DNA from: Spirochaetia bacterium
GTDB lineage: Bacteria > Spirochaetota > Spirochaetia > CADAEX01
Reading direction: 5' to 3'
Assembly (NCBI GenBank): GCA_963662795.1
Contig: OY759746.1
Span: 3,712,001-3,776,000, forward strand
Length of the DNA stretch: 64,000 nucleotides
How positions within the stretch are numbered: position 1 is the first letter of the stretch; each line of letters begins with the position of its first letter. Positions 1 to 64,000 of this stretch are shown here, piece by piece. Under the pieces are notes generated by a model. It had not been told where the DNA came from and ran no database searches. It saw only the letters and a list, made by a program, of their open reading frames with translations. Position numbers and translations under genes: made by a program.

Positions 1-1423
1 TTTCATTTCCAACTTCCTCACGGCACAGAGGAACAGTACCGTCAAGTAAAACCGGCATATCCCTTTTTATATGCCAGCATGGTATCCTGTTAAGAGGAGA
101 GATGTCTGTTACTTTCCTGTCAGGCAGAAATCCGCAGAAATTATCGTATTTCTGCACTATTACCTTTTTATTATCCTGTTTCCAGGATTTATAGAACTTT
201 TCAAGGGGTTTCTCATTTTCATGCATTCTTACAGCCTGGATATAGGTAGTTTCAGGAAAATTACTGTTAAGGAGTGCGGAAAACGATAAAGCATCATCAT
301 ATCCTTCCCCGCGAAGCTGCAAATAAACGCCCCTGTCATCTGTATCCAGAGAAACAATCCAGATAAGCCTGTCCCCGAAAAGTTCTTTTTTACCGGCAAG
401 GGTTTCAATTATCCCGTTCTTCCACCCGATTGCCGAAGTTTCTATTACAAGAGTCATTTTTTTATTTTCAAGGGTTTTAAGGATAAACTTCTCAATCTGC
501 GGATGACTTGAGGGCTCTCCCCAGAGGGAAAGAGAGATTACGGCATCTTCCGAGAAACTGCTGATCTTTTCGAGAATCATGCAGTATTTATCATAATCCA
601 TATAGCTGTTTCCGGAGAGAAGACCCGGATTCATTTTCGGATACGGGCAGTATAAACAGGATTGAAAGCACCTGTCAGTTATCTGGATCGGATAGTAGGC
701 AGGAAGGGTCCTCAGCATCTGCTGGTCTGCAGAAGTAATGCTATTGATCCTCTTTTCCCCTTTTACGCCGGCTTTTTCAAACCTTTCAAGCATCAGAAAA
801 TTCCTTTTTGAATCCGCAGTAAGTGATATTCTCAGCATCCTGAGGTCTATCTCTGAAATGTCTGTTTCAATGTCAAAGGAATTAATGTCCCTCTGTATAA
901 CTGAGAAAACAGTGCCGCGCTCAAGTTTAAGGGGCTCCTTGTCCGAGAGGACTTTAAGCGCATCTGCAATTTCAAACGCGATTATTTCAGGCGTAATTCC
1001 GTAGGGAGCTCCGTCAGCGAAACTGTACTGAGCGCTGTACAGCAGATGATTTTCATACATCCTTTTTGCCGTATTGATATCAAGAAACGGACAATCACCG
1101 TAGATATAAAAGAGATGGCTGCTGCGGTCAGCATTTTTCAGAAAAGCTTCAAAAAGAGAACTTGAATCCCAGGATTCCCTGCTAATTATCGATATTTCAT
1201 GTCCCTGTTTTCCGGCTGGATGATTCAGCATGGATACAGTTTCTGCAAGTTTTTTTTCAATTTTCTCTTTTTCAGATTCACTGCACAGAATGTAAATCTT
1301 ACCGGCAGCCGGCAGCCGGACTGAATAGTTTAAAACAGATTTAAAACTTGTGTTTCCCGACGGCAGATTTTTGAAAATATAATCCGATGCATTGATGCAA
1401 TTGATAAATACTGAATTTTTCAT
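1..1423 (-). CDS. spiro-SPASM protein (nucleotidyltransferase-like N-terminus + radical-SAM-like + SPASM); 3' end runs off the window
   Basis: Not in the ORF track because there is no stop in the window. Manual translation from ATG 1423 gives MKNSVFINCINASDY...RTLPAYYPIQITDRCFQSCLYCPYP (CxxxCxxC)...QKYDNFCGFLPDRKVTDISPLNRIPCWHIKRDMPVLLDGTVPLCREE. Confidence 0.85.
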   Translation of the reverse strand, partial: MKNSVFINCINASDYIFKNLPSGNTSFKSVLNYSVRLPAAGKIYILCSESEKEKIEKKLAETVSMLNHPAGKQGHEISIISRESWDSSSLFEAFLKNADRSSHLFYIYGDCPFLDINTAKRMYENHLLYSAQYSFADGAPYGITPEIIAFEIADALKVLSDKEPLKLERGTVFSVIQRDINSFDIETDISEIDLRMLRISLTADSKRNFLMLERFEKAGVKGEKRINSITSADQQMLRTLPAYYPIQITDRCFQSCLYCPYPKMNPGLLSGNSYMDYDKYCMILEKISSFSEDAVISLSLWGEPSSHPQIEKFILKTLENKKMTLVIETSAIGWKNGIIETLAGKKELFGDRLIWIVSLDTDDRGVYLQLRGEGYDDALSFSALLNSNFPETTYIQAVRMHENEKPLEKFYKSWKQDNKKVIVQKYDNFCGFLPDRKVTDISPLNRIPCWHIKRDMPVLLDGTVPLCREEVGNE

Positions 1424-1495
1424 ACTATATCATAATATCGTCAATACAGGCCCCGGTGTAAAGTGTTATACCTCCAAACAATAGTTATAAATTGA

Positions 1496-1524
1496 TTGAA
1501 AAAAGCAGTTTAAATCATTACTAT
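1496..1524 (+). promoter_or_regulatory. sigma70-like promoter of xseA, probably leaderless
   Basis: TTGAAA(1496)-17 nt-TACTAT(1519); ATG 7 nt after the -10; no clear SD. Confidence 0.55.
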
Positions 1525-1531
1525 TGGTTTT

Positions 1532-2797
1532 ATGTTTGATTTAAAAGGAAGATGTCTGAAGGTATTTGAGCTCACATCGCTGATCAAGGAGACACTGGAA
1601 TCGCAATTTTACTCTTTACAGGTCGAAGGGGAAGTTTCAAACTTCAAACCTTCAAGCACAGGGCACTATTATTTCAGTCTGAAAGACAGCAGCTCAATGA
1701 TTTCAGCAGTACTCTTTAAAAATGCAGCCAAAAACCTTTTATATCTTCCGTCAGACGGAGAGCTTGTAAGGGTTACGGGTGATGTTTCAGTTTATCCTCA
1801 GCGGGGAAGCTACCAGATTATCTGCCACACAATCGAGAAAGCGGGAGAAGGAGAAATTCTTGCCCGGCTTGAGAAGCTTAAAAAACTGCTTGCCGCAGAG
1901 GGGCTTTTTGATGAAGCACACAAAAAGAAGCTTCCATTGATACCCAGGAAAATCGGGGTTGTCACCTCCCCGACAGGAGCCGCAATTAAGGATATTTTAA
2001 GAGTGCTTAAACGGCGGAACAACCGTATAAATCTTATTGTACTTCCCGCTCCTGTACAGGGAGAAGATGCGCCCAGGCTGATTGCTACGCAGATCAGGCG
2101 GGCCAACATGCTTAAAATAGCTGATGTCCTTATTGTAGGCCGCGGCGGCGGCTCACTTGAGGATTTGCTTGCTTTTTCATCCGAGGAGGTTGTAAGAGCT
2201 GTATATGAATCAGAAATACCTGTTATATCAGCGGTCGGCCATGAGATTGATGTATCGCTGTCTGATTTTGCCGCGGACCTAAAGGCCCCCACCCCTTCCG
2301 CAGCTGCAGAAATTGTATCTATGGAATCAGACAGGATAAGCACAATTCTCTCAGATGCTGTTGTTTCAATGAGAGGAGCGCTCAGGCGCAAAATGGAAAT
2401 ACTCTCTTTGAGACTCGACAATGCTTCCCCGATTCAGATGGAAAGGCTTATCAAAAGGAATTTAAACCTTGCCAGCCAGCGTCTTGACGACAACAGTGAA
2501 AATATAAAAAGGATAATAACAGATAAACTTAAAATGGCAGGGATGAATCTTGCGCTTATAATAAGCAATCTTAACGCTTCATCGCCGGAAGAGATATTTA
2601 AAAAAGGTTATGCCGCAGTTTTCAATAATTCACGGGACAGGTTTATAAAATCTGCTTTTGAGGCAAATCCGGGCGATGAGATATCAGTACGGTTTTTAAA
2701 AGATATCCTTAAGACCGAGGCAAAATCAGCTTTAAAAATTGATACAGGACAGGAAAGCGGTACAAAGACGGGAACTGAGAGGAAAAAAGGAGATTAA
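1532..2797 (+). CDS. xseA: exodeoxyribonuclease VII large subunit
   Basis: GEVSNF..SSTGHYYFSLKD, VVTSPTGAAIKDI, GRGGGSLEDL, SAVGHEID, APTPSAAAE. Confidence 0.97.
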   Translation: MFDLKGRCLKVFELTSLIKETLESQFYSLQVEGEVSNFKPSSTGHYYFSLKDSSSMISAVLFKNAAKNLLYLPSDGELVRVTGDVSVYPQRGSYQIICHTIEKAGEGEILARLEKLKKLLAAEGLFDEAHKKKLPLIPRKIGVVTSPTGAAIKDILRVLKRRNNRINLIVLPAPVQGEDAPRLIATQIRRANMLKIADVLIVGRGGGSLEDLLAFSSEEVVRAVYESEIPVISAVGHEIDVSLSDFAADLKAPTPSAAAEIVSMESDRISTILSDAVVSMRGALRRKMEILSLRLDNASPIQMERLIKRNLNLASQRLDDNSENIKRIITDKLKMAGMNLALIISNLNASSPEEIFKKGYAAVFNNSRDRFIKSAFEANPGDEISVRFLKDILKTEAKSALKIDTGQESGTKTGTERKKGD

Positions 2798-2799
2798 AA

Positions 2800-3033
2800 A
2801 TGAAAGGTTTTGAAGAAAAACTTACAAGACTTGAAGAGATCAATGAAAAAATGAAAGAAGATGAAGTAACAATAGATAAATCAATGCTCCTTTTTGAGGA
2901 AGGGATTAAAATAGCCAGGGTTCTTCAGAAAGAGCTTGATAAAATGGAGAGAAAGGTCGAGATGCTTATCAATCAGCCTGAAACTCCGGATGAAAAACCT
3001 GTGCTTGAACTTTTCCCTGAGCTTGACAGCTGA
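2800..3033 (+). CDS. xseB: exodeoxyribonuclease VII small subunit
   Basis: FEEKLTRLEEI...SMLLFEEG; directly after xseA with GGAG SD. Confidence 0.93.
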   Translation: MKGFEEKLTRLEEINEKMKEDEVTIDKSMLLFEEGIKIARVLQKELDKMERKVEMLINQPETPDEKPVLELFPELDS

Positions 3034-3039
3034 TTACTT

Positions 3040-3522
3040 TCACTGCCCTGAAGGGAAAATAATTTCATCTCCTTCTTTTATCCCTTTCTCTTTAAAATAA
3101 CCCCTGTTTACCTCAAGCGCATATCTAACAAAGTTTTTTGATTCTACAGCGGCAAGTGACTGCGGGCTCATTTCCCTTATTTCCTTGATAATCCCGTCTG
3201 AATTGATAAATGCTATGGACAGCGGTATAACAGTGTTTTTCATCCAGAATGAAAGCTTTCTGTCGCTTTCAAATATAAAGAGCATACCTTTGTCAGGATC
3301 AAGCGATTTTCTGTACATAAGCCCTTTTGCTCTCTCATTTTCAGTCTTTGCGATTTCGACAGTAAGGGCTTTTCCATTAATTGTAATAATCTTTTTTTCA
3401 AGTGTATCAGAAGCATGACAGGAGGAAATGGATGAGATACCAATAATCAAAAAAATTGCTTTTAAATAAAATGAACCGGCGGGGAGATTTTTTTCGGACT
3501 TTTTTTCTGTTTTTTTATTCAT
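3040..3522 (-). CDS. DUF192 family exported protein/lipoprotein
   Basis: VEIAKT..ER.KGLMYR..L...GMLFIF, FWMKNT.IPLSIAFI, YALEVN.G. Confidence 0.9.
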   Translation of the reverse strand: MNKKTEKKSEKNLPAGSFYLKAIFLIIGISSISSCHASDTLEKKIITINGKALTVEIAKTENERAKGLMYRKSLDPDKGMLFIFESDRKLSFWMKNTVIPLSIAFINSDGIIKEIREMSPQSLAAVESKNFVRYALEVNRGYFKEKGIKEGDEIIFPSGQ

Positions 3523-3595
3523 ATTTTAATTATTTCACCTGCTGTTCAATGGGCTGTCTTTTAAAAGAATCTTACCGGCATTCTGCTGCAAATCA

Positions 3596-4303
3596 TCAAA
3601 ACAGTTTCAGAAATTCTTCTTTGTTTTTACTGCCCCTGTCTTCAACACCTTTGCGCTCTTTTGCAATTTCGTCCAGTGAATTTCTATCCATATATTTGAT
3701 GCTGAGCGGTTTTTCAAGGCTTATAAAAACACCGCTGTTTTCCCAGTATGCTCCCTTCGGATCAAGCCTCGCTGCTTTGCCGTATTTGCCTTCAAGGAGC
3801 ATATGCATTGTATAAAAATCAAGCCTTTCCCTGTTGAAAACAAGAGTTATGATAAATAGTTTTTTATTGTAGAACTGGAAATATCCTTTTTCGATAAAAG
3901 AGTAACCGCGGCTCTCAATAAGCTGCTGATTGACAGAAGCCAGCATAGTTACATCGGGATCTCCCCTGTAATCAAAATAAGAATTTTCTGTCAAAGCTTT
4001 TTTTACATCTTCCATACTCATGCCGAGGGTAATATTCATAAATCCTGCAGGGAGATTTTCCCGAATATCTCCTTTTTTCAGCCCTTCCGCCCCCGATATT
4101 GCCCCGGATACAGGTGAGTCTGCCGGGGAAGCTGCTGACGGAAGTACCTCCGTCCCCGGTTTCATTTCCTGAGCAGAAAGCAGACAGTTCCACGTAATCA
4201 GAAAAATCAGAATCATGAAAAAAAAGCGCTTTAATATCATTAGTTTTATATCGGAATTATTGGTTTTATCTTGAATCAACTCATCCTTCCTTATAACAGC
4301 CAT
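3596..4303 (-). CDS. exported hypothetical protein (true start possibly ATG 4240)
   Basis: Signal peptide (FFFMILIFLITWNCLLSA); globular C-terminal part YRGDPDVTML...FYNKKLFIITLVFN; co-oriented with DUF192. Confidence 0.7.
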   Translation of the reverse strand: MAVIRKDELIQDKTNNSDIKLMILKRFFFMILIFLITWNCLLSAQEMKPGTEVLPSAASPADSPVSGAISGAEGLKKGDIRENLPAGFMNITLGMSMEDVKKALTENSYFDYRGDPDVTMLASVNQQLIESRGYSFIEKGYFQFYNKKLFIITLVFNRERLDFYTMHMLLEGKYGKAARLDPKGAYWENSGVFISLEKPLSIKYMDRNSLDEIAKERKGVEDRGSKNKEEFLKLF

Positions 4304-4396
4304 ACCCGATGAGAAAGACTTGATTGCAATAAAGGGATATTATAGACTTGTTTTTAAAGAAACGGAAAACTGTTAACAGTTTTAAAGGAGTACATA

Positions 4397-4987
4397 ATGA
4401 AAAATAAAAAAATATTGCTTCAGCGCGCCACCAATGAAACAGATCTGACTGTCGAACTTGACATATCCGGCGACGGGGGAATTGAAATAAAAACACAGCT
4501 TCCTTTTCTCAATCATCTGCTTACTTCAATGGCTTTTCACGGAAATTTTTCACTCAGGGTAAACGGAATCGGCGATGTAGAAGTCGACCCGCACCATCTT
4601 GTCGAGGATGTAGGGCTTGTAATTGGAGATGCTTTTTTCAAGACAATTGAACAATTCGGCCCTGTTATGAGGTTCGGCCATTCTGTAATTCCCATGGATG
4701 AAGCGCTTTCCGAAGTTACGGTTGATGCAAGCGGACGGCCTTACTGCATATACAAGGCAGATTATCCCCAGCCCTATTCCGGAGCATTCAGCATGTCTCT
4801 GTTAAACGAATTTTTCCATGCTTTTACAGTAAAGGCCCAGATTACACTGCATGCAGAGTGCAGATACGGGAAAAACAGCCACCACATGGCAGAATCACTG
4901 TTTAAAGCATTTGGAAAAGCCTTAAGCCAGGCATATCAGCCGGTTAAGGATGGAGCAGGCGTTTTATCGACAAAAGGTAAAATATAA
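4397..4987 (+). CDS. hisB: imidazoleglycerol-phosphate dehydratase
   Basis: RATNETD, DPHHLVED, PMDEAL, NSHHMAESLFKAFG, STKG; AAGGAG SD. Confidence 0.97.
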   Translation: MKNKKILLQRATNETDLTVELDISGDGGIEIKTQLPFLNHLLTSMAFHGNFSLRVNGIGDVEVDPHHLVEDVGLVIGDAFFKTIEQFGPVMRFGHSVIPMDEALSEVTVDASGRPYCIYKADYPQPYSGAFSMSLLNEFFHAFTVKAQITLHAECRYGKNSHHMAESLFKAFGKALSQAYQPVKDGAGVLSTKGKI

Positions 4988-5116
4988 CCGTATAAAAAGT
5001 AATCAAGATCATGAATATTGTTATAATTTATTCTTATTATTATCTCTTTACAATTTACTTTATATTATAATAAGTTATATACGTTTAGGTTGTTATTTCT
5101 TCATGGTTGTAATAAA

Positions 5117-5455
5117 ATGAATAAGAAGTTTGATAAAAACGATATTTTAAAAAAGATTCCTGAGAACGGTTTTACAAAACTGACATCTACTGGAAAAAAC
5201 GATTTAAAAACAAGTGACCGAGTTTTTTTAAACAGAAAGGGCAACCAGTTTTTTAATGAGGGGAAAGTTGACGCTGCAAAAAGAATTTTCCTTACTACAG
5301 GGTATTCAGACGGGCTAATAAGAGTCGGCGACTATTATTACGAAAATAACAATTATGTTGAAGCCTTGAAAATGTATACCCTTGCACCATCTACCCGGAA
5401 AAAAGATGAGCTGGTTGAAAAAATCAGCAGCATAATTAAAGACTGGATTAAATGA
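5117..5455 (+). CDS. small TPR-like helical protein
   Basis: LNRKGNQFFNEG..DAAKRIFLTTGYSDGLIRVGDYY; ATG 5117 preferred over TTG 5090; upstream of a TPR gene. Confidence 0.7.
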   Translation: MNKKFDKNDILKKIPENGFTKLTSTGKNDLKTSDRVFLNRKGNQFFNEGKVDAAKRIFLTTGYSDGLIRVGDYYYENNNYVEALKMYTLAPSTRKKDELVEKISSIIKDWIK

Positions 5456-5480
5456 ATACGATTTTAACCGTTTTTTCGAG

Positions 5481-6626
5481 GTGAAATTAATGATTGACAA
5501 AACTGATTTTGAGTTTCTTGATATTCCCGATACAGGACAATCCGATGATGATAACCTTAAGCGGGAAATTTCCGAACTTTCAAAATCGGGATATCAACTT
5601 CTAAAAGACGATAATATTGTTGATGCTGAAGTTACATTCAAAAAAATACTTGAAAAAGATCCGGAAAATAATTACGCGTTTGTGGGGCTCGGCGATGCAG
5701 AGAGAAAAAAAAGAAACTACAGAACTGCAATTGAATACTATCAGAAGTGTCTTGAAAAATATCCTGACAACAATTATGCCCTTTTCGGACTCGCCGATTG
5801 CTATAAATCATTAAACCAGTATAAACTAGCCATAGCAATCTGGGAACAGTACCTCAAACATGACAATAAAAACATAACAGTCCTTACAAGAATAGCTGAT
5901 GCCTACAGGAAAGTGAGGAATTTCTCGAAATCAAAAGAAATTTATTTAAGCGTTCTCGATATGGATGCAGAAAATGCATACGCAATTATCGGACTCGGAC
6001 ATCTTCATTTTGATTTCAGATTTTACGATGATGCACAGTATTACCTGAAAAAAATGCTGGATAAGGATGAAAGAGTTGATATCCGGGTCCTTACAACACT
6101 TGGGAACTGCCATAGAAAACTTAAAACATATGATCAGGGAATCTATTATTTCAAAAAAGCGCTTGAAATGGAAAAAGATAATTTCTATGCATTATTCGGA
6201 ATTGCAAACTGTTACAGAGGCCTCAACATGCATCAGGAAGCGCTTGACAGCTGGCTTCAGATCCTTGAATTTGACGGCAACAATAAGGTTATACTTACAA
6301 GGGCAGGCGATTCTTACCGAAATTTAAAGGAATATGAAAAAGCCGAAGAATATTACAGCAAGGCATTAAATATAGAATTTGATGAATATGCCATACTGGG
6401 GCTTGCCTATATCAACAAAATCAAGGGAAATTACAAAGAAGCAATCGAATCTCTTGAAGCCCTGATAAAGCACGACCCGAAAAATTACAGGCTTTACAGT
6501 GAACTTATCGACTGCTACATACAGGTGAAGGATAAAAAGAGTATTACCGCAATCCTTGCCGAATATCAAAAGAACGGCCTTAAAACTGCCTATATTTTAA
6601 ATATACTTGAAAAACTGAATCTCTGA
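5481..6626 (+). CDS. tetratricopeptide repeat protein
   Basis: Many tandem TPR-like repeats (NNYAFVGLGDAERK, NNYALFGLADCY, NKVILTRAGDSY). Confidence 0.92.
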   Translation: MKLMIDKTDFEFLDIPDTGQSDDDNLKREISELSKSGYQLLKDDNIVDAEVTFKKILEKDPENNYAFVGLGDAERKKRNYRTAIEYYQKCLEKYPDNNYALFGLADCYKSLNQYKLAIAIWEQYLKHDNKNITVLTRIADAYRKVRNFSKSKEIYLSVLDMDAENAYAIIGLGHLHFDFRFYDDAQYYLKKMLDKDERVDIRVLTTLGNCHRKLKTYDQGIYYFKKALEMEKDNFYALFGIANCYRGLNMHQEALDSWLQILEFDGNNKVILTRAGDSYRNLKEYEKAEEYYSKALNIEFDEYAILGLAYINKIKGNYKEAIESLEALIKHDPKNYRLYSELIDCYIQVKDKKSITAILAEYQKNGLKTAYILNILEKLNL

Positions 6627-6633
6627 GGAACAG

Positions 6634-7647
6634 ATGAAAATACCTCTGTCAGGACTGCTGCCTGACGAAATTTGTACTATCCTTTCCCTTGATAAATCAT
6701 TCAGGGGGAAGCAGATATTCAAGGCGATATACAGCGGCACAGCAGAATTAAAAGATATTACAACCCTTCCCTCACCCCTGCGTATAAGTTTATCGGAAAA
6801 ATACACACTTCTCAGCTCGTTTCCCGAAAAGATACTTAAGGACGATGACGGTACCGGTAAAATGTCGATTATCCTTTCAGACAGCCTAAAAATTGAATGC
6901 GTCCTTTTGACAGACGGAAAAAACAGAAAAACCGCCTGTATTTCAACACAGGCAGGATGCGCTATGGGCTGTCTTTTCTGCAAGACCGGGGAGGGCGGTT
7001 TTTTCAGAAACCTTACAGCCAATGAAATAACTGAACAGTTTATTCATCTGACAGCGCAGTTCGGTCATATTTCCAACATTGTATTTATGGGGATGGGAGA
7101 GCCGCTTGATAATATCGACAATCTTTTTAAGGCATCAGAAGTTTTAAGCTGCCAGGAGGGAGCAGGTATAAGCCCGAAGAAGATGACAGTATCGACCTGC
7201 GGCCTTGCGGATAAAATAAGGTTTATGGCAGAGAACGGCCCTCCGTTGAGGCTTGCCTTGTCTCTTAATGCCTCAAACCAGGGTAAAAGGGAAAAAATAA
7301 TGCCTATAGCAGGGAAACATCCCCTGAGTGAACTGAAAAGAGCGCTTATCCATTACCAGGAGAAAAGAGGAAAGCGGATAACACTCGAATATGTTCTGAT
7401 AAAAGGATTCAATACTGAAAAAAATGATGCTGAAGCTCTGCAGAACTTTGTAAAAGGGCTTTCCGCGATAGTTAACCTGATACCATGGAATCCGGCACCC
7501 GGCCTTGATTTTAAAACACCATCCAGTGATGAAACCGAAAGATTCTGCCGTTATCTCGATGATTTGAATATCAATTATGCTCTTCGAAGGGAGAAAGGGA
7601 GAACAATAAAAGGGGCATGCGGGCAGCTTGCCTCACAGCAGGACTAA
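6634..7647 (+). CDS. rlmN: 23S rRNA m2A2503/tRNA m2A37 radical SAM methyltransferase
   Basis: CISTQAGCAMGCLFC, VFMGMGEP, EYVLI, VNLIPWNP, GACGQL. Confidence 0.93.
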   Translation: MKIPLSGLLPDEICTILSLDKSFRGKQIFKAIYSGTAELKDITTLPSPLRISLSEKYTLLSSFPEKILKDDDGTGKMSIILSDSLKIECVLLTDGKNRKTACISTQAGCAMGCLFCKTGEGGFFRNLTANEITEQFIHLTAQFGHISNIVFMGMGEPLDNIDNLFKASEVLSCQEGAGISPKKMTVSTCGLADKIRFMAENGPPLRLALSLNASNQGKREKIMPIAGKHPLSELKRALIHYQEKRGKRITLEYVLIKGFNTEKNDAEALQNFVKGLSAIVNLIPWNPAPGLDFKTPSSDETERFCRYLDDLNINYALRREKGRTIKGACGQLASQQD

Positions 7648-7671
7648 GGATTTCTCAAGGCTCCCGTTTAT

Positions 7672-7708
7672 AAAAAAACCGGAATGAATAAATCACTCCG
7701 GCTGTTTT
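7672..7708. terminator. bidirectional intrinsic terminator between convergent rlmN and alaS
   Basis: A-tract-CCGGAATGA-loop-TCACTCCGG-T-rich tail. Confidence 0.55.
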
Positions 7709-7750
7709 AACAATAATTCGAACGATAGTTCAATAATGATCCTGAAATAT

Positions 7751-9550
7751 TCAACTGAGCTCGGCCCTTATTCTCCTTACTCCGGCAGATGATGACTGCT
7801 CTTTGGTAATTCTGAATTTTCCAAGCTCGCCGGTATTTTTAACATGCGGCCCTCCGCAGACTTCCTTGGAGAAACTGTCTATGGTGTAAACCTTTACCGT
7901 CTCTTCATATTTGTCGCTGAAAAACGCAAACGCGCCCGCATCCCTTGCCGCTGCAAGGCTCATCACTTCCATTGTTACCGGATAATCAGCTTCTATCTGT
8001 TTATTTACAATATCCTCTACCTTTTTTATCTCTTCGGGACTCATTGGAGAAGGGTGTGAAAAATCAAATCTGAGCCTTTCAGCTGTGATATTTGATCCTT
8101 TCTGCCGGACATGCTCCCCCAGAACTATCCGCAGTGCCTTGTGAAGAAGGTGGGTTGCTGTATGATATCTTGTTGTTATTTCCGAATGGTCCGCAAGGCC
8201 TCCCTTGAAAACCTTGTCTGCTCCCTGTTTTGATAGTTCCTGGTGCTTCCTGAACGCCTCATCAAATCCCTTTCTGTCTACTGTAAGACCGTGTTCTGAT
8301 GCGAGTTCCTGGGTAATTTCAACCGGAAATCCATATGTATCGTACAGTTTAAAAGCAAGCCTGCCCGGAATAATTTTCGCATTTCCCTTAAGAAGATTGG
8401 GAAGCATCTTTTCAAACTCACCCTCTCCCTTGACAAGAGCTGCTGTAAAACGCTCTTCCTCAAGTTCAAGTTCCCTGATGATTAAATCCCTGTTCTTAAG
8501 GAGTTCAGGATATACGTCCCTGTACATATCAATTACAACATCAGCGGGAGAAGAAAGGAACATTCCGTTTATACCGAGTTTTCTTCCATGCCTTATCGCA
8601 CGCCTTATTATACGCCTCAGAATATATCCCTGTCCGAGGTTTGAAGGCTTAACCCCTCTTTCATCTCCAAGGATAAAAACAGATGTTTTCACATGGTCTG
8701 AAATAATTCTCATGGAAACATCCTTTCCGGAGGATGTGTCTGATCCGTATTCATAACCTGTAATATCTTCAAGATTTTTTATTATCGGAACAAAGAATTC
8801 CGTATCATATACAGATTTTTTCCCTTCAAGCATTGCTATTGTTCTTTCAACGCCCATCCCTGTATCAACGCATTTTCTCTTCATCAGCTCATAAGAGCCG
8901 TCATTTTTTTTGATATACTGCATGAATACATCGTTCCAGATCTCGACAAATTTTCCGCAGGAACACCCGGGTTTACAGTCAGGGCCGCATAACGGTTTTC
9001 CTGTGTCGATAAACATTTCCGAATCCGGTCCGCAGGGCCCGGTTTCCCCGGCAGGCCCCCACCAGTTGTCTTCCCGCGGCAGCATGTAAATGCGGTTTTC
9101 CGGTATGCCGATAGACCTCCAGATATTCTGTGCTTCAGTATCAGGAGGTACTCCGGTTCCCTCTTCCCCTTCAAATACAGTTACGGAAAGTGTATCCGGG
9201 TCAAGGCCGAGCCATTCCTTCGACATAAGGAATTCATAGCTCCAGGAGAGTGCATCCTTTTTAAAATAATCTCCCAGAGACCAGTTGCCGAGCATCTCGA
9301 AAAAGGTCAGATGAGTTGTATCGCCAACAGAGTCTATATCGCCTGTCCTTATGCATTTCTGATAATTTACCAGCCGTGTTCCTGCGGGATGGCTCTCGCC
9401 CAGAAGATACGGAACAAGAGGATGCATTCCGGCTGTTGTGAATAATACAGTAGGATCGTTTTCCGGGATCAGTGATTTCCCCGATATCTGCTTATGTCCT
9501 TTGCTGATAAAAAAATTGATGTATTTTTCCCGTAATTCTTTTCCTGTCAT
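7751..9550 (-). CDS. alaS: alanine--tRNA ligase, short form without C-Ala domain
   Basis: DPTVLFTTAGM, HLTFFEMLGNWS.GDYFK, DTGMGVER, editing HTATH and CGGPH; ends at GVRRIRA. Confidence 0.97.
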   Translation of the reverse strand: MTGKELREKYINFFISKGHKQISGKSLIPENDPTVLFTTAGMHPLVPYLLGESHPAGTRLVNYQKCIRTGDIDSVGDTTHLTFFEMLGNWSLGDYFKKDALSWSYEFLMSKEWLGLDPDTLSVTVFEGEEGTGVPPDTEAQNIWRSIGIPENRIYMLPREDNWWGPAGETGPCGPDSEMFIDTGKPLCGPDCKPGCSCGKFVEIWNDVFMQYIKKNDGSYELMKRKCVDTGMGVERTIAMLEGKKSVYDTEFFVPIIKNLEDITGYEYGSDTSSGKDVSMRIISDHVKTSVFILGDERGVKPSNLGQGYILRRIIRRAIRHGRKLGINGMFLSSPADVVIDMYRDVYPELLKNRDLIIRELELEEERFTAALVKGEGEFEKMLPNLLKGNAKIIPGRLAFKLYDTYGFPVEITQELASEHGLTVDRKGFDEAFRKHQELSKQGADKVFKGGLADHSEITTRYHTATHLLHKALRIVLGEHVRQKGSNITAERLRFDFSHPSPMSPEEIKKVEDIVNKQIEADYPVTMEVMSLAAARDAGAFAFFSDKYEETVKVYTIDSFSKEVCGGPHVKNTGELGKFRITKEQSSSAGVRRIRAELS

Positions 9551-9557
9551 AGTGGAG

Positions 9558-9587
9558 ATATTATTGTTTGAGTTGTTGCTTTGTCAA
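9558..9587 (-). promoter_or_regulatory. sigma70-like promoter of alaS, probably leaderless
   Basis: Minus strand TTGACA-18 nt-TAATAT, then CTCCACT (no SD) and ATG. Confidence 0.5.
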
Positions 9588-9626
9588 GCGCTGAGAGAAA
9601 AACTGTTGCTTATGGATTATTACATC

Positions 9627-11006
9627 CTAGACCATTATGTCACCCGACCGGTTGATGACAATCAGCCCTTCCTTCTCGGCCTGCCTTAAGTAATCTACAA
9701 ATTCCCTTGTCGCAATATTGACTTCGGATTTTCTCATAATGCCGAGATAGTCTGATTCCTGCTTTACAATATCCCGTCTTGTCTGGGAAAGGCAGGAGAG
9801 TATTTTCTTTTTAATTTCACTGCCCCTGCCTTTAAGCACAACAGCAATTTCCCTGTCGCTGAAACTGGCAAGCACTTTCTGAAGATATAAATCAGATATT
9901 CCAAAAATAATTTCCAATGTATTTACCTGTTCAGTTATTTCACGCGAAAGATCAGGGTCTGATTCGGAAATATCTTTAAGAATAATCTCCTCATCGCGAA
10001 GATCCATGAATTTAAGGATATTGGCGAGTTTATTTCTCCCGTCAATCCTCTGTGTAACAATATGCCCCTGAAGCCGCACCTTCTCTTTTATCACCTGCTC
10101 CATTTTTTCAAATATTTCCCGTCTTATTTTACTGCCTGCCGCCATACGCAGCATTATCTGCTTCTGTTCATCAGCCGTATACTCTTTAAGAAGGGAGGCG
10201 CTTTTGTCAGGATCGAGGTAATTCATTACAAGCGATATCATTGTAAGGGGTTCATCCTTAAGCGCAAGTTTTATCTGGAGCGGTTCAATATCCTGAAGGA
10301 ATTCAAACGGTTTTTCCCTTGTCTCAGGTAAGGCTCTGGTCAGTAATTCTTCCCCTTTACTGCTGCCGAATGCCGTATACAGCATATTCCTGGCTGTTTC
10401 AACACCGCCTGAAAATGTATCTGAAAGTTCTTTTTTCCTGTGCACTTCCTTAAGCAGGTGATAAGCCTCATCTTTATCAATATGCTTGATTCTGATCATC
10501 TCGGAAGCAATTTTTTCAATTTCATCCGGTTTGAAAAGTTTTAAAACTGCAGCGGCCTCATCCTTTCCAAGGAGAAGAAGAACTTTAGCTGTTTTATCAT
10601 ACCCCTTTGAAGTTTTTTTGCCTTCAGCGGATCTTCCGTACAGGGAAGAATCTGCAGTTTCATCAGAAGCAGATCTTTCAGAAGCGGTGCTTTTTTCAGC
10701 AATACGTATGTCAGTTCCGTGGCGGTCGGATTTACCGGGAGCCCCCTTTCTCCCGTCCTGCTTATCCTCTTCAGTTTCTTTAATAAAGTAATCATTTTTA
10801 AAAGAACGGCTGTTTTTAAAATCCTGACCCCTTTTTCCAGCGCCGCCTGATTTTCCGGATTTTATCCGGTCGGATTCTTCCCTGTCTGACTCAAAGCTTT
10901 CAAATATATACTTTTCAACATTTTTACGTGTTTCTTCTTCTTTATCAGGTTTATCCGGTTTGGAAGCTCTTCTGTATGCGTCAAGCGCTTTCTTTATATC
11001 AGACAT
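9627..11006 (-). CDS. fliG: flagellar motor switch FliG paralog (FliG1-type) with charged N-terminal extension
   Basis: KTAKVLLLLGKDEAA.VLK, GGVETARNML..AFG, PFEFL, DGRNKLANILK, REIAVVLKG; outside any flagellar operon. Confidence 0.85.
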   Translation of the reverse strand: MSDIKKALDAYRRASKPDKPDKEEETRKNVEKYIFESFESDREESDRIKSGKSGGAGKRGQDFKNSRSFKNDYFIKETEEDKQDGRKGAPGKSDRHGTDIRIAEKSTASERSASDETADSSLYGRSAEGKKTSKGYDKTAKVLLLLGKDEAAAVLKLFKPDEIEKIASEMIRIKHIDKDEAYHLLKEVHRKKELSDTFSGGVETARNMLYTAFGSSKGEELLTRALPETREKPFEFLQDIEPLQIKLALKDEPLTMISLVMNYLDPDKSASLLKEYTADEQKQIMLRMAAGSKIRREIFEKMEQVIKEKVRLQGHIVTQRIDGRNKLANILKFMDLRDEEIILKDISESDPDLSREITEQVNTLEIIFGISDLYLQKVLASFSDREIAVVLKGRGSEIKKKILSCLSQTRRDIVKQESDYLGIMRKSEVNIATREFVDYLRQAEKEGLIVINRSGDIMV

Positions 11007-11024
11007 CTGTTTTTATCAGCCCTG

Positions 11025-13457
11025 TTATTCAAGACCGAGTTCCTCCATCGTATACGGCATAAGGTACAAAGGTTCATCCTGTTTATAATAATCTGTTTTT
11101 TTAAGGAAATCAAATAATGCTTTAATTGCCTCAGGGGAGTTCTCCTCTGTTTTATTTTTTGATATCCCCATAAAATCGCTGAATGAAAATATGGATCTTC
11201 CCGGAATAATTTCAATAATCCGGGCTTCCTTTCCGTTAAAACTTGTTTTTTCAAGGTATGAAACCGCATCAGTTATTCCTCCAAGCTGATCAACAAGCGA
11301 TTTATCCTTTGCCTGTGTTCCGGTCCAGACCCTGCCTTTGGCTGATTCCTCGACTTTTCCCTTATCAAGGGCCCGTCCTTCCGCAACAATACTTACAAAC
11401 TGGCTGTAGCTGTCTGCTATAAAGGAGCGGATTTTATCAATTTCCTCATTCGACAGCGGCCTTGTGATATTACCGAAATCCCCGCTTTCTGATTTTTTTA
11501 CAGTTTCGCTTTTAATATCAAGCTTCTCAAGCAGCCCTGAAATATCGGGGAAAAGGGCAATTACACCTATGGAACCTGTAATTGAAACTGATTCTGCAAA
11601 TATCTGCTGTGAAGGAGCTGCAATATAATAACCGCCTGATGCCGCAGCGCCCCCCATTGATACTACAACAGGTTTCGGATCTTCCCCTTCCCTGCAAAGG
11701 GCTACTTCCCTCGCAATAAGGTCTGAGGCAAGGGCGCTTCCTCCGCCTGAATTAATTCTCAGGATTATACCACGCACAAGAGGATTTAACCTTGCTGATT
11801 TAATGGCTGCTGCGATGCTGTCTGAACCTGCGTTTTCACCCCTTATTCCGCTGCCTGTTACTATATTCCCGGTAACATATATAACAGCAACTGACGGCTT
11901 GATAAAATATTCCCAGTCAGTCAGAGCTTTTTCCGGAAAGACTGAATATCTGCTTACAGCATATTTATTGGCCTTCATCCATTTATCAAGTTCATCATTA
12001 TAAAAGAGTTTATCTACAAGACCTGCAGCAAGAGCCTTTGATGAAGAAAGATAAGGCCCGTCACCTATTATCCTGCTGATTGTACTTTCGGAACTGCCGG
12101 ATGAAGAGATGTTTTTAAGTTTATTGCCTCTTCCCTGTACAATCATTTTTTCAAGTTCATCCTGAAGAGATGTATAAAGGCTCCTTAGCGCTTCTTTTTC
12201 TTCATCAGTCATCCCCGGTTCTGTATATCTGTTGTATGCTGTTTTATATTCATGGCTCCGGAAATTATAGAATTTGACGCCGAACCTTTCTAAAAAATCC
12301 TTTAAATATAAACCGGTTTTTGAAAATCCTTTAAGATATAAAATTCCCTGATGGGTGAGAAATATCCCGTCAGCCACAGATGCGGCAAGGGCGTACTGGA
12401 CAGAGGAAACTGTTTCAAAATAGAAATATATCTTTTTCCCTGAAGCCTTTACTTCCTTCAGGGCACGGGAAATTTCCATGATATTTGCAAAGGAAGTGAT
12501 AAACTGCTGGTCCCTGAATATTACTGCGTCAATATCCGGATCCTCTTTTATTTTTTCCATATCAGAGAGAAACTCAAACAATGATATTTCTCCTTTGCTT
12601 CTGTCGGTAACTATTTTACGGATTGAAAGCCAGTCACGCGGAAAATCGCTGATTACCCCTGCCCTGTCATATTCTATCATTACCTTTACAGGCATAGGCA
12701 AAGCGCTTCTCATCCTTTTCCCGGATGCAAACAGTGAATAGTTTCCATTTCCAAAGGAATTGCCGCCTGAAACCTCTGAGTTAACAGATGTAGAAAGAAA
12801 TTGGGTTGAAAAAGTTATGCCGGCACTGAAAATCTCTTCATCATGATTAAACTCTCCCTTAAGCAGCACGCCGTCAAGCGGTTCAAGGGAAACGCCTGAC
12901 GAAAAAGGGCTGAAAATATCCGACACTTCAGTGTCAAGGTAAAAAGTAAGACGGCTCATCCAGTAGGGGCTTGAGGCAAGAGGCCTTATGCCGGCGCCGA
13001 GTGTGATGTCGGAGAGCGGTCCCGTAACATCGGCGGTTTTTGCCCCGAAAGAAAATACAGGCAGGGGCCTTAAAAGCGCCGAGAGACCGAAATCCGGATC
13101 AGAGAAACCTCCGTCCCTCCATCTGACAGCTCCTCCCCAGTAAACACCCTCATCGGCTTTCAGGGCTAAGGCGATATTGTGGTAAAAATCCCCGGCAAGG
13201 GAGTCAAATCCGTATGAAAGATGGTTCGAATTAAAATAGAGTGAGTAAGTATCAAGTAGCCCCTCATTCTCTTCAAATTCCTGATAAAACGCAATTCCTG
13301 AAGCGTTCCCCGCCGCAATGGCTGCCGGGTTAACCATGGGAGCAAAGCCGTTGTCTGTTACTGCAATTCCGTTATTCTGCGCATAAATTATCTGCACCTG
13401 AAGCACTGCAGCCAAAACAAGGAAAATCTGAAAGTATCGCAACACTGTTTTTTTCAT
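11025..13457 (-). CDS. sppA: signal peptide peptidase SppA (tandem S49 domains) with extra N-terminal predicted beta-barrel
   Basis: HEYKTA, LRINSGGGSALASD, SMGGAAASGGYY, TGSIGV, GRVWTG; signal peptide + NPAAIA + alternating beta-strands in the N-terminal ~240 aa. Confidence 0.9.
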   Translation of the reverse strand: MKKTVLRYFQIFLVLAAVLQVQIIYAQNNGIAVTDNGFAPMVNPAAIAAGNASGIAFYQEFEENEGLLDTYSLYFNSNHLSYGFDSLAGDFYHNIALALKADEGVYWGGAVRWRDGGFSDPDFGLSALLRPLPVFSFGAKTADVTGPLSDITLGAGIRPLASSPYWMSRLTFYLDTEVSDIFSPFSSGVSLEPLDGVLLKGEFNHDEEIFSAGITFSTQFLSTSVNSEVSGGNSFGNGNYSLFASGKRMRSALPMPVKVMIEYDRAGVISDFPRDWLSIRKIVTDRSKGEISLFEFLSDMEKIKEDPDIDAVIFRDQQFITSFANIMEISRALKEVKASGKKIYFYFETVSSVQYALAASVADGIFLTHQGILYLKGFSKTGLYLKDFLERFGVKFYNFRSHEYKTAYNRYTEPGMTDEEKEALRSLYTSLQDELEKMIVQGRGNKLKNISSSGSSESTISRIIGDGPYLSSSKALAAGLVDKLFYNDELDKWMKANKYAVSRYSVFPEKALTDWEYFIKPSVAVIYVTGNIVTGSGIRGENAGSDSIAAAIKSARLNPLVRGIILRINSGGGSALASDLIAREVALCREGEDPKPVVVSMGGAAASGGYYIAAPSQQIFAESVSITGSIGVIALFPDISGLLEKLDIKSETVKKSESGDFGNITRPLSNEEIDKIRSFIADSYSQFVSIVAEGRALDKGKVEESAKGRVWTGTQAKDKSLVDQLGGITDAVSYLEKTSFNGKEARIIEIIPGRSIFSFSDFMGISKNKTEENSPEAIKALFDFLKKTDYYKQDEPLYLMPYTMEELGLE

Positions 13458-13472
13458 AAAAAATATAACCTC

Positions 13473-14300
13473 TTAATAGCTTAACCTAAAGCTGAAACTG
13501 CCGGGTCCTGAAGGATAAATGAGAAGATCAGCATTCTCCGCATTTCCATCCCTGACTTCATGAATTGCGGGAATGAAAATGCCTATGAATGTCCCCCATG
13601 CAGCGCCTGCAATAACATCGGTCGGGAAATGCTGTCCTGCCGCTATCCGCAGTGCCCCGACTGCTGCAGCGCTGCTGTAGGACGCAATAGAGACAAAATA
13701 TTTACCTGCCCCTTCCGGGTGTGTTTTACCGTAAACCGTGCTTAAAAAAGCTGCAGCTGAAAACGCCGAGGAAGTATGGCCCGAGAAGAAAGACTGCATT
13801 GATTCGCTGCTGCTTTCAGATACATCTTCAGCGCCGCTCGCGTAATTGTAGGGTCTGAATCTGGGAAAAGTACTTTTTACAAGCTCTTTAAAACTGTGGG
13901 AAAGCAGCATGGTTTCCCCGTACATAACAAGATAAACAGTAGTATCAGAAAGGCTTTCATCAAGAGTAAGAAGAAGGGGCGATAAAATAACAGCGCCCAA
14001 TGCAAAATCGCTGATATCTGAAATTGTTTTTGAATAAGATGAAACTGCCCATCTGTCAAAAATATTAATATCCTTTTTGTCAAAATTTTCATATCCGTAT
14101 TCAGAAGCAGTTTCTGCCGGGAAAAACTCTTGTACAAAAAGGTTCGTCCCCAGCATTGCGGCCCCTGAAGCAACCAGAACAGTTTCACGGAACATATCGA
14201 TTTCATATACACCCGGTGTATTGCCTTCCGCATTGATTTTTTCCGTAAACAAAAAAGAAATTGTGAATAACAAGGTAAAAGTCAATATATATCTACGCAT
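13473..14300 (-). CDS. PAP2-family phosphatase, exported/membrane
   Basis: K...PRFRP, SFFSGHTS, RIAAGQHFPTDV.AG. Confidence 0.92.
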   Translation of the reverse strand: MRRYILTFTLLFTISFLFTEKINAEGNTPGVYEIDMFRETVLVASGAAMLGTNLFVQEFFPAETASEYGYENFDKKDINIFDRWAVSSYSKTISDISDFALGAVILSPLLLTLDESLSDTTVYLVMYGETMLLSHSFKELVKSTFPRFRPYNYASGAEDVSESSSESMQSFFSGHTSSAFSAAAFLSTVYGKTHPEGAGKYFVSIASYSSAAAVGALRIAAGQHFPTDVIAGAAWGTFIGIFIPAIHEVRDGNAENADLLIYPSGPGSFSFRLSY

Positions 14301-14485
14301 AATCCTGTTTCCTGTATTTTTGAAACTATCATTTTATCGTTGAAATACGATTATAATAATAGCTGCATTTCAACCGTATTTCAAAAAAAACGTGAATAAC
14401 CTGCTTTAAATATAGTAATAATTCTGCATATAGGTTATAAAAGATTATTAATCATAACATAAATAATACTCAGAGGTTGGTACAA

Positions 14486-15709
14486 ATGATAAAAATTAAT
14501 GATAATTACAAAAAACTTCAGGCATCCTATCTTTTTTCTGATATAGCAAGAAAAGTGGCGGAATATCAGAAAAATAATCCTTCAAAAGAAATAATCAAAA
14601 TGGGAATAGGCGATGTCACCCGCCCTCTGCCGAAAGTATGTGTCGAAGCCATGCACAAAGCTGTTGACGATCTTACGAGGACAGATACTTTCCATGGATA
14701 CGGGCCGGAACAGGGCTACGAATTCTTAAGAGAACCGATAGCTGAGTTTGATTTTAAAAGCAGGGGCGCGGATATTTCCGCCGATGAGATATTTATCAGT
14801 GATGGAGCCAAATGCGATACCGGCAATATCCAGGAAATCTTTTCGGATGATTCAATAATAGCGCTGCCCGACCCGGTTTATCCTGTATATTCAGATACCA
14901 ATGTCATGTCTGGCAGAAGCGGAAATTTCAAAAACGGAAGATATGAAAATTTCATCTATCTTGATTCAACTGATGAAAACAATTTTATGCCGGACCTTCC
15001 GTCAAAAAGACCGGACGTAATATATTTATGCTTCCCCAACAACCCTACCGGAGCTACTGCGACAAAGGAACAGCTTAAAAAATGGGTTGATTACGCCAGG
15101 GAAAACAAATCCCTGATCCTTTTTGATGCAGCCTATGAATCATTTGTAAGGGATGAATCGCTGCCGAAATCCATTTTTGAGATTGAAGGAGCGCGCGAGG
15201 TTGCAATAGAGTTCAGAAGCTTTTCCAAAACTGCCGGTTTTACAGGTGTAAGATGCGCCTATATCGCGATACCGAAAGAATGCAGGGGCTGGGACAGGGA
15301 AGGAAATATTCATTCAATGCACACATTGTGGAACAGGCGTCATAACACAAAATTCAATGGGGCCTCCTATCCGGTTCAAAAAGCAGCAGCTGCAGTCTTC
15401 ACTGCAGAAGGTCAGAAGGAAATAAGGGAGATAACTGATTATTATCTTGGAAACGCAAATCTTGTTCGGGAATCAATGATAAAACTCGGATACAAGTGCA
15501 CGGGCGGAGTCAACTCACCTTACATATGGGTAAAAACAGGAACTTCATCCTGGGATTTTTTTGATTCCCTGCTAAGCCGGGCCGGAGTTGTCTGTACTCC
15601 TGGATCAGGATTCGGGGTATGCGGCGAAGGATATATAAGATTCAGCGCTTTCAATACAAGGGAAAACACAGAAAAGGCTATGGAAAGAATCGCAAAATAC
15701 ATGAAATAG
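14486..15709 (+). CDS. dapL: LL-diaminopimelate aminotransferase
   Basis: [66 protein letters not shown]. Confidence 0.96.
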
Positions 15710-15733
15710 ATGTATGCAGATATTATATCAGGG

Positions 15734-16810
15734 TCAGGAAAGAAGCCTGATCCTGGTAAAAATATATTCAAGCGAATCGCTCTTGACTACTGCCTTGCAG
15801 TAGGAGCTGCTGCCCAGTCCCCTCAATACATTTTCAGGGTATGAATAATTTTTAACATTGCTGTTTTTATCAAACCAGTGAACAAGGGAGATATTCCTGT
15901 TTTTTATCTCTATTGCAGAAAGGCCCCTCTTTCCGATAACACTTCCTGAATTGAAAACAGTCGGTATAATTACAGCCTTGTTATATATACCGCTTCTTAA
16001 TCGGTATTCATGGTTTTCGCTTATAATAGTTTCAATTTCCTCTTTATATTTTTTTATTTCTTCCTCAATATTAATTCTTTTTTCATCAGAGGATGACGGA
16101 TAAAGACGCAGAAGATTTTCAATTTTAAACCGAAGAAGATCAATTTCTGAAAGAGATTCAAACAGGGGCCGGTGTGTATGCCCTATTATGGAAATAATTT
16201 TTCTCTCGCGCGAATATTCGTAGATGATTCTTTCGGTATTATTTATATTTGTATTATCATGCGATCTCGTAAAATTCTTAATCCCCAGCGGCTGCGCTAT
16301 GTACTTTAAAGCATATTTCATGAATCTGGGTGTCATCATATAGCGGACTGAAGCCTGATGCCCGTGAAAAACAAGTATGGAATTCCCCTCATGATTAAGC
16401 ACAAGAGATTCGAGGAGGTTGCTGTTTATATCTGTGTGCTCATGCCTGTAAAGGTCAGCATCGTGGTTTCCGGCTATTTTATAAAGTTTTCCTTTATCAG
16501 CAAAAGATGAAAATATCTCATACAGCTCCGGCCAGTTCTTTTTAACCTTTTTAAGCGGACGCCTTTGAAGCTCTTCAACATCTCCGTTAAGTATCATAGT
16601 GTAATTTTTTGCAAGGTAATATTTTTCAAGGATTGTTAAAAACATTGTTGAATTAGGAAGAAAATCATCCCTTCTTGTTTTACTTCCCACGTGAAGATCA
16701 CTGAATATAACTATCCTGCTATCAGAGGCGAGGGTTATTTCCGGGGCATTTCTGTATAGTGAATCAAGGTATTCTTTTATATAGAGCCTGACAGCATTTT
16801 TAATAAACAT
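15734..16810 (-). CDS. calcineurin-like metallophosphoesterase
   Basis: FSDLHVG, LNGDVEEL, AGNHD, FHGHQ, IGHTHRP, FNSG. Confidence 0.88.
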   Translation of the reverse strand: MFIKNAVRLYIKEYLDSLYRNAPEITLASDSRIVIFSDLHVGSKTRRDDFLPNSTMFLTILEKYYLAKNYTMILNGDVEELQRRPLKKVKKNWPELYEIFSSFADKGKLYKIAGNHDADLYRHEHTDINSNLLESLVLNHEGNSILVFHGHQASVRYMMTPRFMKYALKYIAQPLGIKNFTRSHDNTNINNTERIIYEYSRERKIISIIGHTHRPLFESLSEIDLLRFKIENLLRLYPSSSDEKRINIEEEIKKYKEEIETIISENHEYRLRSGIYNKAVIIPTVFNSGSVIGKRGLSAIEIKNRNISLVHWFDKNSNVKNYSYPENVLRGLGSSSYCKAVVKSDSLEYIFTRIRLLS

Positions 16811-17001
16811 TTATTCTCATTTAAAAAACAGAACATTTCCGGGAGGAAAAAAGGTGTTTATTATAATATATCAATGAATTCTGTTTTTAAAAAATTTTTT
16901 TGGTATCAGAAAGCCCTGGAATTATTACAGCCTGTAATTTAATTGACTATGTTGACATTAATGGGTTTAATGCTATTATTTTCCTTAAAAAAGGATTGAC
17001 T

Positions 17002-17880
17002 GTGAAACGAAAAAACATTTTGCTTATCACCATAGCGTTATTTATCCTGACTGGCGGATTGTATTTTGCCGCTGAACTCTACATAAAAGGAAAAGCAGAA
17101 AAAAAAATTGAAAGGCTGGTTTTAAAAGCTGATGAATATGTGAAAATTAAATACGGCAAGGTCACCTTCTGTCTTCTTAAAAATGACCTTGAAATATCGG
17201 ATTTGACTCTGACAATAGATAATGAGAATAAATTAACAGTTGAAAAAACCGTAATTAATAAATTTGATTCAAAATCGAAGATCCCGTCCTATCTTGATAT
17301 TTCACTGCAGGGAATTGATATTGTAACCGGTAAAAATGAATCTTATATAAACAGATTTTTCAGTTTTCTCGGATATAGGGACAAGATGCCTTTGAATTTA
17401 AAGCTTGATTACAAATACACTAAAGAAACCGGTATTTTTAATATAAATGCACTTGAAATATTTTCTGAAAACGCTGGAAAGCTCACATTTTCCTTCAATT
17501 TTTCCAATTTAACATTTGAAAATATCTCTTTTCTGGATGGACTTTTTTCTGAAGATAATCCTGTGCTGATAGAGGGTGCAACCGTAAAATTAACCGATAA
17601 TTCAATAACAGGGAAATCCCTGTATACAATTTCCCAGCTGATTAAAATGGACCTGACTGATTTTAAAAAACTACTGGATCTGCAGGTTGATTTTTATGTT
17701 AAACAGATAAACAGCAATATGAGCGCAGAATCAATAGCCAAAATTAAAACCTATATTGCAGAGCCTGATGAGATAGTTTTTATTGCGTCTCCGGCTGAGC
17801 CGGTTCCGCTTTATACATTCTACATCAACTATAACAAGCCTTTTAAGCTGCTGAATATCCTTGAATTTCAGGTCAAATAG
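17002..17880 (+). CDS. membrane-anchored hypothetical protein
   Basis: GTG 17002 preceded by AAGGA; N-terminal KRK + hydrophobic anchor; no family recognised. Confidence 0.7.
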   Translation: MKRKNILLITIALFILTGGLYFAAELYIKGKAEKKIERLVLKADEYVKIKYGKVTFCLLKNDLEISDLTLTIDNENKLTVEKTVINKFDSKSKIPSYLDISLQGIDIVTGKNESYINRFFSFLGYRDKMPLNLKLDYKYTKETGIFNINALEIFSENAGKLTFSFNFSNLTFENISFLDGLFSEDNPVLIEGATVKLTDNSITGKSLYTISQLIKMDLTDFKKLLDLQVDFYVKQINSNMSAESIAKIKTYIAEPDEIVFIASPAEPVPLYTFYINYNKPFKLLNILEFQVK

Positions 17881-17909
17881 CATTGCCGCGGATAAAAGGC
17901 ATCAGGTCA

Positions 17910-18120
17910 ATGAACAGTAAGTATTCAGGAATATACTGTATGGGGAATCCAGGCGCTCTACCGGAAACTTTTCAGGGACATACCGCTTATTCCAATCAGC
18001 TTGTGGAATCAAGCCTCGGCCATTATGTAACTCTTCTGTTCCGGTATTTTCATTCTGAAAGAAAAGGTAAGACTCTACGAGACTATTGCCCTCCCTCTTG
18101 TCCTTTTCTCCTGCGGAGTA
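17910..18120 (+). pseudogene. eroded RarD/EamA-family transporter remnant
   Basis: Alternating frames give MNSKYSGI / YTVWGIQALYRKLFRDIP / NQLVESSLGHYV / GIFILKEKVRLYETIALPLVLFSCGV, collinear with RarD YFIWGIAPAYFKL..., HMLEASLGYFINP, GMIFLGERFRRMQWLAVILAICGV. Confidence 0.7.
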
Positions 18121-18231
18121 AGGCAGATAAACCTCTCAAGGCCCGGGTTTTCCGTCTTTAACAGGGTTAACGGAGAAAAAAAGAAAGGATTACAAAATCA
18201 GTTAAAACAGATAAAAATTAAATATATCTTT

Positions 18232-19254
18232 TTAATTTGCAAGCCATACCGGGTTTCTCTGGTTGCCGGCACCGTCCGCAAGCATATAAAAATCATCAGT
18301 TTCAGGATCAACAATATAGATATCTTCATCACCTCCGCTGTTAAGGGTAACTGCGAGTTTTGTGCCGTAAGTCGACCATGCAACCTGAACTGCTGCCCAT
18401 ACAGAGCCGTCTATAAACGATGGAGCGATCTGGTCGGGCGAAGAACCATCAGCATTTACAACAAAAAGCTGACCGTTCCATATATAGGCGACTTTTCGCC
18501 CGTCAGGAGACCAGGCTGGATTTGTAACAGCGGATGATTGGCTTGCAATCTGAAGCTGATCCGAACCGTCCGTATTCATTGTGTAGAGAAGATCGTAGCC
18601 GAAGTCGTTATCATCAAGATAGAGGATCTTATCCCCGCCAGGAGACCAGATGGGATTTTTACGTGCTGTTACACCGCCGATATTTGTCAGCTGTGTAAAG
18701 ACCGCCCCCTCCCTGTTGTATTTCCATATCTCCTGAAAACCGCTGCTGTCAGAAGAATATACTACCTTATTCCCGTCAGGCGACCAGCTGATTGCCGTAT
18801 ATCCAAGGATGTTGCCGGACGAACCCAGTGATACAGGAGTAAGGGAATTTGCTGTTTCCAGTATATAAAAATCTGTAGTTACCTGTACATCAGAAAAGGC
18901 AATAAATTTCTGATCAGGCGATACTGACATAAATTCAATATTATTTGCTCCACCCGGATAGATAATACCGTCAAATGATCCGTCAAACATGTAAAGCCTT
19001 ATATCAAGCCCGGTAGTATAGGCTACATATTCAGCCCCCCTTCCGTAGCTGTTAAAAAGTGAAGGATTTATATCGCTTACCACGACAGATGAAAAATTAT
19101 TATATCCTGAACCGTCATCATAAATCTGTATAAGCCCAGTAGCACCGCTGTCATAAAAGACTACACGCCCGTGTTCCTCGCTATCCCCTGCAGTATCCCT
19201 GCAGGAGATAAATATTATTATAATTAAAGTCAGTATTAATGCATTTTTTTTCAT
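18232..19254 (-). CDS. TolB-like (PD40 repeat) beta-propeller lipoprotein
   Basis: Lipobox IFISC; repeated WSPDG/WSPGG motifs, EDIYIV, NPVW. Confidence 0.88.
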   Translation of the reverse strand: MKKNALILTLIIIIFISCRDTAGDSEEHGRVVFYDSGATGLIQIYDDGSGYNNFSSVVVSDINPSLFNSYGRGAEYVAYTTGLDIRLYMFDGSFDGIIYPGGANNIEFMSVSPDQKFIAFSDVQVTTDFYILETANSLTPVSLGSSGNILGYTAISWSPDGNKVVYSSDSSGFQEIWKYNREGAVFTQLTNIGGVTARKNPIWSPGGDKILYLDDNDFGYDLLYTMNTDGSDQLQIASQSSAVTNPAWSPDGRKVAYIWNGQLFVVNADGSSPDQIAPSFIDGSVWAAVQVAWSTYGTKLAVTLNSGGDEDIYIVDPETDDFYMLADGAGNQRNPVWLAN

Positions 19255-19316
19255 AATAACTGAATTTTATCACAGATATTCTTTTTTTGAAATAATTTTT
19301 TATACCTGTTTCTGTC

Positions 19317-20138
19317 TCAGCCGCCGGAATAAAGGCTGTAGTTATGGCTGACCTCTTCAGGAGCAAGCGCCCTTGAATAGAGAATCACATTATCTATTAT
19401 CCCGTTAAAAGTAAGATGTCCGTAAGTAACGTTATATTGTGCCGGAAGCTGGGAGCCTATAATAAGATCGCCTGAAGAGTTTTTAATTGGATGAAAATCT
19501 GTAAGGTCCTGCGTGCCGATCAGAACACCGTCGACATAAAAAGAGAATTCCGTATCATCCCAGGTAGCCGCAAGATGGTGCCATTCATTAAGGCTTAATG
19601 TCGATGATGCTGTTATCTGCTTTGATGCGCCTGTTTCATTATATAAAATCATTGACGGGTAATAGTTTGACCAGTACTGAAGCGAGTATGCCTCGTCAGA
19701 GAAATCAAGCTCTATCCCCTTATGGAGTATCCCTGCAAACGAAGTATGCAGTTCCGGACAGACCCAGACCTCGACAGAACCTTCGCCGATGAGGTCAAGC
19801 GCATCGCTGTCAGGCAGTGATATAAACTCGCCGTCCCTGTCCATCATGATGCCCTGTCCCGATATGCCCGGGACCCACTCGATACCGGGGGTTATTACAA
19901 TACCGTTTTCCTCAGTCATTGTTTCATCAAGGGATAATCCTGCGGCAATTCCGTTTACAGGATCTGTAACTATCCCGTTTTCCTCAACCGCAGTCGAAGT
20001 ATTTCCTGTATCAGCGCTTCCGCCTGTCGGAGAACTTCCGCCTCCTGACGGATTCGTACATGATATTAAAACCAACACAATAAAAATTAAAGATGTAAAT
20101 ATTAATAAATTTTTTAATCTGCTATATATACGTTTCAT
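19317..20138 (-). CDS. LamG/concanavalin-A-like domain lipoprotein
   Basis: Lipobox VLISC, Gly/Ser/Thr linker, SVEVWV, NEWHHLAATWD, FYVDG, FNGIIDNV.LYSRAL. Confidence 0.88.
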   Translation of the reverse strand: MKRIYSRLKNLLIFTSLIFIVLVLISCTNPSGGGSSPTGGSADTGNTSTAVEENGIVTDPVNGIAAGLSLDETMTEENGIVITPGIEWVPGISGQGIMMDRDGEFISLPDSDALDLIGEGSVEVWVCPELHTSFAGILHKGIELDFSDEAYSLQYWSNYYPSMILYNETGASKQITASSTLSLNEWHHLAATWDDTEFSFYVDGVLIGTQDLTDFHPIKNSSGDLIIGSQLPAQYNVTYGHLTFNGIIDNVILYSRALAPEEVSHNYSLYSGG

Positions 20139-20202
20139 AATATAAAAATTATCGGCACAGAAGTGATAAAAGAAGTTTTTTTATTGAAAAAAAAATTAAT
20201 TT

Positions 20203-20227
20203 CAGTCATTTTATATTAAAATGACTG
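20203..20227. promoter_or_regulatory. perfect 11-bp inverted repeat, candidate operator in divergent intergenic region
   Basis: CAGTCATTTTA-TAT-TAAAATGACTG. Confidence 0.55.
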
Positions 20228-20270
20228 TCAAAATTCCAATAGTTAAGCATAATGTCTGCAGGGTAAAGCT

Positions 20271-20900
20271 ATGAAAAAGGAATACAGGGATCTGATAGAG
20301 CTTGGTAAATATCTTGTTAAATACCGCTACGCCAGCGGATCTGCCGGCAATATTTCACTCAAAATGGATAACGGTTATGTGCTTGCATCCCCGACCAATT
20401 CACATCTGGGATCACTTTCTAAAAAGGATTTATCCCTTCTGGATGACAAAGGGAACCACATTTCCGGGCTAAAGCCTACCAAGGAAATTGAACTGCACCT
20501 TTCAATTTACAGAAGCAGAAAAGAGACCAATGCGGTGATCCATCTTCATTCAACATATCTTACAGCGTTTTCATGTCTGGAAGGACTTGACCGGTCAAGT
20601 GTGCTGAAGCCCATAACGCCCTATGTTTTAATGAAAACCGGAGATATCCCGCTTATTCCTTATTTCAAGCCGGGTTCAATAGAAATTGCGCGGAAGATAG
20701 AATCCCTTGCAGCCGGCCACTCATCATTTCTCCTTGCAAACCACGGAATAGTTGTCAGCGGCAGGACAACAACTGAGGCATGCTATAATTTCGAGGAAAT
20801 TGAAGAAACTGCGAAGCTGCACTTTCTGCTTAAGAATGAGAAGATAAACTATCTTACAGATGATGATGTATCAGCTCTGCGCAGGAGGGCTTTCAAATGA
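20271..20900 (+). CDS. otnC: class II aldolase family, 3-oxo-tetronate 4-phosphate decarboxylase-like
   Basis: GSAGNIS, SPTNS.LG, KPTKE..LH, VIHLHSTY, PITPY..M, LLANHG, EE.EETAKL; coupled to otnK. Confidence 0.8.
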   Translation: MKKEYRDLIELGKYLVKYRYASGSAGNISLKMDNGYVLASPTNSHLGSLSKKDLSLLDDKGNHISGLKPTKEIELHLSIYRSRKETNAVIHLHSTYLTAFSCLEGLDRSSVLKPITPYVLMKTGDIPLIPYFKPGSIEIARKIESLAAGHSSFLLANHGIVVSGRTTTEACYNFEEIEETAKLHFLLKNEKINYLTDDDVSALRRRAFK

Positions 20901-22153
20901 GTGATCCGCTTTTCGGCTGTGTCGCAGATGATTTTACCGGAGCAAGTGATGCTGCTTCCTTTTTCCTTGCGGGAGGTCTTAAAACCCTTTTGCTTAACGG
21001 CATACCTTCCGGATCCGGAGACCGTCCTGACGGTATCCAGGCGATCGTTATTGCCCTGAAATCCCGGACACAGGAAAGCTCAATTGCTGTCAGAGATTCA
21101 CTTGAGGCTTTTGCGATGCTGAAAAAGATTGGATGCAGACAGCTTTATTTCAAGTACTGCTCAACCTTTGACTCAACACCGGAAGGTAATATCGGACCTG
21201 TCATAGACGCAGTTCTGGATAAATACAAACTGCCCTATACAATAATCTGCCCCGCCCTGCCGGTAAATAAACGTACTGTAAAAAACGGACATCTTTTTGT
21301 AAACGGAGTTCCGCTGCATAAAAGCCCGATGAAAGACCATCCGCTTACCCCCATGTGGGATTCCGACCTTAATAACCTTATCGCGGCCCAGGGTAAATAC
21401 AGGAGCTTTAATCTTGACTACAGACTTCTTGAAAAAAACAGGGTCGAAATATTTGAGAAGATATTCAATTTCAGATCTTCAATAGGCGGCAGACCTTTTT
21501 ATATTATTACAGATTATTTTAATGAAAACCACGCTGTAATTATCGCAGACCTTTTCAGAAACCATCCGTTTTTGACAGGAGGTTCAGGTCTCCCTTTCGC
21601 CCTTGCCAGGCAGAATGCGGCACAGGATAAAGCTGCTTTAAAAAACAATTTAAGCAGAGGGACTGAAGGAAGCACTCTCCTTCTTGCAGGAAGCTGCTCA
21701 ACAGCAACAAGAGGGCAGATTGCAGACTTTAAGAAAAATAAAGGTGTTTCAATTGAACTTGATCTTCCGCGTCTCTTAAAAGGGGAAATCGACAGCAGCT
21801 TTTATTCAGATTTCCTCAAGGTCAATAAAGGGCGCGACGTTCTTATACACACCCCCTCAGAAATCAGAAGCAGCGGTACCCCTGTTTCAGAATTACTTGA
21901 AAATACTATAGCCGGGATAGCATATAACGCTGTCGAAAATGGAATCAGAAAAATTGTTACAGCAGGGGGAGAAACATCCGGAGCTGTTGCCGGGAGACTT
22001 GGTTTTAATTCATATTTAATCGCAGGGAGTGTCGCGCCCGGGGTACCGGTGCTGATCCCTGTTGAAAAAGATGTTATGAGGATTATTTACAAATCAGGCA
22101 ATTTCGGCCAGGAGGATTTTTTCACAAGGGCAATTGAAGCTGTCGGAAAATAG
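20897..22153 (+). CDS. otnK: four-carbon acid sugar kinase (DUF1537), 3-oxo-tetronate kinase-like
   Basis: VADDFTGASD, ALKSRT, FKYCSTFDST.EGNIGP, MKDHPLTPM.DS, GSCS.AT, AGGETSGAV, KSGNFG. Confidence 0.9.
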   Translation: MSDPLFGCVADDFTGASDAASFFLAGGLKTLLLNGIPSGSGDRPDGIQAIVIALKSRTQESSIAVRDSLEAFAMLKKIGCRQLYFKYCSTFDSTPEGNIGPVIDAVLDKYKLPYTIICPALPVNKRTVKNGHLFVNGVPLHKSPMKDHPLTPMWDSDLNNLIAAQGKYRSFNLDYRLLEKNRVEIFEKIFNFRSSIGGRPFYIITDYFNENHAVIIADLFRNHPFLTGGSGLPFALARQNAAQDKAALKNNLSRGTEGSTLLLAGSCSTATRGQIADFKKNKGVSIELDLPRLLKGEIDSSFYSDFLKVNKGRDVLIHTPSEIRSSGTPVSELLENTIAGIAYNAVENGIRKIVTAGGETSGAVAGRLGFNSYLIAGSVAPGVPVLIPVEKDVMRIIYKSGNFGQEDFFTRAIEAVGK

Positions 22154-22160
22154 TTCAGGG

Positions 22161-23570
22161 TTATTCAAGCAAAAAGGATTCAACAAGGTTCAGTTCACCC
22201 TCTTTTATATCTGCCTTTCCGCGATTGTCCCTGTAAATAATCTGTCCCTTGCTGTAATAATCAATACGTATTGTATGTTCACCCGGGGGGAGGGTAATAT
22301 CAGCTACCCTTGCATAAGCAGGGAAATAGGGAGAAATGCGCAAATCAGCATTCTCTGTCGCATCAACGGCAATGTCGGCAGTAACCCCCAATAATAAGTC
22401 CAGGAAAGGGTTCCCGCCTGTAATTGATTCGCTGGCCTGTTTTTTACCTGATTCTTTCAGCATATTTTTAACAACAGTCCGGATAACTGTTTTACCAATA
22501 ACCAGAGGCTGTTTGATCAGAAAAATCTCCTGTGATATTTTTTCCATATTTTCCAGCAGGTCAAGGCTTTCACTGATTTTATCATCGATTACAATATCAA
22601 CCCTGTCCACTTCGCTGCCCATCATTTTCATTTTCGGATACTGGAATTTGAAATGAAATCCCCCTTTTAATCCAGGCATATAAATATTATTGAAACCTAC
22701 AACGCTCTTTACATATTCCTCATCCTGGCTGGTTGCGACTATCCATACTACATCCGGGGTTGTCTGAAGATAAAAAGTTTCAGCCAGTTTTCTTGGAGAA
22801 TTACCTGAAAAAGCTATAACTGAGAGATGGGCCTTTTCCCTGTCCATACTCAGAAGAGGGATTTCAGGCTTTTTAAACGGATAAAGCTGACTCTGGAGTT
22901 TAAAAGCTTTTTCTATCTCTTCACTTTCGATCCTCGCACTGTCAAACTTCCCTTCCATACGGTATAGAAGAAGACCCAGATAACGCGCCAGGGCATCATT
23001 GTGAAACCTGTTTTTACGGGGAACTATCTCACCTTCAGGATTTTCTGAAGTATTGTGGATTTCAATCAATTCACGGTACTTGTCTTCAAGGATGTTGAGT
23101 TTTATATGAACTCTCCTGATTTCTACAAGTGCGCTGTCCATTTCGTTAAGAGCGATATAGTTTAGGGCTTTAAAAATGTTCAGATAAATATCTTCATAAT
23201 CTTCACCACTGTAATCAAGGGCATTATCATTTAATACACCTGAGACAAGAGCTTTAGAAACACTTTTAGTATAAAGTTCCTCAATCGCGTCTTCTGCTGC
23301 TGACAGGGCAATATTGCTCTTTTCATATTCGCCGCTGAAATGGTAAAGCATACCTGTATCCAGAAAATACAGCACACGGTCTTTTTCTTTATAGCTTATC
23401 TCTTTTTGTGATTCTATGATTTTTCCGGCCGCTGCAAAATTCCTTCGCTTAAAGAATTCCGCAGCTTCCTGATACTGACTCTGGCTCGTTCTTGTGCTGG
23501 CGCATGATGCAGAGAAAATAATAATAACTAAAATTAAAAAATAATATTTTTTCTGCACCTGCATTTCCAT
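22161..23570 (-). CDS. COG3014-type TPR lipoprotein
   Basis: Lipobox SASC; KDRVLYFLDTGML.H..G.Y..SN, Y.GEDYE.IY, ENADLR; downstream of LpoB-like gene. Confidence 0.8.
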   Translation of the reverse strand: MEMQVQKKYYFLILVIIIFSASCASTRTSQSQYQEAAEFFKRRNFAAAGKIIESQKEISYKEKDRVLYFLDTGMLYHFSGEYEKSNIALSAAEDAIEELYTKSVSKALVSGVLNDNALDYSGEDYEDIYLNIFKALNYIALNEMDSALVEIRRVHIKLNILEDKYRELIEIHNTSENPEGEIVPRKNRFHNDALARYLGLLLYRMEGKFDSARIESEEIEKAFKLQSQLYPFKKPEIPLLSMDREKAHLSVIAFSGNSPRKLAETFYLQTTPDVVWIVATSQDEEYVKSVVGFNNIYMPGLKGGFHFKFQYPKMKMMGSEVDRVDIVIDDKISESLDLLENMEKISQEIFLIKQPLVIGKTVIRTVVKNMLKESGKKQASESITGGNPFLDLLLGVTADIAVDATENADLRISPYFPAYARVADITLPPGEHTIRIDYYSKGQIIYRDNRGKADIKEGELNLVESFLLE

Positions 23571-23584
23571 AGTTCCAGAATTTA

Positions 23585-24202
23585 TTACCAACCGGCTTTT
23601 GATTTCTTGATAAACTTTTTAACCTCTTTGGAACCAATCCAGACTTTTTCTGTGCTCTCAAGATTTACAAGTTCCAGATCTACCTGATAAAGAACTACTT
23701 TTTTCCCTTCAATCGCGTCTGTTACGGAGTTTATCTGTCCCTGCATCATGAAATCCGCACCTGTCTCTGCCGCAAGAGCCTTGGCTGTTTCAGGAGTTGC
23801 AAATATCTGCTGTTCTTTTTTCTCTGCCCTGACATCTGCCCTCTCGTCTTTGGCCGCAACAAACCTTACCCTGCCGCTGTTGATAAGTTCACGCTCAATA
23901 TCCTTTGTAAAAACTTCAGTCGCAATATGCTCTGAACTTTTATTGCGTACAGCCCCTACTATTACAACAGGATTCTGTCCGTTTTTACCGACAAAATTCA
24001 TAATCCATGGCCGTGAAAGTGAATCCTTTACCATCTCTTCCGCTACAAGCCTTGAATCTGTATCATTCCATCTTCCGCTTAAATCAATAACTTCATCAGA
24101 TTCAGTTCTTTCAACTTTGACAGAAGCACATGAAGCAAGCAGTAAAACTGCTAAAATTCCGGTAAAAAATACTTTTCCTGATATAGCTGATTTTATTCTC
24201 AT
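23585..24202 (-). CDS. LpoB-like (COG3417) lipoprotein
   Basis: Lipobox LASC; DLSGRWNDTDSRLVAEEM, VRNKSSEHI, GADFMMQG, YQVDLEL. Confidence 0.85.
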   Translation of the reverse strand: MRIKSAISGKVFFTGILAVLLLASCASVKVERTESDEVIDLSGRWNDTDSRLVAEEMVKDSLSRPWIMNFVGKNGQNPVVIVGAVRNKSSEHIATEVFTKDIERELINSGRVRFVAAKDERADVRAEKKEQQIFATPETAKALAAETGADFMMQGQINSVTDAIEGKKVVLYQVDLELVNLESTEKVWIGSKEVKKFIKKSKAGW

Positions 24203-24286
24203 CTGTTTAACTCCTTAATATTTTTTAATACATCAATATTATAAACTTCATTATCCAATATTTCCATAAGGCAGTAAAATTCTTTT

Positions 24287-25537
24287 TTAGTCAAGAAGAC
24301 AGCATATTACCTTGTCTATCCTCTTGATGCGGTTACTTAAATCCTTTCTCTCCCCCTCACTTAATCCCTGAGGGGAGGAGTTTTTAATCTTATCAAGAAG
24401 TATTTCAACGCTGTCAACCGCTTCTTTCAGGGAAAGATCATCATCCATCCCTCTTTTGAATACAGGTTCCAAATCTGCAATCAGTAATTCTGTTTTTTTA
24501 TTTCCCGGCAGAGTTTTTAGAACGTTATCAGGGACAGCAAGAAGTTCTGCAATTTTCCCCTTAAGGCTTTTCAGACGGAGGGAAGCATTGTTCATATTTC
24601 CAATGCTGAAATCAAGTTTTTTCCTGTAATGCTTTGTTGCGGTAAGGAAAAATCTGAGTTCGATTGGGAAGTACCCGGATTCATAAACACCTTCAGGATA
24701 GAGGATATTGCCTCTGCTTTTTGACATGGACCTGCCGTCTATCAGGAGATGCTCACCATGGAGATAATAGTTTGCATACTCCTTTCCTGTATAGGATTCC
24801 ATCACAGCAATGTTGTAATCATGGTGCCGGTAAATATTATCAATACCGCCGCAATTAATATCAACCTGCTCCCCCAGATGTTTTACAATCATGGCAGGGT
24901 CCTGAACGTTCCAGGAAGGCCTTCCCCTTCCTATAGAAGTATCCCAGAAATGAACATGTTCACCCCTGTCCGCATGCCAAAGGATGAAATCGCCCTTATT
25001 CCACCGGTTGCCGTTATATGTGTCCCTGCGGAAACGGACCTTCTTTTCAGGCCACTTGTTCATATCAAGACCGAAAAGTTTCCCAAATCCGGAAAAAGTA
25101 AGCGGATCAAAGAACACATCCTTACCGTAGTAATAGGCATGTCCCTTTTGTATAAGTGTTTGAATTATCTCAACCGCTTCAGAAACACTGCCTGAAGAAG
25201 TGGGTATTACATCGGGAAGCTTTATCCTTAAATCATTGGATTCACTGTAAAAATGATCTGCCGCAGCTGAAGTTATTTCTTCAATTTTCAGCTCCCGGGT
25301 AAGAGATTCCTCGATTGTCTTATCCTCAAGATCTGTAAAATTTATTATCCTCTTTACATCATAACCGAGGTATTCAAGATAACGGATCAGAATATCTTCA
25401 TAGAGAAATGTCCTGTAATTGCCTATATGAGGTCTTCTGTATATTGAAGGGCCGCAGGTAAAAACCTTTACCTTTCCCGATTCCCGGGATTTGAATAATT
25501 CACTCTGCCCGCTCATGCTGTTTTTAAGTTTTAACAA
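24287..25537 (-). CDS. cysteinyl-tRNA synthetase-like class I ligase (divergent paralog)
   Basis: TTG start after AGAAGG (LKLKNSMS ~ LKIFNTL); FTCGPSIY..PHIGNYR, NFTDLEDK, DFILW, GRPSW, SMSKS.GN; altered Zn ligands; ends at DALR-like helices. Confidence 0.85.
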   Translation of the reverse strand: MLKLKNSMSGQSELFKSRESGKVKVFTCGPSIYRRPHIGNYRTFLYEDILIRYLEYLGYDVKRIINFTDLEDKTIEESLTRELKIEEITSAAADHFYSESNDLRIKLPDVIPTSSGSVSEAVEIIQTLIQKGHAYYYGKDVFFDPLTFSGFGKLFGLDMNKWPEKKVRFRRDTYNGNRWNKGDFILWHADRGEHVHFWDTSIGRGRPSWNVQDPAMIVKHLGEQVDINCGGIDNIYRHHDYNIAVMESYTGKEYANYYLHGEHLLIDGRSMSKSRGNILYPEGVYESGYFPIELRFFLTATKHYRKKLDFSIGNMNNASLRLKSLKGKIAELLAVPDNVLKTLPGNKKTELLIADLEPVFKRGMDDDLSLKEAVDSVEILLDKIKNSSPQGLSEGERKDLSNRIKRIDKVICCLLD

Positions 25538-25628
25538 TGTATACCTTCTGCAAGTAAAAAAGTTTCTATAAAAAGATACCAAAGATAAGCTCACCCGGCA
25601 ACGGATATTGATGCAGTTTTAAGGCAGA

Positions 25629-25657
25629 TTGACAATTGCACCTAACATGATTACTTT
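25629..25657 (+). promoter_or_regulatory. sigma70-like promoter, probably leaderless transcript of the methyltransferase
   Basis: TTGACA(25629)-17 nt-TACTTT(25652); ATG 25665 lies 7 nt downstream. Confidence 0.55.
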
Positions 25658-25664
25658 ACATATC

Positions 25665-26267
25665 ATGCGGAATGAAGAAAAAATAAAAAACCACTACTAT
25701 CCCCGGCTTGAAAATTTCAGGGAAACACATAAAATTCTGGATTGGGAAAGCAGGGAGGCCCAGTTTGCAAGATTCGAGGTGCTTACGAGGCATGTATCTC
25801 TTGACGGAAAATCTGTACTTGATGCAGGGTGCGGCTGCGGCGATCTTTTTTCAATGCTTAAAGAAAGAGGGATTATAGTATCCTACACAGGGGTTGATAT
25901 CCTTCCGGCAATGATTGAAAAAGCACAGTCTCTTCATGACGACGGGCAATTCCTCTGCGGGGATCTCTTTGGTGAAGAACCTGTATGCACGGAAAAATTT
26001 GACGTGGTTTTTACATCGGGAATATTCAATCTCAATCTCGGTAATAATGCCGCATTCTTTGACGCGGCTCTTCCTGTTCTGCACAGGCTTGCAAGGGAAA
26101 CGCTTGTCATAAACCTGCTTGATGAGGCAAGTCCGGACAGGGATAATAATTACTTTTATTTTAATCCTGAAGATACAAAAGCAAAAATGGAATCTATCGG
26201 CAGACAGGTTACAATAGTCAAAGATTACCTTTTAAACGATTTTACCCTTATAGGTATCCTTCAGTAG
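25665..26267 (+). CDS. class I SAM-dependent methyltransferase
   Basis: WESREAQFARF, VLDAGCGCGDL, YTGVDI, FDVVFTSGIFN. Confidence 0.9.
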   Translation: MRNEEKIKNHYYPRLENFRETHKILDWESREAQFARFEVLTRHVSLDGKSVLDAGCGCGDLFSMLKERGIIVSYTGVDILPAMIEKAQSLHDDGQFLCGDLFGEEPVCTEKFDVVFTSGIFNLNLGNNAAFFDAALPVLHRLARETLVINLLDEASPDRDNNYFYFNPEDTKAKMESIGRQVTIVKDYLLNDFTLIGILQ

Positions 26268-26305
26268 TTAAACTAATTATCAGGATATGCACTGCTAAAT
26301 CTATA

Positions 26306-26950
26306 TCAAAGAGACCTGCATATCATTACTGCAAAATGCATACTGAAATTTATTTTGTCCGCCCCTTTTATCAGCAGTCTCTGTTCTTTCAGCAATTCCA
26401 TATTGTTATTTTTAAGCAGATTATTAATATAAAGCGGAGAATGCCTGAATATCGGTACGCCCCAGTCTGTATCTTCCCTCAAGAAATCTGCAGGCAGCCC
26501 GTGGGGAGCAAAGGAAAAAGCAATGATTCCTCCGCTTCTGACTACCCTTTTGATCTCTGAAAAGATTTGAGTTAAATCATCAACAAAATGAAGTACACCG
26601 CAGCAGACAGCATGATCAAAAAATCCTTTCCGGTACGGTATTTTTTCCCTTGCAATATCGAACAGGCTGAGTTCTTCAGTAAAAGATTTCGCTTTACAGG
26701 CATCAAGCATATCCTGTGAGTAATCCAGACCATAGACTTTAAGCCCTGTTTCCGCAAAATGGATGGAAGCCAAACCGGTTCCGATACCGATATCCAGAAG
26801 CTTTTCGCCGGGATTTATATATTCATAACTCATTCCAAATATAACTTCATGACCATAGCTGTTATATGCTCTGACTTCTTTGTCATAATTATCTGCGAAT
26901 TCCCTGTACTGCAGCTCTTTTTGTTTCTGACTCACTATAACTTCTTCCAT
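26306..26950 (-). CDS. class I SAM-dependent methyltransferase
   Basis: LLDIGIGTGL, YGLDYSQDML, FDHAVCCGVLHF, RVVRSGG. Confidence 0.9.
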   Translation of the reverse strand: MEEVIVSQKQKELQYREFADNYDKEVRAYNSYGHEVIFGMSYEYINPGEKLLDIGIGTGLASIHFAETGLKVYGLDYSQDMLDACKAKSFTEELSLFDIAREKIPYRKGFFDHAVCCGVLHFVDDLTQIFSEIKRVVRSGGIIAFSFAPHGLPADFLREDTDWGVPIFRHSPLYINNLLKNNNMELLKEQRLLIKGADKINFSMHFAVMICRSL

Positions 26951-27101
26951 ATATTCAGATTTGATTTAAAATAATCTTAAATATTAAGGCTGAAGTAATT
27001 ATATTACAGTTTACCGATATTTGGAACTTAAGAAGTTTATATAAAAATCTTTTTTCCGGAGTACAGTCTTGACATAATAAAAATTAGATAAGATATTAAA
27101 T

Positions 27102-27127
27102 AACAAACCTGTTTTCATATGAGGAAC
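27102..27127 (+). promoter_or_regulatory. candidate IclR/KdgR operator upstream of iclR (autoregulation)
   Basis: AACAAACCTGTTTTCATATGAGGAAC, 19/26 identical to the site at 27955; downstream of TTGACA at 27069. Confidence 0.55.
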
Positions 27128-27132
27128 ATACA

Positions 27133-27891
27133 ATGAGCACCGATTACCAGATACCGATAATGATTAAAACAATGAAAGTAATTGATATTATTTCAGAAAA
27201 CAAGGATGGACTGACTTTCTCGGAAATTCTCCGTCATCTGAAATATCCAAAGACAACACTGTTCAGAATACTACAGACACTGGAATCACAGAACTGGATT
27301 TCAAAAAAATCTGATCATTATACTCTTGGATACATGGTCATCCATTATGGCCTTGCAGGTTTATCAGGAAGAGACATCAGGAGAATATCTCTTCCTTACC
27401 TTGAAGAACTGCGTGAACTTACGACAGAGACTACTCATCTTGCAGTTCTTTCAGGAAGAAAGAGCATGATAATTGAGATTATAGACAGTCAAAAACATAT
27501 AAAACCCTCGTCCCCGATGGGATCTCTCATAGATCTTTACTGTTCTGCACATGGAAAAGTCTTTTTAGCATATAAAATAAAGGAAGATCTGGAATCCTTC
27601 TATAAAAATACAGAACTGGTCAAAAGGACATCACATACTATTACGGATATACCGTCACTTATGGAAGAAACAAGAAAAATCCTGAAAAACGGCTATGCTG
27701 TGGATGATATGGAATATTATGATGATGTTCGGTGCCTGGCCGCACCGGTCTGGGGGAAAGACAACGAAGTTGTGGGAGCAGTGGGAATAACTGCTACCAC
27801 CAGGGACTTTACCAGGGATCTCATTCCGGTCATGGCAAAGCATGTAATATCTGCATCCCGTAATATTTCAAGGGAAATGGGCAGTATCTGA
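27133..27891 (+). CDS. IclR family (KdgR-like) transcriptional regulator
   Basis: HTH PKTTLFRILQTL; LYCSAHGKVFLA, GYAVDD.E....RCLAAP. Confidence 0.93.
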   Translation: MSTDYQIPIMIKTMKVIDIISENKDGLTFSEILRHLKYPKTTLFRILQTLESQNWISKKSDHYTLGYMVIHYGLAGLSGRDIRRISLPYLEELRELTTETTHLAVLSGRKSMIIEIIDSQKHIKPSSPMGSLIDLYCSAHGKVFLAYKIKEDLESFYKNTELVKRTSHTITDIPSLMEETRKILKNGYAVDDMEYYDDVRCLAAPVWGKDNEVVGAVGITATTRDFTRDLIPVMAKHVISASRNISREMGSI

Positions 27892-27912
27892 CTTACTCGG
27901 ATTAATTTTTAA

Positions 27913-27980
27913 TTGACAGCCCGGAGAAACTGAATTATCCTGAATTAATATATTATGAAACCTATTTTCAAATAGGAAAC
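27913..27980 (+). promoter_or_regulatory. promoter and KdgR-like operator of the TRAP-kduID operon
   Basis: TTGACA(27913)-17 nt-TATCCT(27936); ATGAAACCTATTTTCAAAT(27955) resembles the enterobacterial KdgR box TGAAAC-n-TTTCA. Confidence 0.6.
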
Positions 27981-27991
27981 CAGGAGGTTTT

Positions 27992-29023
27992 ATGAAAAAA
28001 TTATTTTCACTATCCCTGATACTTGTGTTTTCTTCAGTATTACTCTTTGCGGGCGGAAGCAAGGAACCTGCAGCTGAGAAAATGGAAAAAAAAGAAGAAT
28101 CAAAAATCTATGTCTTCAAATATTCCAATTCACAGTCTGATAAAGCCCCGCGCAGCAAATCCATGCTTTTCTTCAAGGATACACTGGAAAAAGCAAGCAA
28201 TGGCCGGATACAGGTTGAATTGTATTTTAACGGTGTACTTGGAACCGAGGCAGAGGTTTTTGAAATGGTACAGCTGGGGACAGTACAGGGATGCCGCGGC
28301 GGGCTGTTTGAAAGGGCAAATAAAAAATTCCTGCTATATACTCTGCCTTTCATGTTTGAAAACGCGGAACAGGTTGTTAAGGTCATGAGAAGCGATTTTG
28401 GACAGAAGATCAATAAAGGCGCACTCGCCAATGGAGTTTATATTCCGGCAACAGGTGTCGCAGGCGGGATGAGAAATATAACAAACAGCGCGCGTCCGAT
28501 AAAAACCCCAGCTGACCTTGCAGGACTCAAGATGAGAACTCCCCCAATTGAATCCACTCTCCTGACTTTTCAGGCACTGGGAGCAAATCCACAACAGGTA
28601 GCATATACAGAAACCTATATGGCTCTTAAAAGCGGTGTAGTAGACGGACAGGAAAATCCATATTCGAATGCAGTTGATATGAAGTTTTATGAAGCACAGA
28701 AATATCTGTCTGTAGTTAACTGGCAGGTACATCCGGATCCTTTTTATGTCAATCCTGACTGGTACAACAGCCTTCCCGCAGACCTGAAAGCTGTTTTCAA
28801 TTCAGTTGCCGAAGCTACCATGCAGTACAGCGATACAATCTGGCTTAATTCTGAAGAAGGTTATTTTAACATTCTAAAGGAAAAACTGGCAGTTAATACT
28901 ATAACTCCCGAGGCAAGGGCACAGTTTGTAAACAAAGTACAAAGTGTATGGAAATATTATACTGATAAAAATTATTTCACACAGGCAGAAATTGACGAAG
29001 CTCTTGCTATTGCTTCTAAATAA
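27992..29023 (+). CDS. dctP: TRAP transporter substrate-binding protein (DctP family)
   Basis: Spirochaete-type signal LFAGGSKE; GLKMRTP, E.Y.ALKSGVVDGQENP, KFYEAQKY. Confidence 0.93.
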   Translation: MKKLFSLSLILVFSSVLLFAGGSKEPAAEKMEKKEESKIYVFKYSNSQSDKAPRSKSMLFFKDTLEKASNGRIQVELYFNGVLGTEAEVFEMVQLGTVQGCRGGLFERANKKFLLYTLPFMFENAEQVVKVMRSDFGQKINKGALANGVYIPATGVAGGMRNITNSARPIKTPADLAGLKMRTPPIESTLLTFQALGANPQQVAYTETYMALKSGVVDGQENPYSNAVDMKFYEAQKYLSVVNWQVHPDPFYVNPDWYNSLPADLKAVFNSVAEATMQYSDTIWLNSEEGYFNILKEKLAVNTITPEARAQFVNKVQSVWKYYTDKNYFTQAEIDEALAIASK

Positions 29024-29050
29024 TATATTTTAGCAGGTATAGCAAAATCC

Positions 29051-29085
29051 GGCAGAACAGGATTAATACTGTTCTGCCTTTCTTT
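29051..29085 (+). terminator. stem-loop after dctP (partial terminator/mRNA stabiliser)
   Basis: GGCAGAACAG-8 nt-CTGTTCTGCC-TTTCTTT. Confidence 0.7.
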
Positions 29086-29097
29086 AAGGACTGAAAC

Positions 29098-29592
29098 ATG
29101 AACTGGTTGCCAAATATTGAAAAAACAGCTGAAAGTATTATTGATTTTACAATTTCACTGTTTTTTACTGTTATCCTGGGAACAACAATATCCCTTGTAA
29201 TACTCCGCTATATTTTCAATTCCGGTATTTATGGAGGAAATGAACTGATAAGCTATCTTTTCGTCTATACAACCGCATTGGGAGCCGCAGTATCAATCGG
29301 CAGGGATGAACACATAAAAATTACTGTTTTTGTTAATCTAATGCCAAAGAAATTTCAAAAGATTGTAAATATTTTTTCAGTATTCCTTGTGGCATTTTTG
29401 AATCTTATACTTATTTTTTTAAGCATCCCATGGATTAAAAAAGTCGGCAATTTTGAATCTCCGACGCTGAGAATACCCAATGCCTGGGTACAGTTCGGCG
29501 TTCCCCTTGGGTGCGCAGCCGCAGTTATTTTTTGCATTTTCCGTATTATACATATTTTCAAGGGGGATAATAATGCAGATTCTATTAATTAG
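29098..29592 (+). CDS. dctQ: TRAP small permease
   Basis: 4 TM; VILRYIFN, ELISYLFVY...LGA, EHIKI, SPTLRIP. Confidence 0.92.
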   Translation: MNWLPNIEKTAESIIDFTISLFFTVILGTTISLVILRYIFNSGIYGGNELISYLFVYTTALGAAVSIGRDEHIKITVFVNLMPKKFQKIVNIFSVFLVAFLNLILIFLSIPWIKKVGNFESPTLRIPNAWVQFGVPLGCAAAVIFCIFRIIHIFKGDNNADSIN

Positions 29593-30850
29593 CTTTGTAT
29601 TCCTTCTTGTTATCGGAGTTCCAATTGCGTATGCTCTCGGCCTTTCAGGACTTGCCTATTTTCACTTTATCCATCCTGAACTGATATCGATTCTTCCCCA
29701 GAGACTCCTTTCAGGCATGGACTCATATGCCATGATCGCCCTGCCCCTTTTCATATTAATGGGACTGCTTATGAATGAAGGGGGGATTACCAAAAGATTA
29801 ATCAATTTCAGCCTGTTATTCGTTGGAAAAATGCGCGGAGGTCTTGGTCTTGTAAATGTTATTTCCAGCATGATTTTCGGAGGAATTTCGGGATCATCTG
29901 TAGCAGATACAGCTTCAATAGGAGCTGTACTGATTCCTGAAATGAAAAAAGAAGGCTATCCTCTCGAATTCTCAAGCGGGATAACAGTTGCTTCCTCCAC
30001 AATGGGTATGATAATTCCGCCAAGTGTCCCTATGGTCATTTATGCACTGATTGCGGATGAATCAGTGGGTAAACTCTTTTTAGGAAGCCTTATACCGGGA
30101 ATAATGATAGGGTTTCTTATGATCGGGATTACAATAATTATTTCATATTTAAAAAAATATCCCCGGGAGGAAATAAAACTAACCGGCATGGAAATTGTTG
30201 CACGGATCAGGCAGTCTCTTGTTGCCCTTATCATGCCTCTCTTTGTAATAGGAGCAGTGGTGGCAGGAATAGCAACGGCAACCGAATCAGCAGGAATCGG
30301 GGTTTTATACGCTTTGATAGTAGGCCTCTTTCTTTTCAAAGGTTTCAGCTTAAAACAGGTCCCGTCCCTGATAAGAAACTCAATTCAGACAAGCGCAAAT
30401 GTAATGATAATAATTGCTCTCTCAAAACTATATATATGGATTCTTGCAATTGAAAAAGTCCCGCAGATGCTGTCCCTTTTCATGGGCGGTCTTGATTCTC
30501 CGGTATGGATTATATTGGTAGTTGTCAATCTGGTTATTTTGCTTACTGGAACATTTGTTGATGTAAGTCCGGCCATTCTGCTGCTTGCTCCTGTACTGCT
30601 TCCTTCCATGGCTGTAATCGGTGTTTCATCAATTCAGTTCGGAGTTCTGCTTATCGCAGGCCTGGCCGTAGGCCTTGTAACCCCTCCGGTCGGGATGTGT
30701 TTAAATGTTGCTTCAGCAATATCGGGGCTGAAAATAACTACAATTTTTAAGGCAGCCGTACCTTTTCTGCTGGCAAACATTATTACACTCCTGGCAATTT
30801 CTTTTTTCCCCCAGGTTACACTCTGGCTTCCAGGGTTACTTATGAAATAA
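29573..30850 (+). CDS. dctM: TRAP large permease
   Basis: GVPIAYALG, ALPLFILMG.LM..GG, GISGSSVAD, IIPPSVPM, TPPVG; ATG 29573 after GGGGG SD. Confidence 0.95.
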   Translation: MQILLISFVFLLVIGVPIAYALGLSGLAYFHFIHPELISILPQRLLSGMDSYAMIALPLFILMGLLMNEGGITKRLINFSLLFVGKMRGGLGLVNVISSMIFGGISGSSVADTASIGAVLIPEMKKEGYPLEFSSGITVASSTMGMIIPPSVPMVIYALIADESVGKLFLGSLIPGIMIGFLMIGITIIISYLKKYPREEIKLTGMEIVARIRQSLVALIMPLFVIGAVVAGIATATESAGIGVLYALIVGLFLFKGFSLKQVPSLIRNSIQTSANVMIIIALSKLYIWILAIEKVPQMLSLFMGGLDSPVWIILVVVNLVILLTGTFVDVSPAILLLAPVLLPSMAVIGVSSIQFGVLLIAGLAVGLVTPPVGMCLNVASAISGLKITTIFKAAVPFLLANIITLLAISFFPQVTLWLPGLLMK

Positions 30851-30870
30851 TTTTTAAAAAGGATAAATAA

Positions 30871-31701
30871 ATGGACATTAGACATCCGGTTCACCCGGAA
30901 CATGGAAAAAATCTTGACACGGAGAAACTCAGGAAGGAGTTTCTTATAACAGGCCTCTTCAAAGACGATTCGGTAAATCTGACATACAGTCATGTTGACA
31001 GGATTATTGTCGGGGGCATCAAACCGGTAAAAAAAACACTTACACTAAGCGGCGGAAAGGAACTCGGCTCGGATTATTTTCTTGAAAGAAGGGAAATGGG
31101 TGTAATCAATGTCGGAGGCGCCGGCACGGTTACCGTAGACGGTAAAAAATATTCCCTTGAAAACGAAGACGGTATGTATATCGGCATGGGCTCAAAAGAA
31201 CTTCTTTTTTCTTCTTTGTCAGCGGAAAATCCGGCATATTTTTATTTAAACAGCACACCTGCCCATCATAAATATCCGGATGTAAAAATTGCGATTAAAG
31301 ATGCAAGGCCAGTTCAGATGGGAGATGATAAAACATCCAACCGCAGAACAATTTACCAATACCTTCACCCGGATGTACTTGAAACCTGCCAGCTCTCAAT
31401 GGGGCTTACCAAACTTGCCCCTGCCAATGTATGGAATACAATGCCTGTTCATACGCATGAAAGAAGAATGGAAGTATATTTTTATTTTAATATTCCGGAA
31501 AAAAATGTTGTTTTCCACCTGCTGGGGGAACCATCAGAGACACGCCATATTGTAGTCAGAAATCTTGAGGCAGTCATCAGTCCCAGCTGGTCAATTCATT
31601 CCGGAGTCGGTTCATCCAGTTATACATTTATATGGGGAATGGCAGGTGAAAATAAAACTTTCACTGACATGGATCATGTTGATATGGATACACTTAAATA
31701 G
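30871..31701 (+). CDS. kduI: 5-dehydro-4-deoxy-D-glucuronate (DKI) isomerase
   Basis: [58 protein letters not shown]. Confidence 0.97.
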
Positions 31702-31712
31702 GAGTTTTTATT

Positions 31713-32474
31713 ATGATACTGGAAATTTTTTCTTTAAAGGGAAAAACAGCAATTGTCACCGGCGCGAGTACGGGACTGGGACAGGGAATAAGCTGCGGAC
31801 TGGCAGAAGCAGGTGCCTCAATAGTAGGAGTGGACTATGTAAAATCTGATGAGACCAAAGCGATTGTTGAAAAAGCAGGAGTTCCATATCTGGAGATAGT
31901 CGCTGATCTCATGACAATAAAACCTATTAATCAGATTATTGAAAATTCAGTGAGAAAATTCTCACATATTGATATTCTCGTCAACAATGCCGGTATTATA
32001 AGACGCGAGGACGCAATAGATTTTTCTGAAAAAGACTGGGATGACGTTATGAACATCAATGTAAAAACAGTTTTCTTTTTTGCACAGGCAGCTGCCAGAC
32101 AGTTTATCAGACAGAAAACAGGCGGCAAAATAATCAATATAGCCTCCATGCTCTCTTTTCAGGGGGGGATAAGAGTTCCTTCCTATACCGCCAGTAAAAG
32201 CGGAGTTATGGGAATAACAAGACTATTGGCAAACGAGTGGGCCAAATACAATATAAATGTTAATGCGCTTGCTCCCGGCTACATGGCGACAAACAATACT
32301 CAGCAGTTGAGAGCTGATAAGGAACGCAGCGCGGAAATTCTTGAAAGGATACCTGCCGGACGGTGGGGCCTGCCGGACGATGTAAAAGGCCCGGCTGTTT
32401 TTCTGGCTTCTTCAGCCTCAGATTATATTAACGGATACACCATTGCAGTTGACGGAGGCTGGCTTGCGAGATAG
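31713..32474 (+). CDS. kduD: 2-dehydro-3-deoxy-D-gluconate 5-dehydrogenase
   Basis: TGASTGLGQG, NNAGIIRR, ASMLSFQGGIRVPSYTASKSG, VDGGWLAR. Confidence 0.97.
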   Translation: MILEIFSLKGKTAIVTGASTGLGQGISCGLAEAGASIVGVDYVKSDETKAIVEKAGVPYLEIVADLMTIKPINQIIENSVRKFSHIDILVNNAGIIRREDAIDFSEKDWDDVMNINVKTVFFFAQAAARQFIRQKTGGKIINIASMLSFQGGIRVPSYTASKSGVMGITRLLANEWAKYNINVNALAPGYMATNNTQQLRADKERSAEILERIPAGRWGLPDDVKGPAVFLASSASDYINGYTIAVDGGWLAR

Positions 32475-32500
32475 TGGGCTGTTCTTTTAAACTTGAACTG

Positions 32501-32528
32501 AAACCGCCGTTTAACCGGCGGTTTTTTT
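32501..32528 (+). terminator. intrinsic terminator after kduD (likely bidirectional with kdgK)
   Basis: AAACCGCCG-TTTAAC-CGGCGGTTT-TTTT. Confidence 0.85.
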
Positions 32529-32573
32529 ACGTATTGCTATAAAAAATCATGTTCTGATTTCAATCATTGACTT

Positions 32574-33680
32574 TTACCGTTCTACCCTGGCGTTACCGCC
32601 GGAAGCCAGTTTTCGTACTTCCTCAAGGGAGGCCATTGAAGTGTCCCCGGGTGTTGTCATAGCCAGTGCGCCATGTGCTGCACCGTAATTAACGCACTCT
32701 TCAGGACTTAACCCCGCCATAAAACCGTAGATAAGGCCGGAAGCAAAACTGTCTCCTCCGCCTACCCTGTCATATATCTCAAGATTATTCCTCTGGGAAG
32801 ACTGGTAAAAACTACCATTATAGTACATCAAAGCGCTCCAGTCATTGAAACCGGCGCTCCTTACGTCACGCAGTGTTGTTGCAACCGCCTTGAAACCGGG
32901 ATATTTTTCCACAGCCTGTAAAATCATATTTTTATAGTTTGAAGAATCAAGGCCTGTAATGCTTTTTCCGAGACCATCAACTTCAAATCCAAGAGCAGCA
33001 GTAAAATCTTCCTCGTTGCCTATCATTACATCAACATATTTTGCTATTTCCCTGTTGACTTCTCTTGCATGTTCCCTGCCTCCGTTACTTTTCCACAGCG
33101 AAGGACGGTAATTGAGGTCATAAGAGATTACAGTTCCGGCATTTCTGGCCGCTTTCATGGCTTCTATTGTCAGCATGGCAGTACTCTCAGAAAGGGCAGC
33201 AAAAATCCCCCCGGTATGAAACCATCTGACCCCGTCTTCTTCGAACAGTTTTTTCCAGTCAATGTCCCCGGGTTTCAGCACGGATGCGGCTGTATGCGCC
33301 CTGTCTGACACTCCCTTTGCTCCGCGTACTCCGAAACCCTTCTCGACAAAATTAAGCCCCTGCCTGTATTCCCTACCAATTCCGTCATACGGAAACCATC
33401 TGCTGTATGAATAATCCACACCACCCTGGCAGATAAAATCCTCAAGCAGGTATCCGAGATCATTTTCAGGAATTCCTGTAACAACTGCAGTTTTTAGCTT
33501 AAAACATTTTCTTAGGCCGCGTATAACATTGTATTCTCCGCCGCCTTCCCATACTTTAAAGGATCTGGCAGACTTGATACGGCTGTCTCCGGGGTCAAAT
33601 CTTAGCATAATTTCACCAAGCGCTACTGCATCCCAGCGGCAGTTTTCCTGTTTTTTTATCTGAAGACTTTCCATACTCAC
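32574..33680 (-). CDS. kdgK: 2-keto-3-deoxygluconate kinase (PfkB family)
   Basis: GEIMLRFDPG, GGGEYNV, SYDLNYRPSLW, GNEED, DRVGGGDSFASG. Confidence 0.92.
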   Translation of the reverse strand: MSMESLQIKKQENCRWDAVALGEIMLRFDPGDSRIKSARSFKVWEGGGEYNVIRGLRKCFKLKTAVVTGIPENDLGYLLEDFICQGGVDYSYSRWFPYDGIGREYRQGLNFVEKGFGVRGAKGVSDRAHTAASVLKPGDIDWKKLFEEDGVRWFHTGGIFAALSESTAMLTIEAMKAARNAGTVISYDLNYRPSLWKSNGGREHAREVNREIAKYVDVMIGNEEDFTAALGFEVDGLGKSITGLDSSNYKNMILQAVEKYPGFKAVATTLRDVRSAGFNDWSALMYYNGSFYQSSQRNNLEIYDRVGGGDSFASGLIYGFMAGLSPEECVNYGAAHGALAMTTPGDTSMASLEEVRKLASGGNARVER

Positions 33681-34357
33681 CCTTTTTTCCTTTTCAGTCT
33701 TGAAAGTATTTCTCTTGCCTTTAAAAGTTTTTTCGTTATTGAATTATAATCAAAATCATTTCCAATTACAGACGGGATTAATGAAGAACCAAGACCTACA
33801 CACGCGGCACCGGAACTAAACCATGCCGAAAGAGAGTCTTCCGTAGGCTCAACACCGCCTGTCGGCATTATATTGCTACGGGGACATGGACCGGCAAGGG
33901 CCTTTATGAATGCGGGCCCCCCAACCTGTGTACCGGGAAAAACCTTGCAGATTTCGACTCCCAGCTCTTCCGCATTATGTATTTCTGTCACGCTTCCGCA
34001 GCCGGGGGAATAGGGAATTTTTCTTTTATTGCAAAGATATGCAGTCTCTTTATCCAGAAAAGGGGCTACGATAAAATTTGCTCCATGCTGAATAAAAAGT
34101 GAAGCAGTAAACGGATCGGGAATCGACCCTGCTCCCAGAATGATATTACTGTGATTTTCCCTTGCGTATTTCTCCAGTTTCATGAAAATATCCACGGCAG
34201 AGTCCCCCCTGTTTGTAAATTCCAGTGTTCTTATTCCACCGGCGGCGCAGGCAGATAAAATTTTTTTAGATATTTCAAGACTGCTGTTATAGAAAACAGG
34301 TACAAGCCCTCCTTCAATCATGGCATTAATTGTTTCAATTCTGGAAAATCTCGGCAT
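33677..34357 (-). CDS. eda: KDPG/KHG aldolase
   Basis: LEFTNRGD, LGAGS, GANFIV, PGCGSVTEI, KVFPG, MPTGGV. Confidence 0.92.
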   Translation of the reverse strand: MPRFSRIETINAMIEGGLVPVFYNSSLEISKKILSACAAGGIRTLEFTNRGDSAVDIFMKLEKYARENHSNIILGAGSIPDPFTASLFIQHGANFIVAPFLDKETAYLCNKRKIPYSPGCGSVTEIHNAEELGVEICKVFPGTQVGGPAFIKALAGPCPRSNIMPTGGVEPTEDSLSAWFSSGAACVGLGSSLIPSVIGNDFDYNSITKKLLKAREILSRLKRKKG

Positions 34358-34444
34358 TATTATCTCCTGATACTTGTATTTTTTTCCACATTATGGTACT
34401 CTTTATTATTATATGAAAATTATTGGAGAATTGTCAATAAATAA

Positions 34445-35236
34445 ATGAAAGAAAATACAACAGGGCTTAATTCAAGTGAAATCAAAAATCCGGTTCAATC
34501 GATTACAAGAGCTTTTGATATACTGGAAACACTTTCAGTTAATACTCAGGGTCTTTCCCTGACAGAAATATCCGGCAAACTTGCTCTCCATAAAAGCACT
34601 ACCCACCGGATCCTTTCAGCACTTTGTGAAAGAAAATATATTGAAAAACAGGGCAGGACTTATAAACTTGGACTTGAATTCATCCATTTATCCAGTCAAT
34701 ACCTTAACAGTCTTGAACTAAAAACAGAAGCTGAACCTTTTTTAAAGGAACTCTCGGGGATGACAAACCAGACAGTTTTTATGGCAATAAGAGATAAAAA
34801 CGAAATTGTGTATATCGACAAGATTGAGCAGTTCAGCAGCCTGAGGCGTTATTCTGTAATCGGGACACGGCTTCCTCTTTATTGTACATCATTGGGAAGG
34901 GCATTTCTGATGTGTGAAAAAGATACAGAACTAAAAGAAACATTGAAACAGCTTGAAATCAAACAGCGCACCCCTAAAACAATAACTGATCCGGCTGTGC
35001 TTGAATCCCTTATAAAAAATTTTCGTGCCGGTGGCTGGACAGAGGACAATGAGGAAAACCAAAATGGAGTCAGATGCGCCGGAGCTCCAATTTTTGATTA
35101 CCGAAATAAAATTATCGCGGCAATCAGCACTGTATGGGATGCTGAGAATTCAGATATCGATTCTGAAAAAACAGGCAGGCTGGTAAAAAAAACTGCAGAA
35201 AGAATTTCCGAAAGGTTTGGCTGGATTGTTCCCTGA
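34445..35236 (+). CDS. IclR family (KdgR-like) transcriptional regulator
   Basis: VQSITRAFDILE, LHKSTTHRIL, PLYCTSLGRA, DNEE...GVRC.GAPI; divergent from eda. Confidence 0.93.
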   Translation: MKENTTGLNSSEIKNPVQSITRAFDILETLSVNTQGLSLTEISGKLALHKSTTHRILSALCERKYIEKQGRTYKLGLEFIHLSSQYLNSLELKTEAEPFLKELSGMTNQTVFMAIRDKNEIVYIDKIEQFSSLRRYSVIGTRLPLYCTSLGRAFLMCEKDTELKETLKQLEIKQRTPKTITDPAVLESLIKNFRAGGWTEDNEENQNGVRCAGAPIFDYRNKIIAAISTVWDAENSDIDSEKTGRLVKKTAERISERFGWIVP

Positions 35237-35406
35237 ATAAAATTAAACAAAAGGACAGTTTTTTTTGACTTCAGACTTACTTTCCTGCTTTTTCCTGCAA
35301 AAATAATTATAGCTATATTTGCTGATCCGGGGAAATAATAAATACTTTAATATTTTATAATCTGCAATATATGGAAATCAGTTTCAAAGAAAAATATTTA
35401 TTTAAA

Positions 35407-36669
35407 TTATAAACTTTTGAATTTGTTTTTATCATTTGATCGAACATTATTTCTGCTTATCCGGTGTGTTTCTATAGGGATTTCTTTTTGAACGTGTTTA
35501 AATGTTTTAATAATATCAGGATCAAAATAAGAACCAGACCAGTCATTAATTATTTTCACAGCCTCTTCATGAGACATGCTTTTTTTATAAGGTCTTTTTG
35601 ATACAAGAGCATCATATACATCAGCCAGCGCCATAATCCTGGCAGATAAAGGGATCTGATCTTCTTTAAGTCCATAAGGATATCCAGTGCCATCCCAGCG
35701 TTCATGATGATGACGGGCAATTTCAATTGCTATATCAAAAATACTTCTCCCGCTGATTTCTCTCTGGGCATCTTCCAATATCTCAGCACCTATTAATGTG
35801 TGCTTTTTCATTTCTTCAAATTCCTCAGCTGTCAATTTCCCGGATTTCAGAAGTATTGAATCAGATATCCCTATTTTACCTATATCATGAAGAGTTGATG
35901 CCTTTACACAGTCTGCAATATATATTTGTGAGATATACCTGGAATACTTTGATATTTTCTTAAGACGTATAAGAATTTTCTCAACAATGACAGATACCCT
36001 TCCAAGATGATTTTGTGTTTCCTTATCTCTTATTTCAGAGACATATCCCAATATTTTAAAAGTAGAATCATATATCTCCTGAGTTTTTCTGTTTTTAATA
36101 ATGTCAAGCCCAAGTATAAGTTTCTTTAGATAAAAGGTCACACCAATAATGCCAATAATTGAACCAGCTAAGATAACAGGAAGAATCCAATCATTGTAGT
36201 CTAATTTAAATATATTCAAATATATAATCGCCATGATATTCAGAATTACAAATGCAACGGTAAATCTCTTTTTTGTCAGAAAAATAGACAGGATCATGGG
36301 GAAAAGAACCATTATATTATTATGAGAATACAACTCAGAGCCCATAGTGTTGATAGCAATCATGGTAGCAGAAAGAGTAATAAGCATTATATGATTACCG
36401 GCTTCAACAAACCCGCTTCGGATTACAAAATAAGATAAAATCATTAATAAATTAAAAAAATTGAATATAATTACGCCGTTGGATAATGCTTTAATAATTA
36501 GTAAATGTTGTAAGTTATGCGCATTGTTAATTACAGTATAAAGAACAAGCAGAAACATATTTATTTTTAAATGTATTTCTTTTATGAAATCTACCTGTTC
36601 AATCATTGCGAGTCTCCGGGCAGTAACATCTTTTAGCGAAATTGTATTATAGGAACTGGTATAAATCAA
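35407..36669 (-). CDS. membrane-anchored HD-GYP c-di-GMP phosphodiesterase (start uncertain, ATG 36606 possible)
   Basis: Multi-TM N-terminus; RDKET..H..RV, LHDIGKIGI, HHERWDGTGYP, ADVYDAL.SKRPYK. Confidence 0.9.
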   Translation of the reverse strand: MIYTSSYNTISLKDVTARRLAMIEQVDFIKEIHLKINMFLLVLYTVINNAHNLQHLLIIKALSNGVIIFNFFNLLMILSYFVIRSGFVEAGNHIMLITLSATMIAINTMGSELYSHNNIMVLFPMILSIFLTKKRFTVAFVILNIMAIIYLNIFKLDYNDWILPVILAGSIIGIIGVTFYLKKLILGLDIIKNRKTQEIYDSTFKILGYVSEIRDKETQNHLGRVSVIVEKILIRLKKISKYSRYISQIYIADCVKASTLHDIGKIGISDSILLKSGKLTAEEFEEMKKHTLIGAEILEDAQREISGRSIFDIAIEIARHHHERWDGTGYPYGLKEDQIPLSARIMALADVYDALVSKRPYKKSMSHEEAVKIINDWSGSYFDPDIIKTFKHVQKEIPIETHRISRNNVRSNDKNKFKSL

Positions 36670-37015
36670 TAATTTTAACTTATAGCTGATTTTTATTACC
36701 CTTATTATTTACTTTACATAAAAGGATTTAGATATTTTTCTTCAACATCCGCCACAACCTCTCACAGGTATATAAAAATAACATTTTGTTTATCATGTAA
36801 CTCCAAATAAGATTTGGTTGTTATCAGTGTGTACAGGCAATATGAGCAAGTAGCCGGTATCTCCTTTTTTTACCAATATTTAGCGGCCGGCTGTCAGTCG
36901 TCCGCTATCTTTTTTTATCCGGTTAAACCTGCACTTGTAACTTATTTATTCCATGTTTGTTTATTTGATGGAACTTGATAATGTATTCAAGTACCCCTAA
37001 ATATTTTAAAAATCT

Positions 37016-37046
37016 AAGCGGCCATTGGGATACAGGCCGCTTTTTT
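37016..37046. terminator. stem-loop terminator downstream of the MCP gene
   Basis: AAGCGGCC-loop-GGCCGCTT with TTTTTT on + and AGATTTTT on -. Confidence 0.7.
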
Positions 37047-37065
37047 ATTGCTCAAGAACTAATAT

Positions 37066-39132
37066 TTACTCAACTTTGAACTTGTCAATCTCACCTGATA
37101 ATTGAATAAGATTATTTCGTGTGTCCTGGGTTATTTTGTTTACATTCTGCACAGCCGCATTAATCTGTTCTGCTCCCGAAGCCATTTCATCCATGCCATT
37201 CCCCATTTCAACTGTTATATTTGAAAGATTCCCCATTTCCCTGAGAATTTCATTGCTTCCATTAAGCATTTGAGATGACCCGTTCTGAACCTGTACAGTA
37301 ATACTGTTAATCTCTTCCAGCGCCTGAAGGATCTGCACACTGCCTGTACTCTGTTCTTCCATAGCATTATTAATAACCTGTTCCTGATTTTTAACCTTGC
37401 TCAGATTCTCTACTATCTGTGCGAACTGAATCTTTGATTTGTCAGAAAGTTCAGCCGCGGTATTGATCTGGCCTTTTAAATTCTTTAGTACATTTGAAAT
37501 GGTTTTACCATGTACGGAGGAATTTTCCGCAAGCTTTCTTATTTCATCTGCTACAACGGCAAACCCTTTTCCCGAGCTGCCGGCATGTGCCGCCTCTATT
37601 GCGGCATTCATGGCCAGAAGGTTTGTCTGACTTGCTATATTCTGAATAATATTGCTTGCTTCAATCAAAACGTCTGAATCTTTTTCAATAACCTGCATAA
37701 TATCAACAATTGACTGTATACCGGTTTTTCCTGAATCAGATGCCTCGAGTAATTCCTCCATGAAAACAGCGTTTTTAGTTAAAATGCCTGCAACTGACTT
37801 AATATTTGCCACCATCTCCTCGATCGCTGTAGATGACTCTGTTATTGCTGAGGACTGACTGCTGATCAGGGTGTCAAGATTAACAATATGTTTTTCAATT
37901 TCTTTAACAGTTGAATGTGTTTCAGTTACTGATGTGGATTGATTTATTGTCTGATGCTTTAAGCTGGCAATATTTGCGGTAATTTGGTTCATGGAGGAGG
38001 CTGTTTCAGTCATATTTGCAGATAAATCGTTAACTATCTCCATCAAACTTTCAACTGAACCTTTAGTGGTTGAGACCATGCCGGCAAGACTGCCGATTGA
38101 AATATTAAAAATATTTGCCATTTGACCAATTTCATCCTTTGATTTTGAAAGCAGTCTACTGGTCAGGTTTCCTTTCGATATTGTATCCAGGACAGGGATC
38201 ATCTGAACAATCGGTTTTGCAATTGATTTTCCAACCAGCAGTGCAATAATAATTCCGGTAATTAAAAACAGAATTGTCCCAGCAATTACATAATTCCGCA
38301 GAACATAAATTCCGGAGATCAATTCTCTCTTTTCGATTGTTACAGTGAATATCCAATCTGTGCTTTTTACCGGCAGATATCCCGCTACTATATCTTTTTT
38401 GTTAAAATAATATTGGCCCAGCCCTTCCTGTCCCTTTAACATGGTCCGGACCACGTTCGCAAGCGGTTTCAGTTTTTCATCACTTTTTTCCGCTTCCAGC
38501 GGTGAAAACCTGTTCATAACCAGGTCTTTATTCGGGTGGGAAACAACAACACCTGAATTATTTATCATATAGGCGTATCCTGATTTGCCGAATCCCATGG
38601 AATCTGTAATTGTGTTTAAATCACCTGCGTCATTTACTGCAATGAGTATACCTGGAATTGAACTCTGACCCACAACCGGGACTGCAAATATCACAACAGG
38701 CTTTTTTATTTCATTATTAATAATTACATCGGAAAAAGCCCCTTCCCCGGAAAAAGCTTTTTTTACATACTCTCTGTCACCAATATTTTCTGTTTTACGG
38801 CTTAATACATAAGTGACCTGCCCGTCAGGTGTAACAATACCCAGATCAATATAACCTCTGTTTTCAGCCTCTGCTCTCAAAAAATTCATATATATCCCGA
38901 TATCCATGCTTTTTACTTCAGCACTTTTGGATATTTCCTTCAGGATCTGGAGATTTGAATTTATTGAATCAGCAATGAGTCTGCTGCCGACATTTGCCTG
39001 CATCAATAAAGACTGTCTGGCCATATCAGTGATTACTTTTGTTGTATTGATTATTGCAGTTAAGCCCATTCCAATTGAAATAAAGAACACAATCAAAGCA
39101 ATAATTATAGATATCTTTTTAGACAACTTCAT
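37066..39132 (-). CDS. methyl-accepting chemotaxis protein (dCache + HAMP)
   Basis: Two TMs, [62 protein letters not shown]. Confidence 0.96.
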
Positions 39133-39360
39133 TGAACGACCTCCTGATAAAAATAATTCAAGATTAATAGTTATAAAGCTTTATTTAAGCTTTGTATATC
39201 TCCTGAGGTACATATGCGGTTTTAAAATAAAGATTCATTATTGATACAGATTATCATAAAATACTTATTCATGATTATATATCATACACTCATGATTCCA
39301 TCTTTAAACTATAATTATTAATATCTATAATATTTTTACGCTTAAAGGAAAAGTCTCAAC

Positions 39361-40329
39361 ATGCTGCCAAATATGGATTATAAGCTCGACTCATTACTGA
39401 AAGATGAAAGAATATATATAAAACCTTTATTAAGGGCTTCTGTAATTGCAGGATTATTCATCATTCTTTCAATCTCCTATATCTTTATTTCCGGTCAAAT
39501 AGCTTTTCAAAGTGCAGATACTGCTTCTAATCTTCATAAATATGAATCCATAAAAGGTATTATTTATGTATCTTTGGCTGGGCTAATAATATTTCTTATT
39601 TTATTTTTCTCTTTCAAAAAAATTGGAAACTATGCACAGACGATTGTGAATAACAACAAAACTCTTATTCGCAATGAAGGACAAATTCTGGCCGGACTTA
39701 TTGCTTCGTCACTGGCTCATGATATTAATAATTTAAATCAAATAATTCTTGGGAATATTTCCCTGATTTCAGAAAGTTCATCATACCTGTTTAATAAAGA
39801 GATTAATGAAATCAATAATGCTTCAAACAAACTGACTCATTTAACAAAAAACCTTTCCAGTGTTGCCGGGAACATTAATAGTGATTTCCGCGAAAAAGTT
39901 AATATCGTCCAATTAATTCACGATGTAATAACATTATCCAAAAAATACAAAAACGTAAATAAATGTACCGTTATTTATGATTTGCATGAAAATATTATCG
40001 TATCATTAAATTCTCATCTCTTCAGCCGTGTAGTACTGAACCTGATTATTAATGCCGCAGATTCAATTGAAACGAATGGTGTAATCGTTATAAAGCTTTC
40101 AAAAATAAAAAATGAGATAATATTTGAAATTAGCGATAATGGCTGTGGTATTCCGGCTAATCAGCAAAAGAAAATATTTGAACCTTTTTATACATCAAAA
40201 CAGTATGGGACTGGACTCGGTCTGGTATCGGTTAAAGTTTTTGTACAGGAACACAAGGGAGAGATTACTGTCAGTAAATCGGAGCTTGGAGGAACCTGTT
40301 TTACAATAAAAATACCAGCATCAGATTAA
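39361..40329 (+). CDS. membrane sensor histidine kinase (orphan)
   Basis: H-box LAHDINN, N-box NLIINA, DNGCGI, IFEPFYTSK, GTGLGL. Confidence 0.92.
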   Translation: MLPNMDYKLDSLLKDERIYIKPLLRASVIAGLFIILSISYIFISGQIAFQSADTASNLHKYESIKGIIYVSLAGLIIFLILFFSFKKIGNYAQTIVNNNKTLIRNEGQILAGLIASSLAHDINNLNQIILGNISLISESSSYLFNKEINEINNASNKLTHLTKNLSSVAGNINSDFREKVNIVQLIHDVITLSKKYKNVNKCTVIYDLHENIIVSLNSHLFSRVVLNLIINAADSIETNGVIVIKLSKIKNEIIFEISDNGCGIPANQQKKIFEPFYTSKQYGTGLGLVSVKVFVQEHKGEITVSKSELGGTCFTIKIPASD

Positions 40330-40582
40330 GTGCTGCAAAGATGGCGGCGTGATACACTTTAAACATCATGAAAATATGTGTTGACAAAAGGGCGCAGTTT
40401 AATTACCCGCTTCATAGCTGACTATAACTGCAACTTCCCTGCTTTTACTGTCCCTTTCAATGCAGTTTACTCTTCAGGGAATCAGCTATCCCAAAAAGAT
40501 TTTAATAAAAGTTTTCTAATGTCTCACTCATAGAGTGATTATAGCATATTTACCTGTTTTCCACCAAATAGCCGGAAGCACC
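40330..40582 (-). mobile_element. ISL3-family left-end remnant with decayed transposase N-terminus
   Basis: Minus strand begins GGTGCTTCCGGCTATTTGGTGG (ISL3-like IR), TGCTATAAT, ATG 40531: MSETLENFY*NLFGIAD/P*RVNCIERDSKSREVAVIVSY...PFC...QHL, resembling ISL3 Tpase FYQQLLGL..PW.V..VE.D...EV.V.V. Confidence 0.7.
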
Positions 40583-40601
40583 TATTTTTATTGTTTAAAT
40601 A

Positions 40602-40629
40602 TTCAGCTCCGGTATTAATCGGAGCTGAA
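40602..40629 (-). terminator. stem-loop immediately after the TRAP fused permease
   Basis: TTCAGCTCCG-8 nt-CGGAGCTGAA. Confidence 0.7.
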
Positions 40630-40634
40630 AGAAA

Positions 40635-42836
40635 TTATGATAAATATTTTGTATCCTCATATTTTTTTAACTGCTGGGATTGGTTAAAGTTTTTGGGATT
40701 TTTTTTGTATATCCATTGCATTGCAAAAACAAATAGAATAATTATTATACCAATCCAATCGGAAAACACACCAGGCTTTATGGAAAGGGCAGCCCCGGCA
40801 CAAATTAAAAATCTTTCAACCATAAACATTTTACGTTTAATATAACCTGCCATTCCAATAGCAAAACTAAGCGCACCGAACGAAGCCGTTAATATTACAA
40901 CGAATACCTTCAATGTGAAAGTCTGAGTACCGATAAGCAACGATGTATTATAAACAAAGATAAAGGGAACTATATACGCAACTGATGCAAGCCTCACAGC
41001 ATTAAAAGCTGTTGGCCAAAAATCTGCACCTGCAATTGCGGATGCCGCATATGATGTAATCGCTACCGGAGGAGTGAGTTCTGACATAATACCAAAATAG
41101 AAACAGAAAAGATGGGCTGCTATAGGCTCAACCCCTACTTTTACCATAATAGGAACAGTCATTATTGTCATTAAAATATAGTTAGCTGTTGTAGGAACAC
41201 CCATTCCAAGAACAATGCAAAGAAGCATTGTCAGAACCAGTGTCAACAACAGGTTGTTTTGTGCAATACCCGTAAGAAGGGAGGTAACAGCGGGAGTTAA
41301 ACCTGTAAGACTTGCAGTGCCGACAACAAAGCCTGCAGCCGCACATGGTATAGCTACTACCGTAAGAGTTTGCCCTGCCTGATCCAGGATATTTAGAAAT
41401 TTCTTAATATTAAGCCGAGTATTTTTATTTAACATACTCAAGACAATTGCCGCCACAAAAGCATAAAAAGGTGCAGCAAGAGCCGAGTATCCTCTTATCA
41501 GCATGCCAACGAGAATAATTACCGGTATAAAAAGATAACTTTTTTTCAAAGCTTCCATTTTCCATCCAACAGGTATTTCCGATTTGGGAAGGCCTACTGC
41601 TCCAATCTTACATGATTCAAAATGTATCATCGTAAATACACTTATGTAGTAAAGAGCAGCCGGAAGTATAGCTGCAACAACTATTTTAAGATAGCTTACA
41701 CCCAGAAACTCTGCCATAATAAAAGCAGCAGAACCCATAACTGGTGGCGTAACCTGACCACCAAGTGATGCCGCAGCTTCTGTCGCACCGGCCAGAGCAG
41801 GAGGAATACCTGTCCTTTTCATAAGTGGGATTGTTATAATCCCGGTTGTAGCAACATTGGAAGTAGAAGAACCGCTGAGCATAGCAAACATACTGCTTGC
41901 AACAACTGCCATTTTTGCGGGGCCTCCAACCATAGTCCCGAACCCCCCTTTAGCCATTTTGAGTAGAAGTTCTGCTAGTCCTGTGGCATGAAGAGCTGCT
42001 CCAAAAAGAAGAAACATGGCGATATATGTTGAAGAAACTCCGATCGGGGTAGACCACAAACCAATATCAAGAAGATAAAAATGTCTTATAATCATCGAAA
42101 TATTAAATCCGGGATGATAAAAAACACCGCCTACGAGAAAACCGAATTTACAGTAAATAAATAAAAATATTCCAATTGACATCAGAACCCTGCCGATGGA
42201 ACGTCTTGTTGCTTCAAGTACACAAAGTATTGTCCAAACACCGAAAATCTGGTCAGGCAGGGTAACAATCCCAGCCCTCATCACAATTGTGTCAGTGTAA
42301 ATAGCGATATACCAGCATCCGATAATACTTATAAAAATAAAAACAAAGTCATACCAGTATAGCCTATGTTCAATATCTTCATTATGGCTCTTTCTTTTTT
42401 TCTTGGTGAAATGTCTTGCTGCAACAAGCCCTGCAGTTATTAAAATAAAATAAGATAAATGCAGCATCAATGTTGCAGTTATTTTATTTACATAGAAAAA
42501 AAGAAAAATAGACATATTCAATCCAACCCCAATAAAAAAATAGGGGCCCCAAGGTTCCTTGTTTGATCCGCTGTTTCTATTGGCGGAAAATTTCAGAAAA
42601 CAGATCAAAAGAGCAAAACAGAGATGAACACTTCTCTGTCTCATCGCTGTGTACATACCGAACATAGCTGTATATAAATGAAATAAGCCAAACATTATTG
42701 CTATCACACTAATGGTTAAAAGCCATTTTTTGTCCAGGGTCCTGTATCCTGTAATTTGTTTTTCAAGCTTATCAGATGTTTTCTGAATTACTTCCATCTC
42801 CTGCTCTACAGTTAAAGGATCAAGTTTATCGCTCAT
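40635..42836 (-). CDS. TRAP fused permease (4TM/12TM, TAXI-associated)
   Basis: VLEATRR, FLLFGA.L, GGPAKMAVVASS, NVATTG..TIPLMKR, PPVMGSAAFIMAE, LGMGVPTTANY, LTPPVA; ATG 42836 after GGAGG. Confidence 0.95.
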   Translation of the reverse strand: MSDKLDPLTVEQEMEVIQKTSDKLEKQITGYRTLDKKWLLTISVIAIMFGLFHLYTAMFGMYTAMRQRSVHLCFALLICFLKFSANRNSGSNKEPWGPYFFIGVGLNMSIFLFFYVNKITATLMLHLSYFILITAGLVAARHFTKKKRKSHNEDIEHRLYWYDFVFIFISIIGCWYIAIYTDTIVMRAGIVTLPDQIFGVWTILCVLEATRRSIGRVLMSIGIFLFIYCKFGFLVGGVFYHPGFNISMIIRHFYLLDIGLWSTPIGVSSTYIAMFLLFGAALHATGLAELLLKMAKGGFGTMVGGPAKMAVVASSMFAMLSGSSTSNVATTGIITIPLMKRTGIPPALAGATEAAASLGGQVTPPVMGSAAFIMAEFLGVSYLKIVVAAILPAALYYISVFTMIHFESCKIGAVGLPKSEIPVGWKMEALKKSYLFIPVIILVGMLIRGYSALAAPFYAFVAAIVLSMLNKNTRLNIKKFLNILDQAGQTLTVVAIPCAAAGFVVGTASLTGLTPAVTSLLTGIAQNNLLLTLVLTMLLCIVLGMGVPTTANYILMTIMTVPIMVKVGVEPIAAHLFCFYFGIMSELTPPVAITSYAASAIAGADFWPTAFNAVRLASVAYIVPFIFVYNTSLLIGTQTFTLKVFVVILTASFGALSFAIGMAGYIKRKMFMVERFLICAGAALSIKPGVFSDWIGIIIILFVFAMQWIYKKNPKNFNQSQQLKKYEDTKYLS

Positions 42837-42877
42837 TAGAGCCTCCATTCTTTATTAAAAAAATATAAAAAATTATT

Positions 42878-42909
42878 AAAAAGGACTGCTCTTCAGGAAC
42901 AGCCCTTTA
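42878..42909 (-). terminator. internal terminator-like hairpin between racemase and permease
   Basis: Minus strand AAAGGGCTGTTC-CTGAA-GAGCAGTCCTTT-TT. Confidence 0.65.
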
Positions 42910-42928
42910 AATCATAAAGAGATAATAT

Positions 42929-43654
42929 TTAACAATCCAGAGGGTATTCTTTTCTTATGATTGCTGCATGAACCATCTGAGTCAAGGTCAAAATGTCAAA
43001 GACAGGTTTGTTGATAAGCTTCTGAATATCTCTGGCAAAAGGCGGGAGGTCAGTACATTCAATAAGCAATGCTCCAATATCCGAATTTTCCTCATAAAGT
43101 TTTCCTACCTCAAATAAAACCTTTTCTCTAAGAAGATCAATATTTAAATCTGTTCTGGTTCTGTCGATAATGACACTCCGGAATTCTTCATGCTGCATCA
43201 TACCAGCAACACAGTGAGGAATGTTTTTAGCATTTACAATTTCAAGATAATCCGGGGTAAAACTTTTTTTATCCGCGACAAGAATCCCCAGTTTCTTTCC
43301 ACCAATCATTTGCGAAATAAGTGGAATCTGCATGATACTTGAAATATACACAGGAACATTAACTTCTGCCGCAATTTTGTTCTGAAGCAGAGCCATAAAC
43401 CCACAGCTTCCTGTTATAGCTTTAACACCCATCGCTTCAAGTTCTTTTGCGCCTTCAATAAACTTGGGCAGAAGATTTGCGCATTTATCTCGAACAACAA
43501 TATCAGGTGTCGCTCCTTCCAATACTTTAAATACAACAGGAAAATCATAAGAATGATGATTTTTTATATGGCCTGGTACTTTGTAGTAATAGGACTCAAG
43601 AACCAAGATACCAATTTCTGCCCCATAACAATTAGGTCCACCTTTTAAGATCAT
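42929..43654 (-). CDS. Asp/Glu/hydantoin racemase superfamily protein
   Basis: GG.N.YG.EIGILVLE, catalytic Cys pair ITGSCGF and IECTDLPP, PVFDI. Confidence 0.85.
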   Translation of the reverse strand: MILKGGPNCYGAEIGILVLESYYYKVPGHIKNHHSYDFPVVFKVLEGATPDIVVRDKCANLLPKFIEGAKELEAMGVKAITGSCGFMALLQNKIAAEVNVPVYISSIMQIPLISQMIGGKKLGILVADKKSFTPDYLEIVNAKNIPHCVAGMMQHEEFRSVIIDRTRTDLNIDLLREKVLFEVGKLYEENSDIGALLIECTDLPPFARDIQKLINKPVFDILTLTQMVHAAIIRKEYPLDC

Positions 43655-43670
43655 ATTTAACTCCAGATAA

Positions 43671-44654
43671 TTATTTAATTATTCCTTTTTCTTTATAATA
43701 CTTTACTGCACCCGGGTGTAAAGGAATATTCCCCATCATATTGGTAGCTGTTTCCAGACTGATTTTCTTTGCCTGATCGTGAACTGCCCGAACCTCTTCG
43801 ATCCCTTTAAACATTCCATCTAGAAAATCATAAACAACCTTGTCCGGGACGGATGAAATTGCGCAGATTGTACTTCCTGTTGTAAATACTTCAACATCTT
43901 CGTCCATTCCATTATATGTTCCTGCAGGTATTGTACCAAATCCGTACCAAGGGAATTTTTTACTGAATTCAATTTTATCTTTAACAGGATCTTTAAACCC
44001 AAGCAGGTTGATAGGCCTTGAAGAAGCAAGTTCAATTATTCCACTGGCCGGCCATGCAGTAGCATATCCTGCAACATCAAGGTGCCTGTCTTTCATTGCA
44101 GCAACCCTTTCAGTATGCGAGAGGGGTCTCCAGTCAACATCTTTTGTTGTAAGCCCGTAAAAAGAAAGTATTTCCTCATACTGTATAAGGTCGCCTGAAC
44201 CAGGAGATCCAGGTGCTATAGCTTTCCCTTTAAGATCTGCAAAAGTCTTAATCCCGCTATCTTTCCATGAGACTGCCTGAAGAGCTGTTGGGAAAAGGTT
44301 GCAAACAAATCTTACATCCTTCCAAGGTTCTTCACCTTTGAAATATTGAGTTCCGCTCCAGGCATATTCATTTATAGCTGTATTGATCATCCCAAATTGA
44401 TATTCTTTTTGTTTCATTAACCGGATATTTTCTGTTGATCCACCTGAGGCCTGAACTGTGATTTTAGAATCAGTGTACTTGGACACCTGTGTAACAATTG
44501 TAGCAGCAACCGGATACCAGCTACCGGTCATTCCTGAAGTCCCCATTACAATTCCTTTGGAATCTGTTGTTTCTACTTTTTCAGCATTGCCTGTCGCGAA
44601 AACAATATTGCCAAGCAAACAAAAACTGATAAGCACCATTAAAATTTTTTTCAT
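43671..44654 (-). CDS. TAXI-family TRAP substrate-binding protein
   Basis: GTSGMTGSWYP, SGGSTENI, DLKGK.I.PG.PGSG, IPAGTY.G, PLHPGAVKYYKE. Confidence 0.95.
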   Translation of the reverse strand: MKKILMVLISFCLLGNIVFATGNAEKVETTDSKGIVMGTSGMTGSWYPVAATIVTQVSKYTDSKITVQASGGSTENIRLMKQKEYQFGMINTAINEYAWSGTQYFKGEEPWKDVRFVCNLFPTALQAVSWKDSGIKTFADLKGKAIAPGSPGSGDLIQYEEILSFYGLTTKDVDWRPLSHTERVAAMKDRHLDVAGYATAWPASGIIELASSRPINLLGFKDPVKDKIEFSKKFPWYGFGTIPAGTYNGMDEDVEVFTTGSTICAISSVPDKVVYDFLDGMFKGIEEVRAVHDQAKKISLETATNMMGNIPLHPGAVKYYKEKGIIK

Positions 44655-44692
44655 CTTGTTTCTCCTTTTCTCTTTTTTATTAAAAAAAGACG

Positions 44693-45694
44693 TTATACAA
44701 CATCTTTTTCAGTATCCATAAGGTTAAGCAGTTTTCCAATATTTTTCTCCTCAGCCATTTTAAATAATTCTTTGCATAGTGCGACATCGTGAAGACCAAG
44801 TCCGAAGTTGTGATCAAGTATGGTTTCATGATCATTCACACGTCCAGGTTTCATACCTGCGACTATCTCTCCGAGCTGAGCATAGGGTCCTGCAGGAAGT
44901 TTTGAATAATATCCTTCATTTTCAACATTTGTTTCATAAAACTGTCTCCAGTCATCAACAATAAATTTATCCGCGACAAACGGAAAATCTTTTGTCCATC
45001 CGCTTGTGTGAACCGGCATTACAAGAGCACCTTTTTTAACCCACGCCCTGTCAAAAACAGGTTTAGTTATTTTTCCGGTGCAGGTTATAATTATATCAGA
45101 ATCCCTGATTGCAGCTTCTGCTGTCGACTCAACTGTAATCTCAAGACTGCTTCTATCATTTACATAAGTTTTGAAAGTTTTTATCATATTTACATCAATA
45201 TCAAAAACTTTTACTTTTTCCAGAGTAGGAATAATCTTTTTCATATTTGCAGCATGTATTCTTCCCTGAATTCCAGTTCCGATAATCGTAAAAGTTTTAG
45301 CGTTCCCGGGAGCCAGCCATTTTGCCGCAACCGCAGATACAGCTGCTGTTCTTATTCCTGTAGTCCAGGCACAGTCGAGAATCGCCAATGGAAAACCAGT
45401 GGAATCATCATTGATAATATTGACTCCGGTAATTCCCGGAAGTCCCTTTGCCGCATTGGCCGAAAATCCACTTACCCATTTAATACCGGCAGCCTTAAAC
45501 CTTGGTAAATAAGCAGGCATGGCATGAAAAAAAGATTTTGAATCAGGATGTATAGCTGGTTTTTTTGGATTTACAAAATAACCGTTAGCGTGTTCCACAA
45601 GAACTTTTTCGATTATACTTACCACAAAGTCAAATTCTAGATTCATCGAAATGATATCTTCATGTGAAACGTATCTAAGTTGAATAATGCTCAT
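44693..45694 (-). CDS. ornithine cyclodeaminase/mu-crystallin family enzyme (SbnB/AlaDH-like)
   Basis: HAMPAYL, GIKWVSGF..N...GLP, T..RTAAVS, GTGIQG, LGEIVAG.KPGR, GLGLHDVA. Confidence 0.92.
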   Translation of the reverse strand: MSIIQLRYVSHEDIISMNLEFDFVVSIIEKVLVEHANGYFVNPKKPAIHPDSKSFFHAMPAYLPRFKAAGIKWVSGFSANAAKGLPGITGVNIINDDSTGFPLAILDCAWTTGIRTAAVSAVAAKWLAPGNAKTFTIIGTGIQGRIHAANMKKIIPTLEKVKVFDIDVNMIKTFKTYVNDRSSLEITVESTAEAAIRDSDIIITCTGKITKPVFDRAWVKKGALVMPVHTSGWTKDFPFVADKFIVDDWRQFYETNVENEGYYSKLPAGPYAQLGEIVAGMKPGRVNDHETILDHNFGLGLHDVALCKELFKMAEEKNIGKLLNLMDTEKDVV

Positions 45695-46036
45695 TGTTTT
45701 CCTCTTTTTTTAGACTTAAGACAGTTAATCACTCGGATGGAGATACTGCAAATTTTTTTTGAAAAAAGATAATTTATATCTATTTTTTAAATCAAATACA
45801 TATACTTCTTAAATGATAATAGTTTTTTTTACATGCGATGAAGCTGAGAGGCTGGTGATTATAAATGTTTTTAATTAATCCTGGCACTGTATCTTGTCTA
45901 CCGTTCAATAGTGAGTAACCAAACTGATTTTAGTGAGGAAACCCTTTCAGGTAAATGTTCGGGGTATATCGATTATATTTTCCAGGTTACAGAAAGTTTT
46001 AAGAACTAAATCCCCATAATGAAAAAATACACTTCT

Positions 46037-47473
46037 TTATACAAGCAAAAAGGATTTGCCATCCCTTTTGCGAAGGTCTTCAGGTTTTAATCCAAGTTCT
46101 CTTTCGAGAATAGCCATCACTTGCGGTCCGCAGAAACCGCCCTGGCAGCGGCCAAGGCCCGGCCGGCATCTCCGTTTTACAGCATCCATTGTCCTTGCAC
46201 CTAAAGGCCGGTGGATAGCCTGTATGATTTCAGCCTCGGTAATTGTTTCACAACGGCAGATAATGTGGCCATAATGGGAATTCTGCTTAATAAGACAGCT
46301 TTTCTCATCTAAAGACGCTTCCTTGAAACTTACAATTCTTCTACGCTTGCGTATATAACCATTCCGCCGTTCCAGCACCAGGCCAGCATCCTGCATATAC
46401 TGCATAACATATTTGGCAATAGAAAGACTGCCTGTAAGACCGGAAGAACGGATTCCGGAAATACCGACATAGCCGGGTACTTTTCGGGAAACAAGGATAT
46501 TATACCCCTCAGGATCACGGGCAGGACGCAACCCGGTAAACTGTGTTATTGTATCTTCGATATGAAGATCAGGCACCATTTGTTTGGCCGTAGCTATCAG
46601 TTCCTGAAAACCGTCAAATGTTGTTTTTTTATCATCCTTGTCTTGAAGATCTTCCGCAGTAGCGCCCAGAAGTATATTACCTTCCGAAGTTGGAACAACA
46701 TTTGCACCCCGCAGTGTCGGAGAGGGGACAAGTCCTATGATATGTTTGACTTTCACACTGGTTTCCCTGTCCAGCAAAATAAAATGACCTTTCCTGGGAT
46801 AAATCTTAAAATCGCATTCTCCCACCATCTTTGCAATTTCATCACAATAAAGCCCAGCTGAGTTAATAACCCATTTGGCTTTAAATTCTCCTTTTGTTGT
46901 AATAACTTTCTCCATTACTCCATTATTGACTTCGATATCCAGAACTTTACAATCGAGAAAAAATTCAACACCGTTTTCAGCCGCATTTTCCGCCTGGGCA
47001 ATTATATACTCAAAAACATTAACATGCGATGTACGGGCGTCATATATACCTGCTAATACTGCGGGATTAATATTTGGTTCCATTTCGAGAATTTCTTCGC
47101 GGGTTACTGGCTCGAGATCCTGAACATTATTGTCGAAACCCTTTTTAAGCATTAAAGGAATTCTCTCTTTCTGTTCCTCATTGATTGCTATTATTAACAT
47201 GCCGCAATGGTTTATTGGTATATCAAGATCTTCGCAAAGCTTGTATGACATCGGCTTTGCAGCTGGAGCAATTTTCCCTTCCAGTGTAAAAGGCGGTACT
47301 GAATATTCTGTGCTTATAAGACCTGTACAGGACTTTGAAGCATCACCGCCTATATCATCTTTCTTGTCAATAACGATGACTTTTAGTTTATATTTGGAAA
47401 ATTCACGAGCCAGGGCAATCCCTACCGCTCCAGCACCGATTATTAATATATCTGAATTATACACGATAATCAT
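46037..47473 (-). CDS. FAD-dependent oxidoreductase, GlpA/L2HGDH-like, with C-terminal BFD [2Fe-2S] domain
   Basis: IIGAGAVG, VINSAGLY.DEIA, PRKG, GN.L.G.TAED, GLRP, ICRCE.ITEAEI, RCQGGFC. Confidence 0.9.
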   Translation of the reverse strand: MIIVYNSDILIIGAGAVGIALAREFSKYKLKVIVIDKKDDIGGDASKSCTGLISTEYSVPPFTLEGKIAPAAKPMSYKLCEDLDIPINHCGMLIIAINEEQKERIPLMLKKGFDNNVQDLEPVTREEILEMEPNINPAVLAGIYDARTSHVNVFEYIIAQAENAAENGVEFFLDCKVLDIEVNNGVMEKVITTKGEFKAKWVINSAGLYCDEIAKMVGECDFKIYPRKGHFILLDRETSVKVKHIIGLVPSPTLRGANVVPTSEGNILLGATAEDLQDKDDKKTTFDGFQELIATAKQMVPDLHIEDTITQFTGLRPARDPEGYNILVSRKVPGYVGISGIRSSGLTGSLSIAKYVMQYMQDAGLVLERRNGYIRKRRRIVSFKEASLDEKSCLIKQNSHYGHIICRCETITEAEIIQAIHRPLGARTMDAVKRRCRPGLGRCQGGFCGPQVMAILERELGLKPEDLRKRDGKSFLLV

Positions 47474-47838
47474 TTCTCCTTATTGATAGACATACAGGTA
47501 ACTATATCTATACCTGTGCCAAGAATGTCTGAAATTATTACCTGATTTATTTTCACCGGGGCTTCTATGGAAATCTTTTTGATTGCTTTCATACACTCAA
47601 AAATAATTTCTTTCGGAATCGGTTTTGTAGACCTCACTGGCATCATTCTTCTTCCATACGCTGCAAGAAGCTTTACTGAAGATGTAAGAATTCTGCAGGG
47701 ATTGATAAACTCACGTTTTGAGTATTCATACCCTCTTTTGCAGAGGTTATTGTTTATCTTGATAATTCCCGTCCCTTCTTCTTCAACCTTTATTCTGCAT
47801 CCTCGGGGACAAATAATACAGATTATCTCTTTTACCAT
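47470..47838 (-). CDS. DUF1667 CxxC Fe-S/Zn-binding small subunit
   Basis: ICIICPRGC, LCKRG..Y...E...P.R.LTSSV, PVRST.PIPK, APV. Confidence 0.9.
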   Translation of the reverse strand: MVKEIICIICPRGCRIKVEEEGTGIIKINNNLCKRGYEYSKREFINPCRILTSSVKLLAAYGRRMMPVRSTKPIPKEIIFECMKAIKKISIEAPVKINQVIISDILGTGIDIVTCMSINKEK

Positions 47839-49091
47839 TATGCAATCTCCCTTACACTGACTTTTATAGGTGTAGCAAGTCTGGAAATATCGTTTTTATT
47901 AATCAATATAGATTCAATTTCGCCGGGATTTACAGCAACAGCTTTGTGTTTGTAAATACAGCTCCCATCTGCTTCTGCTATTATCTCTGTATCTTTCATT
48001 GGAGAAAGCACTCTAAAAAAAAGCTTTACATCCTCCTCTTTATCAACAACAATTTTCTTAGGGCAGACATATCTGACATTATTTCCAGTGTTAACTTCAA
48101 CGACTCTGCCTTCCTGAAGTTTTCCTTTTGCAAATAACGCGGCATGCATACCTGCGTTTTCACTTTCTCGGGAAACGTTATCAACGAGATCATTCACGTG
48201 AAGCACATTTCCGCAGGCAAATATTGAATCAACATTTGTCTGCATATACTGATTAACCTCAGCACCCCTTGTAATTTCCGACAGCTTGATACCTACTGTT
48301 TTTGAGAGTTCATTTTCCGGAATAAGCCCTACCGAAAGCAGAAGCGTATCGCATTCAATGTCAAATTTTTTAACCATTATCGGCTTGCAGTCAGTATCAA
48401 CCGGAGCGACAGTTACGCTTGTAATCCTGTCTATTCCTGTAATATCGATTATTGTATGTGACAGCATTAAAGGAATATTAAAATCGTTTAGACACTGAAC
48501 CAGGTTTCTCGTCAGCCCTGCGAGGTAAGGAAGTATTTCCACAACTGCTTTTACAGTTCCACCCTCTAGGGTAAGACGTCTTGCCATAATCATTCCGATA
48601 TCGCCTGAACCAAGTATGACAATATTTTTACCTACCATATCACCGTAAATATTCAAAAGCTTTTGTGCTGTCCCGGCAGTGTAGATACCTGCCGGGCGCA
48701 TACCCGGTATCATTAAGTTAGCCCGTGTTCTTTCGCGGCATCCCATAGCCAGAACATAAGCCCCAGCCATAATATTAATCATCCCTTTTTTCCCTACACA
48801 ATAAAGATTATTACCCCTGAATTCGAGTGCCATTGTTTCGGATAAAAATTCTATTTTCAGTTTTACTGTCTGATCTATAAAGCGTTGCATATATTCAGGC
48901 CCTGTCAATTCACGGTTAAAATAACTGAGACCGAACCCTGGATGAATACATTGCTGAAGGATCCCCCCCATATGGCTGTCTCTTTCTATGATAACTACTT
49001 TTTTTGCTCCTGTTTTTTTCGCGGAAACTGCCGCGGACAGACCTGCAGGTCCAGCACCAATTACTGCAACATCACAAACCAGCTCTTCCAT
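47838..49091 (-). CDS. NAD(P)/FAD-dependent oxidoreductase (partner subunit of GlpA-like complex)
   Basis: GAGPAGL, GGILQQCIH.GFGL..F.RELTGPEY, MGCRERTR, GSGDIGMIMARR, CGNVLHVNDLVD.V; ATG 49091 after CAGGAG. Confidence 0.9.
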   Translation of the reverse strand: MEELVCDVAVIGAGPAGLSAAVSAKKTGAKKVVIIERDSHMGGILQQCIHPGFGLSYFNRELTGPEYMQRFIDQTVKLKIEFLSETMALEFRGNNLYCVGKKGMINIMAGAYVLAMGCRERTRANLMIPGMRPAGIYTAGTAQKLLNIYGDMVGKNIVILGSGDIGMIMARRLTLEGGTVKAVVEILPYLAGLTRNLVQCLNDFNIPLMLSHTIIDITGIDRITSVTVAPVDTDCKPIMVKKFDIECDTLLLSVGLIPENELSKTVGIKLSEITRGAEVNQYMQTNVDSIFACGNVLHVNDLVDNVSRESENAGMHAALFAKGKLQEGRVVEVNTGNNVRYVCPKKIVVDKEEDVKLFFRVLSPMKDTEIIAEADGSCIYKHKAVAVNPGEIESILINKNDISRLATPIKVSVREIA

Positions 49092-49126
49092 ATAAAACAC
49101 TCCTGCAAAAAATCAAACGTAACTTT

Positions 49127-49194
49127 TAGATAAATAAACTGTCTGTTTATTTATCTACTAATCAAACACAGCGGATAAAACTTCTGAAGTTTTA
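49127..49194. repeat. two inverted repeats in the oxidoreductase leader
   Basis: TAGATAAATAAAC-5 nt-GTTTATTTATCTA (49127-49157) and TAAAACTTC-T-GAAGTTTTA (49176-49194). Confidence 0.75.
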
Positions 49195-49325
49195 CGCCTA
49201 TGTATACACTTCCGTATTATCAGGCTATTACTTGTAAATTATCCTTTATAATGAAGAGGTAATCAATTATTACTGATTATTTTACGTGATTGATTAATAT
49301 TGTTTATGAGAATCATTTACAATAT

Positions 49326-50960
49326 TTAAATTGACCTCGCATCAAACTCTCTTTTCTGCTGATCAACTGCAAGCTTCATACCTGTGGGAGTGGTTGTCGT
49401 ACCAATACCTTTGCAGCCGCAAATAATCTTCCCTACCTTGAGAAGAGCATCGCACATTTCTCCAAATGGAATTACAGCGTCAAAACCTGCCACAACCGTG
49501 TTGGCGCTTACTACAGCAGTAGCTGTGGCGCTCATGTTTCTTGCAATACACGGAACCTGAACCAGCCCGGCAACAGGATCACACACAAGCCCCAGGAGAC
49601 TTTGAAGAGAAAGTGAGGCAGCATCGCAGGACTGCTTGACCGTACCGCCCATCATTTGAACTAAAGCCCCGGATGCCATCGCGGCTGCACTACCTATTTC
49701 AGCCTGGCAGCCGAATTCCCCACCGGAAAAACTGTTGTCTTTTGCCATGCAGACACCTATTACTCCGGCGGACAGAAGTGCTTTGACAACCTCTTTTCTT
49801 TCAGAGCAGAAATACTCACCAGTACTGTAAATTACAGCCGGAACTATCCCTGCCGAACCTCCTGTCGGTATACAGACAATAAGGCCGGCGGCATTGCTGT
49901 ATTCCATAACAGCCAGAGAAACCGGAACCGCGATATCAAGGATTCCCATGGGAACAGTTTTTGGTTTTTCTGAATTTTCCGTAAACCGACTAAGCATCTT
50001 TCCCGCTTTCGGAGTTACAATACCATTTATTTCAAAACACCCTTCTTTTCCTTTAATAATTGATTTATTAATTATTTCCCATAAATGATCTGCATAATCA
50101 AAAATCTCACTGCTCGTCCATCCGGTTACCGCTGATTCATACATTACCGCCGCTTCCCACAACGAATAGTTATTTTCTTCAATATATTTCATCATTTCAT
50201 CATAGGAAGAAAAAGGAAGTTCTGTGTTATTGCGGTATACTGCCGGATAAACAGGGCCCAGGCAGGAGATATTCCCCGATCCGGTAATATTCTTCAATTC
50301 TTCCAGAAAATCCGGTTGAAACGGTAAATTGCTTTTTATCCCCAAAAGTGAAACTTTGCCGCTACCTTTCGTAAAATATAATTCGACCTTTGTTGTAATT
50401 TTTTTCTTCAAGGTATCAGCAATATTACGCAATTCTTTTTCTGTTTTTCTGCTGAAAAAAACTAGAATCTCATGGCAATCCCCACGCAATTCAAGAGAGC
50501 AGTCATCGATTTCAAGTAGCACAACTGTACCTCCGCCTGTCGAATCAGCAATAATATGATGAATATTATTTCCCTCTTTGTCTGCGATCAGAATATTCAT
50601 CCCCTTCATGGTTCCTGTGCCTTGCCAGCTTTCAGTATCAAAAGAAAACTTAATTCCTTCATCTTCAGCATTTTTATAGGCACTGAAAAAATCAGGCACT
50701 TCGCAGGGTTTTCCCAGTAGCCCGTTTATAAATGCCAAATCGCTTTTCATACCCAGAAAGGTTCTTTTGAAGCTTGTTGAAGCAGCAAGCTTAATGTCAA
50801 ATTTTAATGGATATGAAGATTTTTCAACCTGACTCAAAAGCTGTCTTAAAAGAGACCCTATGCGAAAAGGGGCCGCCGTATTTGAACTCGAAGGGCCGAT
50901 TGCAACAGGACCAAGGACATGATTAAAAATTGAAGGATTTGTTTTCATTTTATTCTCCAT
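49326..50960 (-). CDS. Fe-S L-serine dehydratase-like enzyme, fused beta-(ACT-like)-alpha
   Basis: SIFN.VLGP..IGPSSSNTA, STGGG, PTGGSAG, GCQAEIG, LGLVCDPVAGLVQVPCI.RN (three Fe-S Cys). Confidence 0.88.
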   Translation of the reverse strand: MENKMKTNPSIFNHVLGPVAIGPSSSNTAAPFRIGSLLRQLLSQVEKSSYPLKFDIKLAASTSFKRTFLGMKSDLAFINGLLGKPCEVPDFFSAYKNAEDEGIKFSFDTESWQGTGTMKGMNILIADKEGNNIHHIIADSTGGGTVVLLEIDDCSLELRGDCHEILVFFSRKTEKELRNIADTLKKKITTKVELYFTKGSGKVSLLGIKSNLPFQPDFLEELKNITGSGNISCLGPVYPAVYRNNTELPFSSYDEMMKYIEENNYSLWEAAVMYESAVTGWTSSEIFDYADHLWEIINKSIIKGKEGCFEINGIVTPKAGKMLSRFTENSEKPKTVPMGILDIAVPVSLAVMEYSNAAGLIVCIPTGGSAGIVPAVIYSTGEYFCSERKEVVKALLSAGVIGVCMAKDNSFSGGEFGCQAEIGSAAAMASGALVQMMGGTVKQSCDAASLSLQSLLGLVCDPVAGLVQVPCIARNMSATATAVVSANTVVAGFDAVIPFGEMCDALLKVGKIICGCKGIGTTTTPTGMKLAVDQQKREFDARSI

Positions 50961-50987
50961 AAGGCAGGAAACTCAGGATTAATACTG

Positions 50988-51917
50988 TTACCGGGTAATC
51001 CCCATTTCTTTTATTGCTTTTTTATTGTAATCACCGCACCACTCTTCAATCTCATCAAAAACCTGCCTCAAAGATGAGGAAATATACTTTTCCTTGTGAT
51101 AAATAAGATAGTAATGACGATATAACCCGCCTTTAATCGGAATAATTCTGGGGTTTCTGTTTGTAACATAACTTTCTGCGACATGCCTTGATAAAATCGA
51201 TATTCCCAGATTGTTCTTTATAAGCTCTATAATCGGTTTAATTAAATCAATCTCTTCAATTATGTTAAACTTTATATTGTGCATCTCCGTGTATTCATTA
51301 ATAACAATTCTCGATGTTCCTGATATCTCATGCATAATCATATTCTGATTTTCAAAATCCAGTGGATTTATTACAGCTTTCCCGGAAAGCGGATGGTCAG
51401 GATGGCATATTACGCACAGAGAATCTCTGATAAGAGGTTTTACGACAAGTTTTGAATTTTTAACTTTGAGGGCAACAACACCAAAATCTGTTTCCATGTT
51501 TTCTACTTTTTTAATGATTTCACTGCTTTTTGCCGACATAAGCTGGATAAAAATATTGGGATATTTCCGGTTGATATTCAACAGTATCTTATCAAAATAA
51601 TATTCTGAGAAGGGAAAAGTCGCGAATACACTGACATTTTCGCTGAATGCATTTTGATTGTCTGAAATAATATCTTCAATCTCTTTCTTTAAGGAAAAAA
51701 GCTGTTCACATTTAGGATAAACAGCTTTTCCCGCTTGAGTAAGAAATATTTTTTTCCCAATAATCTCAAAAAACTGTATTCCGCATTTTTCATGAAAATC
51801 TTTAATCTGAAGGCTTACTGCAGCCTGTGATATATTGAGTTCTTTTGCGGCTTTGGTAATTGAATTAAACTTTGAAATATTATAGAAAATATGCAAATGA
51901 TGCAGGTTTAAGTTCAT
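50988..51917 (-). CDS. LysR family regulator
   Basis: SITKAAKELNISQAAVSLQIK, LTQAGK, NLGISILS, R.YYLIYHKEKY. Confidence 0.95.
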   Translation of the reverse strand: MNLNLHHLHIFYNISKFNSITKAAKELNISQAAVSLQIKDFHEKCGIQFFEIIGKKIFLTQAGKAVYPKCEQLFSLKKEIEDIISDNQNAFSENVSVFATFPFSEYYFDKILLNINRKYPNIFIQLMSAKSSEIIKKVENMETDFGVVALKVKNSKLVVKPLIRDSLCVICHPDHPLSGKAVINPLDFENQNMIMHEISGTSRIVINEYTEMHNIKFNIIEEIDLIKPIIELIKNNLGISILSRHVAESYVTNRNPRIIPIKGGLYRHYYLIYHKEKYISSSLRQVFDEIEEWCGDYNKKAIKEMGITR

Positions 51918-51919
51918 AA

Positions 51920-52864
51920 TCAGTCTTTTTTATTTTGATACCCAAAATTTACTGTATAATAATCTTTCTTGAACTTTTCACTCCATTTTTCAAACTGATC
52001 AATAACTTGTTTCATGGAGGGTGATAAGTATTTTTTCCGGTGATAGATAAGATAAAAATAACGACAAAGCCCTCCATGAATTGGAATTGCCTTGATGCTT
52101 CCGTTATCAATATATTCTTTAGCCATATATCTGGATAGAATTGATATTCCGACATTATCTTTTACAAGTTCCAGCACCGGTCTTATCATGTCAATTTCTC
52201 CAATAACATTCAACCTTATATTATTTTGTTTTACATAATCATTGATCAATACTCTTGTAGTTGAACCTTCCTCGTGAAGGATCACGTTGTGTTTTTCAAA
52301 ATCATGTGAATGAATAATCACCTTGTCAGCCAGTTCATGATCAGGAGAACACATTAATGAAAGAGAATCCATCAGAAGGGTTTTTGCAATCAAATTCGAA
52401 TGTCTGGGATCTTTTCCAACAATTCCCATATCTGTTTCAAGATTTGCCACTTTTTTAATTATTTCGTCTGATTTAGCTGTAAGAAGTGAGATATAGATAG
52501 CTGGAAACTGCTTATTGATATTCATAAATATTTTGCTAAAATAATATTCTGTTACAGGCGATGTGGCATGGATATTGATTACTTCATTATAAGCTTGTTT
52601 GTTGCCAATTATCAGCTCCTCAACATCCTTAATTTGTAAAAACAGCTTTTCACACTGAAAATACAACGTTTTTCCGAAAGGTGTAAGATATATTTGTTTA
52701 CCGATAATTTCGACAACCCTGACACCGCATGATTTCTGGAAGTTTTTTAATTGAAGACTTACTGCAGATTGACTGATATTAAGCGCATTTGCAGCTTTTG
52801 TTATTGATAGATGTTTGCCAATATAGTAGAAAAGTTTCAAATGATGAATATTAATGTCCAACAT
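51920..52864 (-). CDS. LysR family regulator (close paralog of neighbour)
   Basis: SITKAANALNISQSAVSLQLK, LTPFGK, NVGISILS, RYFYLIYHRKKY. Confidence 0.95.
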   Translation of the reverse strand: MLDINIHHLKLFYYIGKHLSITKAANALNISQSAVSLQLKNFQKSCGVRVVEIIGKQIYLTPFGKTLYFQCEKLFLQIKDVEELIIGNKQAYNEVINIHATSPVTEYYFSKIFMNINKQFPAIYISLLTAKSDEIIKKVANLETDMGIVGKDPRHSNLIAKTLLMDSLSLMCSPDHELADKVIIHSHDFEKHNVILHEEGSTTRVLINDYVKQNNIRLNVIGEIDMIRPVLELVKDNVGISILSRYMAKEYIDNGSIKAIPIHGGLCRYFYLIYHRKKYLSPSMKQVIDQFEKWSEKFKKDYYTVNFGYQNKKD

Positions 52865-53069
52865 CTATTTCCTCCATAATAAAATGAATATAATAATTGA
52901 TAACTTTTTATGATAATCAAGAATATAATTTTTTATATTTTTATAGATAAATGAAATAAAGTTTTAAATACTTAGGATATCATACAAAGATAATTACTTC
53001 AAACACTTCCTTGATATGAATTTTAAAATACTATACGTATTCCGGACTGTAATGATTGACACCTAATTT

Positions 53070-53496
53070 CATACGTTTAATTAAAACTGTGTAAATGCAG
53101 TATTCTAAATAGTCTTAAAAAGGCAAAAGATAAAGACTGTGCAGTATTATGATGAATAAAGAACGTTTAGAAGAATTGGACGCAGAGCTGAGAAAAGGGG
53201 TCAAGAGTGAATCAGATTTGGCAAACCCTTTAGGGTCGCTGATAAAATTAGCAATTGAGAAAGCACTTAATGCTGAATTAGATAACCATTTAGGTTATGA
53301 AAAGCATTCAAGCCAGGGCCGTAACAAACTGAAGAGCCGTAATGGCCGTACAGGCAAAAAAGTAATAACTGATTCCGGAGAACTTGAAATAGGAACACCA
53401 CGGAATCGGGATCGTGACTTTGAACCGCAAATCATTCACAAAGATCAGCGCAGATTTTTTTCTACCATTATTTCTAGCAGCTATAATTTATTATGA
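53070..53496 (+). mobile_element. IS256-family remnant (left end + truncated transposase 53149-53496)
   Basis: IR-like ...AAAACTGTGTAAAT; ALNAELDNHLGYEK, SRNG...K.V.T..GE.EI.TPR.RD..FEPQII; similarity stops after KDQRRF, no DDE domain. Confidence 0.85.
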
Positions 53497-53549
53497 ATAA
53501 AATTAAGGGATATTAAAATTAATTCTTTATAATGTAAGGATTTATAAAT

Positions 53550-53620
53550 AGCGAGCGAAGGGAATCGAACCCTCGGCACAAGCTTGGGAAGCTTGGGTAT
53601 TACCATTATACGACGCTCGC
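53550..53620 (-). tRNA. tRNA-Gly(CCC), CCA not encoded
   Basis: GCGAGCG-TC-GTAT/ATAC-CAAGC-TTCCCAA-GCTTG-GAGGG-TTCGATT-CCCTT-CGCTCGC-T cloverleaf. Confidence 0.97.
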
Positions 53621-53703
53621 AGAAAAATCAGCAAAAGCAACTGTTCCAGTTACCTTTACCATAGATTAAACCATAATATCAGAAACAGGGCTATACTATC
53701 ACA

Positions 53704-54732
53704 TTACTTTTTTATTGTAAAATAAATTAATTCCTTGTCAACCGCTGTAATCACAAGGGAAGTTCCTTCTTCTTCAAAATAGGGAATTGCAATTACTCCA
53801 CCCTTGTGCTTCATGCTGAATACTTCACTCCTCTCCCCTTCCGGAGTAATTTTTTCAAGTTTTAAAACTACAGATACAGGATATTCAGGGAGTGTTTTTT
53901 CAAGTATGCCGAATATCCTCCTTTCAGATTTTTCAGGAGGTGTTATTACAAACTGCATGATTGTTCCAAGGGGAACATGCACACCGCTCTGCGGTTTCTG
54001 CTGGACAACAGTCCCTTTTACTTCATTTTTTTTTGCTTCCCTCTGGGTGAAAAGAAACGGTATGTTGAATTCTGCAGCTTTTTTCATGGCGCTCATAAAA
54101 TCAAGAGAAGTAAACATCGGGGCTTCATAAGTCTGCCCCTCAGGGCCGCGGCTGACAACCAGGCTGAGTTCTGTGAGGCCGGCCAGGTCTGTGCCGGGAA
54201 GCGGCTTCTGCTCAAGTATTGTCCCCTCCGGTTTGCTGCTGTAAATTCTCATCACAGGTTCTTTTATTTTCAGCAGCGGCCCGTAGGTATTGAAAAGTGT
54301 TTTAAGATGGGTTTCAAGATCATTCAAATGCCATCCTGTATAATTCTCAACCTTGTCAATGATGGAACCTTTGCTTACCCTCATCACTATCTGGCTTCCG
54401 GCTTTTCTTATTGTTCCGGGATTGGGATCCTGCTCTATTACATTACCCTTATCTGCAGGATCAGAAGAGTATTTCAACTGAATCCGGCTGTTAAGTCCCC
54501 TGTCCTGAAGCGCAATGAGTGCTTCCTCAAGCTTCATTCCTGAAACATCGGGAACCATGACCTCTTCCGCCCCTTTAAGAACAATCATGAAAGCAAGAGA
54601 TGATGAGATTATCATGAATAAAAGGATACCGGTAATAACATATATCATAATCTTGAAAAATCTCGTGTTCTGATCGTCAGTTCTGTCTGGCAGTATCCTT
54701 TTTAATTTTTCAAGCCAATTGAGCATATTCAT
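53704..54732 (-). CDS. PASTA-domain membrane protein without kinase domain
   Basis: One TM; VPDVSG..L.EA...L...GL, G.VIEQ.P.PG, three PASTA-like units. Confidence 0.9.
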   Translation of the reverse strand: MNMLNWLEKLKRILPDRTDDQNTRFFKIMIYVITGILLFMIISSSLAFMIVLKGAEEVMVPDVSGMKLEEALIALQDRGLNSRIQLKYSSDPADKGNVIEQDPNPGTIRKAGSQIVMRVSKGSIIDKVENYTGWHLNDLETHLKTLFNTYGPLLKIKEPVMRIYSSKPEGTILEQKPLPGTDLAGLTELSLVVSRGPEGQTYEAPMFTSLDFMSAMKKAAEFNIPFLFTQREAKKNEVKGTVVQQKPQSGVHVPLGTIMQFVITPPEKSERRIFGILEKTLPEYPVSVVLKLEKITPEGERSEVFSMKHKGGVIAIPYFEEEGTSLVITAVDKELIYFTIKK

Positions 54733-54755
54733 CTCCAGTATCTTAACGGTTTTAT

Positions 54756-55709
54756 TTATTCCTGAAGCCCGGCGAGCCTTGATCCGGAAAAATCCCTTGC
54801 GCCGTTTAAAAAAGATTTAAAATCCATATTATTTTTGGACTGAGGCTTCAATTCAGTTACAGCAAGAAATCCTTCTCCTGTTTTTATCAGAATTCCATCT
54901 TTCCTGTCTATACCTGCGACAGTGCCTGGAGGAATATCCGAAGATCCCGTATCCAAAGCATTTATTGGTACATGACATTTTGTTATTGCAATCAGTTTCC
55001 CGTTCCAGTATGTAAAGATACCGGGCCAGGGATGATAAGCCCTTGATTTTCTTTCTATCATTACCGCGCTTTCACTCCAGTCGATAAGCCCGTCATTTTT
55101 TTCTACAAGCCGGCAGTATGTCGCACAGCTTTCATCCTGAGGGGAAGAGGTATAATTGCCTGATACAATATCTGCAAGCAGTTTTAAAATCATTTCAGCA
55201 CTTTTGACAGAGACTGTTTCTGAAAGCGACTCAAGCGTTTCATCACCTCTTAAGGGCAGGGTTATCTGAGCGAGAATATCTCCGCTGTCCATTTTCAGGG
55301 CCATTCTCTGAATTGTTATGCCGGTTTTACTCACGCCTGATAAAATAACCGCATTAAGCGGTGACGGCCCCCGGTAGAGGGGAAGGAGGGACGGATGAAT
55401 ATTAAGGACTTCCCTGCCAAAAAGAGAGAGGAAATCCTTTTTAAATATTTTTCCGTAGGCGAAAGTAACGAGGACATCAGGGGAAAGAGCCCTGACAGAA
55501 TCAATAAAATCACTGTCAGGTTTTTCCGGCTGAAAAACGGTAAGTCCCAGTGAAAGGGCTTTTTCTTTAACGGGGGATTGTTTTAAAAGGCCTTTTCTTC
55601 CTGCAGGACGGTCAGGATTTGTAAGCACCCCGCACACTTCGTATCTGCCGGCAATAGCTTCCAGTGACTTTACAGCAATTTCAGGTGTACCTGCAAAGAA
55701 TATTTTCAT
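54756..55709 (-). CDS. fmt: methionyl-tRNA formyltransferase
   Basis: FAGTPE, TNPDRPAGR, AYGKI, NIHPSLLP.YRGPSP, MDSGDI, PWPG. Confidence 0.97.
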   Translation of the reverse strand: MKIFFAGTPEIAVKSLEAIAGRYEVCGVLTNPDRPAGRKGLLKQSPVKEKALSLGLTVFQPEKPDSDFIDSVRALSPDVLVTFAYGKIFKKDFLSLFGREVLNIHPSLLPLYRGPSPLNAVILSGVSKTGITIQRMALKMDSGDILAQITLPLRGDETLESLSETVSVKSAEMILKLLADIVSGNYTSSPQDESCATYCRLVEKNDGLIDWSESAVMIERKSRAYHPWPGIFTYWNGKLIAITKCHVPINALDTGSSDIPPGTVAGIDRKDGILIKTGEGFLAVTELKPQSKNNMDFKSFLNGARDFSGSRLAGLQE

Positions 55710-56197
55710 TATTCCCTTGTTTTTTTGTTATAGAGGGCAAGCAGCCTCTCACGCTGTTTTTCATTCAGCCGGTCGGGAAAAAGTATACCGTTTAAATGGT
55801 CAAATTCATGCTGAATTACCCTGGCAAGGACATCATCTGCATCAAGACGGAATACCCTGCCATCAAGACCCCAGGCCTGTATCGTCACAGCGGATGGCCG
55901 AGATACATTTGCCCACACACCAGGAATACTAAGGCACCCCTCTTCATAAAGTTCCATCTCCTGTGATGTCTGTATAATATCAGGATTTATAAAAACCCTG
56001 ACCATATCTCCCGGCGCCCTGGTAATAAAAAGTCTTTTTTTTACCGCAACCTGGGGAGCGGCAAGGCCTATTCCGCTCTTTTTATCAAGTGTCTCTATCA
56101 TTTCATCTACAAGCGTCTTTATGTCGCCGTTAATGTCTGCGACAAGCGCCGCTTTTTCTGTCAATATTTCATTTCCGATTGTAATTACATCAAGCAT
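55709..56197 (-). CDS. def: peptide deformylase
   Basis: GIGLAAPQV, EGCLS, QHEFDHL.G. Confidence 0.98.
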   Translation of the reverse strand: MLDVITIGNEILTEKAALVADINGDIKTLVDEMIETLDKKSGIGLAAPQVAVKKRLFITRAPGDMVRVFINPDIIQTSQEMELYEEGCLSIPGVWANVSRPSAVTIQAWGLDGRVFRLDADDVLARVIQHEFDHLNGILFPDRLNEKQRERLLALYNKKTRE

Positions 56198-56337
56198 CAG
56201 TATAACCTTTTCTTAATTAAGAACATGTAAATTTCCGTCTATAGAATTGTCTTAATGCAGAAAAAACGAATTCTTATCTTAGATTAATAAAACTGAAAGT
56301 CATTGTCAATAAAAAACCTGTTTTCTGCTTTAGATTG

Positions 56338-58332
56338 CTACATAAGTGAAACAGGATCCACATCTATCTCCATGTAAACTCCGCCGCTGAGCTTTATTCT
56401 TTCCGTTGAAAAAAGAACGCTGCTGCGGGCAAAATGAAATTCAGGCGATAAAACAAGAATGTGATATCTGTAGTTGCCGGCAAGGAGCGAAACAGGACAC
56501 TCCGCAGGGCCAAGGATCCTTATATCGGGCAGAGGTGAATTGCCGGTACTTACAGATCTCTCTCTTAGTGATTTTAAATAGAATAAAAGCAGCTGTGAGA
56601 AATCATCTGCGGAACCGGACGCCTTTTTTCTGTCTTTAGCCCTGAAAACTACCCTGATTACTCTTGTAAAAGGGGGAAATCCCATCATTTTCCTGTTTTC
56701 TATCTCGGCTTTATAGAATTCCCCTACTCTCCTTTCAGCAGCAAACTTTATCGCGTAATTAGACGGCCTGTATGTCTGGATCATCACCTTCCCGTCTGCG
56801 GAAAACCGGCCTGTCCTTCCCGCTACCTGAGTAATCAGGGAAAAGGTTCTTTCCGCCGATCTGAAATCGGGCAGCTGGAGAGATGTATCTGCCATAATAA
56901 TACCAATCAGTTTTACGCCGGGAAAATTAAGCCCTTTTGCTATTATCTGGGTGCCGAGAAGGATATCTATTTCTCCTTTTTTGAATCTGCTGAAAATATC
57001 TTTCAAGTCGCCGCTTTTTTTTATGCTGTCGCTGTCAAGCCGTTCCACCGTCAGATAGGGAAACAGTGCGTTGATATCGGATTCTATCTTTTCAGTCCCG
57101 AAACCTGAGTATCCTACCTCAGGCGATCCGCATGAAGGACATGTCTTTGAAGGTTTTTCCGAATAGCCGCAGTAATGGCAGATAAGCCGCTCCTGTTCCC
57201 TGTGATAGGTAAGAGCGACGGAACACTGCCTGCATTTAAGCTCATAACCGCAATTGAGACAGTGGTAGTAATAAAAAAATCCCCTTCTGTTAAGAAAGAG
57301 AATGACCTGTCCTTTTTTTGCTGTTGTATCTCTTATCTCCTGCGCAAGCTGATTCGATATGGAACTTTTTTCCCGGTTCATGTCGATAATCTGCACCGGG
57401 GCAAAGCTTCCGCCTGCCGCAGCTTCGGTAAGCTGGAGTTTTTCAAGTTTTCCATTCATCATCAGATGCCAGGCTTCAACTGACGGAGTTGCACTTCCCA
57501 TAATAAGCTTACCGCCTGATAGTGATATCCTGTGCATTGCTACCTGCCGCGCATGGTAGCGTGGATTTGATCCTGCCTTGTAGGTCCCTTCATGCTCCTC
57601 ATCTATGATGATAAGTGCCGGGTCCCTGACTGGTGCAAATACAGCGCTTCTTGCGCCAAGGACGACCTTTGCCTCGCCGCTCTGTATCCTTCTCCACTGC
57701 GACAGTTTCTGTGAAGGGGTCAGGCCTGAATGGATAATTGCGATGCTGCCTCCGAACCGCTGAGCTGCAAATTCAGTAAGCTGATGCGTTAGCGCTATTT
57801 CAGGGACAAGATATATTACGCTTTTATTTTCTTTTACAACTTTCTCAGCGATCTGAAGATAGACTTCAGTCTTTCCCGATCCAGTAATTCCGTAAAGGTA
57901 AAAATACTTTTCACTGCTTTCAAGAATTTTATCAACAGCATTCTGCTGTCCTGTGTTAAGCAGCACCCCGGTGTATAAATCATCCTTCCCGTCAATTATT
58001 TCAAAATCCTTTTCCCTCCTGCCTGAGGGAATCATAGAGAAAAGAGCTTCGCCGGGTGAGCATAAATACATCCCGCTTATCCATTTTGAAAGATCATAAA
58101 ACTGATCATCAAAAAGAGGTTCGTCATCAATGATTCTGTCAATTTCCTTGATTTCAAAATCTGTTTCAGGTTTATCCACAAGTATATTGACGATAAACCC
58201 GGTAAGTTTGCGCCGTCCGAATTCAGCTGATATCCTTAAGCCTGTTTTTACTTTACCCGGATCAGTAGAATCCGGTATTGAGTAATAAAATGTAGAGTTA
58301 ATCGGTAAATTAAAAACAGCTTCGATATACAT
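56338..58332 (-). CDS. priA: replication restart helicase PriA
   Basis: GITGSGKTEVY, LVPEIAL, IIDEEHE, GSATPS, four CxxC pairs, GTQIIAKG, QVAGRTGR. Confidence 0.97.
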   Translation of the reverse strand: MYIEAVFNLPINSTFYYSIPDSTDPGKVKTGLRISAEFGRRKLTGFIVNILVDKPETDFEIKEIDRIIDDEPLFDDQFYDLSKWISGMYLCSPGEALFSMIPSGRREKDFEIIDGKDDLYTGVLLNTGQQNAVDKILESSEKYFYLYGITGSGKTEVYLQIAEKVVKENKSVIYLVPEIALTHQLTEFAAQRFGGSIAIIHSGLTPSQKLSQWRRIQSGEAKVVLGARSAVFAPVRDPALIIIDEEHEGTYKAGSNPRYHARQVAMHRISLSGGKLIMGSATPSVEAWHLMMNGKLEKLQLTEAAAGGSFAPVQIIDMNREKSSISNQLAQEIRDTTAKKGQVILFLNRRGFFYYYHCLNCGYELKCRQCSVALTYHREQERLICHYCGYSEKPSKTCPSCGSPEVGYSGFGTEKIESDINALFPYLTVERLDSDSIKKSGDLKDIFSRFKKGEIDILLGTQIIAKGLNFPGVKLIGIIMADTSLQLPDFRSAERTFSLITQVAGRTGRFSADGKVMIQTYRPSNYAIKFAAERRVGEFYKAEIENRKMMGFPPFTRVIRVVFRAKDRKKASGSADDFSQLLLFYLKSLRERSVSTGNSPLPDIRILGPAECPVSLLAGNYRYHILVLSPEFHFARSSVLFSTERIKLSGGVYMEIDVDPVSLM

Positions 58333-58336
58333 CAGC

Positions 58337-59080
58337 TTATCCTGAAGATGAATCAGGATCACTGTCGAGAATTCCCCTGAGAAGCCTTAAGTCGTCCCAC
58401 ACCGGTCTTCTGTATTTTTCCCTGTCACGGAGAACTGCACTTGGATGATATGTTACAACGACAGGTATACCGCTGTAGCTGTAGACTTTGCCCCGGAGCC
58501 TTCCGATTCCTTCTTCCACGCCTGTTATTGACCTGCTTGATATGCGTCCCAGAGTAAGAATAGCTCTGGGCCTGAGTATTTTTATCTGCCTTTCGAGATA
58601 ACTTCTGCATGAGAATATTTCATCAGGCAGGGGGTCCCTGTTTCCCGGGGGCCTGCATTTTACTACATTTCCGATAAAGCAGTCTGATTTCCTGTCAAGC
58701 GCTATCGCTTCAAGCCACTTGTCAAGATACTTTCCTGCAGCGCCCACAAACGGAATCCCTGTCGCATCCTCTTCTGCACCCGGCCCTTCCCCTATAATCA
58801 TTACATCTGGATTAATGGAACCTGCACCCGGGACAGTATTTCTTCTTTCCCTGCAAAGAATACACTTCCTGCAAAGGGAGACTTCAGACGCGATATTTTC
58901 AAGCGTGTCACACTCCGGTGAAGATAAAGAGCCGGCAGTACATGGTTCTGTTCCGGGTCCATCAGCTGAAGCAGAAGGGACATAATCCTCTCTTCCAGGT
59001 CTCCTGAAGCCGTATTTATAGCAGTCTTCAAAATCGCTTAATGTATTCCACAAATCAGATATAATTTTTTTCACAGGCAT
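58337..59080 (-). CDS. family-4 uracil-DNA glycosylase (4Fe-4S)
   Basis: CRKCILC, IGEGPG.EED.TG.PFVG, NVVKCRPP.NR.P, TYHPS. Confidence 0.93.
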   Translation of the reverse strand: MPVKKIISDLWNTLSDFEDCYKYGFRRPGREDYVPSASADGPGTEPCTAGSLSSPECDTLENIASEVSLCRKCILCRERRNTVPGAGSINPDVMIIGEGPGAEEDATGIPFVGAAGKYLDKWLEAIALDRKSDCFIGNVVKCRPPGNRDPLPDEIFSCRSYLERQIKILRPRAILTLGRISSRSITGVEEGIGRLRGKVYSYSGIPVVVTYHPSAVLRDREKYRRPVWDDLRLLRGILDSDPDSSSG

Positions 59081-59838
59081 GTGTCCCCTGTATAATGGAC
59101 TGAGTCAAGAAAAAGGCCGTAGGCCGGCGCAGTAGTACCTGCTTTTGATCTGTCTTGCGATTTCAGTATCTCCCTGAAATCCTCAGGGGTGCCGCCGCTG
59201 GTATAAAGATGAATAATTGTTCCGGTAATGGACCTTACCATTTTCCTTAAAAACCCGCTGCCTGCTATTTTATAAACAATAAACGGATATTCAGGATAAA
59301 ATACAGAGCTGAAGATTTCCCTTACCATTGAGACATGTTCCTCCATCGGGGATGAGAATGATGTAAAATCATGAATCCCTTCGATAATTGACGCATAGCT
59401 GTTAAGAGCATTTATATCAAGGGGTTTATTAACATACATTGCAATGCTCCTTTCCCACGGGGTCATGGGCATTTTATCTCCAAGATAGTATTTATACACC
59501 CTTTTGACAGCATCATATCTGGAATTGAATGAAGGAGATTCTTCCCTGCTTTCAAGTATTCGTATATCGTCCGGCAGAAGACTGTTAAGCGCAAGTGAAA
59601 ATTTCCCGGAAGGAATGGAATCAAGCTGTGTCCTGAAATTTGCCACCTGTGCCCTTGCGTGAACACCGGAATCCGTTCTTCCTGCCCCGGTTATCTTTAT
59701 ATCGCTCTTATGGATAATGGAAAGGGCTTTTTCTATCTCTCCCTGTACCGTCTTATCGTTTTTCTGTATCTGCCAGCCGGCGTAATTTTTGCCATAATAG
59801 GCTATAGTGAGTTTTATATTGCGGAAAACATCAGTCAT
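59071..59838 (-). CDS. truA: tRNA pseudouridine(38-40) synthase
   Basis: GWQ.Q...TVQ, GRTDSGVHA, G.HDF.SF, FLRKMVR, TAP..GLFL. Confidence 0.96.
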   Translation of the reverse strand: MTDVFRNIKLTIAYYGKNYAGWQIQKNDKTVQGEIEKALSIIHKSDIKITGAGRTDSGVHARAQVANFRTQLDSIPSGKFSLALNSLLPDDIRILESREESPSFNSRYDAVKRVYKYYLGDKMPMTPWERSIAMYVNKPLDINALNSYASIIEGIHDFTSFSSPMEEHVSMVREIFSSVFYPEYPFIVYKIAGSGFLRKMVRSITGTIIHLYTSGGTPEDFREILKSQDRSKAGTTAPAYGLFLDSVHYTGDTCL

Positions 59839-60685
59839 CAGTTTCTTTAAGTTCAACCTTTATTTTTTCATAAAGCGATTTCGCGTTATCGAGAATTGCG
59901 GCAGGCTTGTTTTTTGATGCTTTGCCCATTCCGAAAATCCTTGCAACTATCCTTTTTGCGTCGGCCAGCGATGCATTGCGCTTTATTTCATCATCTTTGG
60001 GAGCAAATTTATGCTGCAGATATGCTCCCATATAAAGAACGCCGTCATATCCGTAATTCTTGTCAAGATCGGGGCCCAGTGTCCTTGCTCCCCCTATCCC
60101 TTCAGACCCGTCCTGTTCGCCCTGTATGGCTTTGATATAATAAAACCTGGCCTTTCTGTAAAAAACTGTAGCAAGGTAATCATAATTTTCATCAGGATAT
60201 TTGGCATGGAGATCATTGCAGATCCACGCGGCACGCAGGCTGTAGATTCCCCCTTTGATGGACGGGCTCATATCCCTGGGGAATACTTCAAGGGCGCTTA
60301 AGGCCAGATAATATGAACAGACCCCTTCTATCAGGGTCCTTGGAGATTTAAAATCAACCTGGGGAAATACTTCACCGAGAGAGATCAGTCTTTCTTCTGC
60401 TTTGGATTTAAGAAGTTTTGCATGCTGTTCCTTTATTTCGGTAAAATCACCCGGAGAAGAGGCAAATAAACAGGCCGGGCACACAACAATATAATAAATA
60501 AGGGGATTTACCTCTCCGTACTTCTTGGAAGGGATGTAAAGACGCCTCAGCTCTTCTGTTAGCTCTCCGGCATTCAGCCTGCCGCTTCCTGTCATCATCT
60601 CTTCTTTATTGAATTTTTCACCGCAGACCGGACAGATAGTCTCAGTTTTGGCGAAAAATGTTACAGTCTGCCTGTTTTCGCTCAT
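59831..60685 (-). CDS. DUF2225 family Zn-ribbon/helical protein
   Basis: CPVC...F..E, VCPAC, LRAAW, GPDLDKNYG.DG; lies between acpS and truA. Confidence 0.8.
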   Translation of the reverse strand: MSENRQTVTFFAKTETICPVCGEKFNKEEMMTGSGRLNAGELTEELRRLYIPSKKYGEVNPLIYYIVVCPACLFASSPGDFTEIKEQHAKLLKSKAEERLISLGEVFPQVDFKSPRTLIEGVCSYYLALSALEVFPRDMSPSIKGGIYSLRAAWICNDLHAKYPDENYDYLATVFYRKARFYYIKAIQGEQDGSEGIGGARTLGPDLDKNYGYDGVLYMGAYLQHKFAPKDDEIKRNASLADAKRIVARIFGMGKASKNKPAAILDNAKSLYEKIKVELKETDD

Positions 60686-60687
60686 AA

Positions 60688-61059
60688 TCAGCTCTCAATA
60701 ACAACAACAGCAACCGCGTTGTCTGTTTCGTGTGTAAGGGAAAGATGTATACTTCTGCCTCCCGATCTTTCATAGGCAGCTTTTGCCTTGCCGTATAAAA
60801 TAATACCCGGTTTTCCGTTTACATTGTTTTCCACCTGAATCTCCTTTAGGGAAATCCCCATCAGACCTGTTCCAAGCGCTTTCCCGAATGCTTCTTTTGC
60901 CGCGAATCTTGCCGCAAGCGCCATGGCAAAGGAAGCGCCCCTTGAATTGGCAGCTTCAATCTCTTTTTCATGGAAATACCTTTTCATCAGCAGAGGCCTT
61001 ACTATCCATCGTTTCATTCGGTCAATTCTTACTATATCTATTCCAATACCGCGGATCAT
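60688..61059 (-). CDS. acpS: holo-ACP synthase
   Basis: GIGIDIV.I.R, LAARFAAKEAF.KALGTG, GKP, LSLTH. Confidence 0.97.
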   Translation of the reverse strand: MIRGIGIDIVRIDRMKRWIVRPLLMKRYFHEKEIEAANSRGASFAMALAARFAAKEAFGKALGTGLMGISLKEIQVENNVNGKPGIILYGKAKAAYERSGGRSIHLSLTHETDNAVAVVVIES

Positions 61060-62018
61060 TGATATCTCCTGTTTCTTGTGACATAAACTCTCATGGTCTC
61101 CGGCGCCAGCCCGAGTACATTAACCTCTCCGTCAACTTCACCGATAGAAGCTGTTACCGGCAGATTATATACTCCCGGAATTGTAACATTCTTCATATCA
61201 ATGTTAAGGGAGCAGTTTTCCCGGTCAAGAGATTCCACTATTCCCCGTTCAGCTTCTATCTTAATACTTCCGCTGTGAAATTCAAGTTCATATATCATAC
61301 TAATATCATTGTTTATTATTTCAATCTCAACCGGGGCGATATTTTTAATAATCAGGGCTTTCTCTATTTTTCCGCGGAATTGTACTTCATTTCCTCCGAT
61401 AAATTTTATCAGATTCTCATTAAGATCAATTCGGACAGGCAGCATAAAGCTTTCCTTCCTTCCATCCATGCTTATGCTTTCTGTTTTAAGTATTGTAACC
61501 TTCTCCATGAGACTTGCAGGACCTTCTACCGATATATTGTCCGGAGTTACTGTATAGCTTACAAGTTCATAGTTTTCCGCCGGGAACCCTTTGATGACAG
61601 GGATTACATCAAGATTTTTAACAATTTTTTCTTCGATTTTCAGATATATTTCCCCCGGTTCAACCCTTATTTCAAGGGGATCTGCATAGAGAGCGTTTCC
61701 GCTTTTTTTTATTTTGACAGGTTCCCGGTAAACGCCGCTTTTTTCCCAGGGAGAAAAATCCACCTCGGCGGAAATATCTTTTTCACTAATCAGGGATATA
61801 CTGTCTTCGCTTCCCCTTAGAGAAACCCTCACTTCAGTAGGATGAAGTTCCGCAGCTATAAAACCGCTGTTAAGGACAACATTCAGGGGAATATTTATAT
61901 AACGGATTTCCGTAGTATTGATTTTGTAAAAATAGAAAAGCAGAACTGCGAGGGCAATTGACATGATCTTGGCAGGCCAGTTGCGGATAAGTATCTCAAA
62001 TGCTTTCTTAATCTTCAA
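61056..62018 (-). CDS. cdaR: CdaR/YbbR-domain regulator of diadenylate cyclase
   Basis: NWPAKIMS..LAV.L TM; YbbR repeats (V.VSLRG, G.PA..Y, V.P..ISVEGP). Confidence 0.9.
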   Translation of the reverse strand: MKIKKAFEILIRNWPAKIMSIALAVLLFYFYKINTTEIRYINIPLNVVLNSGFIAAELHPTEVRVSLRGSEDSISLISEKDISAEVDFSPWEKSGVYREPVKIKKSGNALYADPLEIRVEPGEIYLKIEEKIVKNLDVIPVIKGFPAENYELVSYTVTPDNISVEGPASLMEKVTILKTESISMDGRKESFMLPVRIDLNENLIKFIGGNEVQFRGKIEKALIIKNIAPVEIEIINNDISMIYELEFHSGSIKIEAERGIVESLDRENCSLNIDMKNVTIPGVYNLPVTASIGEVDGEVNVLGLAPETMRVYVTRNRRYQ

Positions 62019-62814
62019 TTTCTACCCCTTCTTTATCCCGCTCTTCCTTGTCTTTAATGCTGAGCAGGTTCCTGAGTGTCCGTGTAAGATCTTCTTTTTC
62101 AAGGTCATAATAAAGACTTCCATCGCTTGCTACCGATATAGCGCCGGTTTCTTCAGATACTACAAGTATCACTGAATCTGTTGTTTCCGACAGCCCTATC
62201 GCAGCCCTGTGGCGTGTGCCGAAACTTCTCTTTATGTCAAGCTGTTCAGAAAGAGGAAGGAAACAGCCTGCGGCAGTGATTCTGCTTCCCTGTATAATTA
62301 CCGCTCCGTCATGCAGAGGCGTATCTTTTCCAAAAATAGTCAATATGAGATTAGATGAAATATCAGCATTAAGCCTTGTTCCTGATTCAATAATATTCTT
62401 GAGCCCGATTTCTCCGACAAAAACAATCAGACAACCTCTTCTCATTGTTGAAAGTATTTCAGCTGCATTGAGAATTGTATCAATTTCATAAGGCCTTGAT
62501 GCTGCTGAAAACCTCAGAAACCTTCCCTGTCCGAACCTTGTGAAAAGGTTTCTTATCTCAGGCTGAAACACAATGGCAATAATTATGACAAGCACTGTAC
62601 CCAGTTTGTTCATTACCCATAGCAGTGTTTCAAGTTTCATGAAGTATGCCATAGCGTAAAGCATTGCAACCAGCACACTTCCCTTAATCAGCTGTATTGC
62701 CTTTGTATGAAGCAGGATCTTGTATACCTGATAAATCAGAAAAGCAATTATTGCTATATCAACAAAAGGCCTTATAAATGATAAAAATTTTTCAAACCCG
62801 GTTAAAAATTCCAA
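62008..62814 (-). CDS. cdaA: diadenylate cyclase
   Basis: 3 TM; IVFQPEIR, TPLHDGAVII, GTRHRAA.GLSE, VVSEETG. Confidence 0.96.
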   Translation of the reverse strand: MEFLTGFEKFLSFIRPFVDIAIIAFLIYQVYKILLHTKAIQLIKGSVLVAMLYAMAYFMKLETLLWVMNKLGTVLVIIIAIVFQPEIRNLFTRFGQGRFLRFSAASRPYEIDTILNAAEILSTMRRGCLIVFVGEIGLKNIIESGTRLNADISSNLILTIFGKDTPLHDGAVIIQGSRITAAGCFLPLSEQLDIKRSFGTRHRAAIGLSETTDSVILVVSEETGAISVASDGSLYYDLEKEDLTRTLRNLLSIKDKEERDKEGVEIED

Positions 62815-62819
62815 ATCGT

Positions 62820-63671
62820 TTAACTCTCCCCGCAGATACCGGAACCCCAGGCCCCGGATGCCATTAAAATCTTTATCGTATCAAGTGTTTGCCCGACATC
62901 GTGAACCCTTAAGATATCAGCTCCGTTTAAAAGAGCAATAAGCCCTGCGGCAAGGCTGCCGGCGAGCCTCTCTTCCTGGTTTTTACCGGTAATTGATCCT
63001 ATGAAAGATTTTCTTGAGTGCCCTACCAATACAGGAAACCCTGTTTTCCTGAAAAAAGCAATATTTTTTATTATTTCAATGTTATCTTCTGTCCTTTTGC
63101 CGAAACCGATACCGGGATCAATCACTATATTATCCTTTTCAATCCCGCTTTCAAGCGCAAAGTTTATCCTCTTCTCAAGTTCTTCAAGGATCTCAGCTGC
63201 CGCATCGGTATAATAAGGATTATCCTGCATATCCTGAGGGGTCCCTCTCTTATGCATCAGGATTATGGTGCACTTTGCATCTCTCACAACTGCGGCAAGT
63301 GCCGGATCATCTTTCAATGCTGAAACATCATTAATTATTGCGGCACCCGAATCTATCGCAGCCGCTGCTACCCTGCTTTTCCTTGTATCAACTGAAACCG
63401 GGATTGAAAATTCCGAAACAATTTTCCTTACAACCGGGATCACCCTCTTTATTTCCTCTTCTTCATCCACATAGCCGGACCCGGGCCGGGTCGACTCTCC
63501 GCCGATATCGATTATATCTGCCCCTTCTGAAATCATCATCCTGACAGTTTCGATTGCTTCATTTAAACTATATTTCCGGCTATTAACGAAAAAGGAATCA
63601 GGGGTGCAGTTGATTATTCCCATTATCAATGGTCTTTTAACGCGGTTAATCAGTTCCTTGATATTATGCAT
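62820..63671 (-). CDS. folP: dihydropteroate synthase
   Basis: MGIIN.TPDSF, DIGGESTRPG, SVDT, INDVS, DPGIGFGK, SRKS, RVHDV. Confidence 0.97.
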   Translation of the reverse strand: MHNIKELINRVKRPLIMGIINCTPDSFFVNSRKYSLNEAIETVRMMISEGADIIDIGGESTRPGSGYVDEEEEIKRVIPVVRKIVSEFSIPVSVDTRKSRVAAAAIDSGAAIINDVSALKDDPALAAVVRDAKCTIILMHKRGTPQDMQDNPYYTDAAAEILEELEKRINFALESGIEKDNIVIDPGIGFGKRTEDNIEIIKNIAFFRKTGFPVLVGHSRKSFIGSITGKNQEERLAGSLAAGLIALLNGADILRVHDVGQTLDTIKILMASGAWGSGICGES

Positions 63672-63680
63672 CTTCTGAAA

Positions 63681-63709
63681 ATTATAAATATAAAATTACT
63701 ATATCTCAA
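63681..63709 (-). promoter_or_regulatory. sigma70-like promoter of the folP-cdaA operon
   Basis: Minus strand TTGAGA-17 nt-TATAAT, 9 nt before ATG. Confidence 0.6.
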
Positions 63710-63792
63710 TACCTGATTTTCAATTTCAATATTGAGATTATTGTGGATTAATTACCTTTTTTCGTGATATAAAGGATCAGAGGTGTTTACTC

Positions 63793-64000
63793 ATGTCGCT
63801 CAGCAAAATGCGGAATATTGGAATTATGGCACACATTGATGCCGGAAAAACGACTACTACAGAAAGAATTCTTTATTATACAGGTAAAAGCCACAGAATC
63901 GGTGAGGTTGATGACGGGGATGCTACCATGGACTGGATGGAACAGGAACAGAACAGGGGCATTACAATTACAGCAGCCGCTACAACCTGTTTCTGGAAAG
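63793..64000 (+). CDS. fusA: elongation factor G, 5' part (runs off window)
   Basis: GAGGTG SD; [31 protein letters not shown]...[29 protein letters not shown]. Confidence 0.95.

Follow-up and report, generated by a model that had tools for sequence, protein, structure and literature searches.

A conserved paralog of cysteinyl-tRNA synthetase with a rebuilt metal site in anaerobic bacteria and methanogens

According to the accounts cited here, the recorded functions of cysteinyl-tRNA synthetase (CysRS) relatives, namely MshC, CysRS*, and the Zur-regulated CysS2, all use cysteine (PMC2922099, PMC5389517, PMC10882993). MshC, the L-cysteine:GlcN-Ins ligase of mycothiol formation, is described as the established tRNA-independent CysRS paralog (PMC2922099, PMC9437257). 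CysRS* of Desulfobacterales, encoded downstream of selC*-selB* and carrying a PTVS motif in its CP1 insertion, is reported as a second CysRS with CP1 changes and without the anticodon-binding domain (Mukai et al., NAR 2017, PMC5389517). The cysS2 gene of Cupriavidus metallidurans encodes a second CysRS reserved for zinc starvation and belongs, according to its description, to a Zur-controlled cobW1/folE_IB2 operon (PMC10882993). In addition to these proteins, GluQRS/YadB, a truncated GluRS described as glutamylating the queuosine of tRNA-Asp, provides an example of a class I paralog that still acts on tRNA, though at a new site, despite having no anticodon-binding domain (PMC9437257); it serves below as a working analogy only, since its parent family is different and nothing found here gives evidence of tRNA modification by the paralog.

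The window analyzed in this study is a stretch of 64,000 nucleotides from a Spirochaetia bacterium (contig OY759746.1, assembly GCA_963662795.1). The sole long open reading frame at the locus lies on the minus strand (24287..25594) and contains the following gene:

24287..25537, minus strand: coding sequence of the CysRS-derived paralog, 416 amino acids plus stop as translated, with the stop codon at 24287-24289

Public gene calls begin at ATG 25516, giving 409 amino acids, which is also the length of the 100%-identical cluster representative. The N-termini of homologs open with xLxLxNxM, which in the window protein lies upstream of ATG 25516, and an SD-like AGAAGG is found 7 nt upstream of TTG 25537; for these reasons TTG 25537, the start originally proposed, is probably the true one. 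Residue numbers of the window protein are nevertheless counted from ATG 25516.

Profile searches assigned the protein to the Pfam family tRNA-synt_1e (PF01406; 237 bits), with 275.9 bits against the cysS equivalog TIGR00435 (curated cut-off 340) and 152.9 bits against the MshC profile TIGR03447 (curated cut-off 485.1). The AF2 model (pLDDT 91.3) has CysRS 8qhp as its best PDB match (TM 0.88) and superimposes on CysRS structures with TM 0.79-0.88 and on the MshC structures 3c8z and 8hfm with TM 0.75-0.79, whereas the ESM Atlas offered generic short-CysRS clusters only. The paralog shares with canonical CysRS (TIGR00435, PF01406; 8qhp, 1li5/1u0b) the fold with both class I signatures, HIGH (as HIGN) and KMSKS (as SMSKS), the equivalents of Cys28, Thr68, Trp205, and His234, the SC fold, and the helical bundle; it differs in its swapped zinc pocket, its CP1, its missing anticodon domain, its score below the cut-off, and its accessory status in a genome with a true cysS of its own. 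The original prediction of a CysRS paralog keeping HIGN, SMSKS, the Cys28 equivalent, and the tryptophan was thus borne out by translation and by alignments to E. coli CysRS. MshC is likewise a CysRS paralog of about 410 amino acids without the anticodon domain, but identity with it is ruled out by the TIGR03447 score, and MshC is actinobacterial, in contrast to the anaerobic bacteria and archaea that carry the clade described below.

To obtain residue equivalences, the protein was aligned to 1li5 (E. coli CysRS) with HMMER and to E. coli cysS with MAFFT, and conservation was assessed in 199 distinct homologs. The catalytic and pocket features are as follows:

25454-25456, minus strand: Cys21, equivalent of the E. 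coli zinc ligand Cys28, kept (alignments; 199 of 199 members)
25418-25429, minus strand: HIGN, class I HIGH signature, ATP binding (translation; H30 in 199 of 199 members)
25331..25336, minus strand: Thr61-Asp62, equivalent of E. coli Thr68-Asp69, kept (alignments; 199 of 199 members), which we take to be the alpha-amino anchor
24899-24913, minus strand: WNVQD in place of canonical WHIEC, with Cys209 replaced by Asp206 and, in the second shell, His206 by Asn203 and Glu208 by Gln205
24845-24862, minus strand: DINCGG (coordinates verified)
24812-24829, minus strand: RHHDYN in place of canonical PHHENE, with H231 as the equivalent of zinc ligand His234 and Glu238 replaced by Asn235
24716-24730, minus strand: SMSKS, class I KMSKS loop (M264 in 197, S265 in 196, and K266 in all 199 members)

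Whereas Cys28, Thr68, Trp205, and His234 of the E. coli enzyme are kept as C21, T61, W202, and H231, six residues are swapped (His206 to N203, Glu208 to Q205, Cys209 to D206, Pro233 to R230, Asn237 to Y234, and Glu238 to N235), and Glu236 is fixed as Asp233. The zinc tetrad Cys28/Cys209/His234/Glu238 is therefore incomplete, and the fixed new set (N203, Q205, D206, R230, D233, Y234, and N235) represents the exchange of two of four zinc ligands and five neighbors, including an invariant new arginine and tyrosine in RHHDYN. C21, T61, D62, W202, N203, D206, R230, H231, H232, D233, and Y234 occur in all 199 members, Q205 in 197, and N235 in 195. The two ligand replacements, Cys209 to Asp and Glu238 to Asn, had been noticed in the original prediction and hold in both alignments; since the same substitutions recur in all or nearly all of the 199 distinct homologs, they are not due to chance. 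In contrast, the cysteine of DINCGG, formerly regarded as a new feature, is nothing special: the canonical CysRS of the same genome reads DIHCGG, and many canonical representatives have cysteine at that site. Among 136 representatives of at least 380 amino acids, the combination of WN[VI]QD and HHDY is confined to one clade, and nearly all others have WH.EC and HH.NE. Judged from these alignments, purifying selection acts strictly on the rewired pocket throughout a monophyletic clade, and decay is therefore a poorer explanation than a change of amino-acid or metal specificity. MshC retains the cysteine-binding zinc site, whereas the paralog has Asp in place of Cys209. Zinc and a thiolate could nevertheless be held by a Cys/Asp/His site, as in other thiolate-binding zinc sites, and cysteine therefore stays a possible substrate.

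In a tree built without MshC, the clade was sharply bounded and monophyletic (37 of 37 rows, SH-aLRT 100), and the nearest rows across its boundary were short CysRS forms. Its carriers belong to Spirochaetota, Thermodesulfobacteriota, Acidobacteriota, Nitrospirota, Methanosarcinales, and Thermoplasmatota, and record titles place most of them in anaerobic lineages and anoxic habitats; spirochaete and methanogen members share about 45-50% identity, and the family has moved between both prokaryotic domains. Its occurrence is rare and patchy, with a second cysS-like match in 6 of 151 sampled Spirochaetota genomes. The genome of the window encodes a canonical cysS (494 bits against the cut-off of 340), so the paralog is not the only cysS there; had it been, the original prediction would have been overturned. 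Another route to Cys-tRNA was found in all 20 carrier genomes tested (canonical CysRS in 14, SepRS in 6), and all 14 tested carriers outside Methanosarcinales have the canonical gene. Taken with the frozen pocket, the second cysS upholds that part of the earlier functional reading which concerned the amino-acid and metal pocket: the paralog is likely, as far as sequence can tell, to be something other than a housekeeping CysRS and to have a changed amino-acid pocket.

The other part of that reading, tRNA independence, had been derived from the lost anticodon-binding domain. The loss itself is confirmed. The match to TIGR00435 spans only profile positions 1-393 of 466; the final ~70 positions, which correspond to the alpha/beta anticodon-binding domain at the C-terminus of canonical CysRS, are missing, and R423, D436, R439, and D451 lack a counterpart in the MAFFT alignment. 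The protein ends with:

24290..24604, minus strand: C-terminal helical bundle and protein end, helices 305-404 in the AF2 model

However, CysRS forms of the same length that pass the cysS cut-off (397-423 bits against 340) occur in 26 of 121 sampled Methanosarcinales genomes and are the sole CysRS-like match in 23 of these 26, so domain loss is no evidence for tRNA independence. Like the subfamily, these short forms comprise ~405-428 amino acids, lack the C-terminal domain, and are basic, and they are its nearest rows in the tree; unlike the subfamily, they score above the cut-off and mostly retain WH.EC and PHHEN. In 16 short rows, the H206 equivalent is present in 88%, C209 in 100%, P233 in 81%, and N237 in 81%, and only the Glu238 equivalent falls to half.

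Genomic context was surveyed by calling and clustering open reading frames in 80 related loci and the window; the family was located in 75 of these and the window, giving 76 loci. No neighbor cluster spans phyla in this set except one promiscuous, multi-domain cluster, made up of hybrid histidine kinases of scattered occurrence. The commonest neighbors, CNNM/CorC, OsmC-hydrolase, and HPF-CSD, are confined to Syntrophobacteraceae-type loci, and a divergent methyltransferase neighbor to five spirochaete loci. In 19 loci and the window, tRNA was the only Rfam family detected, and no fused form was found at 717-2045 amino acids with E <= 1e-60, the latter being weak evidence. Thus, no gene neighbor, riboswitch, or fusion indicates the substrate. 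This silence of all context methods would suit a pseudo-synthetase that is non- or partly catalytic and stops short of transfer after binding ATP, an amino acid, or RNA, with a regulatory, sensing, or chaperone role; regulatory aminoacyl-tRNA synthetase paralogs exist, HisZ being an example. We regard this as highly improbable, as HIGH, KMSKS, and the amino-acid anchor are near-invariant in the 199 members and would be costly to keep without catalysis.

The second region in which the subfamily departs from CysRS is CP1:

24986..25054, minus strand: subfamily-specific basic CP1 motif WPEKKVRFRRDTYNGNRWNKGDF, consensus WP..RF..DTY.G.RWN.GDF in 199 members

D165, Y167, G169, N173, G175, and F177 are invariant in the 199 members, and W155 (194), P156 (198), F162 (197), T166 (198), W172 (197), and D176 (198) nearly so. 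In CysRS, the CP1 insertion is reported to contact the tRNA acceptor stem and to read its first base pair (PMC5389517). The motif of the subfamily, strongly basic, is unlike those of canonical and short CysRS alike, and recognition of the acceptor end therefore cannot be the same. The median net charge of the shared region, a crude proxy for RNA binding, is +4 (pI 8.6) in 67 subfamily rows and +8.5 in 16 short CysRS rows, compared with -8 (pI 5.9) in 112 full-length CysRS rows; for the CP domain the medians are +5, +3, and -1, respectively. A small molecule accounts for such a basic charge no better than an anionic acceptor, for example RNA, does, although the Trp/Tyr/Asp/Asn/Arg make-up of CP1 would also suit a sugar or nucleotide. 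We slightly favor an RNA or tRNA acceptor over a small molecule.

The explanation we prefer is that the paralog is an accessory, neofunctionalized descendant of an anticodon-domain-less CysRS. It retains what a class I enzyme needs to convert an alpha-amino acid into its aminoacyl-adenylate (HIGN, SMSKS, and the equivalents of Thr68/Asp69 and Trp205), and its rebuilt pocket may recognize another side chain instead of, or in addition to, the cysteine thiolate, either through a metal on Cys21/Asp206/His231 or without metal. The activated amino acid would then be passed to a conserved anionic acceptor bound on the basic surface of CP1 and the SC fold. This acceptor would most likely be an ordinary tRNA or RNA, acylated at its 3' end or elsewhere, so that the reaction would be a non-canonical aminoacylation like those of GluQRS or CysRS* and not housekeeping Cys-tRNA synthesis. 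For this full statement, RNA acceptor included, we put the probability at roughly 0.35. It is more doubtful still that the family as a whole shifts a different, possibly non-proteinogenic, amino acid onto ordinary tRNA or RNA in anaerobic bacteria and methylotrophic methanogens.

A tRNA-independent ligase of the MshC kind, in which the amine or hydroxyl of a metabolite (amino sugar, nucleotide, or phosphorylated compound) held in the remodeled CP1 pocket attacks the adenylate, is possible, if somewhat unlikely. The paralog has the length and domain set of MshC and its model resembles 3c8z and 8hfm; the residue composition of CP1, the accessory and patchy distribution, and a genome without an extra tRNA all agree with such a ligase, for which MshC as described provides the precedent (PMC2922099, PMC9437257). 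Against it, the protein falls far outside the MshC family by TIGR03447, across the phyla of the 76 loci it has no recurrent neighbor that encodes a glycosyltransferase, a deacetylase, a carrier protein, or another pathway component, fused forms were not found (again weak evidence), and its basic charge resembles that of short, presumably tRNA-charging CysRS.

In the sample of 121 Methanosarcinales genomes, the paralog is the sole CysRS-like gene in 7 of 10 carriers, and the remaining three also have a full-length CysRS. This distribution bears on a further explanation, which we consider unlikely: an alternative-metal, zinc-sparing CysRS isoenzyme for scarce zinc, as in sulfidic anoxic habitats, in which Cys21/Asp206/His231 hold zinc more tightly or bind another metal. 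Its sole occurrence in these seven genomes, the retention of two of four ligands and Trp205, the mostly anaerobic carriers, and a basic charge like that of short CysRS forms would all be in keeping with this role. Cupriavidus metallidurans cysS2 is the reported precedent, likewise an additional CysRS gene that may be tied to the supply of metal, compared here by description and not by sequence (PMC10882993). However, every second-shell residue was also replaced and then fixed, as was the CP1 acceptor motif, and a metal swap alone requires neither. Furthermore, SepRS was found in all six tested of the seven carriers with the paralog alone, the other three have full-length CysRS, and the cysS cut-off, which the short forms pass, is not reached by the paralog. 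No cobW, folE2, folE_IB, queD, or zinc uptake gene, and no Zur-type context comparable to the cobW1/folE_IB2 operon, was seen among the ~35 neighbor clusters annotated, a subset of all neighbors.

The genome encodes 46 tRNAs, all ordinary, with a single tRNA-Cys (anticodon GCA); no extra or odd tRNA is among them, so no dedicated tRNA partner is visible. This observation, together with an MshC architecture that works without tRNA, counts against the RNA-acceptor reading. The tRNA set also bears on the CysRS* system, in which the enzyme charges a selC*-type tRNA-Cys(UCA), SelB* delivers it, and UGA is read as Cys. CysRS* likewise lacks the anticodon-binding domain and has a changed CP1 according to its description (PMC5389517), and many carriers of the subfamily are Syntrophobacteraceae or other Thermodesulfobacteriota. 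Yet the genome has no SelB (best match 193 bits against a cut-off of 242, a 405-aa open frame taken as EF-Tu) and no tRNA-Sec-like gene (14 weak RF01852 matches, all ordinary tRNAs), no SelB-like neighbor occurs among the annotated neighbor clusters of the 76 loci (most singleton neighbors lie outside the annotation), and PTVS is present in 0 of 199 members. CysRS* is moreover described as cysteine-specific, whereas the pocket here is rebuilt, a distinction drawn from the description rather than from a pocket alignment (PMC5389517). Because the genome lacks both SelB and tRNA-Sec, we reject a selC*-linked CysRS* as extremely improbable. A class I "SepRS analog" feeding SepCysS was rejected as well, since a profile search of four bacterial carrier genomes found neither SepRS nor SepCysS in three and only a SepRS-like match below the cut-off in the fourth.

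The subfamily is a fourth lineage of CysRS relatives in which the metal site that confers CysRS specificity has been specifically rebuilt, and it apparently constitutes a conserved, undescribed family of anaerobic bacteria and methanogens; no account of it was found in the literature covered, from which subscription journals and supplements were left out. Its members probably perform a ligation different from that of CysRS, to judge by the rebuilt pocket. Identification of the amino acid and acceptor would extend what is known by either an RNA aminoacylation or modification not yet described or a new metabolite pathway in anaerobes. Should the RNA reading be true, this would be a dedicated natural non-canonical RNA aminoacylation (a new modification or programmed mischarging) without known counterpart among CysRS relatives. 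The family also offers a natural example of re-coding of a synthetase amino-acid pocket, useful for genetic-code engineering. Its genes are currently labeled "cysteinyl-tRNA synthetase" or "class I tRNA ligase family protein", and as the paralog is the sole CysRS-like gene in several methanogens, metabolic reconstructions may wrongly credit these organisms with direct Cys-tRNA synthesis.

On the basis of sequence comparisons, the window protein belongs to an uncharacterised, CysRS-derived clade that occurs in both bacteria and archaea and has a rebuilt specificity pocket. Its gene is the sole long ORF found at the site in a scan of the window (24287..25594, minus strand), and the predicted frame 24287-25537 was borne out, encoding 416 residues and a stop, with C21, HIGN, WNVQD, DINCGG, RHHDYN, SMSKS, and the C-terminal RIDKVICCLLD located by script. 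Public annotations place the start at ATG 25516, which gives 409 aa, the length of a 100%-identical cluster representative; residues are numbered here from that ATG. The originally proposed TTG 25537 is probably the true start, because homologues begin upstream of the Met at ATG 25516 (N-terminal xLxLxNxM) and AGAAGG lies 7 nt before the TTG.

The protein matches Pfam tRNA-synt_1e (237 bits) and, below the 340 cut-off, TIGR00435 cysS (275.9 bits). The latter match covers only positions 1-393 of 466, in agreement with the reported loss of the C-terminal anticodon module, and the residues R423, D436, R439, and D451 of that domain have no counterpart in the MAFFT alignment. A 51-sequence alignment served as input for an AF2 model (pLDDT 91.3, pTM 0.91), which terminates in a helical bundle, and Foldseek placed CysRS structures on top (8qhp, TM 0.88; E. 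coli, 0.79-0.84) and MshC below (0.75-0.79). Identity with the mycothiol ligase MshC (background in the available portions of PMC2922099 and PMC9437257) was rejected, as both the TIGR03447 score (152.9 bits, cut-off 485.1) and the Zn site fail.

Residue equivalences rest on HMMER, which aligned the protein with E. coli CysRS (1li5), and on a MAFFT alignment whose rows were 67 subfamily members, 16 short CysRS (lacking the C-terminal anticodon domain), and 112 full-length CysRS, E. coli cysS from locus L102 among them. In E. coli numbering, Cys28 (C21), Thr68/Asp69, Trp205, His234/His235, and the HIGH and KMSKS residues are retained. Switched positions comprise Tyr26 to Phe, Thr31 to Ser, Tyr152 to Phe, Lys185 to His, His206 to Asn, Glu208 to Gln, Cys209 to Asp, Ser210 to Pro, Pro233 to Arg, Glu236 to Asp, Asn237 to Tyr, and Glu238 to Asn; Cys209 to Asp and Glu238 to Asn had been predicted, and both alignments agree on them. 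At the side-chain site, a thiolate ligand, a carboxylate ligand, and the second-shell His and Glu are thereby gone, and an invariant Arg and Tyr have been gained. The supposedly new Cys of DINCGG does not set the protein apart, since the canonical CysRS of the same genome reads DIHCGG. With both the adenylation apparatus and the alpha-amine anchor preserved, the protein is predicted to activate an alpha-amino acid, and the rebuilt pocket may represent either a retuned Cys/Asp/His metal site or a metal-free polar site.

An exhaustive search of 50%-identity representatives returned 13,037 CysRS-like proteins at E <= 0.001, and the matches listed by a word-indexed search included 120 clusters with 51-100% identity, mostly full-length (~400-420 aa, range 300-456). 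Of the 136 representatives listed with 380 aa or more, only P0122, P0123, P0124, P0127, and P0128 combine WN[VI]QD with HHDY[NT]; P0129 has HHDYN and a gap at the first motif, and nearly all others carry WH.EC and HH.NE. In an 84-row tree without MshC (IQ-TREE quick, LG+G4, midpoint root), a single branch (SH-aLRT 100) separates the 37 subfamily rows from all others, with short CysRS forms as the nearest rows across it. The short CysRS-like P0212 (405 aa), which clusters with the short forms, reads WNVQC ... HHENT, sharing part of the substitutions and keeping the Cys209 equivalent; judged by these motifs, it may be an evolutionary intermediate. Across 199 distinct members, C21, H30, T61, D62, W202, N203, D206, G223, G224, D226, R230, H231, H232, D233, and Y234 are invariant, Q205 (197/199), C222 (196/199), and N235 (195/199) nearly so, and the stretch W-P-(K-K-K)-x-R-F-(K/R)-(K/R)-D-T-Y-x-G-x-R-W-N-x-G-D-F of CP1, an insertion of the CysRS fold, is as fixed as the pocket.

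With one genome per species, 100 of 123 pattern matches were found to encode relatives, and 80 loci were retained (44-82% identity to the window protein). As labelled, bacterial carriers belong to Spirochaetia/Spirochaetales, Leptospira-labelled MAGs, Syntrophobacteraceae and other Thermodesulfobacteriota, Acidobacteriota, and Thermodesulfovibrionales, and archaeal carriers to Methanomethylovorans, Methanococcoides, other Methanosarcinales, and Thermoplasmatota. In Spirochaetota, cysS exceeds the cut-off in 149 of 151 sampled genomes, and only six, the source genome included, have a second match (E <= 1e-40); the two of these seen as rows (G000, G257) are of the paralog type. Among 121 sampled Methanosarcinales genomes, 33 have full-length CysRS, 26 a short CysRS (397-423 bits, approximately positions 1-400; three also with a full-length copy), and ten paralog-type matches below the cut-off (three also with full-length CysRS). 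Paralog motifs were confirmed in G003, G004, G009, G029, G109, and G117, and G006, G077, G100, and G120 were assigned on score alone, G100 and G120 being partial. The short CysRS (~405-428 aa, above the cysS cut-off without the anticodon domain) is the sole CysRS-like match in 23 of its 26 genomes (e.g., L084-L091), and the 16 aligned rows mostly keep WH.EC and HHEN. G083, with one full-length and one short CysRS, has a further match (G083:C103:5379-6755, 335.8 bits) interrupted by three TGA and one TAG, which may be a broken copy. Syntrophobacteraceae-type carriers have a third CysRS-like gene matching the whole cysS profile in an open frame of ~770-810 aa, which looks like a fused, divergent CysRS (222-238 bits across the first four below):

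G002:C2:3777586-3778974
G278:C1:5026267-5027652
G279:C1:1277476-1278864
G284:C1:5082651-5084039
G282:C67:3131-4489, 362 bits

The source genome, a single 3.93-Mb contig, encodes a separate canonical cysS (494 bits, profile positions 1-465, WHIEC and HHTNE), so the paralog is not its only cysS. A canonical cysS is present in 14/14 carriers outside Methanosarcinales (G000, G001, G002, G005, G275-G284), and SepRS exceeds its cut-off in all six tested Methanosarcinales with the paralog as sole CysRS-like gene (G003, G004, G006, G077, G100, G117). Another route in carriers fits an accessory role; redundancy is also compatible. SepCysS was not found in the bacterial carriers tested (G000, G001, G002). 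A SepRS-like gene of the Thermoplasmatota carrier (G005:C20:7022-8488) falls far short of the 380 cut-off at 200 bits and is reminiscent of the SepRS-like proteins of Thermoplasmata that PMC8762117 discusses.

CysRS*, as described in the accessible portion of PMC5389517, is encoded after selC*-selB* and carries PTVS in CP1. This identity was rejected, the published description setting it apart: the best SelB match in the source genome reached 193 bits (cut-off 242), no tRNA-Sec-like gene was found there (14/14 weak matches were ordinary tRNAs; the set comprises 46 tRNAs with one tRNA-Cys(GCA)), and PTVS occurs in 0/199 subfamily members. A true CysRS with an alternative metal is unlikely. CysS2 of Cupriavidus, which lies in a Zur operon according to the consulted sections of PMC10882993, offers a precedent, but no Zur-operon-like context was seen among the annotated neighbour clusters. 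The open-access article texts searched contained no description of the subfamily.

The median net charge of the shared region is +4 in the subfamily (pI 8.6), +8.5 in short, and -8 in full-length CysRS, with the largest shift in the CP domain (+5, +3, and -1, respectively). Since these regions are basic and CP1 reads the acceptor stem in CysRS (PMC5389517, same portion), sequence features favour an anionic acceptor. The activated amino acid may go to an RNA/tRNA acceptor (probability of roughly 0.35), which we place slightly ahead of a phosphorylated or sugar-type small molecule. The observation behind the original prediction is real and its interpretation holds in part: the rebuilt pocket stands, while the RNA/tRNA acceptor is slightly preferred over the non-tRNA one proposed.

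Clustering of neighbours at 80 related loci and the window (family ORF found in 75 loci and the window) revealed only lineage-specific synteny. Recurrent neighbours are mutually unrelated by Pfam (methyltransferase, LpoB, CNNM/CorC, OsmC-hydrolase, HPF-CSD, isochorismatase, DUF72, glyoxalase, nitrilase, MORN, LplA-like, FMN reductase, GlnE, YchF, histidine kinases), and gene context points to no substrate. No riboswitch or T-box was found at 19 loci and the window, and no fused forms among 717-2045 aa proteins at E <= 1e-60, which is weak evidence. The window neighbours are:

20271-22153 (+), class II aldolase and four-carbon-acid-sugar-kinase-type protein (SBD_N/NBD_C)
22161-24202 (-), LpoB-like lipoprotein (205 aa) and overlapping 476-aa protein without Pfam match, downstream of and codirectional with the paralog
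25629-26267 (+), class I SAM-dependent methyltransferase, adjoining the paralog
26306-26950 (-), second class I SAM-dependent methyltransferase, adjoining the paralog
27133-29023 (+), IclR regulator and TRAP DctP binding protein

The genes at 20271-22153 and 27133-29023 represent ordinary acid-sugar catabolism. A methyltransferase homologue occupies the same divergent position in five spirochaete loci and may correspond to either of the two window ORFs. The LpoB-like/476-aa pair is also found after the paralog in L004 and on its upstream side in L005; a sigma-70-like site at 24266-24238 points to a possible promoter of its own. In four Methanosarcinaceae loci, the strand opposite the paralog carries tRNA-Arg(GCG) 0.2-1 kb downstream of it, probably as family-level synteny:

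L069 9999-10072, tRNA-Arg(GCG)
L072 10250-10323, tRNA-Arg(GCG)
L074 2572-2645, tRNA-Arg(GCG)
L082 5457-5530, tRNA-Arg(GCG)

Follow-up and report, generated by a model that had tools for sequence, protein, structure and literature searches.

Ten co-oriented genes of a Spirochaetia bacterium form two modules, an FngABC-family trio and a core with a probable role in uptake and cleavage of a modified amino acid

Ten minus-strand open reading frames, all in the same direction, span positions 40635-52864 of the 64,000-nucleotide stretch of DNA that was analysed (the window), and the question they raise is whether they encode a single pathway for a modified amino acid, as had been proposed in an earlier sequence-only reading. 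NCBIfam and Pfam profiles assigned a family to each gene: two LysR, an SDH_beta+SDH_alpha fusion, Pyr_redox_2, DUF1667, DAO+Fer2_BFD, OCD_Mu_crystall, TAXI, PRK07475 and a fused TRAP permease. The gene run, its order, its families and the motif substitutions previously noticed in the dehydratase and the FAD enzyme were borne out. The ten genes are, in our analysis, two modules, a six-gene-type core and an FngABC trio. Gaps of 225 bp between the lyase and FngB genes and of 342 bp between the FngA and OCD genes divide the run into three blocks. The arrangement is not an assembly artefact: a second strain has one contig that spans 40346-53099 (112 differences), and the FngB-lyase gap is bridged by a piece of ~91% identity from a further sequencing run. 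A repeat search revealed no repeats at the edges of the trio, no transposase lies there, and GC and GC3 did not cleanly separate the modules. An IS256 transposase remnant (53149-53496, plus strand) on the right flank and tRNA-Gly beyond it (53550-53620) give context only, the remnant being outside the pathway.

The core lyase (49326-50960) was identified from profiles, structure and motif residues as a fused beta-ACT-alpha enzyme of the [4Fe-4S] serine-dehydratase fold. It shares the fold of the L-serine dehydratase 4RQO (TM 0.67), while its likeness to the L-cysteine desulfidase CyuA (9FYI, TM 0.43-0.45) is by fold alone; three cluster cysteines (here Cys418/460/471) and a Ser-Ser-Ser motif (Ser24-26) are further family features that it keeps, and the ACT domain fused between beta and alpha sets the lyase apart. 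Both conserved histidines of Fe-S L-serine dehydratases (His19 and His61 positions) are replaced, by Asn27, which turns SSSH into SSSN, and by Met71 at the position of His61 of 4RQO. According to the available part of PMC12647591, the solved dehydratase cannot work without His61, its proposed catalytic base, and CyuA, which has a related fold and Cys23/Glu25 as catalytic pair, cleaves C-S bonds with other residues at that site. The lyase scored under the NCBIfam cut-offs of the alpha (195.8 versus 243.2), beta (70.3 versus 161.2) and mono (181.5 versus 345.1) models, and a canonical SdaAB is encoded elsewhere in the same genome. Because both histidines are gone and a normal SdaAB is present, the lyase is probably not an L-serine dehydratase, in agreement with the previous suggestion that it is unlike ordinary SdaAB. 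More distant fused lyases, in a tree made by a quick method, adjoin 3-hydroxyproline-type genes (HypD, ProR family, AcnX).

The OCD/mu-crystallin-family enzyme, a putative imine oxidoreductase (44693-45694), fell below the cut-off in all 13 of its NCBIfam matches, which include SbnB, archaeal AlaDH, EutC, BhcD, LhpI and OCD; the best was SbnB (187.6 versus 326.9). The TAXI solute-binding protein (43671-44654) and the fused TRAP permease (40635-42848) exceed the cut-offs of TIGR02122 and TIGR02123 and constitute a TAXI-TRAP system, for which PDB matches of the TAXI protein gave no usable ligand clue. The core LysR regulator (51920-52864) is ~50% identical to the single LysR of loci of one genus (g2); its tandem paralogue (50988-51917) is 50% identical to it. 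On the same strand, 121 nt before the OCD start, lies a conserved promoter-like element (45748-45815) with a T-N11-A LysR-type dyad, a 40-44 nt spacer, an A/T tract and a -35-like TTG. Its pattern, drawn after inspection of the same regions, may represent a LysR-type promoter kept in the core; a generic promoter/terminator scan stayed at chance level (58 versus 50.2 +/- 6.8).

The core genes travel together. Among 19 family genomes, 10 carry an orthologue of the lyase, 8 of PRK07475 and 8 of OCD, and all of the latter two fall within the lyase-bearing ten, with none in the other nine. The 12 loci with a lyase of at least 50% identity include PRK07475 in 9, OCD in 9 and FngA in none; at three of them, all from one genus, a PhnW-type aminotransferase directly follows OCD. 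The core is kept in related spirochaetes and also in Desulfobacterota, but there without TAXI/TRAP. No sulfur-handling gene was found in the anaerobic core loci, and tblastn detected no CuyA-like gene in this genome. A search of openly available literature, with subscription journals outside its scope, returned no paper matching the gene combination. Together these genomic patterns suggest that the core is probably a conserved, unstudied pathway for import and splitting of a modified amino acid; the uncharacterised catabolic module postulated earlier is upheld in that other loci also bring together genes for the lyase, the OCD and racemase-like enzymes, TAXI/TRAP and LysR.

PRK07475, the Asp/Glu-racemase-fold enzyme of the core (42929-43654), scored 246.6 bits against a cut-off of 231 and contains both catalytic cysteines (Cys84, Cys200), placing it in the subfamily. 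According to the available part of PMC10349084, this is the closest bacterial subfamily, a sister group, to the algal DMSP lyase Alma1, and bacterial Alma1 homologues have no DMSP lyase activity. Both catalytic Cys motifs are kept, as SCGF and ECTD; the strict Alma1 patterns (D/NCGF, ECTE/Q) are not matched. A fold search retrieved only distant racemase-fold matches, racemases and decarboxylases of at most 20% identity, which do not discriminate between functions. The subfamily is rare (11 of 401 Spirochaetota genomes), and apart from the Alma1 work we found no openly available paper on it (subscription journals lay outside the search). Other PRK07475 genes adjoin EutD/EutB.

The subclade to which this enzyme belongs (support 0.90) was compared at 19 other loci, representing only about four independent lineages, with neighbouring genes scored by tblastn. 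A C-N oxidoreductase lies within 7 kb at 16 of them (OCD 7, DadA-like 6, opine-oxidase-like 3), and the three loci lacking one are all at contig ends; a carboxylate transporter (TAXI or Tct) is present at 17. Flavin partners of the DadA-like and opine-oxidase-like types normally act oxidatively. A beta-lyase occurs at 13 loci and is missing from 6, its type being Fe-S lyase (9, an inflated count, because the lyase itself led to the spirochaete loci and to two from Desulfobacterota), cysteine-desulfurase-like (3) or CuyA/D-cysteine-desulfhydrase-like (1); the labels CuyA-like, desulfurase-like and DadA-like stand for scores below NCBIfam cut-offs. The CuyA-like locus also carries a sulfite-exporter family gene and RidA, and cystathionine gamma-lyase lies within 7 kb at one desulfurase-like locus. 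The lyase partner of PRK07475 is thus optional and swaps with PLP C-S lyases, a sulfur lead that comes from four Rhodobacterales loci chosen from the best plasmid matches. An apparent 47% FngA beside the PRK07475 gene of locus L267 proved to be only a [2Fe-2S] fragment of an opine-oxidase-like complex.

The remaining three genes encode adjoining subunits in overlapping reading frames: FngB-like NAD/FAD (47838-49100, with the family's QCIH motif at 50-53), FngC-like DUF1667 Fe-S (47470-47838, CxxCxxxC at 7-14) and FngA-like with DAO and BFD [2Fe-2S] domains (46037-47473). The trio belongs to the FngABC family. In G3P-specific FngA/GlpO the active-site His of the NSxxxH motif is catalytic. Here this position is Ser54, against His in 76 of the 83 FngA copies compared from retrieved loci, and the loss is common to 106 of 106 proteins of its subclade; the substrate of the trio is probably not G3P. 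FngABC was described as a ferredoxin- and NAD-dependent bifurcating G3P oxidoreductase (Schut, Poole, Adams 2026; PMC13689815), with 71 Spirochaetia members in Table S1. The present trio shares with it the three subunits and the multiple copies per genome, but differs in the order B-C-A, the missing kinase, the lost FngA His and its place inside an amino-acid operon; the term serine dehydratase is absent from the available part of the supplements. No glycerol kinase, as had been noted before, and no other glycerol gene lies near the trio; GlpK is encoded elsewhere, at C1:190965. Such an absence is common, 32% of FngABC having no glycerol genes nearby (PMC13689815). A His-keeping FngA elsewhere in the genome adjoins a GlpP antiterminator.

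Membership of the trio in the pathway, which the sequence-only reading had assumed, was not supported: the co-occurrence check it proposed succeeded for the core genes and failed for trio with core. The trio is absent beside all 12 other core loci, has no orthologue above 46% in the 19 family genomes, and no FngA above 39% was found in those that bear the core. Genes for the lyase, the racemase-like enzyme, OCD and TAXI were missing from all of 81 other FngA loci; the trio has no conserved promoter element in front of it, and its nearest FngA kin (61, 51, 46 and 44%) adjoin FGGY kinases. A metagenome scan built on the FngA subclade alignment, with generic patterns, brought up mainly generic FngA on many short contigs and only 5 close contexts, and served as a control. 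These comparisons suggest that the trio was inserted from elsewhere and is separate from the core.

From the gene content, co-occurrence, residue changes and promoter-like element directly shown here, we infer the reactions, their order and the substrate class. We tentatively favour a model in which the core catabolises an anionic N-substituted amino acid and the trio is a separate bifurcating cassette. TAXI/TRAP would import the substrate, PRK07475 would invert one alpha-carbon via its two cysteines, and the OCD-family enzyme would oxidise the C-N bond with NAD+; imine hydrolysis would then yield a 2-oxo acid and a beta-substituted alanine, from which the Fe-S lyase would eliminate the beta substituent to give pyruvate and ammonia; sulfur is a likelier substituent than hydroxyl. 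FngABC would act as a polyol- or sugar-acid-phosphate oxidoreductase whose genes, minus the kinase gene, became inserted downstream of the lyase gene and ahead of the OCD promoter. The substrate is most likely an N-(carboxyalkyl) opine-type or cyclic thiazane/thiazolidine-type diacid with a cysteine- or serine-like amino-acid half; of the two types named previously, opine or beta-hydroxy, the data favour the former. Opine catabolism uses opine oxidases/dehydrogenases, and OCD-family enzymes of the SbnB type cleave an N-carboxyalkyl amino acid. The reaction that we propose for OCD, oxidation of the C-N bond in an N-substituted amino acid, would be shared with these, and opine-oxidase-like flavoproteins stand in for OCD at three subclade loci; import is by TAXI/Tct here and ABC there, and we know of no opine route with a PRK07475 epimerase or an Fe-S lyase. 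The co-occurrence of lyase, PRK07475 and OCD, the near-constant C-N oxidoreductase, the lost His and the separate SdaAB argue for the core model; HypD/ProR/AcnX and EutD/EutB neighbours, which favour beta-hydroxy chemistry, argue against it, as do the missing sulfur-handling genes of the anaerobic core loci, the missing CuyA-like gene of this genome, PhnW after OCD at three loci and five clostridial loci with a related lyase and FngABC.

Beta-hydroxy chemistry is the premise of a possible, though less probable, scheme: PRK07475 would epimerise a beta-hydroxy, N-substituted or cyclic amino acid for dehydration by the Fe-S enzyme, and OCD would provide an electron sink by reducing the resulting imine; here, too, the trio would be separate. 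The same three-chemistry logic was proposed for the EutABC hydroxyectoine-to-ectoine route (available part of PMC5924519), which has in common a two-Cys racemase-fold, a beta-eliminating and an OCD-family enzyme as well as TRAP import. At locus L236 a PRK07475 gene occupies an EutA-like position before EutD-, EutB- and OCD-like genes, and distant fused lyases accompany imine reductases (AlaDH-like, opine-dehydrogenase-like, OCD), HypD/ProC, or AcnX and a ProR-family gene. The present cluster, however, has an Fe-S instead of a PLP lyase (EutB), PRK07475 instead of EutA, LysR instead of EnuR, and an OCD far under the EutC cut-off, and the genome yielded no EutD, HypD, ProR-family, AcnX or GrdB/E match; ectoine- and hydroxyproline-linked PRK07475 copies fall outside the subclade, within which the lyase is optional and the oxidoreductase near-constant and often of flavin oxidase type. 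That all ten genes work together, the full model of the earlier reading, here with His-less FngABC recruited as an anaerobic ferredoxin-coupled bifurcating oxidoreductase for the substrate or for a polyol-type lyase product such as a phosphorylated leaving group that requires no kinase, seems unlikely. The arrangement kept in the second strain and bridged in the ~91% relative, the transposase-free edges, the missing G3P-oxidase His, possible read-through from the lysR-lyase promoter and the frequent DAO-family flavoenzymes beside the PRK07475 subclade are consistent with it, as is the presence of FngABC at 5 of 54 loci of a clostridial lyase clade that arose independently. Against it, trio and core were not found together outside this lineage, the His loss is general in the FngA subclade, whose members with known context are kinase-linked, the FngA of the clostridial loci shows 32-35% identity, retains the His (4/4 aligned) and comes with its own kinase, and OCD already fills the redox role.

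An Alma1-type retro-Michael activity, by which PRK07475 would split an S- or N-(2-carboxyethyl) or succinyl adduct and so release cysteine, another thiol or an amine, with the Fe-S enzyme as cysteine desulfidase and OCD recycling pyruvate and ammonia, is distinctly improbable: the relationship to Alma1, the similar motifs and the C-S lyase partners in aerobes fit, but the reported inactivity of bacterial homologues and the non-discriminating fold matches do not help it, and such a route could dispense with the near-constant C-N oxidoreductase. We consider it highly improbable that the substrate is an aminophosphonate conjugate (N-substituted 2-aminoethylphosphonate or a phosphonoalanine derivative) whose product passes to PhnW. 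The three PhnW loci point that way, as do the closest TRAP paralogues in this genome (59-61% and 49%), which adjoin PhnW-type and phosphonatase-like genes; PhnW is, however, missing from the other 9 of 12 core loci and from annotated Rhodobacterales loci. A chance gathering of ordinary L-serine dehydratase, alanine dehydrogenase, G3P dehydrogenase and amino-acid racemase is likewise very unlikely, although structural comparison ranks L-serine dehydratase, archaeal alanine dehydrogenase and G3P oxidase first and fused type-3 serine dehydratases exist: scores lie below curated cut-offs, other residues stand in for the catalytic His, the genome encodes canonical SdaAB, GlpK and a His-keeping FngA at other sites, and gene linkage is conserved across phyla. 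A glycerophosphoserine lyase (kinase-free G3P release) was downgraded because FngA has no G3P-type His and core relatives have no trio.

The previous reading was therefore partly right, the sulfur lead and the Alma1 link being additions. It is rather improbable that the core is a cross-phylum route for an unrecognised cysteine-type conjugate with His-less FngABC recruited as a bifurcating amine/polyol oxidoreductase; if true, this would link a bifurcating Fng enzyme to amino-acid catabolism for the first time, give the bacterial sister group of Alma1 its first function, and reveal new C-S lyase chemistry among His-less Fe-S dehydratases. Epimerisation, C-N oxidation and beta-elimination are in themselves known types of chemistry. 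The locus offers a testable handle on three orphan groups: PRK07475, the presumed origin of algal DMSP lyases, the His-less fused Fe-S dehydratases of anaerobes, and the His-less Fng branch. Since the same PRK07475 subclade is found in compact operons of culturable Rhodobacterales, one binding-protein ligand screen could name a metabolite shared by gut/anaerobic and marine bacteria.

Ten minus-strand ORFs fill positions 40635-52864 of the window, as the sequence-only reading had described, and its gene family assignments were upheld. The lysR-lysR-lyase block (intergenic distances of 2 and 27 bp) is followed, after a 225-bp gap, by FngB, FngC and FngA, whose three reading frames overlap, and, after 342 bp, by ocd-taxi-PRK07475-trap with spacings of 38, 16 and 80 bp. 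The right flank carries an IS256 remnant and a tRNA-Gly gene. By the database names given to close homologues, the host is a spirochaete. A contig of one sequencing run, which may be the source itself, matched 39000-53179 without differences; a single contig of a second strain spans 40346-53099 with 112 differences, and an approximately 91%-identical piece from a third study bridges the gap between FngB and the lyase. The ten-gene arrangement is genuine and is retained in this lineage. Among the second-strain differences listed, the best-supported ones cluster in the LysR genes (51564-52213). A 60-bp element 3′ of the TRAP gene (40343-40402), at which sequencing contigs break, has four further copies in the genome (88.5% identity).

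Orthologues of the lyase, a fused beta-ACT-alpha serine-dehydratase-fold gene (49326-50960), were found in 10 out of 19 genomes of the host's family (54–61% identity). Those of the racemase-like PRK07475 gene (42929-43654; 54–84%) and of the OCD-family gene (44693-45694; 55–72%) were each found in eight, all among the ten lyase-bearing genomes, and in none of the nine without the lyase. Among 401 Spirochaetota genomes, just 11 yielded a PRK07475 gene. In an all-species scan, 12 of 54 loci (end fragment L084 excluded) contained a lyase of at least 50% identity: ten spirochaetes, one Syntrophobacter and one Desulfobacteraceae contig, nine with PRK07475 and nine with OCD. Core loci differ from each other in gene order. 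A literature search covering few subscription journals returned no paper on this gene combination. We conclude that the core (LysR, lyase, OCD, TAXI/TRAP and the two-Cys PRK07475 enzyme) is a real, uncharacterised pathway module of known chemistry. The undescribed catabolic system for a modified amino acid proposed by the sequence-only reading is supported in part: it persists as this core, probably without FngABC.

A composite element (T-N11-A dyad, 40–44 nt, A/T tract, TTG) precedes the transporter/OCD operon in seven of nine relatives and in the window (45815-45748), where it lies 121 nt from the start, versus 119 nt in three genomes of genus g2; it was not found before fngB or lysR in the window. 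The pattern has 16 matches across the genome, and its shuffle rate (5/5000) overstates the support, since it was defined after inspecting these same regions. Two core loci from different phyla encode a 380-aa saccharopine-dehydrogenase-like protein (L037:6650-7795, L023:8651-9805) that gave no match in a PDB sequence search. The closest TAXI/TRAP paralogues (own genome, L018:6031-13861) are two tandem permeases, 59–61% identical, beside a PhnW-type aminotransferase; another own-genome paralogue (49%; L020) lies in a phosphonate-type cluster.

The lyase structure, predicted with confidence (pLDDT 88.5), best matched L-serine dehydratase 4RQO, followed by cysteine desulfidase CyuA, and contains an ACT-like insert. 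The motif substitution reported earlier was confirmed: once an 18-residue tag offset, deduced from chain length, is allowed for, Asn27 and Met71 stand where 4RQO has His19 and His61. His61 is described as the essential base of L-serine dehydratase in PMC12647591. All 120 homologues have a residue other than His at position 71. The canonical SdaB of the window's genome retains both His, and the lyase keeps its Ser triplet and the three Cys of the cluster. It represents a conserved, re-tooled subfamily. Its distant members adjoin genes that are AlaDH-like, opine-dehydrogenase-like or OCD, as well as PRK07475, RidA, AcnX, glycine-reductase-type genes or HypD/ProC. One His-less fused clade (L065–L068, L072, L073, L075, L076, L078) shows a consistent pairing with alanine-dehydrogenase-like genes, one or two per locus; NhaC-type transporters and sigma-54 regulators are frequent neighbours, and glycine-reductase/selenium genes are sometimes nearby. 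In genome G008 (L031:7414-17439), HypD, an activase and ProC accompany an OCD-family gene, a ProR-family gene and a fused serine-dehydratase-like gene with Gln at the His61 position; this cluster is a candidate anaerobic 3-hydroxyproline route.

The window racemase-like gene passes the PRK07475 cut-off. In a FastTree of sampled copies (short search loci excluded) it falls in a 20-member clade (support 0.90) of Spirochaetia, Desulfobacterota and Rhodobacterales. The 19 other loci are not independent (about four lineages; plasmid loci picked as best hits, eleven loci found via the lyase). A C-N oxidoreductase lies within 7 kb in 16 of them (OCD in seven, DadA-like in six, opine-oxidase-like in three), TAXI or Tct in 17, and a beta-lyase in 13, nine of which have the Fe-S lyase. 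The opine-oxidase-like label is our presumption from gene architecture; NCBIfam gave these proteins weak ThiO and SoxA matches only. In one locus the beta-lyase is a CuyA/D-cysteine-desulfhydrase-like gene, accompanied by a TSUP exporter and RidA; three have a cysteine-desulfurase-like gene, and the annotated region of two of these also includes cystathionine gamma-lyase. A second PRK07475 gene of the window's genome (within C1:778610-784010; L015:4611-10010) immediately follows an octopine-dehydrogenase-family gene; GntR and DctPQM are alongside, and the arrangement is conserved in genus g4 (L188, L189). In anaerobes (L236, L257, L263, L265, L266) PRK07475 directly precedes EutD-like and often EutB-like genes, which suggests a non-orthologous stand-in for EutA. 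In L264, genes for AcnX, opine dehydrogenase and a two-Cys racemase occur together.

The trio is a member of the known FngABC family. PMC13689815 presents FngABC as the fifth enzyme family capable of electron bifurcation; it comprises a DAO+[2Fe-2S] protein, an NAD/FAD subunit with a QCIH motif and a DUF1667 protein, and 32% of its members lack nearby glycerol genes. QCIH is present in the window FngB, and the Cys motifs are kept in FngC and FngA. An active-site His has a role in G3P oxidases. The window FngA has Ser instead, as the sequence-only reading had noticed, and Ser or Ala occupies this position in all 106 kin proteins of its sampled subclade (P0122–P0227); His is found in 76 of 83 copies from fetched loci. 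The genome encodes a true GlpK elsewhere and five other FngA-like genes, one of which retains the His and adjoins a GlpP antiterminator. Another own-genome FngABC (L016:6799-11345), flanked by a second FngA-like gene, lies inside a transketolase/alcohol-dehydrogenase cluster.

Elsewhere, this trio does not accompany the core genes. Where gene context was available, the closest kin of its FngA (61, 51, 46 and 44% identity) adjoin FGGY kinases; a 55%-identical one is on a contig too short to show neighbours. No lyase, PRK07475, OCD or TAXI gene turned up in 81 FngA loci, a set that includes many short ones. The best FngA in the 19 family genomes reaches at most 46% identity, and both 46% matches are in core-less genomes. 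The co-occurrence check put forward with the sequence-only reading gave a divided outcome: core genes do co-occur in other genomes, but FngA is in 0/12 loci with lyase of at least 50% identity, where the loci that miss PRK07475 or OCD do so near contig ends. Against separateness counts the presence of FngABC in 5 of 54 lyase loci, all clostridial; their FngA proteins are 32–35% identical to that of the window, the His is kept in all four that aligned, and the loci mostly bring their own kinase, AcnX and RidA. FngABC in the window looks like an unrelated insert, and we consider a single ten-gene pathway unlikely.

For the core, the PRK07475 subclade has two constant partners, a C-N oxidoreductase drawn from three unrelated families and a carboxylate transporter; the lyase is optional and interchangeable. 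This suggests a route that would begin with uptake, epimerisation and oxidative cleavage of the C-N bond, the lyase then disposing of the released amino acid, for which other hosts could use housekeeping enzymes. Exchange of the lyase with C-S lyases and loss of the serine-type base would point to a cysteine-type amino-acid half, and we tentatively propose an N-carboxyalkyl or cyclic thiazane/thiazolidine-type diacid as substrate. The main rival, dehydration followed by reduction on the EutABC model (outlined in PMC5924519), is backed by other PRK07475 and lyase clades but not by the window's own PRK07475 subclade, and EutD, HypD, AcnX and Grd matches were not found in the window's genome; it seems a minority possibility. 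PRK07475 is the bacterial subfamily closest to the algal DMSP lyase Alma1 and is without DMSP lyase activity, according to PMC10349084; an Alma1-type lyase step appears improbable. A phosphonate conjugate as substrate, with a PhnW-type gene in 3 of the 12 core loci, is very improbable, and just as much so are ordinary enzymes. All the enzymes can be assigned to known superfamilies; no core enzyme scored above the cut-off of any family with an assigned reaction.

Gut Clostridia (L049, L053, L060, L061; partly L043, L052, L232) cluster FngABC with DctPQM, a His-less fused lyase, two-subunit AcnX, RidA, an EutH-like transporter, an FGGY kinase and DeoR. This cluster may serve catabolism of a polyhydroxy amino acid, and a genuine lyase-FngABC pathway is more plausible there than in the window.
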